This document shows, piece after piece, positions 1 through 64,000 of a stretch of 64,000 nucleotides of DNA. Where the stretch lies: contig NC_087472.1 in NCBI RefSeq assembly GCF_036321535.1, positions 82,336,001 to 82,400,000 on the forward strand, in the 5' to 3' direction. The notes under the pieces are model-generated. The model was not told where the DNA came from. It did not search any database and worked only from the letters and a program-made list of their open reading frames with translations. How positions within the stretch are numbered: position 1 is the first letter of the stretch; each line of letters starts with the position of its first letter. The DNA is from Camelus dromedarius (lineage: Eukaryota). A program made the translations under genes and the position numbers.

Positions 1-1530
1 TGCATATATATTCATATATACATATATGTGCACCCAGATAGATACAGAAATAGATACATGCACCTGGGTTAGTACACATTTCTGCCACTGAGAGGCAGAA
101 GCAGTGACACTGCTGTAGTAATGAGCAAACCCACATCCAGATCTTCACTTTTAATGTATTCTCCAATAGAAGGAGCCAACTCTCCTTAGAGAAATTATTA
201 ATTCTAAGACCGGGGCAGAGAAAATATAAGTAAGCCTGGAGCATTTTATAGTACCTGAAAGTAAGGAAATACTCAAAAAGAAAAAAGATGGGGGCACGTC
301 AGAGGGAGACAGGAACCAACCTGAAAGAGCGCCCAATGGCCAAAACTGGAATAATTTGGGCAACAAAATAAATACCATAGTACTGGATTATAACCCAAGG
401 TATAAAATAAATGTCTATGAGTCCATACCAATATAAAGAAATTGTTGAATAAGTAGATAAATGAGAGAGAAGAGACAAACCTTCCTTACAGAAGAATTCC
501 AAATAATTTATGTAGGTAACCCCCCTCCTGCCTTAAGTGTGGAGTGGACTCATTGACTCGCTTTCAAACAACAGAGCATAGAAAGAGGAACATAGTGACT
601 TTATAGTGGAGAAACCTGGCTGACGACCCCTCTTAACCAAAGAATCAAGTTAGCATCACCAGTGATAAGTCATGTGGATATCACGTGCCCCCTGAGGTGA
701 TGTTCTGAGAAGGGCACTTTACCTCTGTGGTATCCTCCCCCCAAAACCCACAATCTTCATCTAAAAGTGAAAAAAACTTCAGACAGGTCCAAATTGAAGG
801 GCATCCCACAAAATACCTGGCCAGTGCTCTTTTTAAAGTGTCATGGTTGTGAAAAACAAGGAAAGACTGAGACATTGTCACAGACCAGAGTAGACTAAGG
901 AGACTCAATGACAAAATGTAATGTGTCCTGCATGGGATCCCAGAACAAAGAAAGTACCTTAGTCCACAAACGCATGAAGTCCAAATACAGTCTGGAGTTG
1001 AGCTAATAGTAATGTATCAGGGTCATTCTCTTAGTTTTGACAAACGTACTATACTTAACATTAGGGGAAGTTGGGTGAGGGGTATACAGAACTCTTTGTC
1101 CCGTTTTTTCCATTTTTATGTAAATCTAAAACTATTAGAAACTGAACAGTTTTCTTCAATCAAAATTAAACAAACATGAAACCATGAGTTTACACCATTA
1201 TTTCCATTAATTACAGATTTTTATTTGTGAGATGTCAATTAGATAATAAAGAATTGTTAGTTTGTAACATAACTTTATAACTGCAGTTATTTTACAAAAA
1301 GAGTCCTTACCTTTTGGAGATAAGTACTGGAATACTTATCATAAAGTCTGGGATTTGCCTCAGAATCAGGTGAGGGGTGATCCGTGGGTAATGGCTAGAA
1401 GTTTAGGTAAAACAGGATTAGCCAGTGAGTTGTTCATTGTTGGAGCAGGGTAATGGGAATATGAGCCTTATTCAATACCTTCTACTTTTGAAATTTTCCA
1501 TAATAAGAAGTTTTTTAAAAGAGAGAAAGA
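1..1530 (+). mobile_element. Old L1 3' region (L1MC-like)
   Basis: gcaaacccacatccagatctt...cctggagcattttatagtacctgaaagtaagg and gaatcaagttagcatcaccagtgataagtcatg resemble L1MC 3' UTRs. Confidence 0.7.
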
Positions 1531-1554
1531 AATTACAGAGTTTTTACTTAATTT

Positions 1555-1940
1555 TTCAATTTATTTTTATTTTTAAATTTTGTAAGTTAAGGTATAGAGG
1601 GTGTACAACATTCTGTTCCTGGTGTACAACAGTGGTTCACAATTTTTAAAGGTTGAACTCCATTTATAGTTATTATAAAACATTGGCTCTATTTCCTGTG
1701 TTGTATAAAATATCCTTGTAGCTTATTTATTTTAACGTACAGTTTGTGCCACTTAATCCCCTACCCCTCCCTTACCCCCTCCCTTCCCTCTCCCTGCTGG
1801 TAACCACTAGTTTGTTCTATCTGTGAGTCTGTTTCTTTTTTGTTATATAAGCTAGTTTTTTTTTTGATTCCACATCTAAGTGATATCATACAGTATTTGT
1901 CTTTTTCTGTCTGACCTATTTCACTTAACATAATACCATA
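1555..1940 (-). mobile_element. L1 3' end (L1MA-like or artiodactyl L1)
   Basis: T-rich tail, ttatagttattataaaacattggct...ggtaaccactagtttgttct...gtgatatcatacagtatttgtc. Confidence 0.75.
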
Positions 1941-1964
1941 ATACTGAGCACAATTAAGTAAAAG

Positions 1965-2830
1965 TTTTATTTAATCTAAAAAATTGTATATTTGTACATC
2001 TTTTCTCTGAAAATCTGGGTTTCTTACCACATTAACATACTTGTTTCATCCTACTAGTTTAAATACATAATGAAAACAAGACTACCAAATGCAGATTAGG
2101 CTTTCTTTGCCCTTCTTTTCAGCCTTAGGGTATATCCCACTAGGGATGCACAATCAAACCACTGAGTTTTAAAGTCACTCTTTAAAAGTTTTAAAATAAC
2201 TCTTCTCTTTGCAATTATGCCACGAGCTTGACATAGAGTTAAGTTTGTTTATTTCAATTTGTCTTTTTTAAATTAGTTTTTATTGAGATAATTATAGAGT
2301 CCCATGCAGCTTATAAAGAAGTAATACAGAGACATCCTTGTAGATGTTGCCCAGTTTCACCCAACATTAACGTTGTACAAAACTAGTATGTTGTCACAAC
2401 TAGGCTATTGCACTGATACACTCTTCCGATCTTATTCAGGTATTCGCATCAGTTTGTTTTTAGAGATTGCCTCTTATTTCTTCTTGACTTAGTTTTGGTT
2501 TTAGATTATGAAAAACATACATGATTGGAAGGTCAAACGTTTTAAAAGTTTTAATTTAATTTTTAATTTAACAACTTGAAAACACCAGGGATCTCTCCAT
2601 AGCAGTATGTAGACATCTTCTTCATTCCTATTTATACCTTCTTAGTACTCCATTATGGATATAAAATTATTTATTAAGCCAGTTCCCTATTGATGGACAT
2701 TTGGATCATTTCCAGTCTTCTTTTACGTTAATAACCTTGTGCATACATCATTTCACACTATTGTTAATGCCAAATTCCTTCCACAAATGTTGTACCACTT
2801 TCCACTCCTACCAGCATTGTATGAAAGTTG
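1965..2830 (-). mobile_element. Old L1 3' fragments (L1MB/MC/ME-like)
   Basis: Typical antisense L1 3' motifs: tttttattgagataatt..., ttccctattgatggacatttgg..., ttccactcctaccagca. Confidence 0.55.
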
Positions 2831-3289
2831 TAGACTCTCATTTTAAATTGTGATCTAAAGAACTGAACTAATCTTTCAGTCATATTATTAGTAAATATCT
2901 TATTTCATTCTAAAACTGTGCTTATATGTATAAATCTAGACAGAGAGAATTATAGATAAATTCTGTTTTATTCTTATGGTCCTCATCCATATCTGTGGAC
3001 TTGACCAGAATGATGTTAACTACAGTGGATTACTGTGAGATCACTATGCCCAAGAGAATTTATAATACTCAGAAATAGAGATAAGGTCTTTTGTCCTTCT
3101 GCTGGTTAACTTGGGTCAGTAGGCAGTGTCTTTGAATATTAATATGGAGGTATGAAAAAAATATTTGTTCTGTCTTTTTGCCAGACTCTAGAAAGTATTT
3201 GTTTGTCTTAAAGATACTCTTCGTATTTCTCACACACACCAATGAGGGCTCAAAAAGTTCAAAGGAGATAGGGACAAAATCTTGATGAG

Positions 3290-3960
3290 CCTTTTAAGAA
3301 ATGGCAGGGATTTTGGATTTTATCTTAAAGATACGGATGCCATCACAAGCAATTATATGATCAGACTTCCATTCTGAAAGCGTTCTTTGGCTATAGTATT
3401 GCTGTAGGGTTGGATTTGGATATGGGGAGCATTTGGAAGCCATTACAGTGATTTAGTAGGAACGTTGATGGCTAGGATAGATCAGTGTCAGTAGAGATGA
3501 ATGGAAGTAAATAGAACTTGGAGATATTTAGGAATTAGAATGGACAAGATTTGCGTAAAGGAAGTAAGGAAGCAAGAGTCAAAGTTGACTCTCTAGTCAC
3601 TGGCCTGAGCACCTAGTGTGTGAAGGTGCCTGAGAATAGATGGTGAAATACGTTTTGGACATGTTGAGTTTGAAGTTTCTGTGAGACATCTGAGTGAAGT
3701 TGCTAAAGATGAAGTTGAACATGTGCATTAGGAAGGAGCACAGAGAGAGACCATGGCTAGACACAGAGATTGGGGGGAGGGGTTGCTATTTAGATGGTTT
3801 AGAAGAGTATATAGAGGGAGAAGAAAAGAGGACTTGAGGACTGAGCGGCTCCCAAATTTGAAAAGAGTGGGCTCTGGAACAGGAGGAATACCTAGCAGAT
3901 GAGATAGCAAAGACACAGCTAAAGAGATGGAAGGAAAATCATGGCGGCAGAATGTCACAG
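3290..3960 (-). mobile_element. L2 fragment
   Basis: Purine-rich L2 motifs, e.g. ttttggacatgttgagtttgaagtttctgtgagacatc. Confidence 0.75.
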
Positions 3961-4519
3961 AAGCCAGGTAAAGAGAGTATGTCAGGAACAGTATTGGGAA
4001 ATGGAGGGTTTGGGCACTTCTAGTCCCATCCTCCATTAAATTCTCTTATTCCTCAACCAATATCTAGTGCTTATGCTATGCAGAGCTCCTATTCTGGCTT
4101 GGTTTTGAGACACGCCCCCTTTTTTCTGTCTCTTGATATCTCTATCTGGTAGCTGGAGATAGTGAAATAATAGAGGACAAATGGAGAGGCCTGCACTATT
4201 GTCCTAACTCTGTCACCAACTTTATCCATTTAGTAGTTTTGTTTCTTAATGCCTAATATCTATGAGATAGAGCTAGAAGCTCAGGACAGAGATGGGTAGA
4301 CATGGAAATAATTATGATGAGAGGAAGGAAGAGAAAGACCATTCACAGAGGAGGCAATACTGAGATTTGAAGGGTGACCAGGAGTTTGCCAAGTGATAGT
4401 GGCCAGGACGAAATTAGACAAAGGCTGTAAAGGTAAAGAAATCTCATGAAATGTAAAGAAAGAAAACAGAATGAAGCCAGGCCTCATAAAAACAAGAAAG
4501 AAAGACCTCAGGAACTGAG

Positions 4520-4750
4520 ATCACTGCTCCCTTCATCCCTCGGGATTTCGCATCTACTTTGCTCTGGAAAGACCAGCTCTCCCTGTTTACTCAAGGACTT
4601 GCACACGGCCCCCAAACAGGCTCCCCGGCTCCTCAGTCTGCATGACCTGCAAGGCCAAGTGTCTCCTTCTGCTTCTCTTCACATTCCAGACACATGCGCA
4701 CACACGCACGGTGGCGGTGGGTTGGGGATATGAATGGATGAGTGAATGAA
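4520..4750 (+). mobile_element. L2 3' fragment
   Basis: Pyrimidine-rich body ending in a gaatggatgagtgaatgaat tail. Confidence 0.5.
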
Positions 4751-5184
4751 TTTATCTGATTATCTCAGTCTCCTCCTTCTCTTCTAGAACCCTGAGTATC
4801 CTCAGTTACTGACCTGACCCTCTATTGGAAAACCTCCTTTTGAATCTGGGATCTGTTCCATGTCCAGCCAGGGCAAAATAAAAGGCCACTTCTGTTTCCA
4901 TGCTTGGCCTGGGGTTCTAGGTAGAAGAGTTTAATACTGTATGGAAGGCACGTTGACTATGAGTGGGAAAGGACGTAAGCTTAGAGACAGGGCGAGGAGC
5001 ATGTGGAATGGCCAGAAATGTGAGTTGGCTTATATGGTTGGGGCACTATTAATAATAGTGAACTGTTACTTTGGAACAAGATGCAAGATGAGAGAATGGA
5101 GATGAGGTAGGACATGTAATCATAAAAGCCTCTAGTGGTGTGTGTAACTGCATTGCTACACTTTATACTTGTCTATTGTCTCTT

Positions 5185-5335
5185 AATTCCTCTCAACAAC
5201 CCACTAAGCTTAATTACTATGTCCATTTTACAGATGAGAAAACTGCAGTTTAAGAGGTTGTGGCTTGCTCAAGGTCAGAAAGCTGGTGTGCTCCAGCCAG
5301 GCTTCCAGCCTAGGCAGTTTGACTCTAGAACATTT
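5185..5335 (-). mobile_element. MIR
   Basis: ccattttacagatgagaaaactg...gctcaaggtcag core. Confidence 0.8.
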
Positions 5336-5394
5336 ACTCTTAGTTGCCGTGATATGTCTAAGGCTTTTAATGCCATATTAAGGATTTTGATTTA

Positions 5395-5720
5395 TCCATT
5401 CAAAAGTATTTATTGAATGCCCATAATGTTCCAGGCCCTGTTCTAGATGCTGAGGATTTAACAGTGAGTAATTCAAAGTCCACGCCTACATGAAACGTAT
5501 ATTCTAGTGGAAGAGGCAAACTAACAAATAAATATGTAGTAATAATGGTGAGTAGTGATAAGTGCTATGAAGAACAAGAGCCAGGGAAGGGATAGAGTGA
5601 TGAGGATGCTACTTCAGATAGGGTGTTCAGAGAAGCCCTTTCTGAGGAGATGACATTTGATCAGACTTTAAAGTTTATTCTGTAGGTGGTGGAGCACATT
5701 GAAATAATTTTCCTAAGGTA
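5395..5720 (-). mobile_element. L2 3' end
   Basis: catt...atttattgaatgccc...ccaggccctgttctagatgctgagg. Confidence 0.75.
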
Positions 5721-5959
5721 ATAATATCACATTTGTACACTAGAGAGAGACTCCTAGACTCCATGTGAAAAATGTGGTAGAGGGTCGAAACTAAAGTCAG
5801 TAAAGAATTCCAGGCAAGATGGGATTTTGGAGTTAAACTTCTTCATTGTAATAGGAACTGAGAGCCCCTAAGAAGAAGGGGTTTGGTTCACCACATAAAA
5901 TCCAGGGATAAGACAGAGACCCTCAACCTTAAGCAGTGGCTAAGAAAAGCGCTAGCCAT

Positions 5960-6540
5960 CATATATAAAGTTATAGATAGGTCGGGGGACCTACAGAGAA
6001 AAACAAAAACAAGAAATCCCCACTTGAGATAAGTGTTTAAATGAAAATTTCAAAACACACAAGGGAAAATTAACATCCCGAAACAAACTCAATAGATAGG
6101 AAATTTGGTCTAAAGAAAATGGAAATAATAGAAAAATCTGAAAGGGATTTCAGAGTCCTCAGAAAGAGAGAGAGAAGGGCTAACATTCATAGAATAAGAG
6201 GCTCTTCTATTCAATAAATGTTGAAAAGTCCTTAAGAGGGCATGTGCGTGTGTGTGTGTTTGGAATCAATATGGCCAAGTTGAAAGATAATATCGAGGAA
6301 CCAATACAGAGCAAAGCACAGTTAAACAGAGATGATAAGTATGAAAGAGAAGCTAAAAGTCATGGAAGCCACATTGAGAATATCCAACATACATAAACAG
6401 AATTCTAGAAGTATAGAGGGAGTGATGAAGAGGGGAGACCTTACTCAAAAAAATAATTGTCCAGAACTTTCCCAAACTGAAGAAAGACTGTCCCCATCAG
6501 ATAGAAATAAGGTTTGGGGAAGAAAATCACTAATCCACTT
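5960..6540 (+). mobile_element. Degenerate L1 ORF1 region
   Basis: The 6332-6553 ORF (MKEKLKVMEATLRISNIH...) resembles the L1 ORF1p MEDRSRRSNI segment. A-rich sequence. Confidence 0.55.
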
Positions 6541-6824
6541 TTGGATCATCTGAGTTTGTGGTGACTGTGGGACACCTACCTGTAGATGTCCAGTACCAGC
6601 TGCGCCATATGGATCTGGCCCCCAGGAGAAGACTTTGGGCTAAAGGTGGAGTTTAGGAGTTGTAACCAGTAGGACAGGGCCCTTTTCACCTCTTGGCACC
6701 TCAGTTTCTACCCTACCAACTTGTAAGAATGAAATGAAGTGTGGAAGTACTCTGATAATCAAAACTAGTTGGTCTTATCTTGTCATCATTGTCATTACCA
6801 TAAATTCTGTTTCTTGTAGCGCCT

Positions 6825-7055
6825 CAGGACTAGAGGGTAAGAGCTGGGATTCTGGAGCCAGATTGCTTAGATTCCGCTGCTTTCTAACCATGCGACCTTG
6901 GACAAGTTATATAACATTTGTCTTGATCCTCAATTTCCTCATCTGTACCTTTCTCTTTGTGTTGTTATGAAGATTAAATAAGTTATTACATGTAAAGTCT
7001 TAAAATGGCACTTAGTGTGTGGTTAAATGCTCAGTAAATCTTTGCTGTTAGCTAT
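6825..7055 (+). mobile_element. MIR (near full length)
   Basis: aagagctgggattctggagccag...gaccttggacaagtt...tttcctcatctgta...tacatgtaaag...ctcagtaaat. Confidence 0.85.
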
Positions 7056-7219
7056 TAACTTATCTGCATTTCACAGGAACCTTCAGTATCTTATCCCAGA
7101 GGAATGACTAATATGAAAATCATAGTCTATGAGGATAATAAATTTAGATATCTGTGTGTTCCTGTAATACTCAAAGGATCTTTCTAGTTAACTGCTGACT
7201 TTTATTTGTCTACATGCGG

Positions 7220-7386
7220 AGTTTTGTTGCTGTTTGCAAATTGGCTGTAATGTTATCTGAACATTCAAGAACTCCTTTTTTTTTTTTGTGAGGTTTGAAA
7301 CTTGGAAATAATTTATGGGCATATGGAATCTTCTCGTGAAGGCATAGTAATGGTTCCATTTTTCTTGTTAAACTTAATCTTAGGCA
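7220..7386. repeat. Inverted repeat, left arm (~167 bp)
   Basis: Reverse complement aligns by hand to 8334-8498 with 8 substitutions and two 1-nt gaps (~94%). Confidence 0.95.
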
Positions 7387-8333
7387 GATACCTATGATTA
7401 TACCTCTGTTTTTGTTAATGTCTCTAGATTTATTAATACCAACATTAATATTTTTATGTTAGCTAGGAACTCGCCTAGAAGTAAGAATTATACCAGCCAG
7501 TTTGATTTCAGAGTGCAAATGGCAGTAAAATGAAAACAGAAAATCAATAGTTAACTGTGTGATGATTTTTTAATCCCTGGTGTGTTTGCTCAAGATGAGA
7601 TCATTTTCCAGATTAGCCTACCTTCCTCATCTGCAAGACCGCATCAGAGTCTGGCATGATTATTTACAGTTCTTTAGATGTTCTGTGAGACAAACAGGAC
7701 ATGCCAGGAACGGAACTGTCAAAGAATGACCCTGAACCTTTGCGTTCCACAACTGACTCGAAGAAGCATATTGCAGTTGTCATACCTGCATCATTTGGAG
7801 GTGTTCTCCCTCCTGTAGCCCAGGAGCTTGACTGCTGGTGCTGGCAGGGACTGCATTGAGGGACCTGCCTCCACATGAAGAGAAGGCTTTAAGGAGCAGG
7901 TAGGAGAACTGTATTTCTAGAGGGAGGAAGTAGAAAGAAGAGCTAGAGAGACTTACAGAGGATCATAGATGTAACTCCCGTGTACCAGAGTTACAAGAGT
8001 TTACATAGGACAGAAAATAAACTGATGCAATGATTGTGATCCGTTCGGTGTTGAGTGGCAGAGGTTCTGTCTCAGCTCCCACCTGTGAAAGTAAGAATAG
8101 ATCAGGGGTCTAAGTAACTTTTAAAAAAGTAAATAGAAAAATATGTTTAAACTAGCTGAACTAATACATCCAGTAGATAAAGACTTGCATGTAAGGTATT
8201 TGCACAATAATTGTGTTTTTTTTTTTTTTTTTTTTAGAATTAGTGAAGTTAAAAGATTTGGGGAAAGAAGGCAGGGTAGAAAAGAGAGAAGTTCAAGTAC
8301 CTGGGCCTGTGGACACTTTGCCCTGTGCCTAAG

Positions 8334-8498
8334 TGCCTAAGATTAAATTTAACAAGAAAAATGGAACCATTACTATGCCCTCAAGAGAAGATTCCATATG
8401 CCCATAAATTATTTCCAAGTTTCAGACCTCACACAAAATAATAGGAGTTCTTGAATGTTCAAATAACATTACAGCCAATTTGCAAACAGCAACAAACT
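8334..8498. repeat. Inverted repeat, right arm (~165 bp)
   Basis: tgcctaagattaaatttaacaagaaaaatggaaccattactatgcc...gcaaacagcaacaaact is the reverse complement of 7220-7386. Confidence 0.95.
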
Positions 8499-9005
8499 GA
8501 AACCATATATAGTAACCGATGTCTTAGAGGAACTCTGTAGACCTCTTGCTGCGAACAGAAACAAGGTTAGCTTGGAAACTTAGTTCCTCTCTAGCACCAC
8601 GAAACCCTGTCTGTCTCCTGGTCAGATGGAAAATAAAGCACAAGTGAGGTTCTCTTCACTTGTGAGGATTTGCAGTAATTTTTTTGCAGTAGTTTTTTAA
8701 AAGCCTCATGAAGAAGTAGAATATCACTATCCTTTAAACAAACTACATAAGTCCACGTTAGAGCAAGGGACAAGTATAACCTCCTCCTTCAAAAGGGTGA
8801 GCAGGGAGCATGGGGTTGTACAGGGGACCGCGAATCAAGTGGCTGAGGTTCTAGTCCCATCTGCCGTGAATTAGCTACTGACCTAAAGCAAGCCTTTCCA
8901 TTAAACTTCTAGTTCTAAAATTTGGTGACATGACTGAGTGTGATTTCTAAATCTGAAGGCCCCTCCCCTTTTGTTTTTTCCTTCAGAGCTTTAACTGAAA
9001 GAGAA

Positions 9006-9008
<3 letters not shown>

Positions 9009-9038
<30 letters not shown>
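9009..9038. repeat. (GT)15 microsatellite
   Basis: Read directly from the sequence. Confidence 0.98.
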
Positions 9039-9039
<1 letters not shown>

Positions 9040-9269
9040 GGAAGTTGGGGAGGTGGGTGTTTAGTAGTGAGCATTAGTAGTGAGAACACTGAGGCAAACA
9101 GTGAAGTTCCTAAAAAACAGAGCACGTTGTTGCTCACAACTGTCTTGCTTTATTTTCTGGGAATTTCAGAAAACCACACAGAGGGGCATCTTAACATAAA
9201 CAGCTAATCCAGAGGCCTGCTGCTGCTGCTGTTTTAGGATTATTTGCCATCTCTTGTAGCTGGTTTCCT

Positions 9270-9288
9270 CATCCACTAGGAGGCGCCA
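9270..9288 (+). promoter_or_regulatory. CTCF-like motif
   Basis: catCCACTAGGAGGCGCca, one mismatch to CCASYAGRKGGCRC, CpG retained. Confidence 0.4.
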
Positions 9289-9839
9289 TTGTCAAACAGC
9301 ACTTGGGACAAAAGCTCTTAGTCCTTTAAGCAAGAAATGGGTGGTAAATATAAGACCTTGGAAATGGTGAGAAATCAACCTCTGATATCTAGAAAGGCAT
9401 TAAAACAATACTCAGCTTCTAAAACTTGATCAACACTATCTTAGACCACATTTCAATTTAGAAGTGGCAATTTTTTTCAAGCCAGTCCTCTTTCAAAGAA
9501 TCAGAATTCCATGGGGGTATTAAGAGACTTTAGAGATTACTGAATCAAATCCCATCAGTTTACTGAGCAGTAATTGTCAACCCAGAAAGGTTCAGTAGCA
9601 TAAGCTAGGTCCCACAGGCAGTTACAGATAGACTTGAGAATAAACCCATATGTAGGGGTCATTTCTCATTATTCTTGGGTGTCCAACATCTGAAACCTCT
9701 TCCAGTATTTGGAGAGTCTCCCATCTAAAGAGTCTTGTTGGAGGACAAAGCCAGCCTTCTACTATAGAAGCTAAAATTGTTGGGTATTTGCTCTCCTTGG
9801 CAGTTAGGATATGGGAATATGACATAGGTTTCATGAGTC

Positions 9840-10200
9840 AGACACATCCACTCATGATGTAATAGCTAGTGACAAAAAAAAAAAAAGGAGTATGTGGAAC
9901 TTTTAAGTGACAGCAGGGACGATGACTGAGATAGTGTAGCAGCACTCGGGATGGCTTCCAGCATCTCGCCTGAACAGGGACCGTGGTGCAAGCTGCTGCA
10001 GCTGGCGGAGAACAGCTGCAGTGGTGTCCTCCTCACATCAGTTCAGGGCTTTGTTTCTGACTGCGTAGCCCCAGTCGTGGTTTTACAGCCCGCCCTACCA
10101 CTCTGTGAGCAACCCAGTGTCCTATTAATAAACTCCTTTTCTGCTTAAATCAGCCAGAGGTGGTTTCTTTTTCTTACAAGTAAGAGCCTTAACTGACCCA
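9840..10200 (+). mobile_element. MaLR (MLT1-like) LTR fragment
   Basis: The 3' end aataaactccttttctgcttaaatcagccagag...actgaccca resembles MLT1 termini. Confidence 0.65.
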
Positions 10201-11149
10201 GCATAAAGGAACAAGAGTGAGTAGAGGAGGGTGGCAGAAGACACCATCCTAAGAAGGGGAGTCAGTGGCCTTGTTAAGTAGTTGTAAAATCTGTGGTTGG
10301 ACTGCTACCTCTTATACTTTGAGATATCAGTCATGGCCTAGGAGGGCTATAAGATTAGGCATAGAGCTGGGGATAGGGTAAAAGTGGAGGACAGGCCAAG
10401 GGCTGGATATCCCAAGATGCCATGTTCTGATGAGGAATTCTGAGGATCACAAGAATTCGTAATAGAATCTAATATTCCAGGTCCTTGTGAATCAAGATGG
10501 AAGGTTAGAACACATTTAGCAATTTGTAAGTCTGATGTATAACTTTTAAATATTTGGACATATGGTGCTATGGGCTTCCATTTTTACTGGTGGCTCAGGC
10601 CCCGCAAATGTTCCAGGTGGGCCTAAACTAAGGGCGGCCACCAGTAACATGGCCAAAACAACGGTGAATCTGTACCCTACTGGTCCCAGGCAAGGTTGTG
10701 AGGCAGAAGAATTTGTGTTGTGTGCTCTGGTTTCCCTCTTGATGACCCTTCCCTTCCTTTGGTGCTCTGTCTCCTTGTTTCTACTCACCCTCAGTTGAAG
10801 ACCTTTTTGGTACATTCATTCCTTCAAGGAGCTATGAGCAGTCCCCTTCAGATGCTACCTAACCTGCAGCACCCACCAGTGGGAGTCTTCCTTTTAGATA
10901 CTGCTAAACATTCAGACCCACAAAACACCACAGGCCACACTTGACATCCGATCCACTTAGAAAGATACAGGGCAGGAAACAGTGCTTGCCAGCCAGGCAG
11001 TGCCAGGCATTCCTCTTCAAAGGAGTCCTTTCAGCAGGACATATGATAAAGTACAGTAAATATAATAGAGAAAAGAAACGTTTCCAAATAGTGTTGAAAA
11101 AACCAATTAGCAATTCAGAAGTCATTTTAGATCTCCCCCCACCGCCAGA

Positions 11150-11510
11150 AAAAAGAAAACCACAGACAGAATAGAGTTTATATAAATAGATCAGATCACA
11201 GGAAAGCTAGAAAAAACTAAAATTATTTAACAGATCTTTGGAGAGCTTTTATAACTTCAAAGGACTGAGATTCACAAAGAAAAACATCAGTAGATTTAAC
11301 TAAAATTGAAAAAGCTAGAAAATGAATTTGCTTCAATATTGACATAAAAGGGTTACATTCTACTGAACATAGATAAAGAGAGCTTACTCCAGTGGAAGGG
11401 AAGATGTTAAACTTCATACACAAATGGGCAAGAACAAGCATAGACAGTTCCCACCAAAAGAAATACAGCTTGTACATAGACATATAGGGATATGCTGTCA
11501 TTTTAATATC
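11150..11510 (+). mobile_element. Old L1 ORF2 3' fragment (L1ME-like)
   Basis: aaatgggcaagaacaagcatagacagttcccaccaaaagaaatacag. Confidence 0.55.
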
Positions 11511-12129
11511 TTGGACAATATATCAGAATGGCTTTATTAAGCAATTCCCATTTCAGTGCACATCCCGTTTCTCCATTGAAAACCTGCATGTTTCTATCTA
11601 CTTGCATTTTATAGTTAACAATCCTGTGTAAATACCTTCTCTGCTCCTTGTCCAAGTTCATTCTGAAAGAATTTGTATCCCATTTACAATATAGGTGGGA
11701 GAGGAGAGCTTAGCTCAAATCATGACCCCTTAAATATTTCCACGGTCTACTCTGAAATCCATCTGACACGTTAACTCATTTCCTAGTGCTCCAGACCTTT
11801 TTGTTATTTGCTTGTTAAAAGAAATGCCTTGAGATGCTGCTGTCCTCTTAACCACCATGTAGTACCCCTGCGCCCCCCGCCTCTTGCACTCTCTCATTCT
11901 TATCCGCTCCTCCTCTCCCTCTCCTCACTACTTTTCTTCACGACCTGTCTCACAGGCCGCTTACTCCATGAAGACTGAGTCCCACAAAGATATGCCCTTT
12001 CCTTCCATTGAAACTCTTTAATTTGCACTATTCTAACTAATTCCTCCTGAAGATGGCGTAGTTTAGATGGAGGAAGGATGGAAATAAAGGTCGAGTGTGC
12101 ATGACTCCTCTTTCTTTCAGAAACGAACT

Positions 12130-12470
12130 CACCATCAATGAATATTTGTAAACATTCATCAATATGTGGGATATTATGCTGAGACAAAAGACCTGTATAT
12201 GCCCTCAAGTTGTTTGTAGTCAAATTGTACAGAGCAGGCAGGTGCTTATCCATGAAATAAATAATAATAACTGGTAGTGTAGGTCTAATGACCACAGAGA
12301 GGCACAGGTTCTTAGGGCCCTGAGAGATCAGTGGAAGAAACATTTGGGAGCTGGAACAGGCAGGCAGGCTTGTACAAAGTTGATGAAGGGCGTCAGCTTA
12401 AGTGTAGGAGAGAGACAGGTGGAAAAGTAAAGAGAACACAGTCCTAGCGGGGCCATAAAGAGAGCAAAAG
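12130..12470 (-). mobile_element. L2 3' fragment
   Basis: catcaatgaatatttgtaaacattcatc...gagacaaaagacctg...gccctcaag. Confidence 0.55.
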
Positions 12471-12899
12471 TACTGGGAAAAGTTGGTGGCTCTGAGACAT
12501 TTGTGAAGACATCAGGACAGTACCACAAGCACAGTCCTGATTTAGAAGAAAATAAAGCAGAATTAAAGTTGGGATTGTTTTCCTAATCAGTAGAGATTGA
12601 TTTGTATATGCAAGGATTAAAGTATGGATTGGCAGGCTTATTAAATACAGAGAATTCATTTAAGCCACATCAACAATACAGTATTCACATGTATCATCTG
12701 GGGAGATGGGGATGGAGGCTCTGCATTTTGAAGATCTCCCTAAGTGGTTCTGGATGGATTTGTTATACAGAGCCCTCCCATATGCTATGGTTTTTACCTT
12801 CCTAGCTGTGATCTCTTACCTTCCATTAAGTAACTCAGAGCCTTGAGCAGAAGCCAGAAGTTTCCCTCTTTGTAACCTGAGTATTTGGGGTGGCTGCGG

Positions 12900-13000
12900 G
12901 GACAACGATGCATGGACTCTAAAGTCAGACTGCCTGAGTTTGAATCCTGGATCTGCCACTTACTAGCTGTGTGATGTCTTGGACAAGTTTCTTTCTTTTT
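12900..13000 (+). mobile_element. MIR 5' part
   Basis: ggactctaaagtcagactgcctgagtttgaatcctggatctgccacttactagctgtgtg. Confidence 0.85.
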
Positions 13001-13574
13001 TTCCCATGGGTATGCTATTTTATTCACATTTAAATTTCACCATCAAACACTGAGCTCAAGTATATGCTGGCCCTACGTTCAGATTTTTGAAATAAAGATA
13101 AATGAACAGCTTTAAGGGTTCAGTGTATTAAACACTGCACAACATATTCAACAATTAGAAAAAAATAGGGTGGATGGTATAACTATTATATACCTTTATA
13201 CATTTAGTAGCACAAGTACAGGGACAAGCCCTGCAATTTGAGGAAAAACCCGTTCAGGATGGAGAGGTCCTTGGTTGCTAACAGAATCTCCCCTTGACTT
13301 GAGATGTGAGGCAAACCAAGGAGTCCGTCAGTATAGAAAACCCGCCGAATTCAGGACAAACAGTAACAACAGGATATTAAGGAATTGGCTGTTACCAATT
13401 GGGCTTATGGGGGCCCATCTGAAGCGAGCAGGGCTGGCTGGAGGCAGCAAATGTTGCAGCTCAAGTCCAGGACCTGTAGTTGAGAACAGCAGGTCTAGAG
13501 TCAGAATAGTTACTGCTTTCTTCAAAAATTCTTGGGTTTTCCAAACAAGCTGCTAAGGTGCTTTCTCCAAACAG

Positions 13575-13745
13575 GGGACAAGTTTCTTAACCTTCTCTGT
13601 TTGTCAGTTTTCTAATAGGTAAAATAAGGGTGGTAACAATACCTACCTAATAGACTTCTTGTAACTATTAAATGAATTAATACGTGTAAAGCACTTAGAA
13701 AATACCTGTCACATAGTAAGCACTCAGTAAATACTAGGTTTAATT
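13575..13745 (+). mobile_element. MIR 3' part
   Basis: caagtttcttaaccttctctg...aatacctacc...gtaaagcacttagaa...cacatagtaagcactcagtaaat. Confidence 0.85.
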
Positions 13746-13749
13746 ATTT

Positions 13750-16290
13750 AATACAACCAAATAAGATTGTTTTTAAACTATATATAAAAGAAATCATACA
13801 ATTTAAACGTATTCTGCTGTGTCTGCTTCTTAAGGATTTAGCTGAATTCCTTTGTGTACCTGTAGTTAATTTCTTTTGATTGCTGTGTAGTATTTTATTT
13901 TGTGAATATACCACTGTCGTATCCATTCCACTGCCAATGGACATTTGGGTTGTTGACACCTAGTGGCTATTGTGAACAACAGTGCTGCTGGAAACACTCA
14001 GGTACACGTCTGGTGCACATAAGCACATTTAAAGAGGCTGTCTTTGCCCAATATTCTGCAGGCTGCTTTTTGTCATAAATCAAGCATCTGTATATGTATG
14101 GATCTGTTTCTAGGTTTGCTGTTATGTTCTATGGTCCTGTTTGTCTGTCCTAGTGTCAATAGCATACAGCCTTAATTACTAAGCTTTATATTATAGAATT
14201 TTGTAATCAAGTAGAACAGATCTTCCCACCTCATTATTCTCCCCAGATATCTTGGGTCGTCTTGTCCTTTTGCAATTCCGTATGAATTTTAGATTCTGCT
14301 TGACAGTTTCTACAATACCTGTTGAAATTTTGATTGGAATTCCATTCAGTTTATGCTTCAATTTGGGAAAGATTAGCTATTGATAATATTGAGACTTCAA
14401 TCTTTGAACAGGGTAATTTTTCTCTCCATTTATTTTAGTTACTTAATTTCTCCTAATAAATATCATACTTTTCTCCCTAGAAGTTCTGTGCATGTTTTTA
14501 TTAAATTTCTTTCTACGTCCTTAAAAGATTCTTTAAAAATTTCATGTGGTTTATAATGATTTGGCTGAATTCTGACTAGTTTTAATTTTACCTTAGAATA
14601 GTTTGCATATACAGTTATACCATATGTAAATAATAACAGTTTATTTCTTCATTTTTCTTATACATTTCAATTCTTTAAAAATTTTTTTAAATTAAAAAAA
14701 TTATTTTTTTGTTGTTTATTTGGGGGGGTAATTAGGTTTACTTATTTATTTTTTGGAGGAGGTACTGGGGATTGAACCCAGGACCTCATGCATGCTAAGC
14801 ATATGTTCTACCACGTGAGCTATACCCTCCCCCCAACATTTCATTTCTTTATCTTGCCCTTACTACACTGGCTAGGACCTCCAGAACATTGTTGAATATA
14901 AGTTGTTTGAGTGGACATTTCTGTCTTGTTCTTGACCTATGAATTTCTTAAGGTTTAAATACATAGTTTAATTAAATGTTTTTGGCATTTATTGAGATGA
15001 TCATAATTTTTTCTTATTTGATCTAGCTCAATGTTCAGAATTCTAATTGAATTCCACATATTAAAACAGTTTTACATTGCTTTGGTAAACCCAGCTTGTC
15101 CTGATGTAATTTTTAAAATATTGCTGGATTTGGTTTGCTAATGTTTTATTTGGCTTGTTTGCATCTGTTCATTAGTGAGATTGTCCTTTAATTTTCTCAT
15201 GCTGTCCTTAACAGGTTTTAGTATCTAGGTTAAGCTAGCTTCATAAAATGAGTTAGAAACTGTTCCTGCTTTATATTCATTTTATATTTCCTCAAAATGT
15301 TTCAGTAGAACTTGTCAGAAATGTCATCTAGACTTAGAGTTCTTTATGCCAGTAAGTTTTAAATTATTGATTCAACTCCTTTAATCAGTAAAGAATTACT
15401 CAGGTTTTCTAATTCTTTTTGTGTTGTGATGAGTTTTATTTTTCTGGGAGTTTGTCCATTTCGTATACATTTTCAAATTTGTGGCATAAAGTTTCGATAT
15501 CATCTTTTTAATGTCTGCAGGATATGAAATGATACCTCCTTTTTCATTCTTAATATAGCTTCTGTATGTATCTTCTCTTTTTTTTTAATCAGTCTTGCCA
15601 AAGATTCATCATTTCACAGGGAATAACTTTTAGCTTTGTTAATCCCTCTAATATCTGTTTGTTTTCCATTTCATTAATTTCTGTCCTATTTCCTTCTAAC
15701 TTGTTTGAGTTTAATTTGATGATCTTTATATAACTTATGGAGATGGATGCTTATAAATTTTGAGCCTCTCTTCTTTTCTGATATATGCATTTATAGCAGT
15801 AAATTTCCCTCTAAGTACTACTTTACCTGCATTTTACAAGTTTTGATATGTTTTTGTATTTAGTTTAAGATATTTCCTTATTTTCTAATGATTTATTCTG
15901 AGATCTGTGTAATAAAAGTATATTGCTCATTTTTCAAATGTTGGGGATTTTTTAGTTCAGTTTTATAAATCTTTTTGAAGAACCTATTTTTTTGCTTTGT
16001 TTTTTGCTGTTTGGTTGTTTTTTCTTCCTTAATTTCTGCTCATTATTTCCTTCTACCTTCATTGTATTTAATTTGCTCTTCTCTTAAAAAATTTCTCCTG
16101 ATAGAATGTCACTGATGTCAGCTTCTCTTATTTTACATCAGTATTTGTAATGTTTCTGTTAAATTTACATAATTTAAAAGTTTTAAAACATAAGTTTATG
16201 GATACAAACTGCCTTGTAAATAACTATTTTAGCTACATTTTGAAGGGATGTTTTATTTTTTTTTTAATTTGGAACTGTTTTTAGTATAAC
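13750..16290 (-). mobile_element. Old L1 (ORF2 and 3' region), interrupted by the SINE at 14678-14835
   Basis: Long T-rich antisense L1 ORF2 motifs: tattttaaatattgctggatttggtttgctaatgttttatt, ggacctccagaacattgttgaata. Confidence 0.8.
14678..14835 (-). mobile_element. Camelid tRNA-Ala-derived SINE (vic-1-like) with target-site duplication
   Basis: Minus strand ggggagggtatagctcacgtggtagaac...gggttcaatccccagtacc plus an A-rich tail. 16 bp TSD acatttca(a/t)ttcttta at 14662-14677 and 14836-14851. Confidence 0.9.
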
Positions 16291-16316
16291 AAAAATGGTA
16301 CTACCTGTTCATTTTT

Positions 16317-16480
16317 TTAAATTTTATTTTATTGAGTTATAGTCAGTTTACAATGTTGTGTCAGTTTCCAGTGTAGAGCACAATTTTTCAGTTATACATG
16401 AACATATATATATTCATTGTCACATTCTTTTTCACCATGAGCTACCACAAGATCTTGTATATATTTCCCTGTGCTGTACA
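16317..16480 (-). mobile_element. Young 5'-truncated L1 3' end (camelid-type) with 15 bp TSD
   Basis: attgagttatagtcagtttacaatgttgtgtc... Perfect TSD tacctgttcattttt at 16302-16316 and 16481-16495. Confidence 0.85.
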
Positions 16481-16991
16481 TACCTGTTCATTTTTAAAAA
16501 GTAAAAAGAAAACAAAAAATCCCAACGCAGTGCTACCCACTCACTCTTTAACACCATTGTAATACCTAAAAATTTCTCAGTGCATCTGCATATACACAGA
16601 TATGCATATATATGTTTATACATCTTACTATATTGTGAACATCTTTCTATATCAATAAATATACTGACATAGCATCATTTTAATGACAGCATAATATTCC
16701 ACTATGTGGATTGACCACAATTTATTTAACTGTTCTTCTATTGATTGGCATTTAGGTTGTTTTCAACTTCTCCCTATTATAAATGGCTATATAAGCCCTT
16801 GTCATTAAAACTTGGCAAATATCCCTGATTATTTCCCTTGTGATGAAATTATTGGGTCAAAGGACATGTAACATTTTTAAGGCCTTTGTCAAGCATTATA
16901 AAATCCCCCACCATTGGAAAGGCTGTATTGATGTATTTGTTTTGTCAACAGTGAATTACCTGATGCAGGAAAAATTTCTTCAACCAGTGAG

Positions 16992-16993
<2 letters not shown>

Positions 16994-17036
<43 letters not shown>
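16994..17036. repeat. (GT)21 microsatellite
   Basis: Read directly from the sequence. Confidence 0.98.
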
Positions 17037-17037
<1 letters not shown>

Positions 17038-17469
17038 CAAGCTAGCTTCTCATACTGGAAGACTGGACCTATGCCCCAACTCCTCCTTTCAGCCATTTCT
17101 ATATTTGTGGGTCTAGTAATGGCAACACCCCAATCTTGAAATGTAATGCCTCAATCCTACACAAGTTTTATATGTACTGTTTTCATTATCATGATTAGAA
17201 ATACTTTTTAATATTCAGTGTGATTTCTCCTTGATTATTTAGCATGTGTTTCTCAATTTCCAAGCATTTGGAGATTTTCTAGTTATTTTGTTTATTTCTA
17301 ACACAGCTGTAACTGTGATCAGGAAACATACCCCAAATGCTTACAGTCCTTTAAATTTTGTTGGGTCTCAGAAATCCATTTGTACAATTTCTTGAGTTGT
17401 AAACTGAACTAGTATTTAGTGTGAGTGTGTGTGTAACATAATTTTTACTTGAGAAAATGACTAACAAAC

Positions 17470-18400
17470 CACGATCACTCAGACTTAAATATGCAATGGA
17501 CATTCAACCAAAAATGAATGAAGTGAGCCTGCTGCTTCCAGAGAAATAACTCACAGTTGATGAAATTCAAATTTTCAAGTGAAAATGAGAATTTTGGAAA
17601 ATTTGTATCTGCCACCGTGAGCTTAGCAGCTTCCCAGGACTTAAAGAATGTTTCTAATGTAATCAATGGTGGTATTAATGAATGTGATTTTTTGATATCC
17701 TGTAATTGAATGTGTCAATATTTGGAAACTGTATAACTCATCGGACCAGTGTTTTTCAGATGACTAATGCATGATGTTACAAAGTCATGCACAGGTAAAA
17801 GATCTATTCAAAGAACAAGGCAGAACAATGGATTAATGTAACAGAGTGCAAAAAAATTCATTGTTGTGATTTCAGATTCCACACTGCAATTTACCTTTAA
17901 GAAACTACCCATTCTTGAGTCTTGGTGTAGCATCAAAGAATATTCACAAGTATCTTCAAGGGCTACTGAAGTATACCTTCTTCTTCTAATTATATATCTG
18001 TGTGAGGCCTAATTTTCTTCATTAACTTCAACCAAATAACATTGTAACATGTTATATAATAATATAACAACATTGTAACATGAATGTAGAAGCAGATATA
18101 AGAATCTAGCTGTCTTCTATTAAACCATAAATGAAAGCAATTTGCAAAATATAAAGCAATGCCACTTTTCTCACTAAGTTTATTTTGCTTTAAAATACAT
18201 AATTATTTTTCATGAAAAAATTTATTTCTGTTAACATGTAATGGGTTATTGTTATTTTAAAATAAATGTTTTTTACATTTCTGGATTTTAATTTCTAGTA
18301 TAGCAAATATTGATATATAAAATCCACACGAACACAATTGGGGTTCTCAGTAATCTTTATGAGTAGAAAAGGGCCCTGACATCAAAAAGTTAGAGAACTT
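17470..18400 (+). mobile_element. hAT-Charlie (Charlie1-like) DNA transposon 3' fragment
   Basis: atttcagattccacactgcaatttacctttaagaaactaccc...tatctgtgtgaggc...gaagcagatataagaatctagctgtcttctattaa resembles the Charlie1 transposase C-terminus. Ends aaaagttagagaact. Confidence 0.85.
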
Positions 18401-18439
18401 ATTGGTCACCTTAGAAATTACAGTTTGCTCCTGACTTGT

Positions 18440-19900
18440 AAGTTATTGTTGTCAAGTATTTTTATTAAAATCAGTCAATCCCCTTCCTCCCCCCATATAC
18501 CTCTACCCCCCGATCAATAGTTACTATTTTATATGGTCTCTTTCTAAAGAGAGAGACTGGGAAAATAGTTGTTTTTATACAGTCATTGTTCATTTAGATT
18601 CACCTATATGTTTAACCACATTTTATATTTTTCATGCCTTGTTGAATCGCTGTTTTCATTTGACTTCATTTTTTCTTCTACCTGAGGAATATTTTTTTAT
18701 ATTTCCTTTAGGGATAGGTGTGCCAGTGGCAAATTGTCTTGGCTTATCTGAAAGAAATGTTATTTCCACCCTCTAAATGTTTTTTTAGTGAGAAGTTTAG
18801 GTTGGCAGTTTTTCTGATTTAAGATATCTTTCCACTGTATTCTGGCTTCCAAAGTTGCTACTGAAACGTCCACTGTCAGTCTAATAGTCCATTTTTTTCT
18901 TTCACACGTTTTTGAGAATTTATATTTTTCTTTTGTTTCCCACAGTTTTCACTGATATGTATCTAACTATAGATTTTTTTTCTTTATCTTGCTTGATGTA
19001 TATTGGGCTTCTCAAATCAGTGAATTGGTATCTTCAGTCATTTCTGTGTAATTATCAACCATTTATTTTCAGTATTGCTTCTGCTCCATTTTCTTTTTAC
19101 TTTTGAAACTTCAATAAAATATTTGCTGACTTTCTCACTATAATCCTTTAGATTTCTTACCTTCACTTTTATATTTTCCATGTTTTATGTCTCCATGCTT
19201 CAATCTGATTATCTCCTGGCTTACTAATTTTCTCTTTGACTAAATAATCTCAAATTCTTAATTTTGACTTTATAATTTTCCATTCTGAAATTTCTACTTG
19301 CTGCTTTTTCACATCTGTAGTGTCACTTCTGATAATTTCTGGTTTCTTACTGAAGTTTTTAAATTCAGCTTTCATTTCCATGATTAGTAAGCATTGGAGG
19401 TTTTCTATGCTACCAGTAAGACACACCAGAATGTATTCTATACCCCAGTTTTCAAAATACAACTCTTTATGACTCCAGGGTGCAGTATCAGCTGTTTTAT
19501 CAGGGCTGTAGCCTTTGACGGGCTCTTCTGGGGTGTGCCAGGAGAATAGCTCTGTCTCTTGTCTTGGATCACCCTGGTGCAAAAGCAGTTAGACCCTGTC
19601 AGTCTCCATTTGACTGCCCCCCTCTACTTCTCCAAAATTCCCCCAAACTGAAGTCCCCCTCCCCGCAGCAGCCTTCTTTCCATAGCATCACCTTCTCCCC
19701 AGGACAAGCCACTCTTGCTCACCTCTTTGAGCTCTAATCCTTTCTCTGTTCTCACTAGGTAGTTTTTCATTTATTGTCCTATTAATGCTTTAGTGCTTAG
19801 AAAAGAATTTTTTTAATTTCATCTAGTTTTGTTTTTGTCACCTTCAGAAGAAATGTTACTTAGAGAAATCCAGATTTGGTCTGTCTGTTACAGTGTTCCT
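18440..19900 (-). mobile_element. Old L1 ORF1 and ORF1-ORF2 junction fragment
   Basis: The 19250-19582 ORF ends in an ORF1p coiled-coil-like segment (KKQQVEISEWKIIKSKL). T-rich. Confidence 0.6.
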
Positions 19901-20178
19901 CGAGGAATAGTTTGCAGACAAATTCCAGTCTACCAGCCATTACCACTTTATGAGATAAGAACAAATTGAGAATAAACATCTAGAAAATATTAGAGCAATT
20001 TGACATTGCTGTGAAATCATAGTGCATGATTTTGTATTTTATAAAGTATTAGTTATTAATATACTTGAGGGGGAAAAACTAGTCCTTTACCGCAGTTAAT
20101 TTGAGAAGCACTTCTTCATACAATCGGGTGCTAGTCTCCTACAAGCCCCTTCTTTCTCTGCTTTTATAGAATACATCA

Positions 20179-20735
20179 TAGAGGAGGGAAAAAAACCTTT
20201 CCTCTACACTCTTACATTATGTGCATAAGGCCTGCAAATTAAACTGATAAATGACAGATTAACAGAAGAAAAAAATTTCATATGCACATGGCAGTGGGGG
20301 CAGGGGGTAGTGCTCACAGGAAAAAAAAAAAAAAAGCAAAAGCCACAGAGGCAGTTAGATCCAGAGGCTTATATACCATTTTAACAAAGAGAGATAAAAT
20401 GAAGACACTAGACAAAGGAAAGAGGGACAGTTTGGGCACCTGAGGTTGAGGGTAAATTGTTGAAAGATGACCAGGAAATGTATGGTAAATAGTTATTTAG
20501 TAAGGTTTGTTATGCAGATAAAAGTAGTTTTCTTCTTTCTGGTACAGGAGAGGGGAACACCTTTACAAAAGGAAATTTATGTCACCTTTATGAAGGAAAA
20601 TTTATGTCCTGTTTTTAGACAGAATGGAGAAGAGTGGAGAGTTCTTCCTGTGTCTGCTGTTTTTCAGTTGCCTTCAGCTGAAAATAATCCTATGCTGAAG
20701 TGGCATATTTGGGGTAATATATTCTAATCCCTTCA
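20179..20735 (-). mobile_element. ERV1-class solo LTR (MER34/MER39-like)
   Basis: Minus strand starts tgaagggattagaatatattaccccaaatatgccacttcagcata...tcagctgaaggcaactgaaaaacagcagacacaggaag. Confidence 0.75.
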
Positions 20736-21489
20736 ACATAGAGCCAGCCATAGCTTGAGCCTCTAGACCTGTGCTCTGTTTTGTTTGTAGCATTTGTTTT
20801 TGGATACGTTTTTAAAATTTTATAAGTAATGCATGTTTATTAGAAAAATTTTTTAATTCAGATGCAAGGGGGGACAGCTAAGATCATTCATAATCTCACC
20901 ACTTTCCACAATTCGAAGTAAACCTCCAGTAGTTTTTTTCTGCATATAGTATGGAAGCATTCCCCCATGCTCTTCCATAGCAGTGTTTTTTCTCCCTTTC
21001 ATTTCACTCCCTCAGAATGGAGCCAACTAGGAAAATTCAGAACATGCTTTTTGAAGCTTCTTGGCAGGTCCAGAAACACCCTAAGATTGGAAACCAAAGA
21101 GAAAAGCAATAAAAGAAGCCTTATAATTGTTTTTTGAAGCATTAGATTATCAAATAAAGTTTATCAAAGAACTGAGACATCAAGCTTTTCTTTGAGGTTA
21201 TTATATTGGGATTGTATTGTTATGAATATGTATAGTTTAAGTTTCTGTGATGAATAAAATTTGCATAAATAATAGTATTTTTAGTTTTTATTTCTGTATC
21301 ATAAAATTTAAAATTAATGGATTGCCTCTTTTACTTTAATGTCAATGTTACAAATAACTAAATAGCTTTAATAATAGAAAATTACTTGCACGGTAATAAC
21401 TTTCAGACTAATCCCTCAAAGAGCATGCCTGCATATTTTTAAAGTTGCACAGGTGATTTGGTACCCCTGGTTATGAACCATTGTATTTG

Positions 21490-22910
21490 AAAATGTGTCA
21501 TGGCCAAAAGATCCCATTTATAATAGCAACTAAACATATAAAATGCCTTGTGGGGGAAACTGAACAATCAATATTTGGAACCAGTATGAAGAAAGCCTTA
21601 AAACTATAACTTAGAAACAAAAGGAATTGGAGGGATGTATCATGTTCATCGATGAGAATATTAGGAAAATGTTCATTTCTACAAGTTAATCTATAAATGT
21701 AATGCTATCTCAGCCAAGATAGAAAAAGATTTTAGTGCTTGAGAAACTGATTTCAAAGTTCAACTGGGAGAAAAAATTAAGAAGAAAATGTTGATGAAGA
21801 ATAATAATGAAATGAGACTTATTTTGCCAAATATTTGAATACACTACTACAGATTTATAATGATATGGGACTAGATACAAGAACAGACAGTGAGAAAGAG
21901 TAGAAAGCTAACAGTGCACTTGTATGTGTGTATACACATGTAGAAATTGTCATTTCAAGTACTAGTATTTCGGATATGACCAGGAAAAATGGATCGATTC
22001 ATGCTGGTAATTGTAGCACAGGGCAGTAAGTGATTTCCAGTTACTGCTCACTGACAGTTTCACTCCTTAAGTATTGGCCTGTCACCACTTTACTATCTTC
22101 TCCCACCCCAAGACTTTTTTCCCCCTTCCAGGTGCCTCCAAAAAAGCCTTCCTCTAGCTCTACGGATTCTTATTGCTCTATGATACAATCAATTTACCGC
22201 TCTCCTTTGCCTCTTTTCTTATCTAAGTTGAATAGTGCTTATCCTTGCATTCTGCAATTAAAAGAGAAAAATGCCTAAAGAAAACTGTGATTCCCTCATT
22301 AGGAGGTGATTTTGGTCCTTATAGATAACCAACCAGCCTAAACTGCAGCCAGCTTTAAAAATGGTGCTTTTTTCTCCCCTCAAAATACAAAGCAGTGAAG
22401 ACTATTCAGCCTCTTTAGTAATTAAGAAAATGCAAATGAGAGCAATCATGAGTGACTTTTTCTTCCTCCTATCTGATTGGCAAAGATTAAAAAGAATAGT
22501 CATCCGAGTAGAGGCAAGGTAGAAGATAGAACATTTTCACATTCACTAGTGGCAGTATAAGTTGGTAAAATTTGTCTAATAATGTGTGTATCTAAAGTAT
22601 TATTGTATATACAAGATCTTATGGTAGCTCACGGTGAAAAAGAATGTGAAAATGAATATATGTATATTCATGTATGACTGAAAAATTGTGCTCTACACCG
22701 GAAATTGACACAACATTGTAAACTGACTATAACTCAGTCAAATAAAAAAATTTTTTTTTAATTTTTTGAAGTATTATTGTATATGCCCCTTGCTCTAGCA
22801 ATTCCGCTTGTAGGACTTGTACTATAGCAGATGATCAGGGTTGTTCACAAAGACGCGGTCATGTTCATCCAGGCTTTATTTGTAATGACAAGAAAATGGG
22901 TACTGCCATA
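21490..22910 (+). mobile_element. Old L1 ORF2 fragments, interrupted by the young L1 at 22611-22768
   Basis: cccatttataatagcaac..., aagttaatctataaatgtaatgc..., attaagaaaatgcaaat...cctatctgattggcaaagatt. Confidence 0.6.
22611..22768 (+). mobile_element. Young 5'-truncated L1 3' end (camelid-type) with 16 bp TSD
   Basis: About 92% identical by eye to the reverse complement of the 16317-16480 element. Perfect TSD aagtattattgtatat at 22595-22610 and 22769-22784. Confidence 0.85.
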
Positions 22911-23739
22911 CTTCAGAGTAGACTGAGCCATCATAAAAATTAATTTGGAGAATTCTATTTGACATTAGCTATGAAATGGAAACTAGGTAAAATTTGTAAG
23001 CTTTGTATAAATATAAAAGTATTTTCATTTATGTAAGACCACACCAAGATTTAAGTAATATAATCATTCATCAAATATTAACTGTGTGCTTAGTATTCTG
23101 GGTTTTAGGTGGGACTGTGTTGAAAGTATAAAATATATTTGTTCTTTAGGACTTTACACTGTTGTTGAACTGTTGATCTTGAATATGTACATTTGTTCCT
23201 TACACACCTGGTAGGTGTAACTGTAGATAATGGAAAGAGCATTGAATAGAGATAGGAATTTGAATTTTGTCCCTGTCACATACTTGTCTACTCGCTTAGA
23301 CAAATTAGTTGAGAATGAGAAGGATGCTGACCTCATGGGGTGATGTAAGAATGAAGGGAGATATAACGAGGAATGCTTCCCATGGTGCTTGCCAAATAGT
23401 AGTATTAGTTAGTAATGATTGTTCATTATTATTATTAACTAATGAGTTATTAATTATTAGTAATAGTAGTGAACAGTTAGTTCCTTTGCTTTCCCTTCTA
23501 GAAGTCTCTCTTTCCTCAGTGTAATGCCTGCAACAGATATTTTAGAGCCTGAGCTACTAAATAAATGAGATATTGGATTTGAAATCACTTTATAAGCCCT
23601 ACAGCATTTATGAAAATATTAGCTAATTATTCTTTAATGTATGTAATGATCTGGCAAAAGTTTCGTGTGTACACATAAATGTGTTTCTATGTAAGTGCTA
23701 GTTATTATTATATGGGCTCTATAGGGTTGTTAAAGAATT

Positions 23740-24060
23740 TAAGCAAAAGAAGGCCTTAATGTGGCTGGTAATCATTGAGGGGGCTTCCTAGGGAAGGTGG
23801 GATTGGAATGGAACCTTGAATTAAAGTAGGTTTTGAAGGTGAGAAGCAATAAATGCAGAAGCATGTGGCAAAAAAAAAGAATAGTATATTCAGGGAATAG
23901 TAATAAGACTAATATGCCTAGAGAGTGAAAAGTCATTGGACGGGGTAGGTGGGAGAAGCACAGTATGGCTGAGACAACAAGAGGCCTTACTGACCTGGTG
24001 AGAACTAGAGAACCATTTTATGTTTGGAGGCAAGGTAGTAACACTGTCACCAACACATCA
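23740..24060 (-). mobile_element. L2 fragment
   Basis: ggcttcctagggaaggtgggattggaatggaaccttgaa. Confidence 0.55.
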
Positions 24061-24520
24061 GCGTGTTAGAATATGTTTGTAGCGATTAACTTTGGTAATG
24101 GAAGTATAAACAAAAATAAATCATGGATTAGCTAATTTTTTTCCTTTCACAGTAAATATCTTGAACTCCCATTTAGTGGTGATAACTATAGCTAAATCTT
24201 TTAGAATCCTTGTTGTATTCTTAAAATATTACATGATGTGACTAGATATAGATAATTTCAGAATTTGATTCAAAAATATGCCCACAACCCCCAACATTTC
24301 TCTTTCCTGAGACTTTTTGTTATAACCTAAAGAAAATATACAGACAATTTTCTATACCTTCTGTTATTTGAAGCTACCATTTGCTTTTTCTTCCTGTTTA
24401 TTTTCCTATAGATTTTCAACGTTAAGATGGTTATAATGTCCTAATGATTTATGTCTATTTTTCATCAAAAGAAAGATTTAAATAATTTATTACAACCTTT
24501 AGCTGTAAGTCAACTAATAA

Positions 24521-24679
<159 letters not shown>

Positions 24680-26989
24680 TAAGTAATTTGTATGGACTCC
24701 CCAGAAGTCAAGGGAGAAGTCAAAGAAGGAAATGACAGAGAAATCACATGACGTGGGCTGCTCTTTGAACTGATGACGACCATACTGGCACTCTTTCTTA
24801 CAAGGAGCATGTCTCTTTTAATGTGCTTTAGTGGAGCCAGACGGTGACTGGAAATGCAAAATACTGAACAATAAATTTATGTATTTATATGAGCTTACAG
24901 TTTAACATCACTACTGCTATCTTTCCCATTTTTGATGACCTTTATACAAGGAGGAATTTGATAGCTCAGAAACTGTCTAGAATTAAACTTGGGTTTTTTG
25001 TTTGTGTTTGATTTTTGCTTTTTGGCAGATGTGCTTGATTAGTTCTTCAATTTGCCCTTTAGTGATAGCAAATTGTTATGTGACCAGTTAATCTGAGGAA
25101 AAGCACAGAACAGTAGAAGGAACAGAAATAAAAGCACAATTTTTCTGCTGAATACATTTGCTTCAGGCCAGTGTGTGATCTCCCAGTCAGATGGCCACCA
25201 TTGTTCTAAGTGGAGGAGTTCTTACAAGAACTAGTGACTCAAAGTAAGGATTTAATATGAAAAATCACAGGAGCCATGCATGGGCCACTTGCTGACAGAT
25301 TTAGAGCAGCACAGCTTTCTGCTTTAGTGATACTCAATCACATCACAAATACCTACTCCAGTAGGTTGCCTTTTAATACATAGGATACGGCATCCCTCCT
25401 CAGCCAACTATAATGTTGAAGGGTTCAAACCTACACACCCATTAGGATTTATTAAAATTTTCTACCATTTGAGAGACAGATACCGTTAAATGATTATAAC
25501 TTTTTCCCTTCTATCATTCTTTTTACAATTGTGGCACAATGGACAGATATGACTGAAAACAACTTAGACACTACTCGTGCGACTTTGAGCTAAGAATGCC
25601 TTAACACTCTTCAAATTCTTTGCCCTGCCTTCTAGCTGAAGAGCCAGGGCCTCCCTCTCAGGAGGTGAAGCAGCCATAGCTATAACACAAGATAAAGAAT
25701 ATGCGCAATTTTAGGTAGCTGCTGTTTTGTATTCTTGGAGCTAGGAAGAAGCAGCAAATGAGATTTTATATATATTGACTTTACTTATTTAAACTCCTGA
25801 TATTATTCATGGTAGAACTGAGGCTAAATATCCTTTTTTCTTTTGTGTCATTCACTAAAGCACATTCTAGAGTTTTCTTCTTTTAAAAAAAATCCCATTT
25901 ATATTGTTTTCAGTTCTTCTCACAATTCAAACTGTTTATTTTTTATTGTGCTTCAGAATTAAAACCATTCTTTAATACCAAAAATAGCCAGTGCTATCTT
26001 GATTTTTCTTATGGCATTGTGGTAAACCACTTTATCTGACTAAATGAAACTCTCAGACTTTTGCATGTCAAGAATTTGAATTTTGTACTTTCCCATATTG
26101 ATATCTTTCAACAGCAGCATCAAATAGGGAAAAACTAAAATTTCAGAATGTTGATTTTGCAAAACAGTGAAACTCGCTGGAGAAAGATGACTTTCCTTTT
26201 TGAACCGCAAAAACATGCAGTACCTGGCATATAGACTTATCAGGGTTGATGTTAAACCAGTATCATTTTTACTTTATTCCCCATTCATCCCTATTGCTTT
26301 TCCTTAACTTCGAGCCTGTCTCTGCCGCTGTGCTAGGTGTTAGAATGGGGAGAATAGTAGTGTGTAGAGGTGATGTCATACAGTGAGATCACTTGAGATC
26401 TCTCAATCTTGAGATTTATAGAGAAGATAGATGTTTATATACATCAAGATAAAAGCCTGTTGATTTTAAAATCTACCCATATTTGCTGTTAAAATGGTGG
26501 TTTATGAAAAGAACTTTCCAGAATGGACTGGAAGAGTACTACTGGGACCAGTAAGTGACACTGCAGAGAGGCTTGACACAACTTATTAAAAACCCTTCCA
26601 AAAAATGACAAAGGTGGGCAGCCTCAGAAAGTATGATTAGGTACGTGCCGTATTGCAGAGTACCAGCCACCATGTAAACAAGGGCACGTAAATCCTTCCT
26701 TTGGTTTACAGTGTCCAACCAGATGACTTGTCCCTTCCCCTCTCTGATTCTGTGATGCACTGTTCAGAAATTCAGCTTGCATCGGTTATTCTAGTGAGAC
26801 CAACTGCCAGGAGACTCTGAGACACCAAGTAATCAAATTGATTGTGTTTTTCTCCAACTGGCTGAGCTTCAAGAGGAGTAGCAAAGCACGGCAGGGAAGG
26901 AAACCGCGTTCAGTCCTCACAGCCCCGTTAGTGCTCCCCTCTGTTCTTTCAGAGGTGGTGAGTTGTGGAGTGAGCTAACATACAGGGGC

Positions 26990-27480
26990 AGATTATCAAA
27001 TCAAACTCTCACAAATCAAAGTGAGAGTCTTACCTAGTAGCAGGCTTTATTAAACAATTATAAGGATAAAAGCAATCAAAAGCCTCAGCTGAAGCAGAGA
27101 GAGATCTGGGCCTTTTAAGGGCAGCTCCTCACTTCATTCCTCCCTGCATCTGGAGTGCCCGTCTGGCCCAGAATAGATGAGGTCTCTACATGAGGTTTGT
27201 GAGATGTCACACACACAGGGGAGCATTTCAATTGTGGAACATCTCCATTGTATACCTCAGAGAGTCATACAGTTTACATGACTTCTTCCAGGAAGCCATC
27301 CATGCCTCAGGGATCCTGGGTTCTATTTATCATAGGTAATCCTTAGCCAAGGATGTTCTGTTAAGGGAATTCCAGAGATAAGGTTTCTTCAGCCTAGCAA
27401 AGAGCGTTGGTCTTTTTACCCAGAGTTGCCAAAGAGAGTAGACTGAGTCACCGCCCTTCTTTTCTTCCACCCCCAAAATG
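26990..27480 (-). mobile_element. Possible old ERVL-type LTR
   Basis: caggctttattaaacaatt (antisense polyA signal) in LTR-like composition. Family not identified. Confidence 0.3.
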
Positions 27481-29585
27481 TTTCTGTCCAAAGGAAGTGA
27501 GTGGATTGCTGGCCAGCTCTTTTTCCCATGGAGTTACCATTTCTGATCCTTAGGGATGGGGACAAACATAGATATTGCTGAGTTTCTCTGAAAGCATAGG
27601 CCACCATGATGCTTCATGAAATGAAACTTTTGGGCTAACGTTTTGTCAGCAACTCTCTGGAACGTGTGGGTAGATTTAGGCTCTCTCTTCTCCTTGCACA
27701 CTGTTCTCATGCACAGCCTCCCAGGGTCCTGACTGGGAAGGTGGAGGAAGATCAGTTTGAATCTATAATATTTGGGAAGAAAAAAATTCTACCCTCCCTC
27801 CACACACCCCAGAGATTCTAACATGTACGTATATTTGGGTCAAGTAATTGAATACTCTGATATTCAGATTTTAAAAATGCTCATTCATTGATTTTTTTAA
27901 TAAGGCTTTGAGATAAGAGTTTTCCTCAGATTAAAGATATAAGTGGCTGTCTCAGGACTAAGTATCCAAAGTAGTTGGACACATGACCTAGCTTAAACAT
28001 ACCTACCATTCCAGTGTTCACATCTAGATGCACAAGTAGGCTGTTCTGAAATCTTTGACTGAATTTGATAATAGACAACTTTTGTAGCACGGTTTAGAGT
28101 TTACAAAGCACTTTCACATTTGTTGTCTCTGCTATTTCAGGGGATCACAGATCCTCCAAAGCCTAATTTGAACCAGGAATGGGCCATACCACCCAGTTAA
28201 GAATCCCTGACTTGAACAAAAACTTAATTACAGCTGCTCTGGCCCAGGCAAAGAGTATATGACCACGACCTCTCTGTGTATTTGCGAAGTAAGAAAAATT
28301 GAACATCACAGCTAAGGACTTCATGAGCCTAGCTCTTTCTGCTTAGAGCCCAGTAGTGAGGAGACAGTAATAAGTACAGAAACAAAGACCTGGGGGATTT
28401 TTACCCCTACCTTTCATTTTAGAAATGGAACCTTCAGATCAATTCTAATACATGAAATAATGCATATGCTAATTAGAGGGACATTAATGTGCGTTTGGTT
28501 AGATAGTAGCATACCAAAGAAGTAACTTGATGGAAACGTCTTTTAATTATACAGCAGGAGTGGGGAAAATTTTTTTGGTCTTGAGTCACAAGCGCACACA
28601 CAAGGTCATGAGGAAGTACCATTAAATTATTTAGTTTCAGTAAATGCCATACAGTCAATAATATTATGTATATTGCATTTCTGTGTCATGGCTGGTTGGG
28701 AAGGACAAGAGGGAAATGAGAAGGCAAGAGGAATAATGGGGGGAAAGGACAGATATGAAGGGAGTAAAATTCAAGGGAAGAAAGATGAAAAAGACCCTCA
28801 GAGAAAGAAAAAGTGTGGGATTATAGAAGAACTTTAGAATTGAGGGAAGGAGGTTGAAGTAAATTCTGAAGCAATACTGAATGAACTACTCTTGTCACAC
28901 CCTATGGCTAGTTGACCTTGTTACCATATTTTAAGGACTGTCCTTTAAAATGCTAACTCCTCCTTTGTTTTTCATCTGGACCCAGTGAGGAGCCTCGGTG
29001 GACCCTGCTGGCCTCTGAGGAGTTCCTAGGACTTCCTAGGACTTAGGCCCAGAAGAACTCTGCTTTATTCAAGGATACCCCAACTAAACTTTGATTATGT
29101 TGCAAAAAAAAAAAAAAAAAAGTCAACATAAGGGGGTTCTTTTCTCTTGTTTGTCCTTAGAGCTAAATGGAAATAAGACAGAGAGCTAACCTCTCTCTGC
29201 TGGCAGATAAAAGGCTCCTACCCCTTTAGTCAGAATCCTTGGTGTAGCTGTGAGCACTGGTCACCTGATAGCAATCCAGTGTAACTAAGTGGAATTAACT
29301 CAGTGTCAGAGAACTGTTGTTTTTCATGTTTTCAGTTTGAATTTGTGGTTTGCAGAGGTATTTTACTTATGAACTGTGTGAAATTCTTTTGACTTAGATA
29401 TCTTAGAAAATGTAGAACACATTATTTCTTCATAAGCTCATAAACTTACGAGTCTGCCAACTTTTTCATCACTGAGCTACACATTCCACTAGTCCTGTCT
29501 ACTCAAACAAAAAGTGTTCGAGGGCAGCAAATACGAAGGTGGGAGTTACAAGCAATGGACATTGTATATTAAGGTTTAAAAATAA

Positions 29586-29717
<132 letters not shown>

Positions 29718-31049
29718 TAACTTTAATGTTTGTGGATAGAAACTGACTTATAGCAATGATAATAATCAGAAATTTTTCTTTAATGTTCTTATGAACAGCA
29801 TCTTCAAGTTAATTTTACTTACAAATAAAAATTTGCTTAACTGGTTTATATTTGAAGAGTTGTACTAATTCTTAATAGGAACACTTTTTATCATTTCAAT
29901 TTCCTTATTTTCATTAAAATGTATAAGTATTGTAAAATTCTGTTATTCCTCTTTTGCCATTTTGTGTTTAAGAGAAAAATGGAAAACCCAATAAATAGGA
30001 AGAACCAAACAATATCTTATACTAAGTTAATTGGAGGGAAAATCAGAATTTGGTTTATATAGTAAAAGTTCACCACACACTTATGTTTTCATAATGTTGC
30101 AGTGTAGAATAGTCAGCATTGTATTTTCTTTGCAGACTGTTTTTAAACATGGTCTGAAATCGTAATTATAAATGTAATATAGTTTGTACCCTTAAGAAGA
30201 TGCATATTACCATTATTCAGTCTTTGTGCTTGTTTGAGCCCAGTATCGAGTTCATGAGAACGTCAGTGCCTGGCTCATAAGGGTGCCGGGCCGAACATGG
30301 GGGCATGCAAGGAAGGAAGCCAGTGGGCCTTCCTCGCCCCTTTCTGGGCCTTGAGTCACTGAGCGCCCCTGCACTGTGTCTGGCCCTGTTCCCACTTTCC
30401 CGCTCTGCTGGCCTCTGTTGATCACTGGCCTCTCTCTAACCCGCAGCACCACAGACACGGTGCTCTCCTTTCCTCGAGATGTATTATCAAAGGCCTGACT
30501 TCTTCGATGTGTTTTAATGGTTAAGAAAATCAACTAGAGTTTAGTTAAATTTTCTATAACGTTCGGGAAATTTTAACTGAAATTCTTGTGATTAAAAGCT
30601 GAGGAAAGCATGAGCAATTCCAAACCAATCTAGTGGAATGCTCCAGTAGCAATGAAAAATCATTGGAGAAATGTACAAAATACACATTAGTGTAAATTAG
30701 TTGTAAAATAGTTTATTCTTTTCAAATGTGGTGATAGGAAAATGATATTGTTATTATTGCCACTCAACACTAAACAACCCCATGGATACAAAGCACTTTT
30801 AAAAGGAAGTGTTCTTCAATCATGCAAAGAGAATAAGAAGTATAGAAAGATAAAAGGAAAATTGTCAGTGATAGCAGTGTGCTGTTATTCTTTTGCATTT
30901 AATTAATATGAGAAAATGAATATATACAGAGTAAAATGTATCTCCTTATATATAATGACAAAATGACAATTTGAAAGCTGAAAATGTATAAAACAGATCC
31001 TTAATTCATAAAGTAGCATAGTGTTAAAAATACTTTTGTAAAAAAGGCA

Positions 31050-32040
31050 GTTTTTTAAAATTGAGATATAATTGACATATAACAGTTTCAGGTGTACATC
31101 ATAATGATTTGATATTGTATACACTGAAATGATCACCACAATACGTCTAGTTACCCTCTGTCTCCATACAGAGTTACAAAATATGCAGTATCATATTAAT
31201 GACTACAGTCACTATGTTGTACATTATATCCCTATGACATTTATTTTATGACTGGAAGTCTGTATCTCTTACCTTCTTTGCCCATTTTGTCCCCCTCAAC
31301 CCCCTTCCTCTCTGGCAACTACCATTCTGGTCTCTGTGTCTATGAGTTTTGTCTTGTTTGTTCATTTGTCCTGTTTTTTAGATTCAGTGTATAAGTGAAA
31401 TCATAAGGTATTTGTCTTTCTATATTTGATTTATTCACTTAGCATAATACTCTCAAGATCCATCCATGTTGTCACANNNNNNNNNNNNNNNNNNNNNNNN
31501 NNNNNNNNNNNNNNNNNNNNNNNNNNNNNNNNNNNNNNNNNNNNNNNNNNNNNNNNNNNNNNNNNNNNNNNNNNNNNNNNNNNNNNNNNNNNNNNNNNNN
31601 NNNNNNNNNNNNNNNNNNNNNNNNNNNNNNNNNNNNNNNNNNNNNNNNNNNNNNNAATTAGTGTGCTTTCNNNNNNNNNNNNNNNNNNNNNNNNNNNNNN
31701 NNNNNNNNNNNNNNNNNNNNNNNNNNNNNNNNNNNNNNNNNNNNNNNNNNNNNNNNNNNNNNNNNNNNNNNNNNNNNNNNNNNNNNNNNNNNNNNNNNNN
31801 NNNNNNNNNNNNNNNNNNNNNNNNNNNNNNNNNNNNNNNNNNNNNNNNNTGGTAGCCATTCTGACAGATATGAAGTGATATCTCATTGTGGTTTTGATTT
31901 GCATTTCCCTGATGATGAGTGATATTGAACATCTTTTAATATGTCTATTGTCCATCGGTATGTTTTCTTTGGAAAAATATCTATTCAGATCCTCTGCTCA
32001 TTTTTTAATCAAATTTTTTGGCTTTTGTTACTGAGTTGTA
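31050..32040 (-). mobile_element. L1 3' end (L1MA-like) containing N-runs
   Basis: tttaaaattgagatataattgacatataac... Minus-strand translation [27 protein letters not shown] is the L1 ORF2p C-terminus. Confidence 0.88.
31477..31849. other. Assembly gaps: 179 N, a 15 nt island, then 179 N
   Basis: N at 31477-31655 and 31671-31849, around aattagtgtgctttc. Confidence 0.98.
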
Positions 32041-32349
32041 AGAAGCAATTTTATTTTGAATTCTGTTCTTGAAAGGTAATTATATCAACATCTTATAATA
32101 AATAATGATTGACAACATACTCTACTGTAATACTTTCAGTAATATAGTCAGCTTTTGATTAGCCATGGTATTTGATATAATGACAATCTAAAACCAAATA
32201 AAATCCCAGAGTAGTTTATATTTGAGTACTGTGCTTCACCTTCTCATTTACATTCTGATTGATTTATTCAACAAATATTCCAAGTGCCTACTTCATGCAG
32301 TATACTGTGCTTGGAGCCCTAAAGGCATGATGTTCTTAGTAGAGAGATG

Positions 32350-32910
32350 AGGCAATATATCTATTATCAACTGCTACAGAACAACACACAGTGACTTTGA
32401 ACAACAGTCGCCATTTATATGCTCTCAATTCTGCAGTTTGGGCACAGCTTGATGGGGACTGCTCGATTCTGTTTCACAGGCTGTTGGCTGAGGTGGCTTC
32501 ACTTACTTCTCTGGCATCTCAGCAGAAGTGGATAGAACACCTGGAAGCTGGCTGGGCCCTCTTTGTAGTTTCTCATTTCTCATTCAGAACATCTCTGTGT
32601 CTCTGTCTCTCTCTCCCTCCCTCCCTCCATCCCCTTCCCTCTCCCCCTCCCTCTCCCCCTCCTCCACATGGCCACCCTTTCTAGCAGGACAGTGTCCTGT
32701 GGCTTGAAACAAGCAAAAGTGAAAATTACCAGGCCTCTTGAAGCCTAGGCCTGGATTGGCACTGTCATGTCCTATGCATTCTGTTAGTCAAAATGTCACA
32801 AGAGAAGCCTGGATTCAAGAAGAGGAAAAATAGATTGCACCTTTAGTTGGAGGAGCAACATATATGCACAAGGATAGGAAAACTTTTTTGTGGCCATCTT
32901 CTCAGACAGG
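32350..32910 (-). mobile_element. MaLR (MLT1-like) LTR
   Basis: aacaacagtcgccatttatatgctctcaattctgcagtttgggcacagc...cctctttgtagtttctcatt...gtggccatctt. Confidence 0.75.
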
Positions 32911-33409
32911 CAAAACAGATAATTATTATCCAAGGTAGGGAGCGAGAAATATCATTTAAAGACAGAATCAGAGAAACTTCATGGAGAAAGTTAGATTTGA
33001 GTCTAGCCTTGAGTCACTAGGTAGTTACATGGAGACGAGAGGACAGTTCAAGCAACAGGAACAGTGTGTGCAAAGCCTCAAAATGAGTTTTGCATTGAAT
33101 TTTAATAAATTACCTTATTATCTCTAAGGCACATGTCAAAGAATTTTGAAGAAGCATGCAGAAACATGCTGAGGAAGGGAAGAAAGGAATGATTCTCAAA
33201 CTGCAAATTAGTAAGAGGAAACCACCAGAAAAGGCACCATTCAGCATTGAGTTAAGAAGCAAACTGTCAACACAAGAGCACACATACTTGTCGATATCAT
33301 TTATATCTCAGTACCTGAAGTCTGTAATACATTTTGCATGCATAAATGTAATACTCAAATTTAGTTCATTGGTAATTTTGAATTTGGGTATATTTTTCTT
33401 AAGACACTC

Positions 33410-34180
33410 GTCCAAAAACATGTATTGAGTACCTACTGTGTGTCGGCCACTATTCTAGGAACCAGAGCTACATCAGTGAACAAAACAGACACAATCACTG
33501 TCCCTCTAGAGCTGACTTTCTTTTCAGGGAGAGAGATACTACTCACTGAGCATAAATAATTCTACTGTGTAGTAGGTTAGAAGGTGAAAAAAAGGACTAC
33601 AGGGGAAAAAAAGAGAGAGCAGCCAAAGTGGCAGGGACTTCTGGAGAAGGGGTTGCAATTATAGATAGGGTGATTGAAGCAGGCCACGTTGAGAAGCTGA
33701 CATCTGGCAAGGACTTGATGGAAGAGAGAAAGGGCTAACTGATGTCTGAAGGAGAAGGGTTCTGGGTTACAGAACAGCCAGTGCAGAGGCACTGAGGCAG
33801 AAGCATAAGTGGCACGTTTGAAGAATAGCCAGCAGACCAGTGTGGCTGAGGTGAAAGGGGAGAATGGCTAGTAGAGGAGATTAGAGAGAAAAGGAGGGAA
33901 GGGACTTTGACTTTTACTCTGAGAGAAATGAGGATTCACCAGGGAGTTTTGAATGAAGACAGATGACGTCTGACTTTCCAGGGTAACAGGACTACATTGC
34001 TTTGTTGGTAATGTATTGAATAATGGCTCCACGGTGGAAGCAGGGAAACAGGAGATGGTCCTGCCTGGCAGAGCCAGAGCGGTAGCAAGGAGGTCGTAAA
34101 TAAGCAGATTCCAGATATATTTGAAGGTTTTGTCAACAAGATTTGCTAATATAACTCCAGTAACTTAGGTAACCCGAAGC
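33410..34180 (-). mobile_element. L2
   Basis: aaacatgtattgagtacctactgtgtgtc...gacttctg...gagaaatgaggattcaccagggagttttgaat. Confidence 0.85.
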
Positions 34181-34826
34181 AGTTTCATTCAGAACTTTGT
34201 TATAGTTTTCCAATGTAGTGGTCATTATAAAGCTTTAATAACAATACATATCACAAGGCTAATAATTTAAAATTTCACTTGATGTGTTGTTTCTATTTTT
34301 GCTAATAAAGCAGCCTATTAGCTATTCTCATTCAGAGATTGTTTATTCAGTGACTTGTCTGTATGTAGATTTCATTTGTATGTAGATTTTAGTTTCTATA
34401 GATAAAGTTTTCTTCCCTTATACTTAGTAAAGAAAATAGAAGACCATTGCAATGTATCATTCCTTTTAGAAAAATTCAGATTATTTAATCATCTATTTTA
34501 TCTAGCCAGGAATATTGTCATATTCTCTCCCTCCCTTGTTCTCTCTGTCTCGCACATAGTTCTTGGCATTGATCCAAAGGCACTGGGTTTCCCAAAATGT
34601 TAGCATTATATTAATAGTACTTTTCTCTTTACTTGGTAGGCATTTCTTTTTGAAATCATTATAACCTAAGTCAAAAATGTTTGGTTATTTCAGGTTAGAT
34701 TTGAATATATGGTGCCATGTGACCTATAGTGGAAACTGTGGGCTTTGGAGAAGCAGTTTCACATGAAATTGTGTAAAAAGTAATTGTATAATCCTTTGAA
34801 ATTAGGGAAGGTGTGTCGTCATAGTA

Positions 34827-35013
34827 CAGCATCTCTCAATAGCCACAGACATNNNNNNNNNNNNNNNNNNNNNNNNNNNNNNNNNNNNNNNNNNNNNNNN
34901 NNNNNNNNNNNNNNNNNNNNNNNNNNNNNNNNNNNNNNNNNNNNNNNNNNNNNNNNNNNNNNNNNNNNNNNNNNNNNNNNNNNNNNNNNNNNNNNNNNGG
35001 TTGAGACCCATTG
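34827..35013. mobile_element. Probable hAT MITE (MER5-type) whose interior is a 146 N gap (34853-34998)
   Basis: Ends cagcatctctcaa and ttgagacccattg resemble hAT terminal inverted repeats. 187 bp span. Degenerate 8 bp TSD tcatagta / tcataatg. Confidence 0.45.
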
Positions 35014-36437
35014 TCATAATGTTCTATTTCTCATGCTTTGCCTCCTTACAGGCGTTAATTTAAGCATGCATGCAAATTTCTGGGTTTTTTTTCCTGTCAT
35101 CTTCCCTTTTATTCCTCTTCTTCCTGTGAGAGGATATGGAAACTTTCATTATGTTTCAGTGTTTTTTTCTCTTTTCTGCCTCTCACCCCTAAATTAAAAG
35201 TACTTTAGAAAGAAGTAGTAGTTTTCAAGGTAAATGCAACTCCTGGCTCCTTGCCTGCCTTCACTGGCTCTGTTCAACACTGAGAGTTGGAATTTTCTCC
35301 TCTCCTGATTCCCGGAGACGGCCTCACAATGCATCACCTCGGCGCGGAGAGACAAGTAATCCTTAGACCTTTCTCTGACCTACTGATGTGTGATTTACTA
35401 ACTGGGGTTGAAGTTACTCAGCTTCTCTGAATGCAAACTGCTTGCTGTACACATGATCACTTTCTAGTCTGAACAGGGCCTGTGCCCAGGAGGTTTGGGG
35501 GCACCACTTTTAGTCCTCAGAACTTCAAAACCCAGTCGCACAGATGCTCAGCCAGAAGCCTCCGCCCAAGCGTTCCTGTATGTGGTTCCTTTAAATGGTT
35601 TTCCTCGCTAACCCGTCGGCACGCCTGGCCGCTCTCCGTCCCCTTCTAGTCTCAGTTCTCCTTTCACCTGCGTAGGCCAGACTTCATTATAAATGGGCGT
35701 TCACGTCACACTAGTTGCCGTGGCATTGTGGATTTCTTACAGTATTTCTTCCTCTATTGCTCTCAGCTGCTGACACTTCTTTTCCATCTCTTACCACAGC
35801 TCCCAAAAGTCCCTCATGTTGTATAAAAAAAAAATTGAGATTCTCCTTAAAATGAAAACTTACTTTGTTCTCTACATTCCTTACTGTAAGAAGCACACTG
35901 GCTCCCCTCCTGCTATGCTTTTGTCAGGTTGTTGAGCATAACATGCATGTTCAGCTTGAACATGGGGTTTTAATACTTAGAAATCCAAGATAAGTTTAAG
36001 ACGATCTTGCTTGTCTTCTCCCACCCATCCACCTACAAAAAAAAAATCAATTCCTTGATTTAACAAGAAAAGAATGTTTCTTTTGCTTATTAGACGTGAA
36101 TCCTTTCACTGCTCCTTTCCTTCTGAGCCAGGGGGAGCAGGCATGTGTGATACAGCCACAGCACTTTTGCTGTCAGGTATAAAACCTTCCTAGCTGTAGT
36201 AACTCTTCCCATTGGTATCAGTCCACTTTGAATTTGGGGGTAGTCAGAGGCAGGCTCATGGCATTAGGCTGCAGGATAGAAATGCTTAGCAAATCACCAG
36301 TGTCCTCTGTGCTCCCTTTGTGGTTTGCTAAGCAAGAATTCCTTTCAGCTTGTCTTCACACATTTGTTCACAGCTCCCAGCCTGCAAAGGCTGGGTAGGC
36401 TGCAGCCACCCTTACCAAAGCACAACAGGCTTGACAT

Positions 36438-36962
36438 TGCAGGGGAACAAAACTTGCCACGCCCAAAATGTGTCTGTTTGGGGGCTGGTTGTTAAGAAAC
36501 AAAAGACTCAGGAAGTCCTTCTTTGTACCTCCCCCTCAGCCACCTAAAAGAATTTAAAGGGTCTGGTCCAGGAAGAGTACTATCAGCAGAGATATCTGTA
36601 GAGAATATGGGCTAAGTGTGGTCGAGCAGTCTGCAGTCTGGGGAGACCAAAGTCCTCTCAGCGCCCCATTGTCTCTGCCTGGTCCAGCAAACATGTGTTT
36701 ACCAGACGTTTGTTTTTCCATCTCCATGTGAATTGCCTTCCTCCCTTTTGAATCCCAAAGCTATCCCCGCCTCTCCTTCTCTCCAATGGCTTCTAAACTT
36801 CAATTGCCCAACTTGTCCTTGGGCTTCATATTCTAATGGAACCCCCATAGGTACATAATTAAATTTGGGTTTTCTCCTGTTAATCTGTCTTGCATCAATT
36901 TAACTCTTAGACCAGCTGGAAGAACCTACAGGGGTAGAGGAAAAATTTTTCCTTCTCCTACA
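36438..36962 (+). mobile_element. ERV1-class solo LTR
   Basis: TG...CA ends. tgcaggggaacaaaacttgccacgcccaaaatgtgtctg start and ...tttctcctgttaatctgtct...aaaaatttttccttctcctaca end resemble MER34/39-type LTRs. Confidence 0.7.
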
Positions 36963-38574
36963 TCTTCCTCTTCTACCCGGGGAATAGAAACTCACTTCCA
37001 AGTTGAATAGTCTGTCCTTAATTTTCCTCGTCTAGTCTTAATAGTTTGTGTTCCTGATTAAAAGTTTGAAAGTTGCCTTAATGGGAGTGTGTATATGAAA
37101 GGTTGGGGGAAATAAACATTTGTCATGCCTCTTTTCTATAATTAAGATACAATCTTTGTTGACCTTTAAGTCAAAATTTGGGGTTTCTGAAATTATGTTT
37201 GACTATCACTTACAGACACATTAAAAACATGATTTTTCTGAAATCTGCACTTTAAATTTAGGGTAAATTTAGAAAGTGACACTTCGTATAAAATATTTGT
37301 CATTACATTAAATAGCCAGTTCTTCAACTACACAGAAAATTCAATGTGATTTGCAATCACCTCTTCAGGAAAGCATCTATGGTGTAAAAATAATCATGGT
37401 GATTAGATAAGCTCAGTACAGAGAATTAAAGTGCAAGTTTTCTGTAAGAATGAGTAACTTAAAAGGAAATTGCATACCTCTTTTTCTGCCTTTTTTAAAT
37501 GTAGGAAGCTCTACTTTGGTGTAATATCTTTTATTTAAAGTAGGGGTGATGTAGAGTGATTTTTTTTAAATGATGATTTTTAGAAGTTATGTATATTTTC
37601 AAAACTCCTAAGTGCAGTGAGGTTCAATGGAGTATTGCTTATGTCAAATGAAAACTATCAGTCATCTCAATTCCTCTTAGTCTAATGAGTTTTGGTTTTA
37701 AAACTTATGTAAGAATAAAACCATTGTTGTAACTGGAGAAAGCTGGATGTCTTGGGAACTCTCCTGGTCAACTTTGAGTTATTCTGTGATTCTCATGCCT
37801 TTGAATTTTGTAGATTGGACACCCCTGTTTACAGCCAGCCTCTAGGGAATCACCTGGAGTTCCTAAGTCTGCCTTTGTCTCTGTAAATCAAAACTAATCC
37901 GCCAGAAATAAGATTGCTCCTATAAAAGAATAGATGTACACTATAAATATTTGAAGTCAGCACGTGTTTTTTCAGACATTTCTCTGAACATTTTCTTCTC
38001 TCAGTTAAGCATTGAAGTAAAAAAAGGAGAAAAATATTTATTGTTTGTTTTCTATTCTTTTTTAATGAAAATTACACAGATATGTTGGAAAAATCTCTCG
38101 TGATTTTGAACACATGGCTCTTGGGGATTCTGTACAGTGAATTGTTTCTACATTTTTAATTCTGGAACAAAACATGCTATGAGATGAAAGGCTTGGAAGT
38201 AGTATGTGAACTTTCTTTAAACTTCTTTTTGAGCACTGAAGTAATTTCCATGTAGGGAATAATGAGTCTTTAAGCAACCTCTAACAAAGTAGCAGGTTAC
38301 AGTTAATGTTTATTCAACTGTTTATATTTAGTTCTTATCTGAGCAGAGAGAATGCAAGTACCATAGGAGTAGAAATAGAAAATAGACTATAGCTCCAAAG
38401 GTGCTTATGACCTCTTTGGAAAGATAAAACACACAGTCTTTTTTTTATTTTTAATTATAATATATATAATACAGAATATAGCCACCATCATTTGTCTCAC
38501 TGACAAGTTTACATGGAATAAAGAAATGACCATTAAGAGATGCTTAATCCTTAAACATTTACTTAGATAATGAA

Positions 38575-38940
38575 GAAAATTTGGGTGACGTATTTAACTA
38601 TACACTTCAGTTTTTTCATCAGTAGATTGGCATACTTTACGGTTGTGATGATTAAAATAATACATGTAAAGCATATAAGCCGAGTGCCTGGCACATAGTA
38701 ATTGCTTAGTAAATGATAACTGCTCATAGTAGTAACATCATCTGCTTTAATAATAGTAACATCATCTGCTTTAATAATAGTACCTGTGAATTACATAGTA
38801 TTTTTCCATTCTACAAATGAAGAAATTAACACTTAAGGAGGGTAATTTGCCTAAGATTGTCCAGCTAAGATGTGGAACTAGGATTGAACCCAGGGAATCT
38901 AACTCCAGAGATCAGTCTTGCAGCAGTGCTATTAAACTGC
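38575..38940. mobile_element. Two MIR fragments in opposite orientation (+ at 38575-38725, - at 38785-38940)
   Basis: tacatgtaaagca...gtgcctggcacatagta, followed by ccattctacaaatgaagaaatt...ggattgaacccagg. Confidence 0.75.
38730..38782. repeat. 24 bp tandem duplication (tagtaacatcatctgctttaataa) x2.2
   Basis: Perfect copies at 38730-38753 and 38754-38777. Confidence 0.95.
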
Positions 38941-39695
38941 CTTATTCATTTGTTTTCCAAAAATTAATTGGACATACTTACATGCCAGGTACTGTTTGTC
39001 AATAATAACATTATTTATATTGAATACAGAGGAAAATACCCCAAATGTGATGAAGATTGGCATAATAACATTGTATTACTCTTTTTTATTTTGACAAAGC
39101 CTAATCCAAATATTTAAGCATATTTATAAATAACATCTACTTAATAAATACTGGAATCAATGAATATTGCTTCTCCCAGGATGGTGAACCACATAATAAC
39201 AAATAAATAAGGTATTTATAAAACCTTGGATTTTTACGGTGCATTGTTCATACATTTAGATAGGAATTAAGTGAGGAAATTTCTTACTTTTTTCTTTTAC
39301 TCATTTTTAAAGTTACCAACAAAACATTACCCCTTGTTTTCTAACTACTAGAAAGCAGAGAATTCATAAACCACTTGCCTCTTTATCCTATAGTTGTGAA
39401 ATACTGTGTTCTGAATAGAAGCATCCATGGTTGAGTTTAAACAGAAAATGATCTATTGGTTTCATATGCAGTGGGATCCTTTCAATATGCTTGACTTTTG
39501 CCTCTCAGAGTCTCTGCCATTTCAACTTTCAGTATAAGTAGAACCACAGTGAGTTTTTTGTTTGTTTTTAAAAACCAAAGAGGTTTACTTGGTACCTATT
39601 ATCAACCAAGCTATCACCTGTTAATCCTGTAGTTTAGGGTCCCTGATAGAGTCATATGAATACTTTTCTGTTTGGTGGTGTTTTTCACTCAGAAA

Positions 39696-40706
39696 TCAAC
39701 CAGAAGGTTGTATATGTGGTGAATCAGATTTTGTAAAGAGATTGTATAGTGTCTTCTTGAACGTTTTATCTAAAAAGATAAAGATAATGGGGTCTGTGCT
39801 ACTTCTGGCCGATGCAAGACAGGTGAGGATGTTTTTTATTTCGATTAAATGATTCAGTTGCTGACAGTTCTCTCTTTGGTGTAGAACAAAAAAAATAGGT
39901 TTAAAAATGCTATATGGAAGGAAGCAAACTATTAGGAGAATCTGGATGACCAAAAGATGCCTTTTCACAGAGCTGTAAGTCAAACTCTTCTCTGTAATGG
40001 ATGTACAGGTCCTTATTTTTCTCAGATGGCTGACAAAAGAGTAGTACGATGTTACTACAACTAAAAATGAAAACCCAGTAAATGTGGTTCCAATGAGGCC
40101 TGCGATCTGAGAGATCATGGCTCCCAGTTCCGTCTGCCGGTTGTAGCACAGGCTCTCATCTCCTTCCGTAGCCTCCACAGCTGAATAGTATATGATAACC
40201 GGAATAATTATGCCCAGTACAGCCACCCATATGTAAACACACAGTTTTCTAGCAAACTCAGGCTGGCGAAATTTTTTCAGTAAATGGCCGTAAAATATTT
40301 TCTCATAGCACGAAGTGGTCTCTTGTATGGAATCCTTTTTCATTAAGGTAGCATAGCGGCTTATGGCAATCCAACTTAAAATTAGGAGGCTGACAAACAT
40401 ACTTACATGCATGGATAGAGTTCCCAAAAAATTGACCACCCTGCATTGTGCAGATTTATATTCCCATTGAAAACCTTTCAAGAAATAGATACCCATGAAA
40501 GGCATGGCAGTGCACACAAGTAAGTTTGCAGTCACAAGATGTGCTAGGTAGATGTGCGTTGGTGTTCTCTTAGCTATTTTTGTTAAAAAGATCCATTGAG
40601 AGAGAGAATTTCCAAAGAGACCAATGATACAAAGGAACATATAAATGATGGGTAAAGCCATGGAAGAGATCATGGATGGTTGAATACATGTTGAGTTGTT
40701 ACTCAT
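39696..40706 (-). CDS. GPR82: G protein-coupled receptor 82 (orphan class A GPCR), 336 aa, intact
   Basis: Seven hydrophobic segments. N-terminus MSNNSTCIQPSMISSMALPIIY, atypical SRY and DPIIF motifs and 336 aa length match GPR82 as recalled. Antisense in CASK intron 5. Confidence 0.97.
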   Translation of the reverse strand: MSNNSTCIQPSMISSMALPIIYMFLCIIGLFGNSLSQWIFLTKIAKRTPTHIYLAHLVTANLLVCTAMPFMGIYFLKGFQWEYKSAQCRVVNFLGTLSMHVSMFVSLLILSWIAISRYATLMKKDSIQETTSCYEKIFYGHLLKKFRQPEFARKLCVYIWVAVLGIIIPVIIYYSAVEATEGDESLCYNRQTELGAMISQIAGLIGTTFTGFSFLVVVTSYYSFVSHLRKIRTCTSITEKSLTYSSVKRHLLVIQILLIVCFLPYSIFKPIFFVLHQRENCQQLNHLIEIKNILTCLASARSSTDPIIFIFLDKTFKKTLYNLFTKSDSPHIQPSG

Positions 40707-40740
40707 TTATATCAGATTTCCTTGAATTTTGCCACAGGAG

Positions 40741-40760
40741 CTAGAACAGAATTGCAGACA
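40741..40760 (-). promoter_or_regulatory. GPR82: Probable splice acceptor of the GPR82 coding exon
   Basis: Minus strand ctgcaattctgttctag|ctcctgtgg, 34 nt upstream of the ATG. Confidence 0.45.
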
Positions 40761-41762
40761 TTTAACATTAAAATTATCGATGGTATTTAAGCTGAATCGT
40801 ATTTTTTAAAAAGCATTGGATAAAGTAAAATAGTAACATGAATGTATTGGATGGAAAAGGAAAGTATAGATGCCTTCTCACCTTTCCTAATCACAATTGT
40901 CCGAGTGAAATAAAAGCAGAAGGTTGATTATTGTGGATACTGGCTTTGTCTAAAAAACAAAATTTGATAGAAATAGTTAAATGCTGAGATTTATTATTTT
41001 ATACTAGAGTTCTTATACTAGATTTTAAAGCAATTTGTAAATGACAATTGATTTTGGCCTAGAAAGGTAACTTAATAATTTAAGACACATGCAAGCAATA
41101 CCTACTAGCCAAAGGAAAGTGTTGCGAAATTATTTTGTAGCCACGTTAACAGAGGGAAGACTGATTTTTAATTAATCACCTTAATCGTACATAAGTACTT
41201 TTCAAAATGGTGTCTTTTCATGGCTAGATTAAAGAACTTGTCTATAATCTTAACACTGTTAGAAGTCTCTTCATGTTTCAGGAGTAAACTTAATTCTACA
41301 TCAGCAAATACTCAGGCAAGATCTTGAACGGAAAGAAAGTGTAGTGACCAAAGATAACACCAAAATCCCAGAGTCCTTACCAAAGAGCATCAGTAATTTC
41401 TTATTTCAAATATTTAATGCTAATCTATGATACTTCAGTAAAAAAGCTTAGTTTCGGATTCTGTGTCAAAGCTGTAGTTGCTACTGCTTGTTGGTTAGAG
41501 CGCCCTCATGTGTCTTTGTGTGTAATTTAGTATCTTGGTTTTTCAGAGAATTTTTTTTAAGAAGATACTTAATCGCAGCCTAAATGCAGGTAGGATTTTA
41601 TGTCTAATTTTGAATTTTTTTTTGCTTCAGAGGGTACACAGGAAGTGTTTTAAGAGTCACATATAAACTCCTTTTCATTCTTATTTTTCTTGTTCCTTTA
41701 GTTCTTTCAGATGGGAATAAGAAAAGATTTTGGATTTTGGTCAAATAAAAATCACGAGCTCA

Positions 41763-41900
41763 GGGTGAGAAGGTATAGCTCAAATGGTAGAGCGTGTGTT
41801 TAGCGTGCACGAGGTCCAGGGTTCAATCCCCAGTACCTCCACTGAAAAACCAAATAAATAAACGAATCTAATTACCTCCCCCCTGCAAAAAAAAAAAAAA
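41763..41900 (+). mobile_element. Camelid tRNA-Ala-derived SINE (vic-1-like)
   Basis: Box A tagctcaaatgg, AGC anticodon-like loop, box B ggttcaatccc, body aataaataaac...taattacctccccc, polyA tail. Same family as 14678-14835. Confidence 0.92.
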
Positions 41901-43234
41901 GAGCTCTATTCAGAATATGCATCATTTCTCTGTATTTTTTACTATACCTTTCTAAGTACCACACTTTCTACTCTTTTATAATCCAGAGTGGGGATTCTCA
42001 ATTATTTTTCCCATCATATTCTCTCTTTTGATAAATACAAAAATTTTTACTACATACTGCCTTCTGAGATTCTTACATGTCCCCAGCCCCTCAGGGATAT
42101 TTCACTCTCTACCCCTCTTCAGAATCATGATTACATTTTTTTACATCTTTGATTATAGAAATAAGAGTTTTCCCCCCAAATATATTATTATAATTTTGAA
42201 ATAATTTTTTAAACCAAACAGTTTTCGCCCAAATACTTGAAAGCTTGAGGGCTGTACGCTGACTCAAGGTTCAAGTACTGAGACCCTTAATGTCTAACAG
42301 TGTCTTTAGCATTTTATTTTGTTGCTTTCCAACTTTTATTTAGAGAACAGTCCATATGCTTCAAAGTGCTTTTGTATCCGAATCCAGTACAGCCTGGCAA
42401 ATTGGAATTGACTTAAAAATCAGTCAAATACAGTGAAATTAGCCAGTTTATTTCTTAAGAAAAATTTATCTAATCAAAGTAGATTTTTGTATTACATAAG
42501 GAATGAAGCTTCCTTTTATGATGATATTAAAGAAAAACATTAGCCCCTGCACTTGCATAGATAATACATTATATGTACTAAAATCGGAAAAGGTGGTGCT
42601 TCTGTATTAATGGATAGTATGCCTTTTTTTTTTTTAAACTAGACCACTTCATACAGCATCTGCTATCTCATATTACTCATTACCATTACCTAATTTTCTA
42701 TTTCAAACTAGCAAATTCTTCAGAACAGAAGAGAAGTAAAAAGACTTTCACAGAGGCTGGCTTTATCAGACAGATGACATTGAGACTCTAGGAATCTTCA
42801 CTATAACAAACAACTAGGTTACCATCTTTAGCTCCCCAAATATCAACTTGTATCTACTATGTACCTCTCCTGTAAAAATAAAGTTTGATTATAAAACTAC
42901 TAGATAATTATTTTCTAAAATTTAGAAAATACTATAGAGCTTAAGAAATAAAAATTATGTGTTGTATATACAGAATTGCCCCCTAGAAAATGTGTACAAG
43001 TTTGCATTCCCCTCAGCAAAACATCTTGAGTCACTCCTGTACACACTGTGCCTCTGCTAATTTGACAAATGAAATAAGAAGTCAACAATTCTAACTTCAG
43101 TTCTAACGATTATCTACATAATTAATATGCTGACTACCTTTCTTAATGATAAGCTTTCAAAATTTAAGCATTTTAGCCCTGTTAGAGTTTTTATAGAATT
43201 AACTTTTAAGCTAAAAGTGAATGATCAGTCTTAC

Positions 43235-43340
43235 CTCTGAGTAGTTTATGCCAACCAAGGCTCTATTGTTCAGGGCGGTGATGCTAAATTTCAGACTTAA
43301 AGTTCTCTGATCATCACTCTTCCGGTATATTTCAGTTTTA
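43235..43340 (-). other. GPR82: Candidate GPR82 5' non-coding exon and promoter-proximal region
   Basis: Strong minus-strand donor cagag|gtaaga at 43235/43234, 2.5 kb upstream of the ATG. Nearby ETS (CCGGAAG) and IRF-like (AAACTGAAA) motifs. The 5' limit is unknown. Confidence 0.3.
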
Positions 43341-44724
43341 GTCAGTGTGAATAGACTCTTGCATGACACCAACTATAGTGGGAAGAAAACAAAATTAAAC
43401 AGAATATTGAAGAAATTCAGTAGTCATAGTAAATGTAGCAACTATCTTCTCAAAAAAAAAGAACCCTCATTTCTCTATTTCTATAGTGGGAGGAAGTTGT
43501 GGACAATATATATATACTGTGCTTCCTTATGATTATTTCATGAACCGGTTACACCTCACTTAGCTTCATTAGCATGTTTGGCAGAAGTTAAGTTCAAAGG
43601 TTTACATCCCCATGGCTAGTTAGTTTTATACAACACAGTAGTAGAGGGAACCAATCCATAGTAACTCAGTAAACTCTGGTACAAATTTGTCTGTAAAGTC
43701 ATTTGTGGATGGCTTGTTTGCAGTTCATCTTGATCAAGAATAAAGGGAAACAAAACTCAACATTTTCTTACTTGTAGCAGGTTACTGGAATCAAATATCA
43801 TAGAGCTGGAATAGAACTTTAAGATCATCTGTGGGTAGAAACCCTTGAGGAGAAAGAAGTGAGGCCCTGAGCAGTACGCTGTAAGCACAGGCCACACCCA
43901 GGGGTTTGGGTCTCCTCTTGGTTACTAAGGAACTAATCCATCCTACTTCAAATTGTCCTGTGCTGCCTCCATTCGTGTTCAAAGTAGCACATTGTTTGGA
44001 GCATTTCATAATGGATTTGGGGAATCCTGGAAAGTTCCAGAATCTGAAGACCAATTATACCTGAGATAAAATGAATAGTTATATTACGATATAAAGAATT
44101 GTGGAACCAGTTTTATGTAGAGGATTGTTTAATCAGTCTGTGAACTCTTAACTAAATGAAAGCCGACTGCGTATAGCTGGGGAGCTGGACCCTCATCACG
44201 CATCCCTTCCTTGGGTAGTTAAACCAGTGGGAGTCTGAGAATAGGAACAGAAATCTAATTTCATCAAGCCTGAGCATTTTAGTTTTCAGGGAATCTTCAT
44301 TTAAAATTAATAGAAGTACTTTGCCATTTCTCATAACCCCCGATGCTTATCTTCTTGCACGTTGATTGCATAAATTCTTCATAATGTTTGCTACTATTTC
44401 TCTCTGAAACAAAGTGAGGACTACCTGAGTGTCTTGATTCTGTTCTGCTGCTATTCATCTTTGCAGTGCTTGCCATCATCTAATTAAGAACAGTGACTCA
44501 TCCAGGCTTCCATGGCCATTGATTGCAGAGTAGTTTGCCTCTGGAACTCCTATCATCTTTACTTCAAGAATTTTTCATGTTCCAGGAAGGAATTATTTAG
44601 AACAACAACAACAAAACAAAAACAGTTTGAAGCAATTTAGAGAAGAAAGAATGGGAAAAGAATGTTGTTTATAAGTGATTGACAGATAATTTTAGTATTA
44701 CTTGTTTGAGGCTTAAGCACCTTT

Positions 44725-44727
44725 GGT

Positions 44728-44763
<36 letters not shown>

Positions 44764-44783
44764 ACCTATATATATATATATAT
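44725..44783. repeat. (AT)n microsatellite forming a perfect 42 bp palindrome, plus a (TA)n extension
   Basis: ggtcct(at)15aggacc at 44725-44766, followed by more TA units. Confidence 0.95.
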
Positions 44784-44949
44784 CCTTTCTCTCCACAAGT
44801 TATCTTCCATTGTCCTCAAACTCAGAAGATGATGCCATCATTTCTAAGGTTATTCAAGCCCCAAACCTATGAGTCATCCTCAATTCCTCTCTTGCTTTCA
44901 CATCTCACATCCAATCAGCTGCTGCTACTGCAGCTTCTAGGACCACCAC

Positions 44950-45340
44950 CATTATTAGCTGCATTTCATGGAAGTGTATTATGTGCCAGGCATCCTGATC
45001 TGTGCTTTACATGCATGTCTTATTTAATAATCACAATACCCAATGAAGTAAGTAGTATGAAATAAGTATCTTCATTTTAAGAGTAAGGAAAATGAACCTC
45101 AGAAAGGTCACATAACTTGCCCAAGGTCATAACCACCATCTGTCCTTACAACATGGTAGCTGGCTACCACCAGAGTAAGCGAATGAAGAGAACAAGGTCA
45201 TAGCTGCAGTGTCTTTTTTTGATCTAGCCTCTAAAGTCAACACTGTCACTTTTGTAGTATTCTGTTGGTCACACGGGACTAGCAGTAATTCAGTGTGGGA
45301 GGGATAAATATCAGGAGGTGATGGTTGTTGGGAGCCATCT
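44950..45340 (-). mobile_element. MIR fragment followed by an MLT1-like LTR fragment
   Basis: cttcattttaagagtaaggaaaatgaacctcagaaaggtcacataacttgcccaaggtca, then caacatggtagctggct...ggagccatcttggaa. Confidence 0.65.
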
Positions 45341-48300
45341 TGGAAACCGGCTAATGCAGATGTCGGTCAACCTTTGAACCAAGGAAGAGTCAGAAGTACT
45401 GCTTAAAATGATGGTCAGACAACTGATAATTTATCAGGCAAGACTGCCTGTATCGGTGTAATTTTTGCCATTTCTTCCTTTATTTTGATTTTTAGTGCAC
45501 TATAGTTTTCTTAAACAGTGCAATTCACTTCACAAATATTTATTGGAGTCCCTGCTGTGTTTCTAGTGGAGTGTGGAGGTTACAGAAGAGATATATTAGC
45601 CACAAGCTAATTCAGGGTCTCTGGAAATTCAAGAGATTCCACAAGCAAGCCAAGAATTCAGATTAATACATGTTGTATGGTACAGACTTTAAATGCTCTA
45701 TAAATGAGAAAAGGGAGAAAACAGTGAATCAAAGTGATTCTGACAGGCCAGGAGAACTAGAAGGAAAGAGAAGAGAACACATAGTAAACAGCAGTTCTGT
45801 GCCAGTACCAGGCAGAGCATTTTCCATAGAAGAGCCCTAACAATGGGTGGTGGTAGTCCTGTCTTACACATGAGGACATTGAGTTACAAAGGGTTAAATA
45901 GCATGCCCAAGGTGGCACAACTAGTAAATTAACTCTAAAGCATGTGTTTGGTTTTTTTTTTTTTCCAACCTCACCCTCTGCCTTAGCAGAAATAATGGTT
46001 TTTCTCTAGGGTACCTTATTATAGGGAAACTGGAGTCAAGTTTTGTATGCTTTTTAACTTCATTCAGACAGGGTTTCCTGTTCTAGGCTCTGAGGTAGCA
46101 GAATTGACTATGGAAGAACTCAAACCCAATTTTTTTCCTATTCTTGAAAACCTTGGACTTCATTAAGCTACTTTTTTAATCCCATCAATATCAGTATAAA
46201 TTCTTTATGACTTAAGTTATTTTGAGTTCCCTAATTGAAATATAAAGAAATTTTTATTTCCATTTTTCTAAGATACTAGGAAATATTATTGCAATTGGTC
46301 AAAAGTATAAATGTCAGAGAATATAAGATTAACAAAAACATAACTCATCAGGCAGAAATTTTAAAAATTGCAAGTTCTCTGTAAAGGTAGCCCCTTGAAC
46401 TTTTCTCACTCAGGTCACCAATAGTTTTCTTGGGTTCTCATTTATCTTTCTCGTGCATCTGCTCTTCAAAGTTCTGCTTCTGTTATCCAAGTCTAAATGC
46501 TCCTGCCCAACTGTTCTAATTACTTCCTGTATCATCCACCAAATACTGGCCTCCTGTGTGTTCTGCTCTGACCCTTATGATTTACTCCTTGAGATGTTAG
46601 AGCAGCTCCCCAGAGTGTCATTCCTGCCTTGTGTGAAGTTTCCTGCTTTTGAAATATTTGTTTGAGTATGAAGTGTGTTTTTAACTCTGGCCTCAGAATT
46701 CGTCTGGAGTGGTTCAGTAAGAATGGTTCAAGGGGCACGCATGCTGTAAATTATTTTGCCAACCTGTAGTGAGCTGTATTCACCAGGGGTGCATGAGAGC
46801 TTTCCTGACTCACAAGGATTATTGGGGTTAGGATTAGGGTCCCTTTTCAAGCTGCCTTGGAGTCAGAACCCAGAGGACACAGGACAGCTCAGTCATACCA
46901 GAACTTTGTGCTTCAATTAGACAGTTATTTGGGGCTACCCAAGCTCGAGTCTTCTAAAGTTGCGATGGTTGGTCTTTTAAATACTCTTCTCTGACCCCTC
47001 GGGAGGCTGGATGTGGGAAGAGAAGACATGCCTTATATAGTCCACAGGAGAACATCACATTCAAAAGATAGTTTCTTCAAGGAGGGGTGGGGGACAGTGG
47101 AAGCCTTTATCCAGTTCACTGCACACCCGAACCAGTGGTTGCCTTTAGGAGGAGTGAAGCTGAGCTCTCTTAGTCAGAGCTGTGGTTTGCTCAAGGCACA
47201 CTGAGCCCCCCTGCTCTCTTCAGGATGTGGTGTCTGGCCACAGCCCTGTGTCTGTCTCTGCGCGCAGGCTCTCGCCACCCACTACAAGCAGCTGTAATCA
47301 TGGCCGTCCCACCCTTAATCAGGATGTGAAGATTTTCTGCTTGTTCCACAAGCTGGTTTCTCAGCCAACCATGGGAGTATTTCCCTTAAAAACTATTTTG
47401 AAACAGCAGAAACTATGGCCCAAAGTTTGGAAATTTATAATAGCACAGAGAAGTGATAAGCCTTGGAAGAAAGGTCTAATGACAAAACATAAATGGACCG
47501 GCCATTCAGAGTTTCACTATACTTCATCTTTGCCTTTTGTCTCTCCACAGAGGCTTGAATGCACTGGATAGACACTGTCTTCTAGAAATGCACACGATAG
47601 AAACATGGTGGCAGTCTTTAGAATTGGAATGACTTCAGAGGTGGGAGTTGGAAAGCAAATGGGAAGTTAGCAGGTTTAAGGAAAGGGAGACTTTAGCATT
47701 GGATTAGAAGAGGCAAAAATATTTTTGAGGACAGTCAAATTTTGAATTTCAACATTGAGTCAGTTAAGTTTGGTTCATATCATGCTTCATAATCGACCTT
47801 TTTTTTTCAAGTTCTTTGAAAAGCCAAAAGTAGATTAAAATTTCTGAAAATGAAGCAATTGGTAGAATTGTAAAAAAATAATGTAAGCAATCATATTGCC
47901 ACAGGTGCAAAACACATACATACACCTATACCCTGGGAAATAATGAGTTGGATTGCACTGAGATACAGGGAATTAAAAAGGCATCATGTATCAGTGCCCA
48001 GAACCCTCACCACTGTCCCTTTCTTCCCAAGACCAAGGTTTCCTGGCTATTTTATTACCAATCACTTCTTTGGAATTTCTAGATTAAATTGTCTTGAGGT
48101 TAAGCCCCCCTGCTCCATATCACTTCCTGTCTTTATTCAAGAGAAAAAAAGAGAGGGGTGTCAAGGGAAGAAGAGGAAGAGCTGGGTATCTGAGGTCTTA
48201 CCTTCTGTACCTATTAATTTCTAGATTTATTTTGTCTTATTAAGAGCCCCAAGTATTGAAGTAACAAGCTTCCCTGAGAACCACTTTTAGAAAATGTATA

Positions 48301-48389
48301 ATAATAATAAATAATAACCACTGAAGTACTTACATATAGAAATTCATTTAGTTGTTACAATATTTAATGGAAATATCTCTGAGATGAAT

Positions 48390-48525
48390 ACCATTTATTA
48401 CTGTCATTTTCTAGATGAGAAGATTTAGGTCCATAGAGGGTAAATAACTTATTGATGATAAGATAACTGGTATATTGTAGGGCCTATATTTGAACCCCGA
48501 TGGTGCGACTTCAGAGCCCATCCAG
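48390..48525 (-). mobile_element. MIR
   Basis: cattttctagatgagaagatttagg...ggtaaataactt...atttgaaccc. Confidence 0.7.
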
Positions 48526-49171
48526 AGCTGCTACTGGAATCTGGATTGTTGTTTTAGAAAAGGTGACCAAGTATCCCCAGTGACCAAAAATGTATCTCGC
48601 TTGTATACCTGTTTCTAGTTTTCATTCTGGAAATTTACTCATTGCTGTCAGCTCCTCATTGTACAGGTACTTTTCCCCTTCGTAATTGATAAGTAATCTG
48701 AGGGTCATATTTTGAGATTTTCTGAATATGGTTTTTCCCTCTCACCCAGTGGATTTTAGTATTTATTGATGGTCCTTGCCTAAATCATTGCTTATATTGG
48801 TGGTTGCATCTTTGTAATGTTTTGACAGATGGAGATACATTAGACTTGAAGTAGTCATTTTAAGGTATCACTCTAAACAAGTCTTGGTGTTTTAGATATT
48901 TCTCAAATTATACTATATGTGGCATAGTTTCTAATACTACCATGTGGTCTCTTCCTCCATCAAAAGTCAGCCTATAATTCCCCCCCAAATAAATAAATTT
49001 TTAAAAAGCCAGCCTAAAATGTGTTGTTTTAATAGACCTCCAAATAAAATACTGAATCCAGGAAATACAAGTTCTCTGGGATTCCATATCTCCAGAAATA
49101 CCTGGTAGAGAAAATTGGAAAGAAGAAACCAGGGTTCAAGTCTGTAGATAATCATTTCTTTGGCAATGCTT

Positions 49172-49190
49172 TGGCCAGCAGAGGGCAGTG
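49172..49190 (+). promoter_or_regulatory. Strong CTCF motif
   Basis: tggCCAGCAGAGGGCAGTG fully fits the core CCASYAGRKGGCR. Motif only, no binding data. Confidence 0.6.
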
Positions 49191-49974
49191 TATCACCAGC
49201 CCTAGTTAAACCTCTTCTGCTGCTGAAGCATAAACTGCCCACCTTGCACTATTTTCCAGCTAGAAACGTCGAACAGTTTAAAAGTTTAGTTTCTTTTAAG
49301 CTCTAACCAAATGATAAACTTTACTTTAGTAGCTGAGAAACACTTTACACCTGATAGAATACAAGTAATGATATGGACAATGGATTTCTGTCCTCAAGAT
49401 GAAAACCCGTTGACACTCATCTGCCTTTAACAGGCTACGTCTTTTGGAGTTTCATTTTGTTTCATTTTGTACGAGTGATTATACCAAGAGTCACCTTTGT
49501 AAAATCATTCACAGCCACAGTTATCCTGGTGGTAAAAAGAAAGTCTGACATTTTATTATGTGAAAGTTTTTCTCATATCTTTTAGCTTTTTAGACTTTAT
49601 TTTTAAAGCCATAGCAATTCATGGACATAGTTTTTAAAAGTCAAGTCCTACTAAAAGGCTTGTAATGAAAACGTGTCATGTCTATTCAGTTGCCTCATTA
49701 TCCAGCATATGCTTGTTTTATCTCTGACAATACAGAGATACTAAATCTTCAGTAACCCTGCCACTCCCCACCCTGCAGTGGTTTGTAAAATAGATAAGTC
49801 CCTTTCTCTCTCACACCCAGATACACACACAGACACATGCACGAGCACACACACAGCTTTCAAACAAAATAATTTGAGGCGTTGTCTTTTTTGTTAATGA
49901 AATTACTATATTTGTTGTCACCTGTTTAGAAATTAATGGTACACATACTTTGTGTTTTATATGCATTATATGCA

Positions 49975-50445
49975 TCATTTATCTATTGCTGCATACCGAA
50001 CCACCCCTAGACTTGGTGGCTTATGACAACAGCCATTTGTTCACTCTCAGTCCTGCAGTTGGTCCTGGGCTCAGCTAGACAGTTCTTTCAGTCTCACCTG
50101 GGGCCATTCATGCAGCTTCTTAGTTATCTGGCAACTCAGCTGAGGCTTGGATGGTCCACAGGGACCTCGACTCATGTCTGGAGCCTCAGCTGAGATGGTT
50201 GTACAGTCTGATCATCTTTCTCCGTGTGATCTTTCACCCTGGGTTCTTTACACCATGTTGGTCTCAGGGTCTCAAAAGTGCAAAACTGGAAGCTGTGAGG
50301 CCTCTTAGGCCTTGCTCAGATGCCATACAATGTCCACCACTTTTAATTGGTCAAAGCAAGTCACAATACCTGCTCAGACTCAAGAGGTGGGCAGAGGCTC
50401 CATGTCTGCATGAGAAGCGCTGCGGAGAATTTTAATCTACCACAT
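49975..50445 (-). mobile_element. MaLR (MLT1-like) LTR
   Basis: atctattgctgcatac...ggtggcttatgacaacagccattt...tctttaattggtcaaagcaagtcac...aatctaccaca. Confidence 0.8.
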
Positions 50446-52724
50446 TTCATTTAATGTGCTTGTGATTGCAATGTCCTAACTAGATTTTTATATTTTTTTC
50501 CTTAAGTATAGTGCATTGGCTCTTCCTTGGGGATTAATATAGTATGTGTACCTCAGAGTTCATTGTTTCTTGGATAATATCCAAAAAGAAAAGGGATACC
50601 CACTGTGCTCCACTCGGGTCTTGGAGCTATTATTTTCTTTTGATTATTTCTTACTTTTAATACACCTTTTAATATATCATGAATTCATGCTGTTTCCTTT
50701 GTACTCTTTAATCCTCTGTAAATAGCTCTTTCTTTTCTATTTCCAGAATACTAATCTAGCTTTTCAGTAAAACTAGAAGAAAAGTCTGTCTGCTAACTTG
50801 ATCCTAAGAACTGGGTGATTAATTGACATCTGCAATAGTAGAGTGTAAAAGGGTATAGAAAGATGATGAGTCTGGCTTGCCCCTTTGGTAGCTTCCCCCC
50901 CACCCCCCCATGCCAAGTTGTGCTTAGTACTGGAGGTTTAGTAATTTGCAGGATCACAAATGCCAACTGTCAGAGCATGAGACCCTCATTTACTTACTTA
51001 GCTGACTCCTCTCACTACTTGCCACATATATTTGGAACTCTATAATCAGTCTGCACAAGAGCTGACCCTGTGTGTTCCAGTGTTTTTCAAGTCTCACTGG
51101 CCACAAAGGGGAACTGAATATGAACATGCATGCAAACCTCATCAGTTCCCTTTGCAACCAGCTGAGCGTTGTTTTTAATGTAGCAGAAACAGTGTTCTTC
51201 TTTTGAATACAAACCAAATTTCCACACAAATAATGAAGCATTTCTGCTTCTGACAGATCAGGGGACACATAAGAGAAAAGGGTACTAAATTGTGAGACAG
51301 GCAATTAAAAGAGAAAGTCAGAAAATAAGAGGTAAAACTGAATTGGGGAAGAGAAAGAGGTGATGCTGAGTACAGGAAAGGGAAAAAAAAAAACGGGTGG
51401 GAGGATTGAGGACACTAGAAAGTTGTGGTGGGTGATACAACATGAGAAGAGGCAGGAAACGTAGAAAGGAAATGTCTGTAACAGGAAAGGGTCTGTAACA
51501 GCATTGCCAGCAGCGTTAATGGAAGGCATTCAAATCTTTTGGTCCAGAAGTTTGTCACTGGATAAAATGTAAAAATATAGCACATCAGAATGATTACCAT
51601 TCCCACCTGAGTTTATGCTATTGAGTCAGTTTTACAACGAAGGTGCCTTGTCCCCATTTCAGGATGCAGTGCGGTGACCTGTTTGACCACTCTGATTACA
51701 GAGAACGAAGCCAAGTGTCAGAAAGCAAAGAAACCTTAGCACCTAATATAAATGTCACAAAGCTCCCAAAATCCATCAAATTATTTTAGATAAAGTTTAA
51801 ACAGACTCTCTAGCTGTAAATATTAATGAATGCCTATGGTGTGCTGAGCAAGGAGCAGGGGCCAAATCCACTACAAAAAAAAAAAAACTCTGGGAAGCTG
51901 CTTGGGGACCATTGACCATACAACAAGCAGACTCCCTCCTCCACCCCCACCAGCTGTACCCACCTGAGTAGCCCTGAGGGCATGACTGTGTTGGTACAAC
52001 CTGATGAAGCAACAAGATCCCAGGTGGCCCCTGGTTGCCACTCATTTTTAAGGTGTTGACTGTTCTGTAAAACTCAAAACTTCTATTAAAGGAATCTAAA
52101 GAACATCTCATCCAAATTTTACTAAATGCTCGAAATGCTTTGTTACCCTCCCAGCCTGCTGAGGACTCATACTATATTGGAACAGGTCTACTAGCAAACG
52201 ACTCACTGGCTTTCTATTCCATTTGAGATCTGCAATTGTTAGAATACCCTCTCCTACAATCTGGTGAAACATGCTGCTTGCAATCCTCATCCTTCACTGG
52301 TCCTCTTTCAGCTCGCTCCCTGCAGCTACGCACATGCACATTTTTGCACAGATGTCTTTCCTTTAGCCTTCTGCTTTAATCCCATTCTTTCAAACTGTCC
52401 TTCTTCTGGTGTCCTCTCCTCTTCTACTTGCTCAAGTTTCAGAGTATGCTTCTGACTCACACAAAATAGAGTGGGTCTGCTACCGTGCCTGTCCTGGACA
52501 GTGCTATTGGCAGTGAAAGCTGAAGTTCAGTTCCCCATTGTAAGTGCCTCCCCCCGCACTTCATTCGACCCAGGTCAGCTTCCACTGTGTAGCTTCCTAG
52601 TTCTGATGTTTACCTTCAGCTTCTGACCATTCCATTGTATTATTTCCCCTGCCTTTCCCTGGCATTTGAGTATTTCAGTAACATACATTGAATGTTTCCT
52701 ACCGGCCAGGAACATTTATTCACT

Positions 52725-52880
52725 CATTCAGTCTTCATAACAACACTACGAGTTAGGTACTCCTATTACTCTTGTTTTCTCAGTAGAGGAAAGAGAGCTT
52801 GTCCAAGGTGACATAGTAAGTGGTGGAGCCAGAAATTGGACTCAGGCAGTCTGGCTGCAGCAGCTGCCCTTTAACCTGTC
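52725..52880 (-). mobile_element. MIR
   Basis: aacaacactacgagttaggtactcctatt...ttgtccaaggtgacatagtaagtggtggagccag. Confidence 0.8.
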
Positions 52881-53399
52881 TGTTATGCCTCTCGGTTCAT
52901 TATTTAATAATGTTTAATGTCACTGGGCTAAGAAGACCCATTGGATCCAGCCCCACCATAAGGCTTGCCATGGCTTTACCAGTGGGATGATAATACTCTG
53001 GTCCACTGGTCACAACCTCCTCCTGCCCGACTCTGTTTGAATAGGCAATACTAACATCTTCTTGGTCCCCCCTCCTTTTTTTCCCCCACCTGCTAGTGAA
53101 TGGCTAAATCTTTTTAAAAATATGTCTACACATTTAACAGATCAACTCCTGGTCTGGGAGACTTTCTATCACTTTAAAATCATTTGCATATCTGTTGTAC
53201 TCAGATGTTTGAATTTTGTAGTTTAATTCTCAGCAAGCATTTCTATTTCTATGTTCTCAGGGGACACCTCACTTGCACTTCTATGTACTATTTCTGACTG
53301 TAGTGCCAAGCTATCTAATTATAAGATAAGTCCATCAGCAAATTCTTTAGCTTGATCCTTGAGGGATGAATATATTTCAAAGGGTCAGGGTTCATCTAG

Positions 53400-54480
53400 A
53401 TTTATTGACTAGAGAGCGTCTTCCTTTGCTTATGGTATCTGGCAAAAGAAACCATCAGCAAAGTAAGAGACAAGTCCCATACTGGTAGAAGTTGTTTGCA
53501 GCCCATATAAAGAACAAAAGATTGGTGTACAGAGTATGTAAAGAACTATTTCAACAATTTGAAATAAAAAAGAAAGAAAAGAATAAAAGCAGCTCATTAA
53601 AGGGAAAGACAGAGACGTGTAGCTATGAATAGGCGATTCACCCAAGGAGAAACCTGAATGGACAAAGCACTGTGAGAATCTGATGCTCCATTTCACTTGT
53701 AATCAGAGAAGTGCCAATTAAAACCACAGGGAAATGCCATTTCACACCTCCCAGATTGGGACAAATTAGTAAATTTGATAAAATCAAGTATTGGTGAGGT
53801 TGTGGGTAGAGGAACATTTATCTTCTTAGTGGTGGGATAGGTAGATAAATTGGTAAGTTCACTTTGGAGAGCACTTTGTCACAACTGAGATAAATTGAAG
53901 ATATGCATACCATTTACTACCAAGCATTTCTCCTTGTAGGTGTCGACCGTAGAGAAATTTCACACATGGGCACAGGGCGTACAAAGACTTCACTTGAGCA
54001 TGGTTCCTAAGAGCAAAAAAGTGGAAACCACCTAAGGGCCCATTGTTAGGGGAAATGGAGAATTGAACTCTTGTTTATTCTCATGATAAAACACTGTCCA
54101 TCTGTGAAGATGAATGAATGGCACCTACATGTATCAACAGAAACATAATTTGAGTGGGTAAAGTTACAAGAGAATATAATAGTAAGATACTATTTGTAAA
54201 CTTTAAGAACAAAAACTAGTGCACATTGTTACGCATACCACTTACGTGTGTTATAAAAGTGTAAATATATACATCAGAATAATATACACTAACTTTAGGA
54301 AAGAGGCTACCTCAGGATGAGTTTTAGTATATCTAACTTTTCAGATTATGTATAGGTACAAGAGAGCAGTTAAGCAAATGGAGCCAAAACACTTAACATT
54401 TGTAAATTTTGGGTGATGGGTGCTTAGCTGTCTGTTACAGTGGGGGGTTTTTTTTTCCATTTTTTTATACGTTTGAAATA
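53400..54480 (+). mobile_element. Old L1 ORF2 C-terminus and 3' UTR (L1ME-like)
   Basis: gcaaaagaaaccatcagcaaagt...taatcagagaagtgccaattaaaaccacag...gataaaatcaagtattggtgagg...tggaaaccacctaa. Confidence 0.8.
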
Positions 54481-57400
54481 TTTTATAACTGAAAAAAGAT
54501 AACATGTGGAATTACCAAACCAGAGTATAACTTGTAACAGTTCACTGCTGTTCCTGGAATAACTTGCATGGCTTCCTAAAGCAAAAAGAGATTCTCTGTA
54601 TCCAAAACCATGATTAGAAACCTTTTCCAAAGCTCATTTTATGGTGGTTCTTTATGCATTTCCTGGGCCAAAAGTAGAATTATTAAGAATGAGAGACCTC
54701 TAATTTGATTTCTTTTTTCCTCCTTCTATTCAGCCTGTACGCTTTTGTCCTGCGTTATTGTCCATGTTTCAGGCAGAGCCTTCAGAGTGTACAAATGTGT
54801 GATAGCTAGAAAACGATTTCTTTTAAGATTTTGGTTTTTTGACACCACACAGTTTTGATGAGTAAGAAACAGAATATTTTTGCCCTAAGTACATATGAAT
54901 GCCTATTTGTGGGTTTGGGGGGATTTTGTTTTGTTTTTTTTTTTAAGCAACAGACATCTCAATAATTACCATTGTCCTTGGGCAGAATGCAGTGAAAATG
55001 ACAAGCACTGTCTTAGCAGAGACAATGCCTATGGAGTAAAAGTCTACCAGCTTGCATCCCCTCATATGTAAAATACAGTTGATCCTTACATCATAACACA
55101 CTGAGGATTAAATGATAATGATGCATGCCAAGCACCCAGCACAGTAAAAGGCACATAAATAAATATATTTTACTTTGCTTCCCATTCCTTTGCATGTGAA
55201 CTTGAAGGGGAGAAGTAAGAGGCAAAGTAGAAGTTTAGGACATACCTAGCACTTCCTTTCTGGTTCTGAGTGTGTTGTCACCAGCACACAGCCAGCCCTC
55301 AAGGTCTTAATTTGAAAACCGGACTGAACTGAGGCACTACAGCAGCCACTTATAGGAATGTGTCCTCAGCTGGGTCATGTGGCTATGAAAAAAGACACCA
55401 CACCAGCCTTCGTGAGAGTTTCTGTCTCATCCGAGTTGACATAATTCAGGTTATATTCTGAGATTCAAATGCTTTCTTATCATCAAAACTACAAATTTCT
55501 TTAGAACTTTATGGTGTCTGTTGGTGCCTTACTCTCCAGTAAATGTCATACTGTTGTGAATATTTTTCTCACTTTGTGTTTTTGCTTTTATGTTTTTTGA
55601 CCCCAAAAATCTACTTCCTAAAGTCAAATCTATCCGTTTTCTCCTACAGTTATTCCTATTTTATTAATAGAAAGTTCTTTCCCTTCCACACATGAGTTAG
55701 TCATACATTTTAAAGTCTTCTAATGGTTTCATTATTTACATTTAACTCTTTGATCCACTTTTTTTTTTAGTGTGATATGAAGTGAGGCTATAAATTGGCT
55801 TTTTATTTTAAATAAATACAGCACTATTTATTAATGCATTCCCTCCTTCCCCAGTGCTTTTTGTGATGTCTCCTTGATATGAAGTGATTCTCTCTGAGGG
55901 AAAAAAGTTTATCAGAGCCACTCAGAAAACTTTTTTAAAAATTCACTTAACCCCTTTTTGCAAGATTCTAACGCATCTTGACTAACAGAATCTTTGGTTT
56001 TCCTCTGATTTGTTCTTGCTCCTACCCTTCTGAGACTGATTAATTTGCCAGATAATCTTGTATATCATTAAGGGTCTGCATAGAGATATGCATTCCATCC
56101 CTCTGATAAGCTGCTTCTTGTATCTGCTCCACAGTGTTAGACTTAATGAAGAATAAGAATATATTTTAATATCTGGTGAAATAAGTTTCCATTCATATTT
56201 CAAAAGGCTAAAAAATAATTAGCCTGTTAACATGTTTCTACAAAATCCAGACTGCCTGTTGAGAAAACTCCATTTCATGCTGTTTTTCTCTTGTGGGTAA
56301 CTTTCAGTAAGGCTTTGCTTCACAGAGCTGTAATTATATTGGTTCTTCTTTTATATCAGCAGGACTGAAGAATCCATTTTAAAAAGCAGTTGAAAATAAA
56401 ACCTTCTGTACTAGAACAGAATTTTCTTTTTCTAGTGACCTGACCTTAGAAATTCAACTGCCATCAAACCAGGCTCTGCACAGAACACTTTTACAAAACT
56501 AATAGCAATACTCAGCATTTAGGTCTTACTCTGGCAGCCAGGCAGTTAATTTTGCCTTTGTTTGGTTTTGCATATGTGAGGTGTTATTTAGAAACTTGTT
56601 GTGAAGCTCTTTTGCAAGGTAGGGATGTGTATGTACTTCTGAATGTCCCTTTTCTGTGTGCTTCTAGAACTAAACCTCGGCTTGGGGGAGGTAGGACAGT
56701 GTTTCCTGCCCGTGTACACTAATGCTCAGTAAGAAATGAAAGCTTATGCATAATAGCCTTAAATTTCGTAAGTTTAACATGTTTTTCTAAAAATTTTAGA
56801 AATGTTCTCAGGATTCAGGCTACTCTAAGGCATGTTATTAGTGAAACTCCAGTCAGTAAACAAAATCCGTTATGAGCTTATAGACAGGTTGACTTTTATC
56901 AAAATTTATTTTATTACAAATATTATAGCAAGAATTGACTCGATGTACTTTATTTTTTAAGAATGCCATTGTGCAGGGCTTTATAGGGATCATCTCATTT
57001 AGTATAAATAATGAGACAGCTTGTAGAATTATGAGTGTATTTATGTTTCTTGTAATGTTCCATAAAACTACTGCTAATGATAATAGTAGGTAATGTAATT
57101 TAAACATTCAAACTGTATGTTTACAATAGAGACACGTAGGGATATAAAATGTTTACCAGTAATGTAAAAAAATTAATTTTGAGAACATGAGAGAAAATCA
57201 ATATTGTCATATTTTTAAATTATACAAACAGAAATTCTGAATTTCGGTTTGGTGGTATTCATTGATGTTGTCAAAGCAAAGTAATTAATACACATTTTAT
57301 TACTTTTCCCAAGCCTCTAATTTTTCTGCAAATTTCAATTTTTATTCTCAAATGTTTGTTTTTTAAATATAATTCTGCTTTGACCTATTATTTATGCAAC

Positions 57401-57839
57401 CATTTGTGTGCACTTATGAAATACAGCTCAGTTGAGCACTAATTGTATACAAGCCAAATCTTGTTAAAATAAATTCAGCCCTAACAAAATTCTTCTTACT
57501 CTTTAATGTTGATTTTCCAGTCTGTAGCCTACCAGAAGTTTGAAGTATTCTGGCTATAAAAAATTCTCATACTTGGTAACAGAAACTTATGAGTAGATCC
57601 TTAGTTTGTCATAACAGGCTTCTATATATTCAGTCAATGGCATTCTGATGCTGTGTGTAATCAAAGAGCTGAACGGTAATGGCCAAACTTTTGAGAATGC
57701 TTGCCTTAATGACATCTCCTGATTTCAATCATTTGATGTTCTATACAGTTATATCCAGATACACTGACTTAGGAAAAAAGCAAAATAACCTACTTTTCTG
57801 ATTCTGTTAAGCATGCCTTCCTTCCATCCCTCCCTGTCT

Positions 57840-58570
57840 CATTCATCCACTCATTCGTTCAGTTATTCAGCAAATACGTATTGATCTCCGTGGTGCCAGG
57901 CAATGCAGCTTTATGCTCTGGGCAGTCAGTAATGAATAAAGGCCTTCCTCTTAGAGCTTAAGCTCCAATTATTTTTGAACATACATGAAAATTTCAGAAT
58001 TTGTTCCTTTTAATTCTAATCTACAGATTTTCTTTATTGTTCTGAAATACTTCAAACACTCAGATATATACCAAAAATAATATAACAAATACCCATGTAC
58101 TACCACACAGATTTAACAGACATTATTAATATTTTGCCGTATTTGCTTCAAATCTCTCAAGATATAACCATTAACCTTAAGTTGGTGTATATGTTGTGTA
58201 TATTACCACACATTTTATATTTTTATTGCATATATAGATCCATAAAGAATGTTATTTTACGTGTTTTTGTATCTTATATAAATGATTTCATATGATACAT
58301 ACCCTTTCACAGTTTTTTGTTTGATTTTTATTCAACATTATTTTTGAGAACTCCCCATGTTGGTGCATGCAGGTGTAGTCTATTTCTCCATTCCTTTGCC
58401 AATGCAAACTCACTTAGGTTATTTCCAATTGTTTAGTATTATGAACAGTAGGTCATTTAGTATCATTACATATGTTTTCTTGTATACATGTTTGAGTGGT
58501 TCTGTAAAATGTATACCTAGAAGTGGACTTGCTGGATCATAGAATGTACACATCTTCAATTTTACTCTAT
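57840..58570 (-). mobile_element. L2 tail followed by an old L1 3' end
   Basis: cattcgttcagttattcagcaaatacgtattg (L2), then cacttaggttatttccaattg...tatacctagaagtggacttgctggatcatag (L1). Confidence 0.7.
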
Positions 58571-58748
58571 CAAAGCACGTGGTCCAAGATGGCTGAATCG
58601 TTTATAAATCTGTCTTAAGTAAGGTGCAGTTCTAAGTCCTGTTGCTGGGCTGATGAATTCTTAGCTCATCTGTTGCTTGATTTTTACCATATGTATTTAA
58701 ATTCTTTCCATTTTATCTAAGTAGTGATAGATAGGGGGTGATTTCATT

Positions 58749-58765
58749 TTTATTAGAATTTTATT
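58749..58765 (-). terminator. GPR34: Tandem AATAAA polyadenylation signals, probable GPR34 3' end
   Basis: Two tttatt on + (58749-58754, 58760-58765), about 0.5 kb after the stop. Another AATAAA lies near 59212. Confidence 0.45.
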
Positions 58766-59247
58766 ATCATTTCATCTGTTATAGAAGTTTAGGCATAAGT
58801 GAATACAATGACAAATTATACAAGCTTTTTAAACGGTAATAAACATAAGCTGGTCCTTAAGTCATTTAATATTTAAACAGTTTAAATTAGTATTAGGTGC
58901 TTGATTTTGAATAACAGCTTTAGTAACTTGAGAAACTATGACATTTTCTTGAATTATTCTGTGGTTAAAACCATAAATTTCATTTAACTGTATAATCTAT
59001 GTTAACAGTGTTAGCCTAACAATATTTTTAAGAAGATTTTATATACAGATTTAAAGTCCAGTAATGAGTATAAGCTTTCCCTTGAAATAATTTACAGTAA
59101 AGCAAATGAAATATCACAAACAAGAAATGAAATTTGGAAAGTTCTGAGCTTTGTAATGTTAGAGCTTTGTTTCACAATTTTTTTGTTCCTCAAGGAATGG
59201 AGTGGCTGTATTTTATTGTTCTTTTTAATATGTTTACCTCAAGTGGT

Positions 59248-60384
59248 TTAAGAAGTAGGCTGTATTTTAGCTCCAGCAGATGTATCGTGCAGGGAGTATC
59301 CTGGTTTAAATTCTGAAGTGCTTTCACTCCTGCTCGCTTCCCCTTGAAATCGTCTAGAAAGAAGTTGGCACATTATTTTGCGAATGTTACTGGACATCAG
59401 GAAATACATGACTGGATCTAAACAACTATTGAAAGATGAGAAAACCAGCATGATCTCATTGGTTTTGTGAATGATTTCCTTCCAATGGCAAGACGACACA
59501 TTTAGCTGTGAAGAAATATAGACAAATCGGAAGGCATGATAGGGAACGAAACATACAGTGAAAATGATAAGCACGATAAAGGAATTCCGGGCTGTAGTGG
59601 CATATTTACCAGAATTAGGGAATTTTGACCTCCTTTTAGATATCCTCAATAGATTCTTGCCAATCTTAATATATGAAAGGATTATTAGTAGGAAAATTAA
59701 CCAGAACATTACCACAAGAATGAAGTTAAAAATTGCTTCTCCTTTTGCATTATGCTTATCTCTATAGTGGAAACACATTGTGGAATTATGACCTCCTTTC
59801 TTAAGGGTTAAAATAATCATAGTTAAAAATACAGCAAGAGCAACTATCCATACTGTACAGCAAACATAAATACTCTGTTTGGTTGTTACTGCCTTCCGTT
59901 GTTGTATAGATCCATTAATTTTGATGTAGCGATCCAAACTGATGAATCCAAGCAAAATAATGCTAATATACATGTTCATATAAAATAGTGTTCCCACAAC
60001 CTTGCAAAGAATCACACCTAGTGTCCACGTGTTTTGGTTAATGTGATACATTATTCGGAAAGGGAGGCAGAAGATAAGTAAGAGGTCTGCGATGGCTACA
60101 TTAAGAAGGTAGATCTGAATGGAATTTCTTTTTCGGTGGATACCCAGAAACACGTAGAGGGCAATTATGTTTCCAACCAGGCCCAGGATGAAAATAACAG
60201 AGTAGAATGTTGTTAACACAGTAGAGAGTAATTTTTCATCCATGGAACAGGCAGTAAAATTGGATGCTCCCGAGAAGTTGTGTGGCGATTGGACGCTATG
60301 ATTAGTTACAAAGTGCACTTCCTGGGAGGAGCAAGGCCAGCTGCTGACTGCAGTAGTCGTCATTGTTACCGTGTGACTTCTCAT
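59248..60384 (-). CDS. GPR34: G protein-coupled receptor 34 (lysophosphatidylserine receptor), 378 aa, intact
   Basis: 7TM ORF with GN, DRY and DPVMY motifs. MRSHT...[12 protein letters not shown]...[16 protein letters not shown] matches GPR34. Y135, R208, N220, R286, Y289 and N309 fall at the human numbering I recall. Confidence 0.98.
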
Positions 60385-60392
60385 TGTCTTCT

Positions 60393-60420
60393 CTAGGGAT
60401 CAAAAAGTGAAGATGCTAAA
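60393..60420 (-). promoter_or_regulatory. GPR34: Probable splice acceptor of the GPR34 coding exon
   Basis: Minus strand tttagcatcttcactttttgatccctag|agaagacaATG, 8 nt before the ATG. A second candidate (ttctgttgcag|) has its AG at 60464-60465. GPR34 is known to have 5' non-coding exons. Confidence 0.55.
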
Positions 60421-61579
60421 TGACATGTTCCTAGAGAGTAGCCTTTATGTCTTCAGATTTTCCCTGCAACAGAATGCCAAACACTGAATGAGTCGTCTGT
60501 TATTTCAGTAACAATCACTTTAGCTCAATGTGCAAGTAATACATGATTTACTTTCAGACATTGTGAGAAACTTGCCTTTTATCCTACTTCGGACCATTTG
60601 GATGTCTACACAATACATGTAGTTTTGTAGGTATCACAAAACACGCAGCAAATAGAGCAGAATCTATGGAATGTCCTGCTCTAACCTTTCCTGTGGCTGT
60701 GGTAAATGTTCAAGGTTTGTTTCATTTACTATATTAAAATAAATAACTGAACTATGAAATCATCTTTTCTTAGGGAAATTGTTATGGGAATGGAGATAGA
60801 GGTGAAATGACTGCTCATATTTTTTGAAGATGAGTATCAATTTCCGTAAAGGTGGTTGCAGCCATGTGTGGGCTGGGCCCACTGCTGGCCCCTGTCCAGC
60901 TTCCTGCTCGTCTCTTTCCCTCATAGGTGGCATTCATTCATTTTGACACGTGTTGCAACATGGTGTGTGACAGATAAACTGTGGCAGTTGCTCATTCCGT
61001 AGCGGGAATAGAGGAAGGGGGTCTGAGTTTTCTTCCTTTTCAACCTAACACCAAGTTGAGGGTATTAAAATCATTTGCCTTCAGGGGCGTGCAATTAATG
61101 TAGCAGAACAAGACAGCACAACACTTGCCTCACTGGGAAGACTTGTAGCACTACATGGGAGAGCAAAGTAGCCAAACTAAACCCAGTCAGATGGCGACGG
61201 CCGCCAGTTAGATTGGAAGCCCAGAGCATAGAGTGATAATGTAGGTGGGAAATAGGATGTGCAGTCTAAGATTTTAAAAGCAAGTAACTGCAGCTTAAAT
61301 ATGCCTGGGCTGGGTAGTTTGAGACTCTTGCTAGGACAGTGTGTGAATGAATTCCACTTGTTTGTGGCTGCAGAGAATGTTAGCAGCGCTGGTTGTCATT
61401 GGCTCTCATGTAGGCATTGACAGCTGTGAAGAGCTCAGGCTGAGAGGCCACCATAAAGAGCTAGAAGGTGTGAGGAGTGGGTCCCAGGGGATCTCATCTC
61501 ATTCCTTTCTTAGAGTGGCTGCCCTGTTTCTGTACAGAAGCTTCTTAGCACGTGTAATAAAGACATTCAGGGCAAGGTT

Positions 61580-61680
61580 TTCAAAATCATACCTAACTAA
61601 CTCTGTGACTTTGGGCAAACACCTTAATCTTTCCTAAGCCTTAGTTTTCTTGTCTGTAGAAATGAAAAAATCCATTCTAC
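61580..61680 (+). mobile_element. MIR core
   Basis: ctgtgactttgggcaaacaccttaatctttcctaagccttagttttcttgtctgtagaaatg. Confidence 0.8.
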
Positions 61681-63189
61681 AGACAAGAAAACTGTTCTTT
61701 TCTTTACTCTGTCACAGAACAAAGTACTCAATGAAAATTAGCTTAAAAAAAGAACACCTTTCAGTTCATTTCATTTTAGTAATAGTTCACACTTGGGTAA
61801 ATACTACTTGGAAAATGAAGGCAAACAAGACAAAAACCCTGCTCTCAGTAAACATTTTTGTAGGAGTGTGCATTCAAACTTGGAAAGCTATCATGTAAAA
61901 TGGATTTGAATTACCATAACTAATATCCTGATTTGACATTGTACCCAGAGAAAAGACATTTGGAAGAACTTAGCCTTTCTTAAAATGCTAACCTATGATT
62001 TCATCAAGAAGAAACCATTTTAGTAGAACATGAAGTTCCAGTTTAAATTTTTGTAAAGGGGGGTGGAATTGAATCCCAGGAAGAGGAACTGGCTGGTGAA
62101 GAGGAAGTTATGTAACCCCTGGTAAGAGTCTGTCTCCAGAGCTCAGGACAGCGGAGGGAGGGAAGCAAGAGGACTGAGTCTAGTGTCTCAACTGCAGGAA
62201 GACAGATTTCACAAAGTTTATAGAAACATACAGGCATGTTTTCTGGTGACCTGAAATTCTAAAAGGAAAGGGCAATCTAGGAAGAATGGCAGTCTGCCAA
62301 AAACGGAGCTGGCCATGCAGTGCAGATTACTGGGAAGAGGAGAAGGGCCCCGGTAGACGGACCTGTGTTGTGTGGTCACATAGGGAGCTGGCTGAGGCTA
62401 AGGTAGAAACATCGCATCGCCACTGATGAAAGTGAGCTGAGGCATGACAGGTGACATGGTGTGGAGAGCTCAGACAGCTAAAAGGACTTTCGAAACTGTA
62501 GGAAGTTTTTTCTTCTCCACACTGTAGACTCCGCTAGGGTTAAGAAACAAGTCTGTTTTGTTTGCCTCTGCGTACCAAGTGCTTATTAGCACAATAAATA
62601 CTGTGGAATGAAAGAGAGTTTAGTAGAAAAGCAAGTAAAGTCCTACATGTGGATATTAAAACCAACTGTTCAAGTACAGGAGGGGCTTTAGCTGCATTAA
62701 CAGGAGCACAATTGCAATGACTGCAGTTGCCAGATACGTAGTGTGATGTGGCTACAACAAAAACTAACCTTTCTTTGGTTGACTTCTTAGCCATGGAGTT
62801 TCTTACATGAAGACTGCCACCCCTAATCTGGTTCTGTCCTAAGCTGTTAGGGTTCCATCTGGAATACAATGTTTCATCCTCAGCAGCACATTCAGAAAAG
62901 GCCACAGAGCCCAAATCATGTCATAGGAGCGAGTGGAAGGAAAAGGCACCTGGAGATGCGAACGCTTTCAAGGCCACAGAGAAAAGAATTTCACCTTGTG
63001 ATATATGTCTTCAGAAAGCAGAACAAGGACTAGTGAGTAGAAATTGCAGAGACAGATGTTGCCTCCTTTTAAGGAAATGCTTTTTTAGAATGAAACAGTC
63101 TATCTTGGGAGGCAATAAGAGTCTTACCACCAGAGATGTTTTTTGAGACTACCACAATTGGGTACTGTATAGAAGAGACTCTCATGGCT

Positions 63190-63360
63190 CTCAGTCCTGG
63201 CTGCATATCAGAATCCTCTTGAGGGCTTTTTAAAGATACCAGTGCCTGGCTCCATCCCCAGATCTTCTGATTTAATTGGTCTGGAATGGGCTCCAGGCAA
63301 TGGTTTCCTTTAAAAGCTCCTCAGGGGATTCTAATGTGCAGTCAGAATTGAACCCTTGAG
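63190..63360. mobile_element. MER5A-like hAT-Charlie MITE
   Basis: ctctcagtcctggctgcatatcagaatc...cccagatcttctgatttaattggtctgg...ggggattctaatgtgcag. Confidence 0.85.
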
Positions 63361-64000
63361 CTAGATGATTGAACCATTAACTAATATTTATTTAGCATTT
63401 GCTGTGTACCAGACAGTATGTTAAGCACATTTATATTATTTCATTTACATAATCCTTATAATAACTGTGTGAGGTGGATATTAAAGATAAAGATGTTATG
63501 ATTATTACCCATGACCACACAGCTCTTAAATGGCAGTACCCAAATGGAGACTCAGATCTGTCTGGCTTTTAGAACCCATGATCCTTTTCACCAAACCTTG
63601 CTCCTCCTAATCACATATGATCAGCATTTTCTTTACTAGTGATGAGTTCTATCAGCAGTATTTTGACATGATTCCTTTAACATAAGCCACATAAGCAATT
63701 TGAAGAAGAGATTATGTCATTTAGCTTTACCTCTTTGGAAAAGGTACTAGTCTTTTCATTTGCTTTGTCCATTATAGTAAGTAAATAGGTCCAGAGTTTA
63801 TAGAACCACAAATCATTCCTCAGAATGTTCAGCCCATCCCCCAGAGCATGTCTTTTCAAACTTACTTCTAGGCCTGATAGTCATAATCAAGATGTTTCTA
63901 GAAAGCTGTTAGCTCAAAGCACATAGCCTGAAACCATTTGCCTCAGCTCTAATCTACAAATAAAATAAATAAATAATAGTTGGACAAGATCACCAATAAC

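Follow-up and report, generated by a model that had tools for sequence, protein, structure and literature searches.

Introduction

In human patients, the spacer between a fold-back inverted duplication and its template measures 766 bp to 70 kb, with 2-8 bp of inverted microhomology (Hermetz et al., 2014, PMC3907307). Snap-back synthesis at breaks, which creates longer inverted repeats, has been described in flies and yeast (PMC5728401, PMC11724301), and fold-back inverted duplications also result when a single break close to a hairpin-forming sequence is repaired (PMC8755829). In template-switch hairpins, a replication error leads to copying of the opposite strand close by, and a perfect inverted repeat arises in a single step (Loytynoja and Goldman, 2017, PMC5453318; PMC8794818). 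By a different route, staggered breaks in Drosophila leave the breakpoints of inversions marked by inverted duplications (Ranz et al., 2007, PMC1885836). At the level of RNA, intronic inverted repeats are the main substrates of hyper-editing (PMC5663115).

Here, we analyze a pair of inverted arms in an intron of CASK, within a 64-kb stretch of camel DNA (hereafter, the window). As in the patient cases (PMC3907307), what we take to be an inverted copy sits beside its template across an unduplicated spacer of about 1 kb, and the ends of spacer and template share 8 nt of inverted microhomology, against 2-8 nt in patients. Those events, however, copy megabases and end in dicentric chromosomes, whereas here the break would have been resealed. 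As in snap-back SD-MMEJ and fold-back insertions (PMC5728401, PMC2943611, PMC11724301), the putative copy joins a longer inverted repeat; documented snap-back inserts are mostly tens of nucleotides long (5-34 nt) and come from templates nearer the break, whereas the copy proposed here would be about 160 nt long and templated 0.95 kb away. Like template-switch hairpins, the locus can be read as a nearby copy of the opposite strand that yielded an inverted repeat in a single step, but those hairpins fall in the range of tens of nucleotides (PMC5453318; PMC8794818), against an arm of 165 nt and a spacer of 947 nt at this locus.

Results and discussion

Geometry of the inverted arms

A preliminary description of this DNA reported an inverted repeat at 7220-7386 and 8334-8498, and global alignment with flanks returns exactly these coordinates. 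The alignment holds 157 matches, 8 substitutions (4 transitions and 4 transversions) and two 1-nt indels, at 7222 and 7276, the same number of differences as had been counted by hand. When 6500-9500 was compared with the whole window by blastn, slightly narrower arms were recovered (7223-7386 and 8334-8496; 164 columns, 94.5% identity, E 2.7e-68), which the global alignment including flanks widens to 167 nt on the left and 165 nt on the right. A repeat search divides the same similarity into two collinear inverted blocks, 7279-7386/8334-8441 and 7223-7284/8435-8496, at 94-95%. Both blastn and the global alignment confirm the 947-nt spacer, and the arm boundaries are sharp, with similarity breaking off abruptly at all four edges. 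The features discussed below are collected in Table 1.

Table 1. Coordinates of the inverted arms and associated features in the window.
Feature	Position	Strand	Remarks
Left arm, 167 nt	7220..7386	+	Proposed template (original copy); T12 run at 7276-7287; last octamer CTTAGGCA at 7379-7386
Spacer (loop), 947 nt	7387..8333		G+C and CpG content similar to the remainder of the intron
Uninterrupted T22 run	8216..8237	+	In the spacer, 96 nt ahead of the right arm
Period-8 tandem G-TGCCTAAG-TGCCTAAG	8325..8341	+	Straddles the spacer/right-arm junction; unit 1 in the spacer, unit 2 in the arm
Right arm, 165 nt	8334..8498	-	Reverse complement of the left arm; proposed derived copy
CASK exon, residues about 94-118	24602..24676	+	Match to CASK kinase-domain chains, E 3e-11
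Next CASK exon, residues about 119-143	29625..29699	+	Match to CASK kinase-domain chains, E 1e-12

Within the spacer, the middle portion (7651-8110) has a G+C content of 46.5%, compared with 32-35% at the spacer ends and 32-33% in the arms, and is followed by an A-rich stretch at about 8118-8145. This middle portion could be an old insertion within the loop.

Genomic context

The preliminary description had placed the arms in CASK, and this assignment is borne out by two plus-strand exons that match solved CASK kinase-domain chains, with the match spanning all 25 residues of each. As both exons lie on the plus strand, this is the transcribed strand, and the arm structure therefore sits in a CASK intron on the sense strand. 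The next CASK exon, encoding residues about 94-118, lies 16 kb downstream. Comparison of the whole 64-kb window with itself yielded only four repeat pairs at E < 1e-6, and this stretch of the CASK intron is thus unusually poor in young interspersed repeats. The window also holds three runs of N, at 31477-31655 (179 nt), 31671-31849 (179 nt) and 34853-34998 (146 nt).

A junction octamer and a possible fold-back origin

The left arm is closed at its inner end by the octamer CTTAGGCA. Its reverse complement, TGCCTAAG, occurs at the end of the spacer (8326-8333) and again at the start of the right arm (8334-8341), so that the two units stand in tandem across the junction. There are only three further non-microsatellite 8+8 tandems in 63 kb, and two fixed sites would show an 8-nt inverted match by chance with a probability of 2e-5 to 7e-5; on these grounds, it is very improbable that the octamer is independent of the event that formed the arms. 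The spacer/right-arm junction is thus likely the repair joint, with the octamer as its mark.

We tentatively favor, at a probability of about 0.45, a one-off local inverted duplication produced by faulty DNA repair or replication, rather than a mobile element. In the sequence of steps that we infer, a break would have formed, or a fork stalled, just to the right of present position 8333. The resected 3' end would then have folded back onto its own strand, about 0.95 kb upstream, where pairing of 8326-8333 with 7379-7386 would have provided the microhomology for priming. Extension by about 160 nt on the template 7220-7386, copying from 7378 down to 7220, would have produced a reverse-complement copy, the right arm, without changing the ancestral orientation of the spacer. 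Finally, the break would have been resealed; the arms may since have drifted apart, and the structure would ride passively in the CASK pre-mRNA. A fork could have stalled at the T22 run of the spacer.

In favor of such a fold-back, the arms form a single, sharply bounded pair and lack a target-site duplication, a tail, a tRNA-like part and any Rfam or Pfam match. The octamers at 7379-7386 and 8326-8333 form an exact 8-nt inverted match, the second of them belonging to the tandem at the junction, and the inverted copy lies near its presumed template across a spacer that is not duplicated. The tandem itself stands against it, as two octamers are found at 8326-8341 where a single one is expected. 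A one-step fold-back predicts one junction octamer, so that additional slippage or re-priming would be needed, unless 8 nt were duplicated at the stem base afterwards; fold-back thus fits the octamer only with one extra step. The length of the proposed copy and its distance from the template, both greater than in most documented snap-back inserts, also count against a fold-back. A comparison of composition skew bearing on the orientation of the spacer gave a lnLR of 0.7 for the spacer and about 0 for the left arm, values that do not discriminate.

The preliminary description had offered three models: a micro-inversion, a pre-mRNA stem and a transposon with long terminal inverted repeats (TIRs). 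Its layout of the arms, their edges and the lack of a target-site duplication (TSD) all stand, and the arms do form one long stem in silico; none of the three models is proven, and a fold-back or template-switch copy with an uninverted spacer was missing from among them. If the locus did arise in this way, it would represent a natural fold-back or template-switch copy in the kilobase range that was resealed and became fixed in a mammalian germ line. It would occupy a size class between the tens-of-nucleotides inserts of snap-back experiments and the megabase fold-back duplications of patients. Such a local duplication would also mean that transposons are not required for long dsRNA to arise in introns. 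Most likely, the locus is an ordinary structural scar, left by a mutation of a familiar type whose size is unusual.

Divergence of the arms

The arms differ by a K2P distance of 0.050, and the 95% interval of p runs from 0.021 to 0.093. At rates assumed to be 1.0-2.2e-9 per site and year, this corresponds to about 11-25 My, and we take the duplication to be roughly 10-25 My old, an estimate that carries a wide error and would be a minimum if gene conversion has acted. The arms would then be older than the Camelus species, and their origin would fall near the split between Old World and New World camelids, about 16 Ma (PMC12337305). On this divergence, the structure would be expected in every species of Camelus. 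The amount of divergence is about what drift at a neutral rate would probably have produced.

A staggered-break micro-inversion as a possible alternative

An alternative that we regard as unlikely is that the segment was flipped by a staggered-break micro-inversion, as in the model of Ranz et al., which would leave the spacer reversed relative to the ancestor. Here, two nicks about 165 nt apart, together with a break at the other breakpoint, would be followed by fill-in, end joining and re-insertion of the segment in inverted orientation. The A-b-C-b'-D layout of unique, non-repetitive sequence is the exact product of this model (PMC1885836), and non-repetitive sequence is indeed found as an inverted duplication at both ends of the segment. 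The resemblance to the Drosophila cases extends to the material duplicated, which is ancestrally unique sequence inverted at both segment ends and belongs to no repeat family; unlike the present locus, those cases are chromosomal inversions of tens of kilobases to megabases (PMC1885836). By our derivation, an ancestral order of A-rc(C)-b'-D also gives the observed octamer count, one inverted and two in tandem, with no extra step.

This saving comes at a price, in that the ancestor must already have borne an exact 8-nt inverted repeat abutting both breakpoints, for which the chance is 2e-5 to 7e-5. With the other polarity, an 8+8 tandem would have to be nicked exactly between its units, at about 5e-5 per site. 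Moreover, a staggered-break inversion calls for three or four lesions within 1.3 kb, versus a single break for fold-back. The mechanism is documented for large Drosophila inversions, and we found no mammalian precedent at the kilobase scale. Weighing these points, we judge a fold-back copy more likely than a staggered-break inversion.

Evidence bearing on a possible transposon or repeat-family origin

We consider it improbable, and more so than a staggered-break inversion, that the structure is transposon-derived, either as opposite copies of a young interspersed repeat or as the long TIRs of a non-autonomous DNA transposon spanning 7220-8498. The arms do have the form of TIRs, being inverted, 165-167 nt long and 94% identical. 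The TIRs of mammalian elements are usually far shorter than this. To our knowledge, no known motif matches the termini AGTTTTG...CAAACT. We also know of no DNA-transposon activity in the camel lineage at about 10-25 My, which, set against the estimated age of the arms, weakens the transposon model.

Other hallmarks of transposition were not found in the window. The preliminary description had seen no flanking TSD, and this holds for a TSD of any length, both at 7219/8499 and around either arm; the flanks, ...CATGCGG on one side and GAAACCAT... on the other, show no direct repeat of 2-10 nt whatever the register. By blastn, no third copy of an arm was found in the 64-kb window, and relaxed blastn together with nhmmer detected no diverged copies of the arms or the spacer there. 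The arms bear no poly-A or A-rich tail and contain no tRNA-like part. Rfam gave no match in the arms or the spacer, and none of the nine ORFs (38-78 aa) from the arms, spacer and flanks matched Pfam, so that no transposase remnant was seen. With no TSD, no third copy in 64 kb and no Pfam, tRNA or Rfam match, the long-TIR model of the preliminary description is disfavored. A SINE or LINE pair finds no better footing, given arms with no tails, TSDs or tRNA-like part and no other copy in the window. In addition, both arms start and stop at identical positions, which independently truncated insertions would not do. Arm 23-25-mers were found in none of the metagenome contigs or genome contigs searched, a result that has no bearing on copy number in camel. 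A protein search with the arm ORF returned no homologue, and ten ORFs of the region were absent from the protein collection.

Two candidate repeat identities were tried and rejected. For a retro-copy, the minus strand would be read through the right arm and a further 96 nt into A22, but there is neither a polyadenylation signal nor a TSD, and those 96 nt have no counterpart behind the left arm or in the rest of the window. A resemblance to MIR or another SINE, judged by eye, was unconvincing and was set aside.

That opposite repeat copies can resemble each other is illustrated by the only other high-identity pair in the window, an observation in favor of a transposon origin. This pair (16322-16463 and 22606-22747) lies in the same intron and is inverted, 142 nt long, 93% identical and separated by 6.1 kb, and presumably corresponds to the conserved 3' region of artiodactyl L1, which it resembles. 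One of its copies runs on beyond the shared block into L1-like sequence and the other stops, as would be expected of two independent insertions. Pfam gave no match in the ORFs of this pair. As RNA, it too would form a long duplex, at -203 kcal/mol.

Older repeats are sparse around the arms. A diverged pair at 6839-6993 and 52712-52873 (minus strand) was detected by nhmmer (E 2.5e-7), with a 49-nt core at 80%, and 6839-6993 is the only ancient repeat detectable near the arm structure. It lies off the junctions, and no old repeat was found to span an arm junction. The only Rfam match at E <= 1 is a weak one to SCARNA7 at 8902-9064, outside the arms and spacer, with 21.8 bits where the gathering score is 65 and an E of 0.016; as it overlaps a (GT)15 microsatellite at 9009-9038, it is most likely a chance match.

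The arms as a predicted RNA stem

In silico, the minimum-energy fold of sense-strand 7200-8520 pairs the arms end to end, and the arm duplex alone amounts to -247 kcal/mol. The transcribed plus strand would carry a long intramolecular duplex of the kind that ADAR acts on. Like inverted Alu pairs (PMC5663115), the arms would give an intron of the pre-mRNA a long intramolecular duplex that is nearly perfect, although, unlike Alu pairs, they do not behave as members of a repeat family. From pairing over the full length of the arms, it is a fair prediction that this stem of about 165 bp would be edited by ADAR in the CASK pre-mRNA.

A more far-reaching reading, to which we assign long odds, is that this is a non-repeat intronic dsRNA specific to the camel lineage, in a neuronal X-linked gene, that is heavily ADAR-edited, switches spacer orientation among individuals, or both. 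If so, a de novo RNA hairpin or an invertible intronic cassette would have been born in a single template-switch event. The preliminary description had likewise raised the idea that the spacer is still flipping by recombination between the arms. The differences between the arms, however, are scattered over their full length and leave a longest perfect tract of 40 nt, and the length quoted for efficient homologous recombination is 50-250 bp (PMC8755829). With its longest tract below that length, ongoing flipping or conversion is unlikely.

We consider it very improbable that the stem is a selected RNA element, kept because its editing or the looping of the spacer tunes CASK splicing or expression. 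The full-length stem as minimum-energy fold, the stability of its duplex and the prominence of intronic inverted repeats among hyper-editing substrates (PMC5663115) all speak for selection, and seven RNA-labelled runs contain 0.47-0.70 of the 31-mers sampled from 7150-8560, although RNA contigs cannot separate pre-mRNA from DNA carry-over. Against it, all eight substitutions and both indels break pairs, none being compensatory by construction, and the divergence of the arms is that expected of neutral drift. The pre-mRNA stem proposed in the preliminary description survives as structural potential only; its control of exon use is left unsupported, as the loop yielded no CASK-coding exon and 16 kb separate the structure from the next exon. 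Nothing that we found suggests a function. Most likely, the structure is a neutral scar in a large intron, and there is no sign of an effect on CASK.

Presence in public sequencing runs

Sequence of the region 6800-8900 is present in 20 public runs from 12 studies. Among these, 14 DNA-type runs, which account for 8 of the study codes, contain 0.91-0.93 of the sampled 31-mers, shares that are uninformative on spacer orientation, as an inversion between inverted arms makes no new 31-mers. One of the 14 bears a second organism label, and one may be the source run. For the narrower interval 7150-8560, six DNA-type runs, two of them not among the 14, contain 0.87-0.90 of the sampled 31-mers. With most 31-mers present in 14 DNA-type runs, the sequence by this measure does not appear to be private to one assembly.

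That one arm was made by a chimeric or fold-back read is scarcely credible: 7-13% of the sampled 31-mers are missing from DNA-type runs, which counts in favor of an artefact, but in artefactual palindromes, unlike this pair, the arms are nearly identical and no 947-nt spacer intervenes, the arm differences are chiefly substitutions (8, against 2 indels), and the words of 6800-8900 recur across runs from eight study codes. By our estimate, the T22 run, the T12 run in the left arm and a single SNP would together remove about as many words as are missing. The T22 run is a likely cause of 31-mers being absent from short-read contigs.
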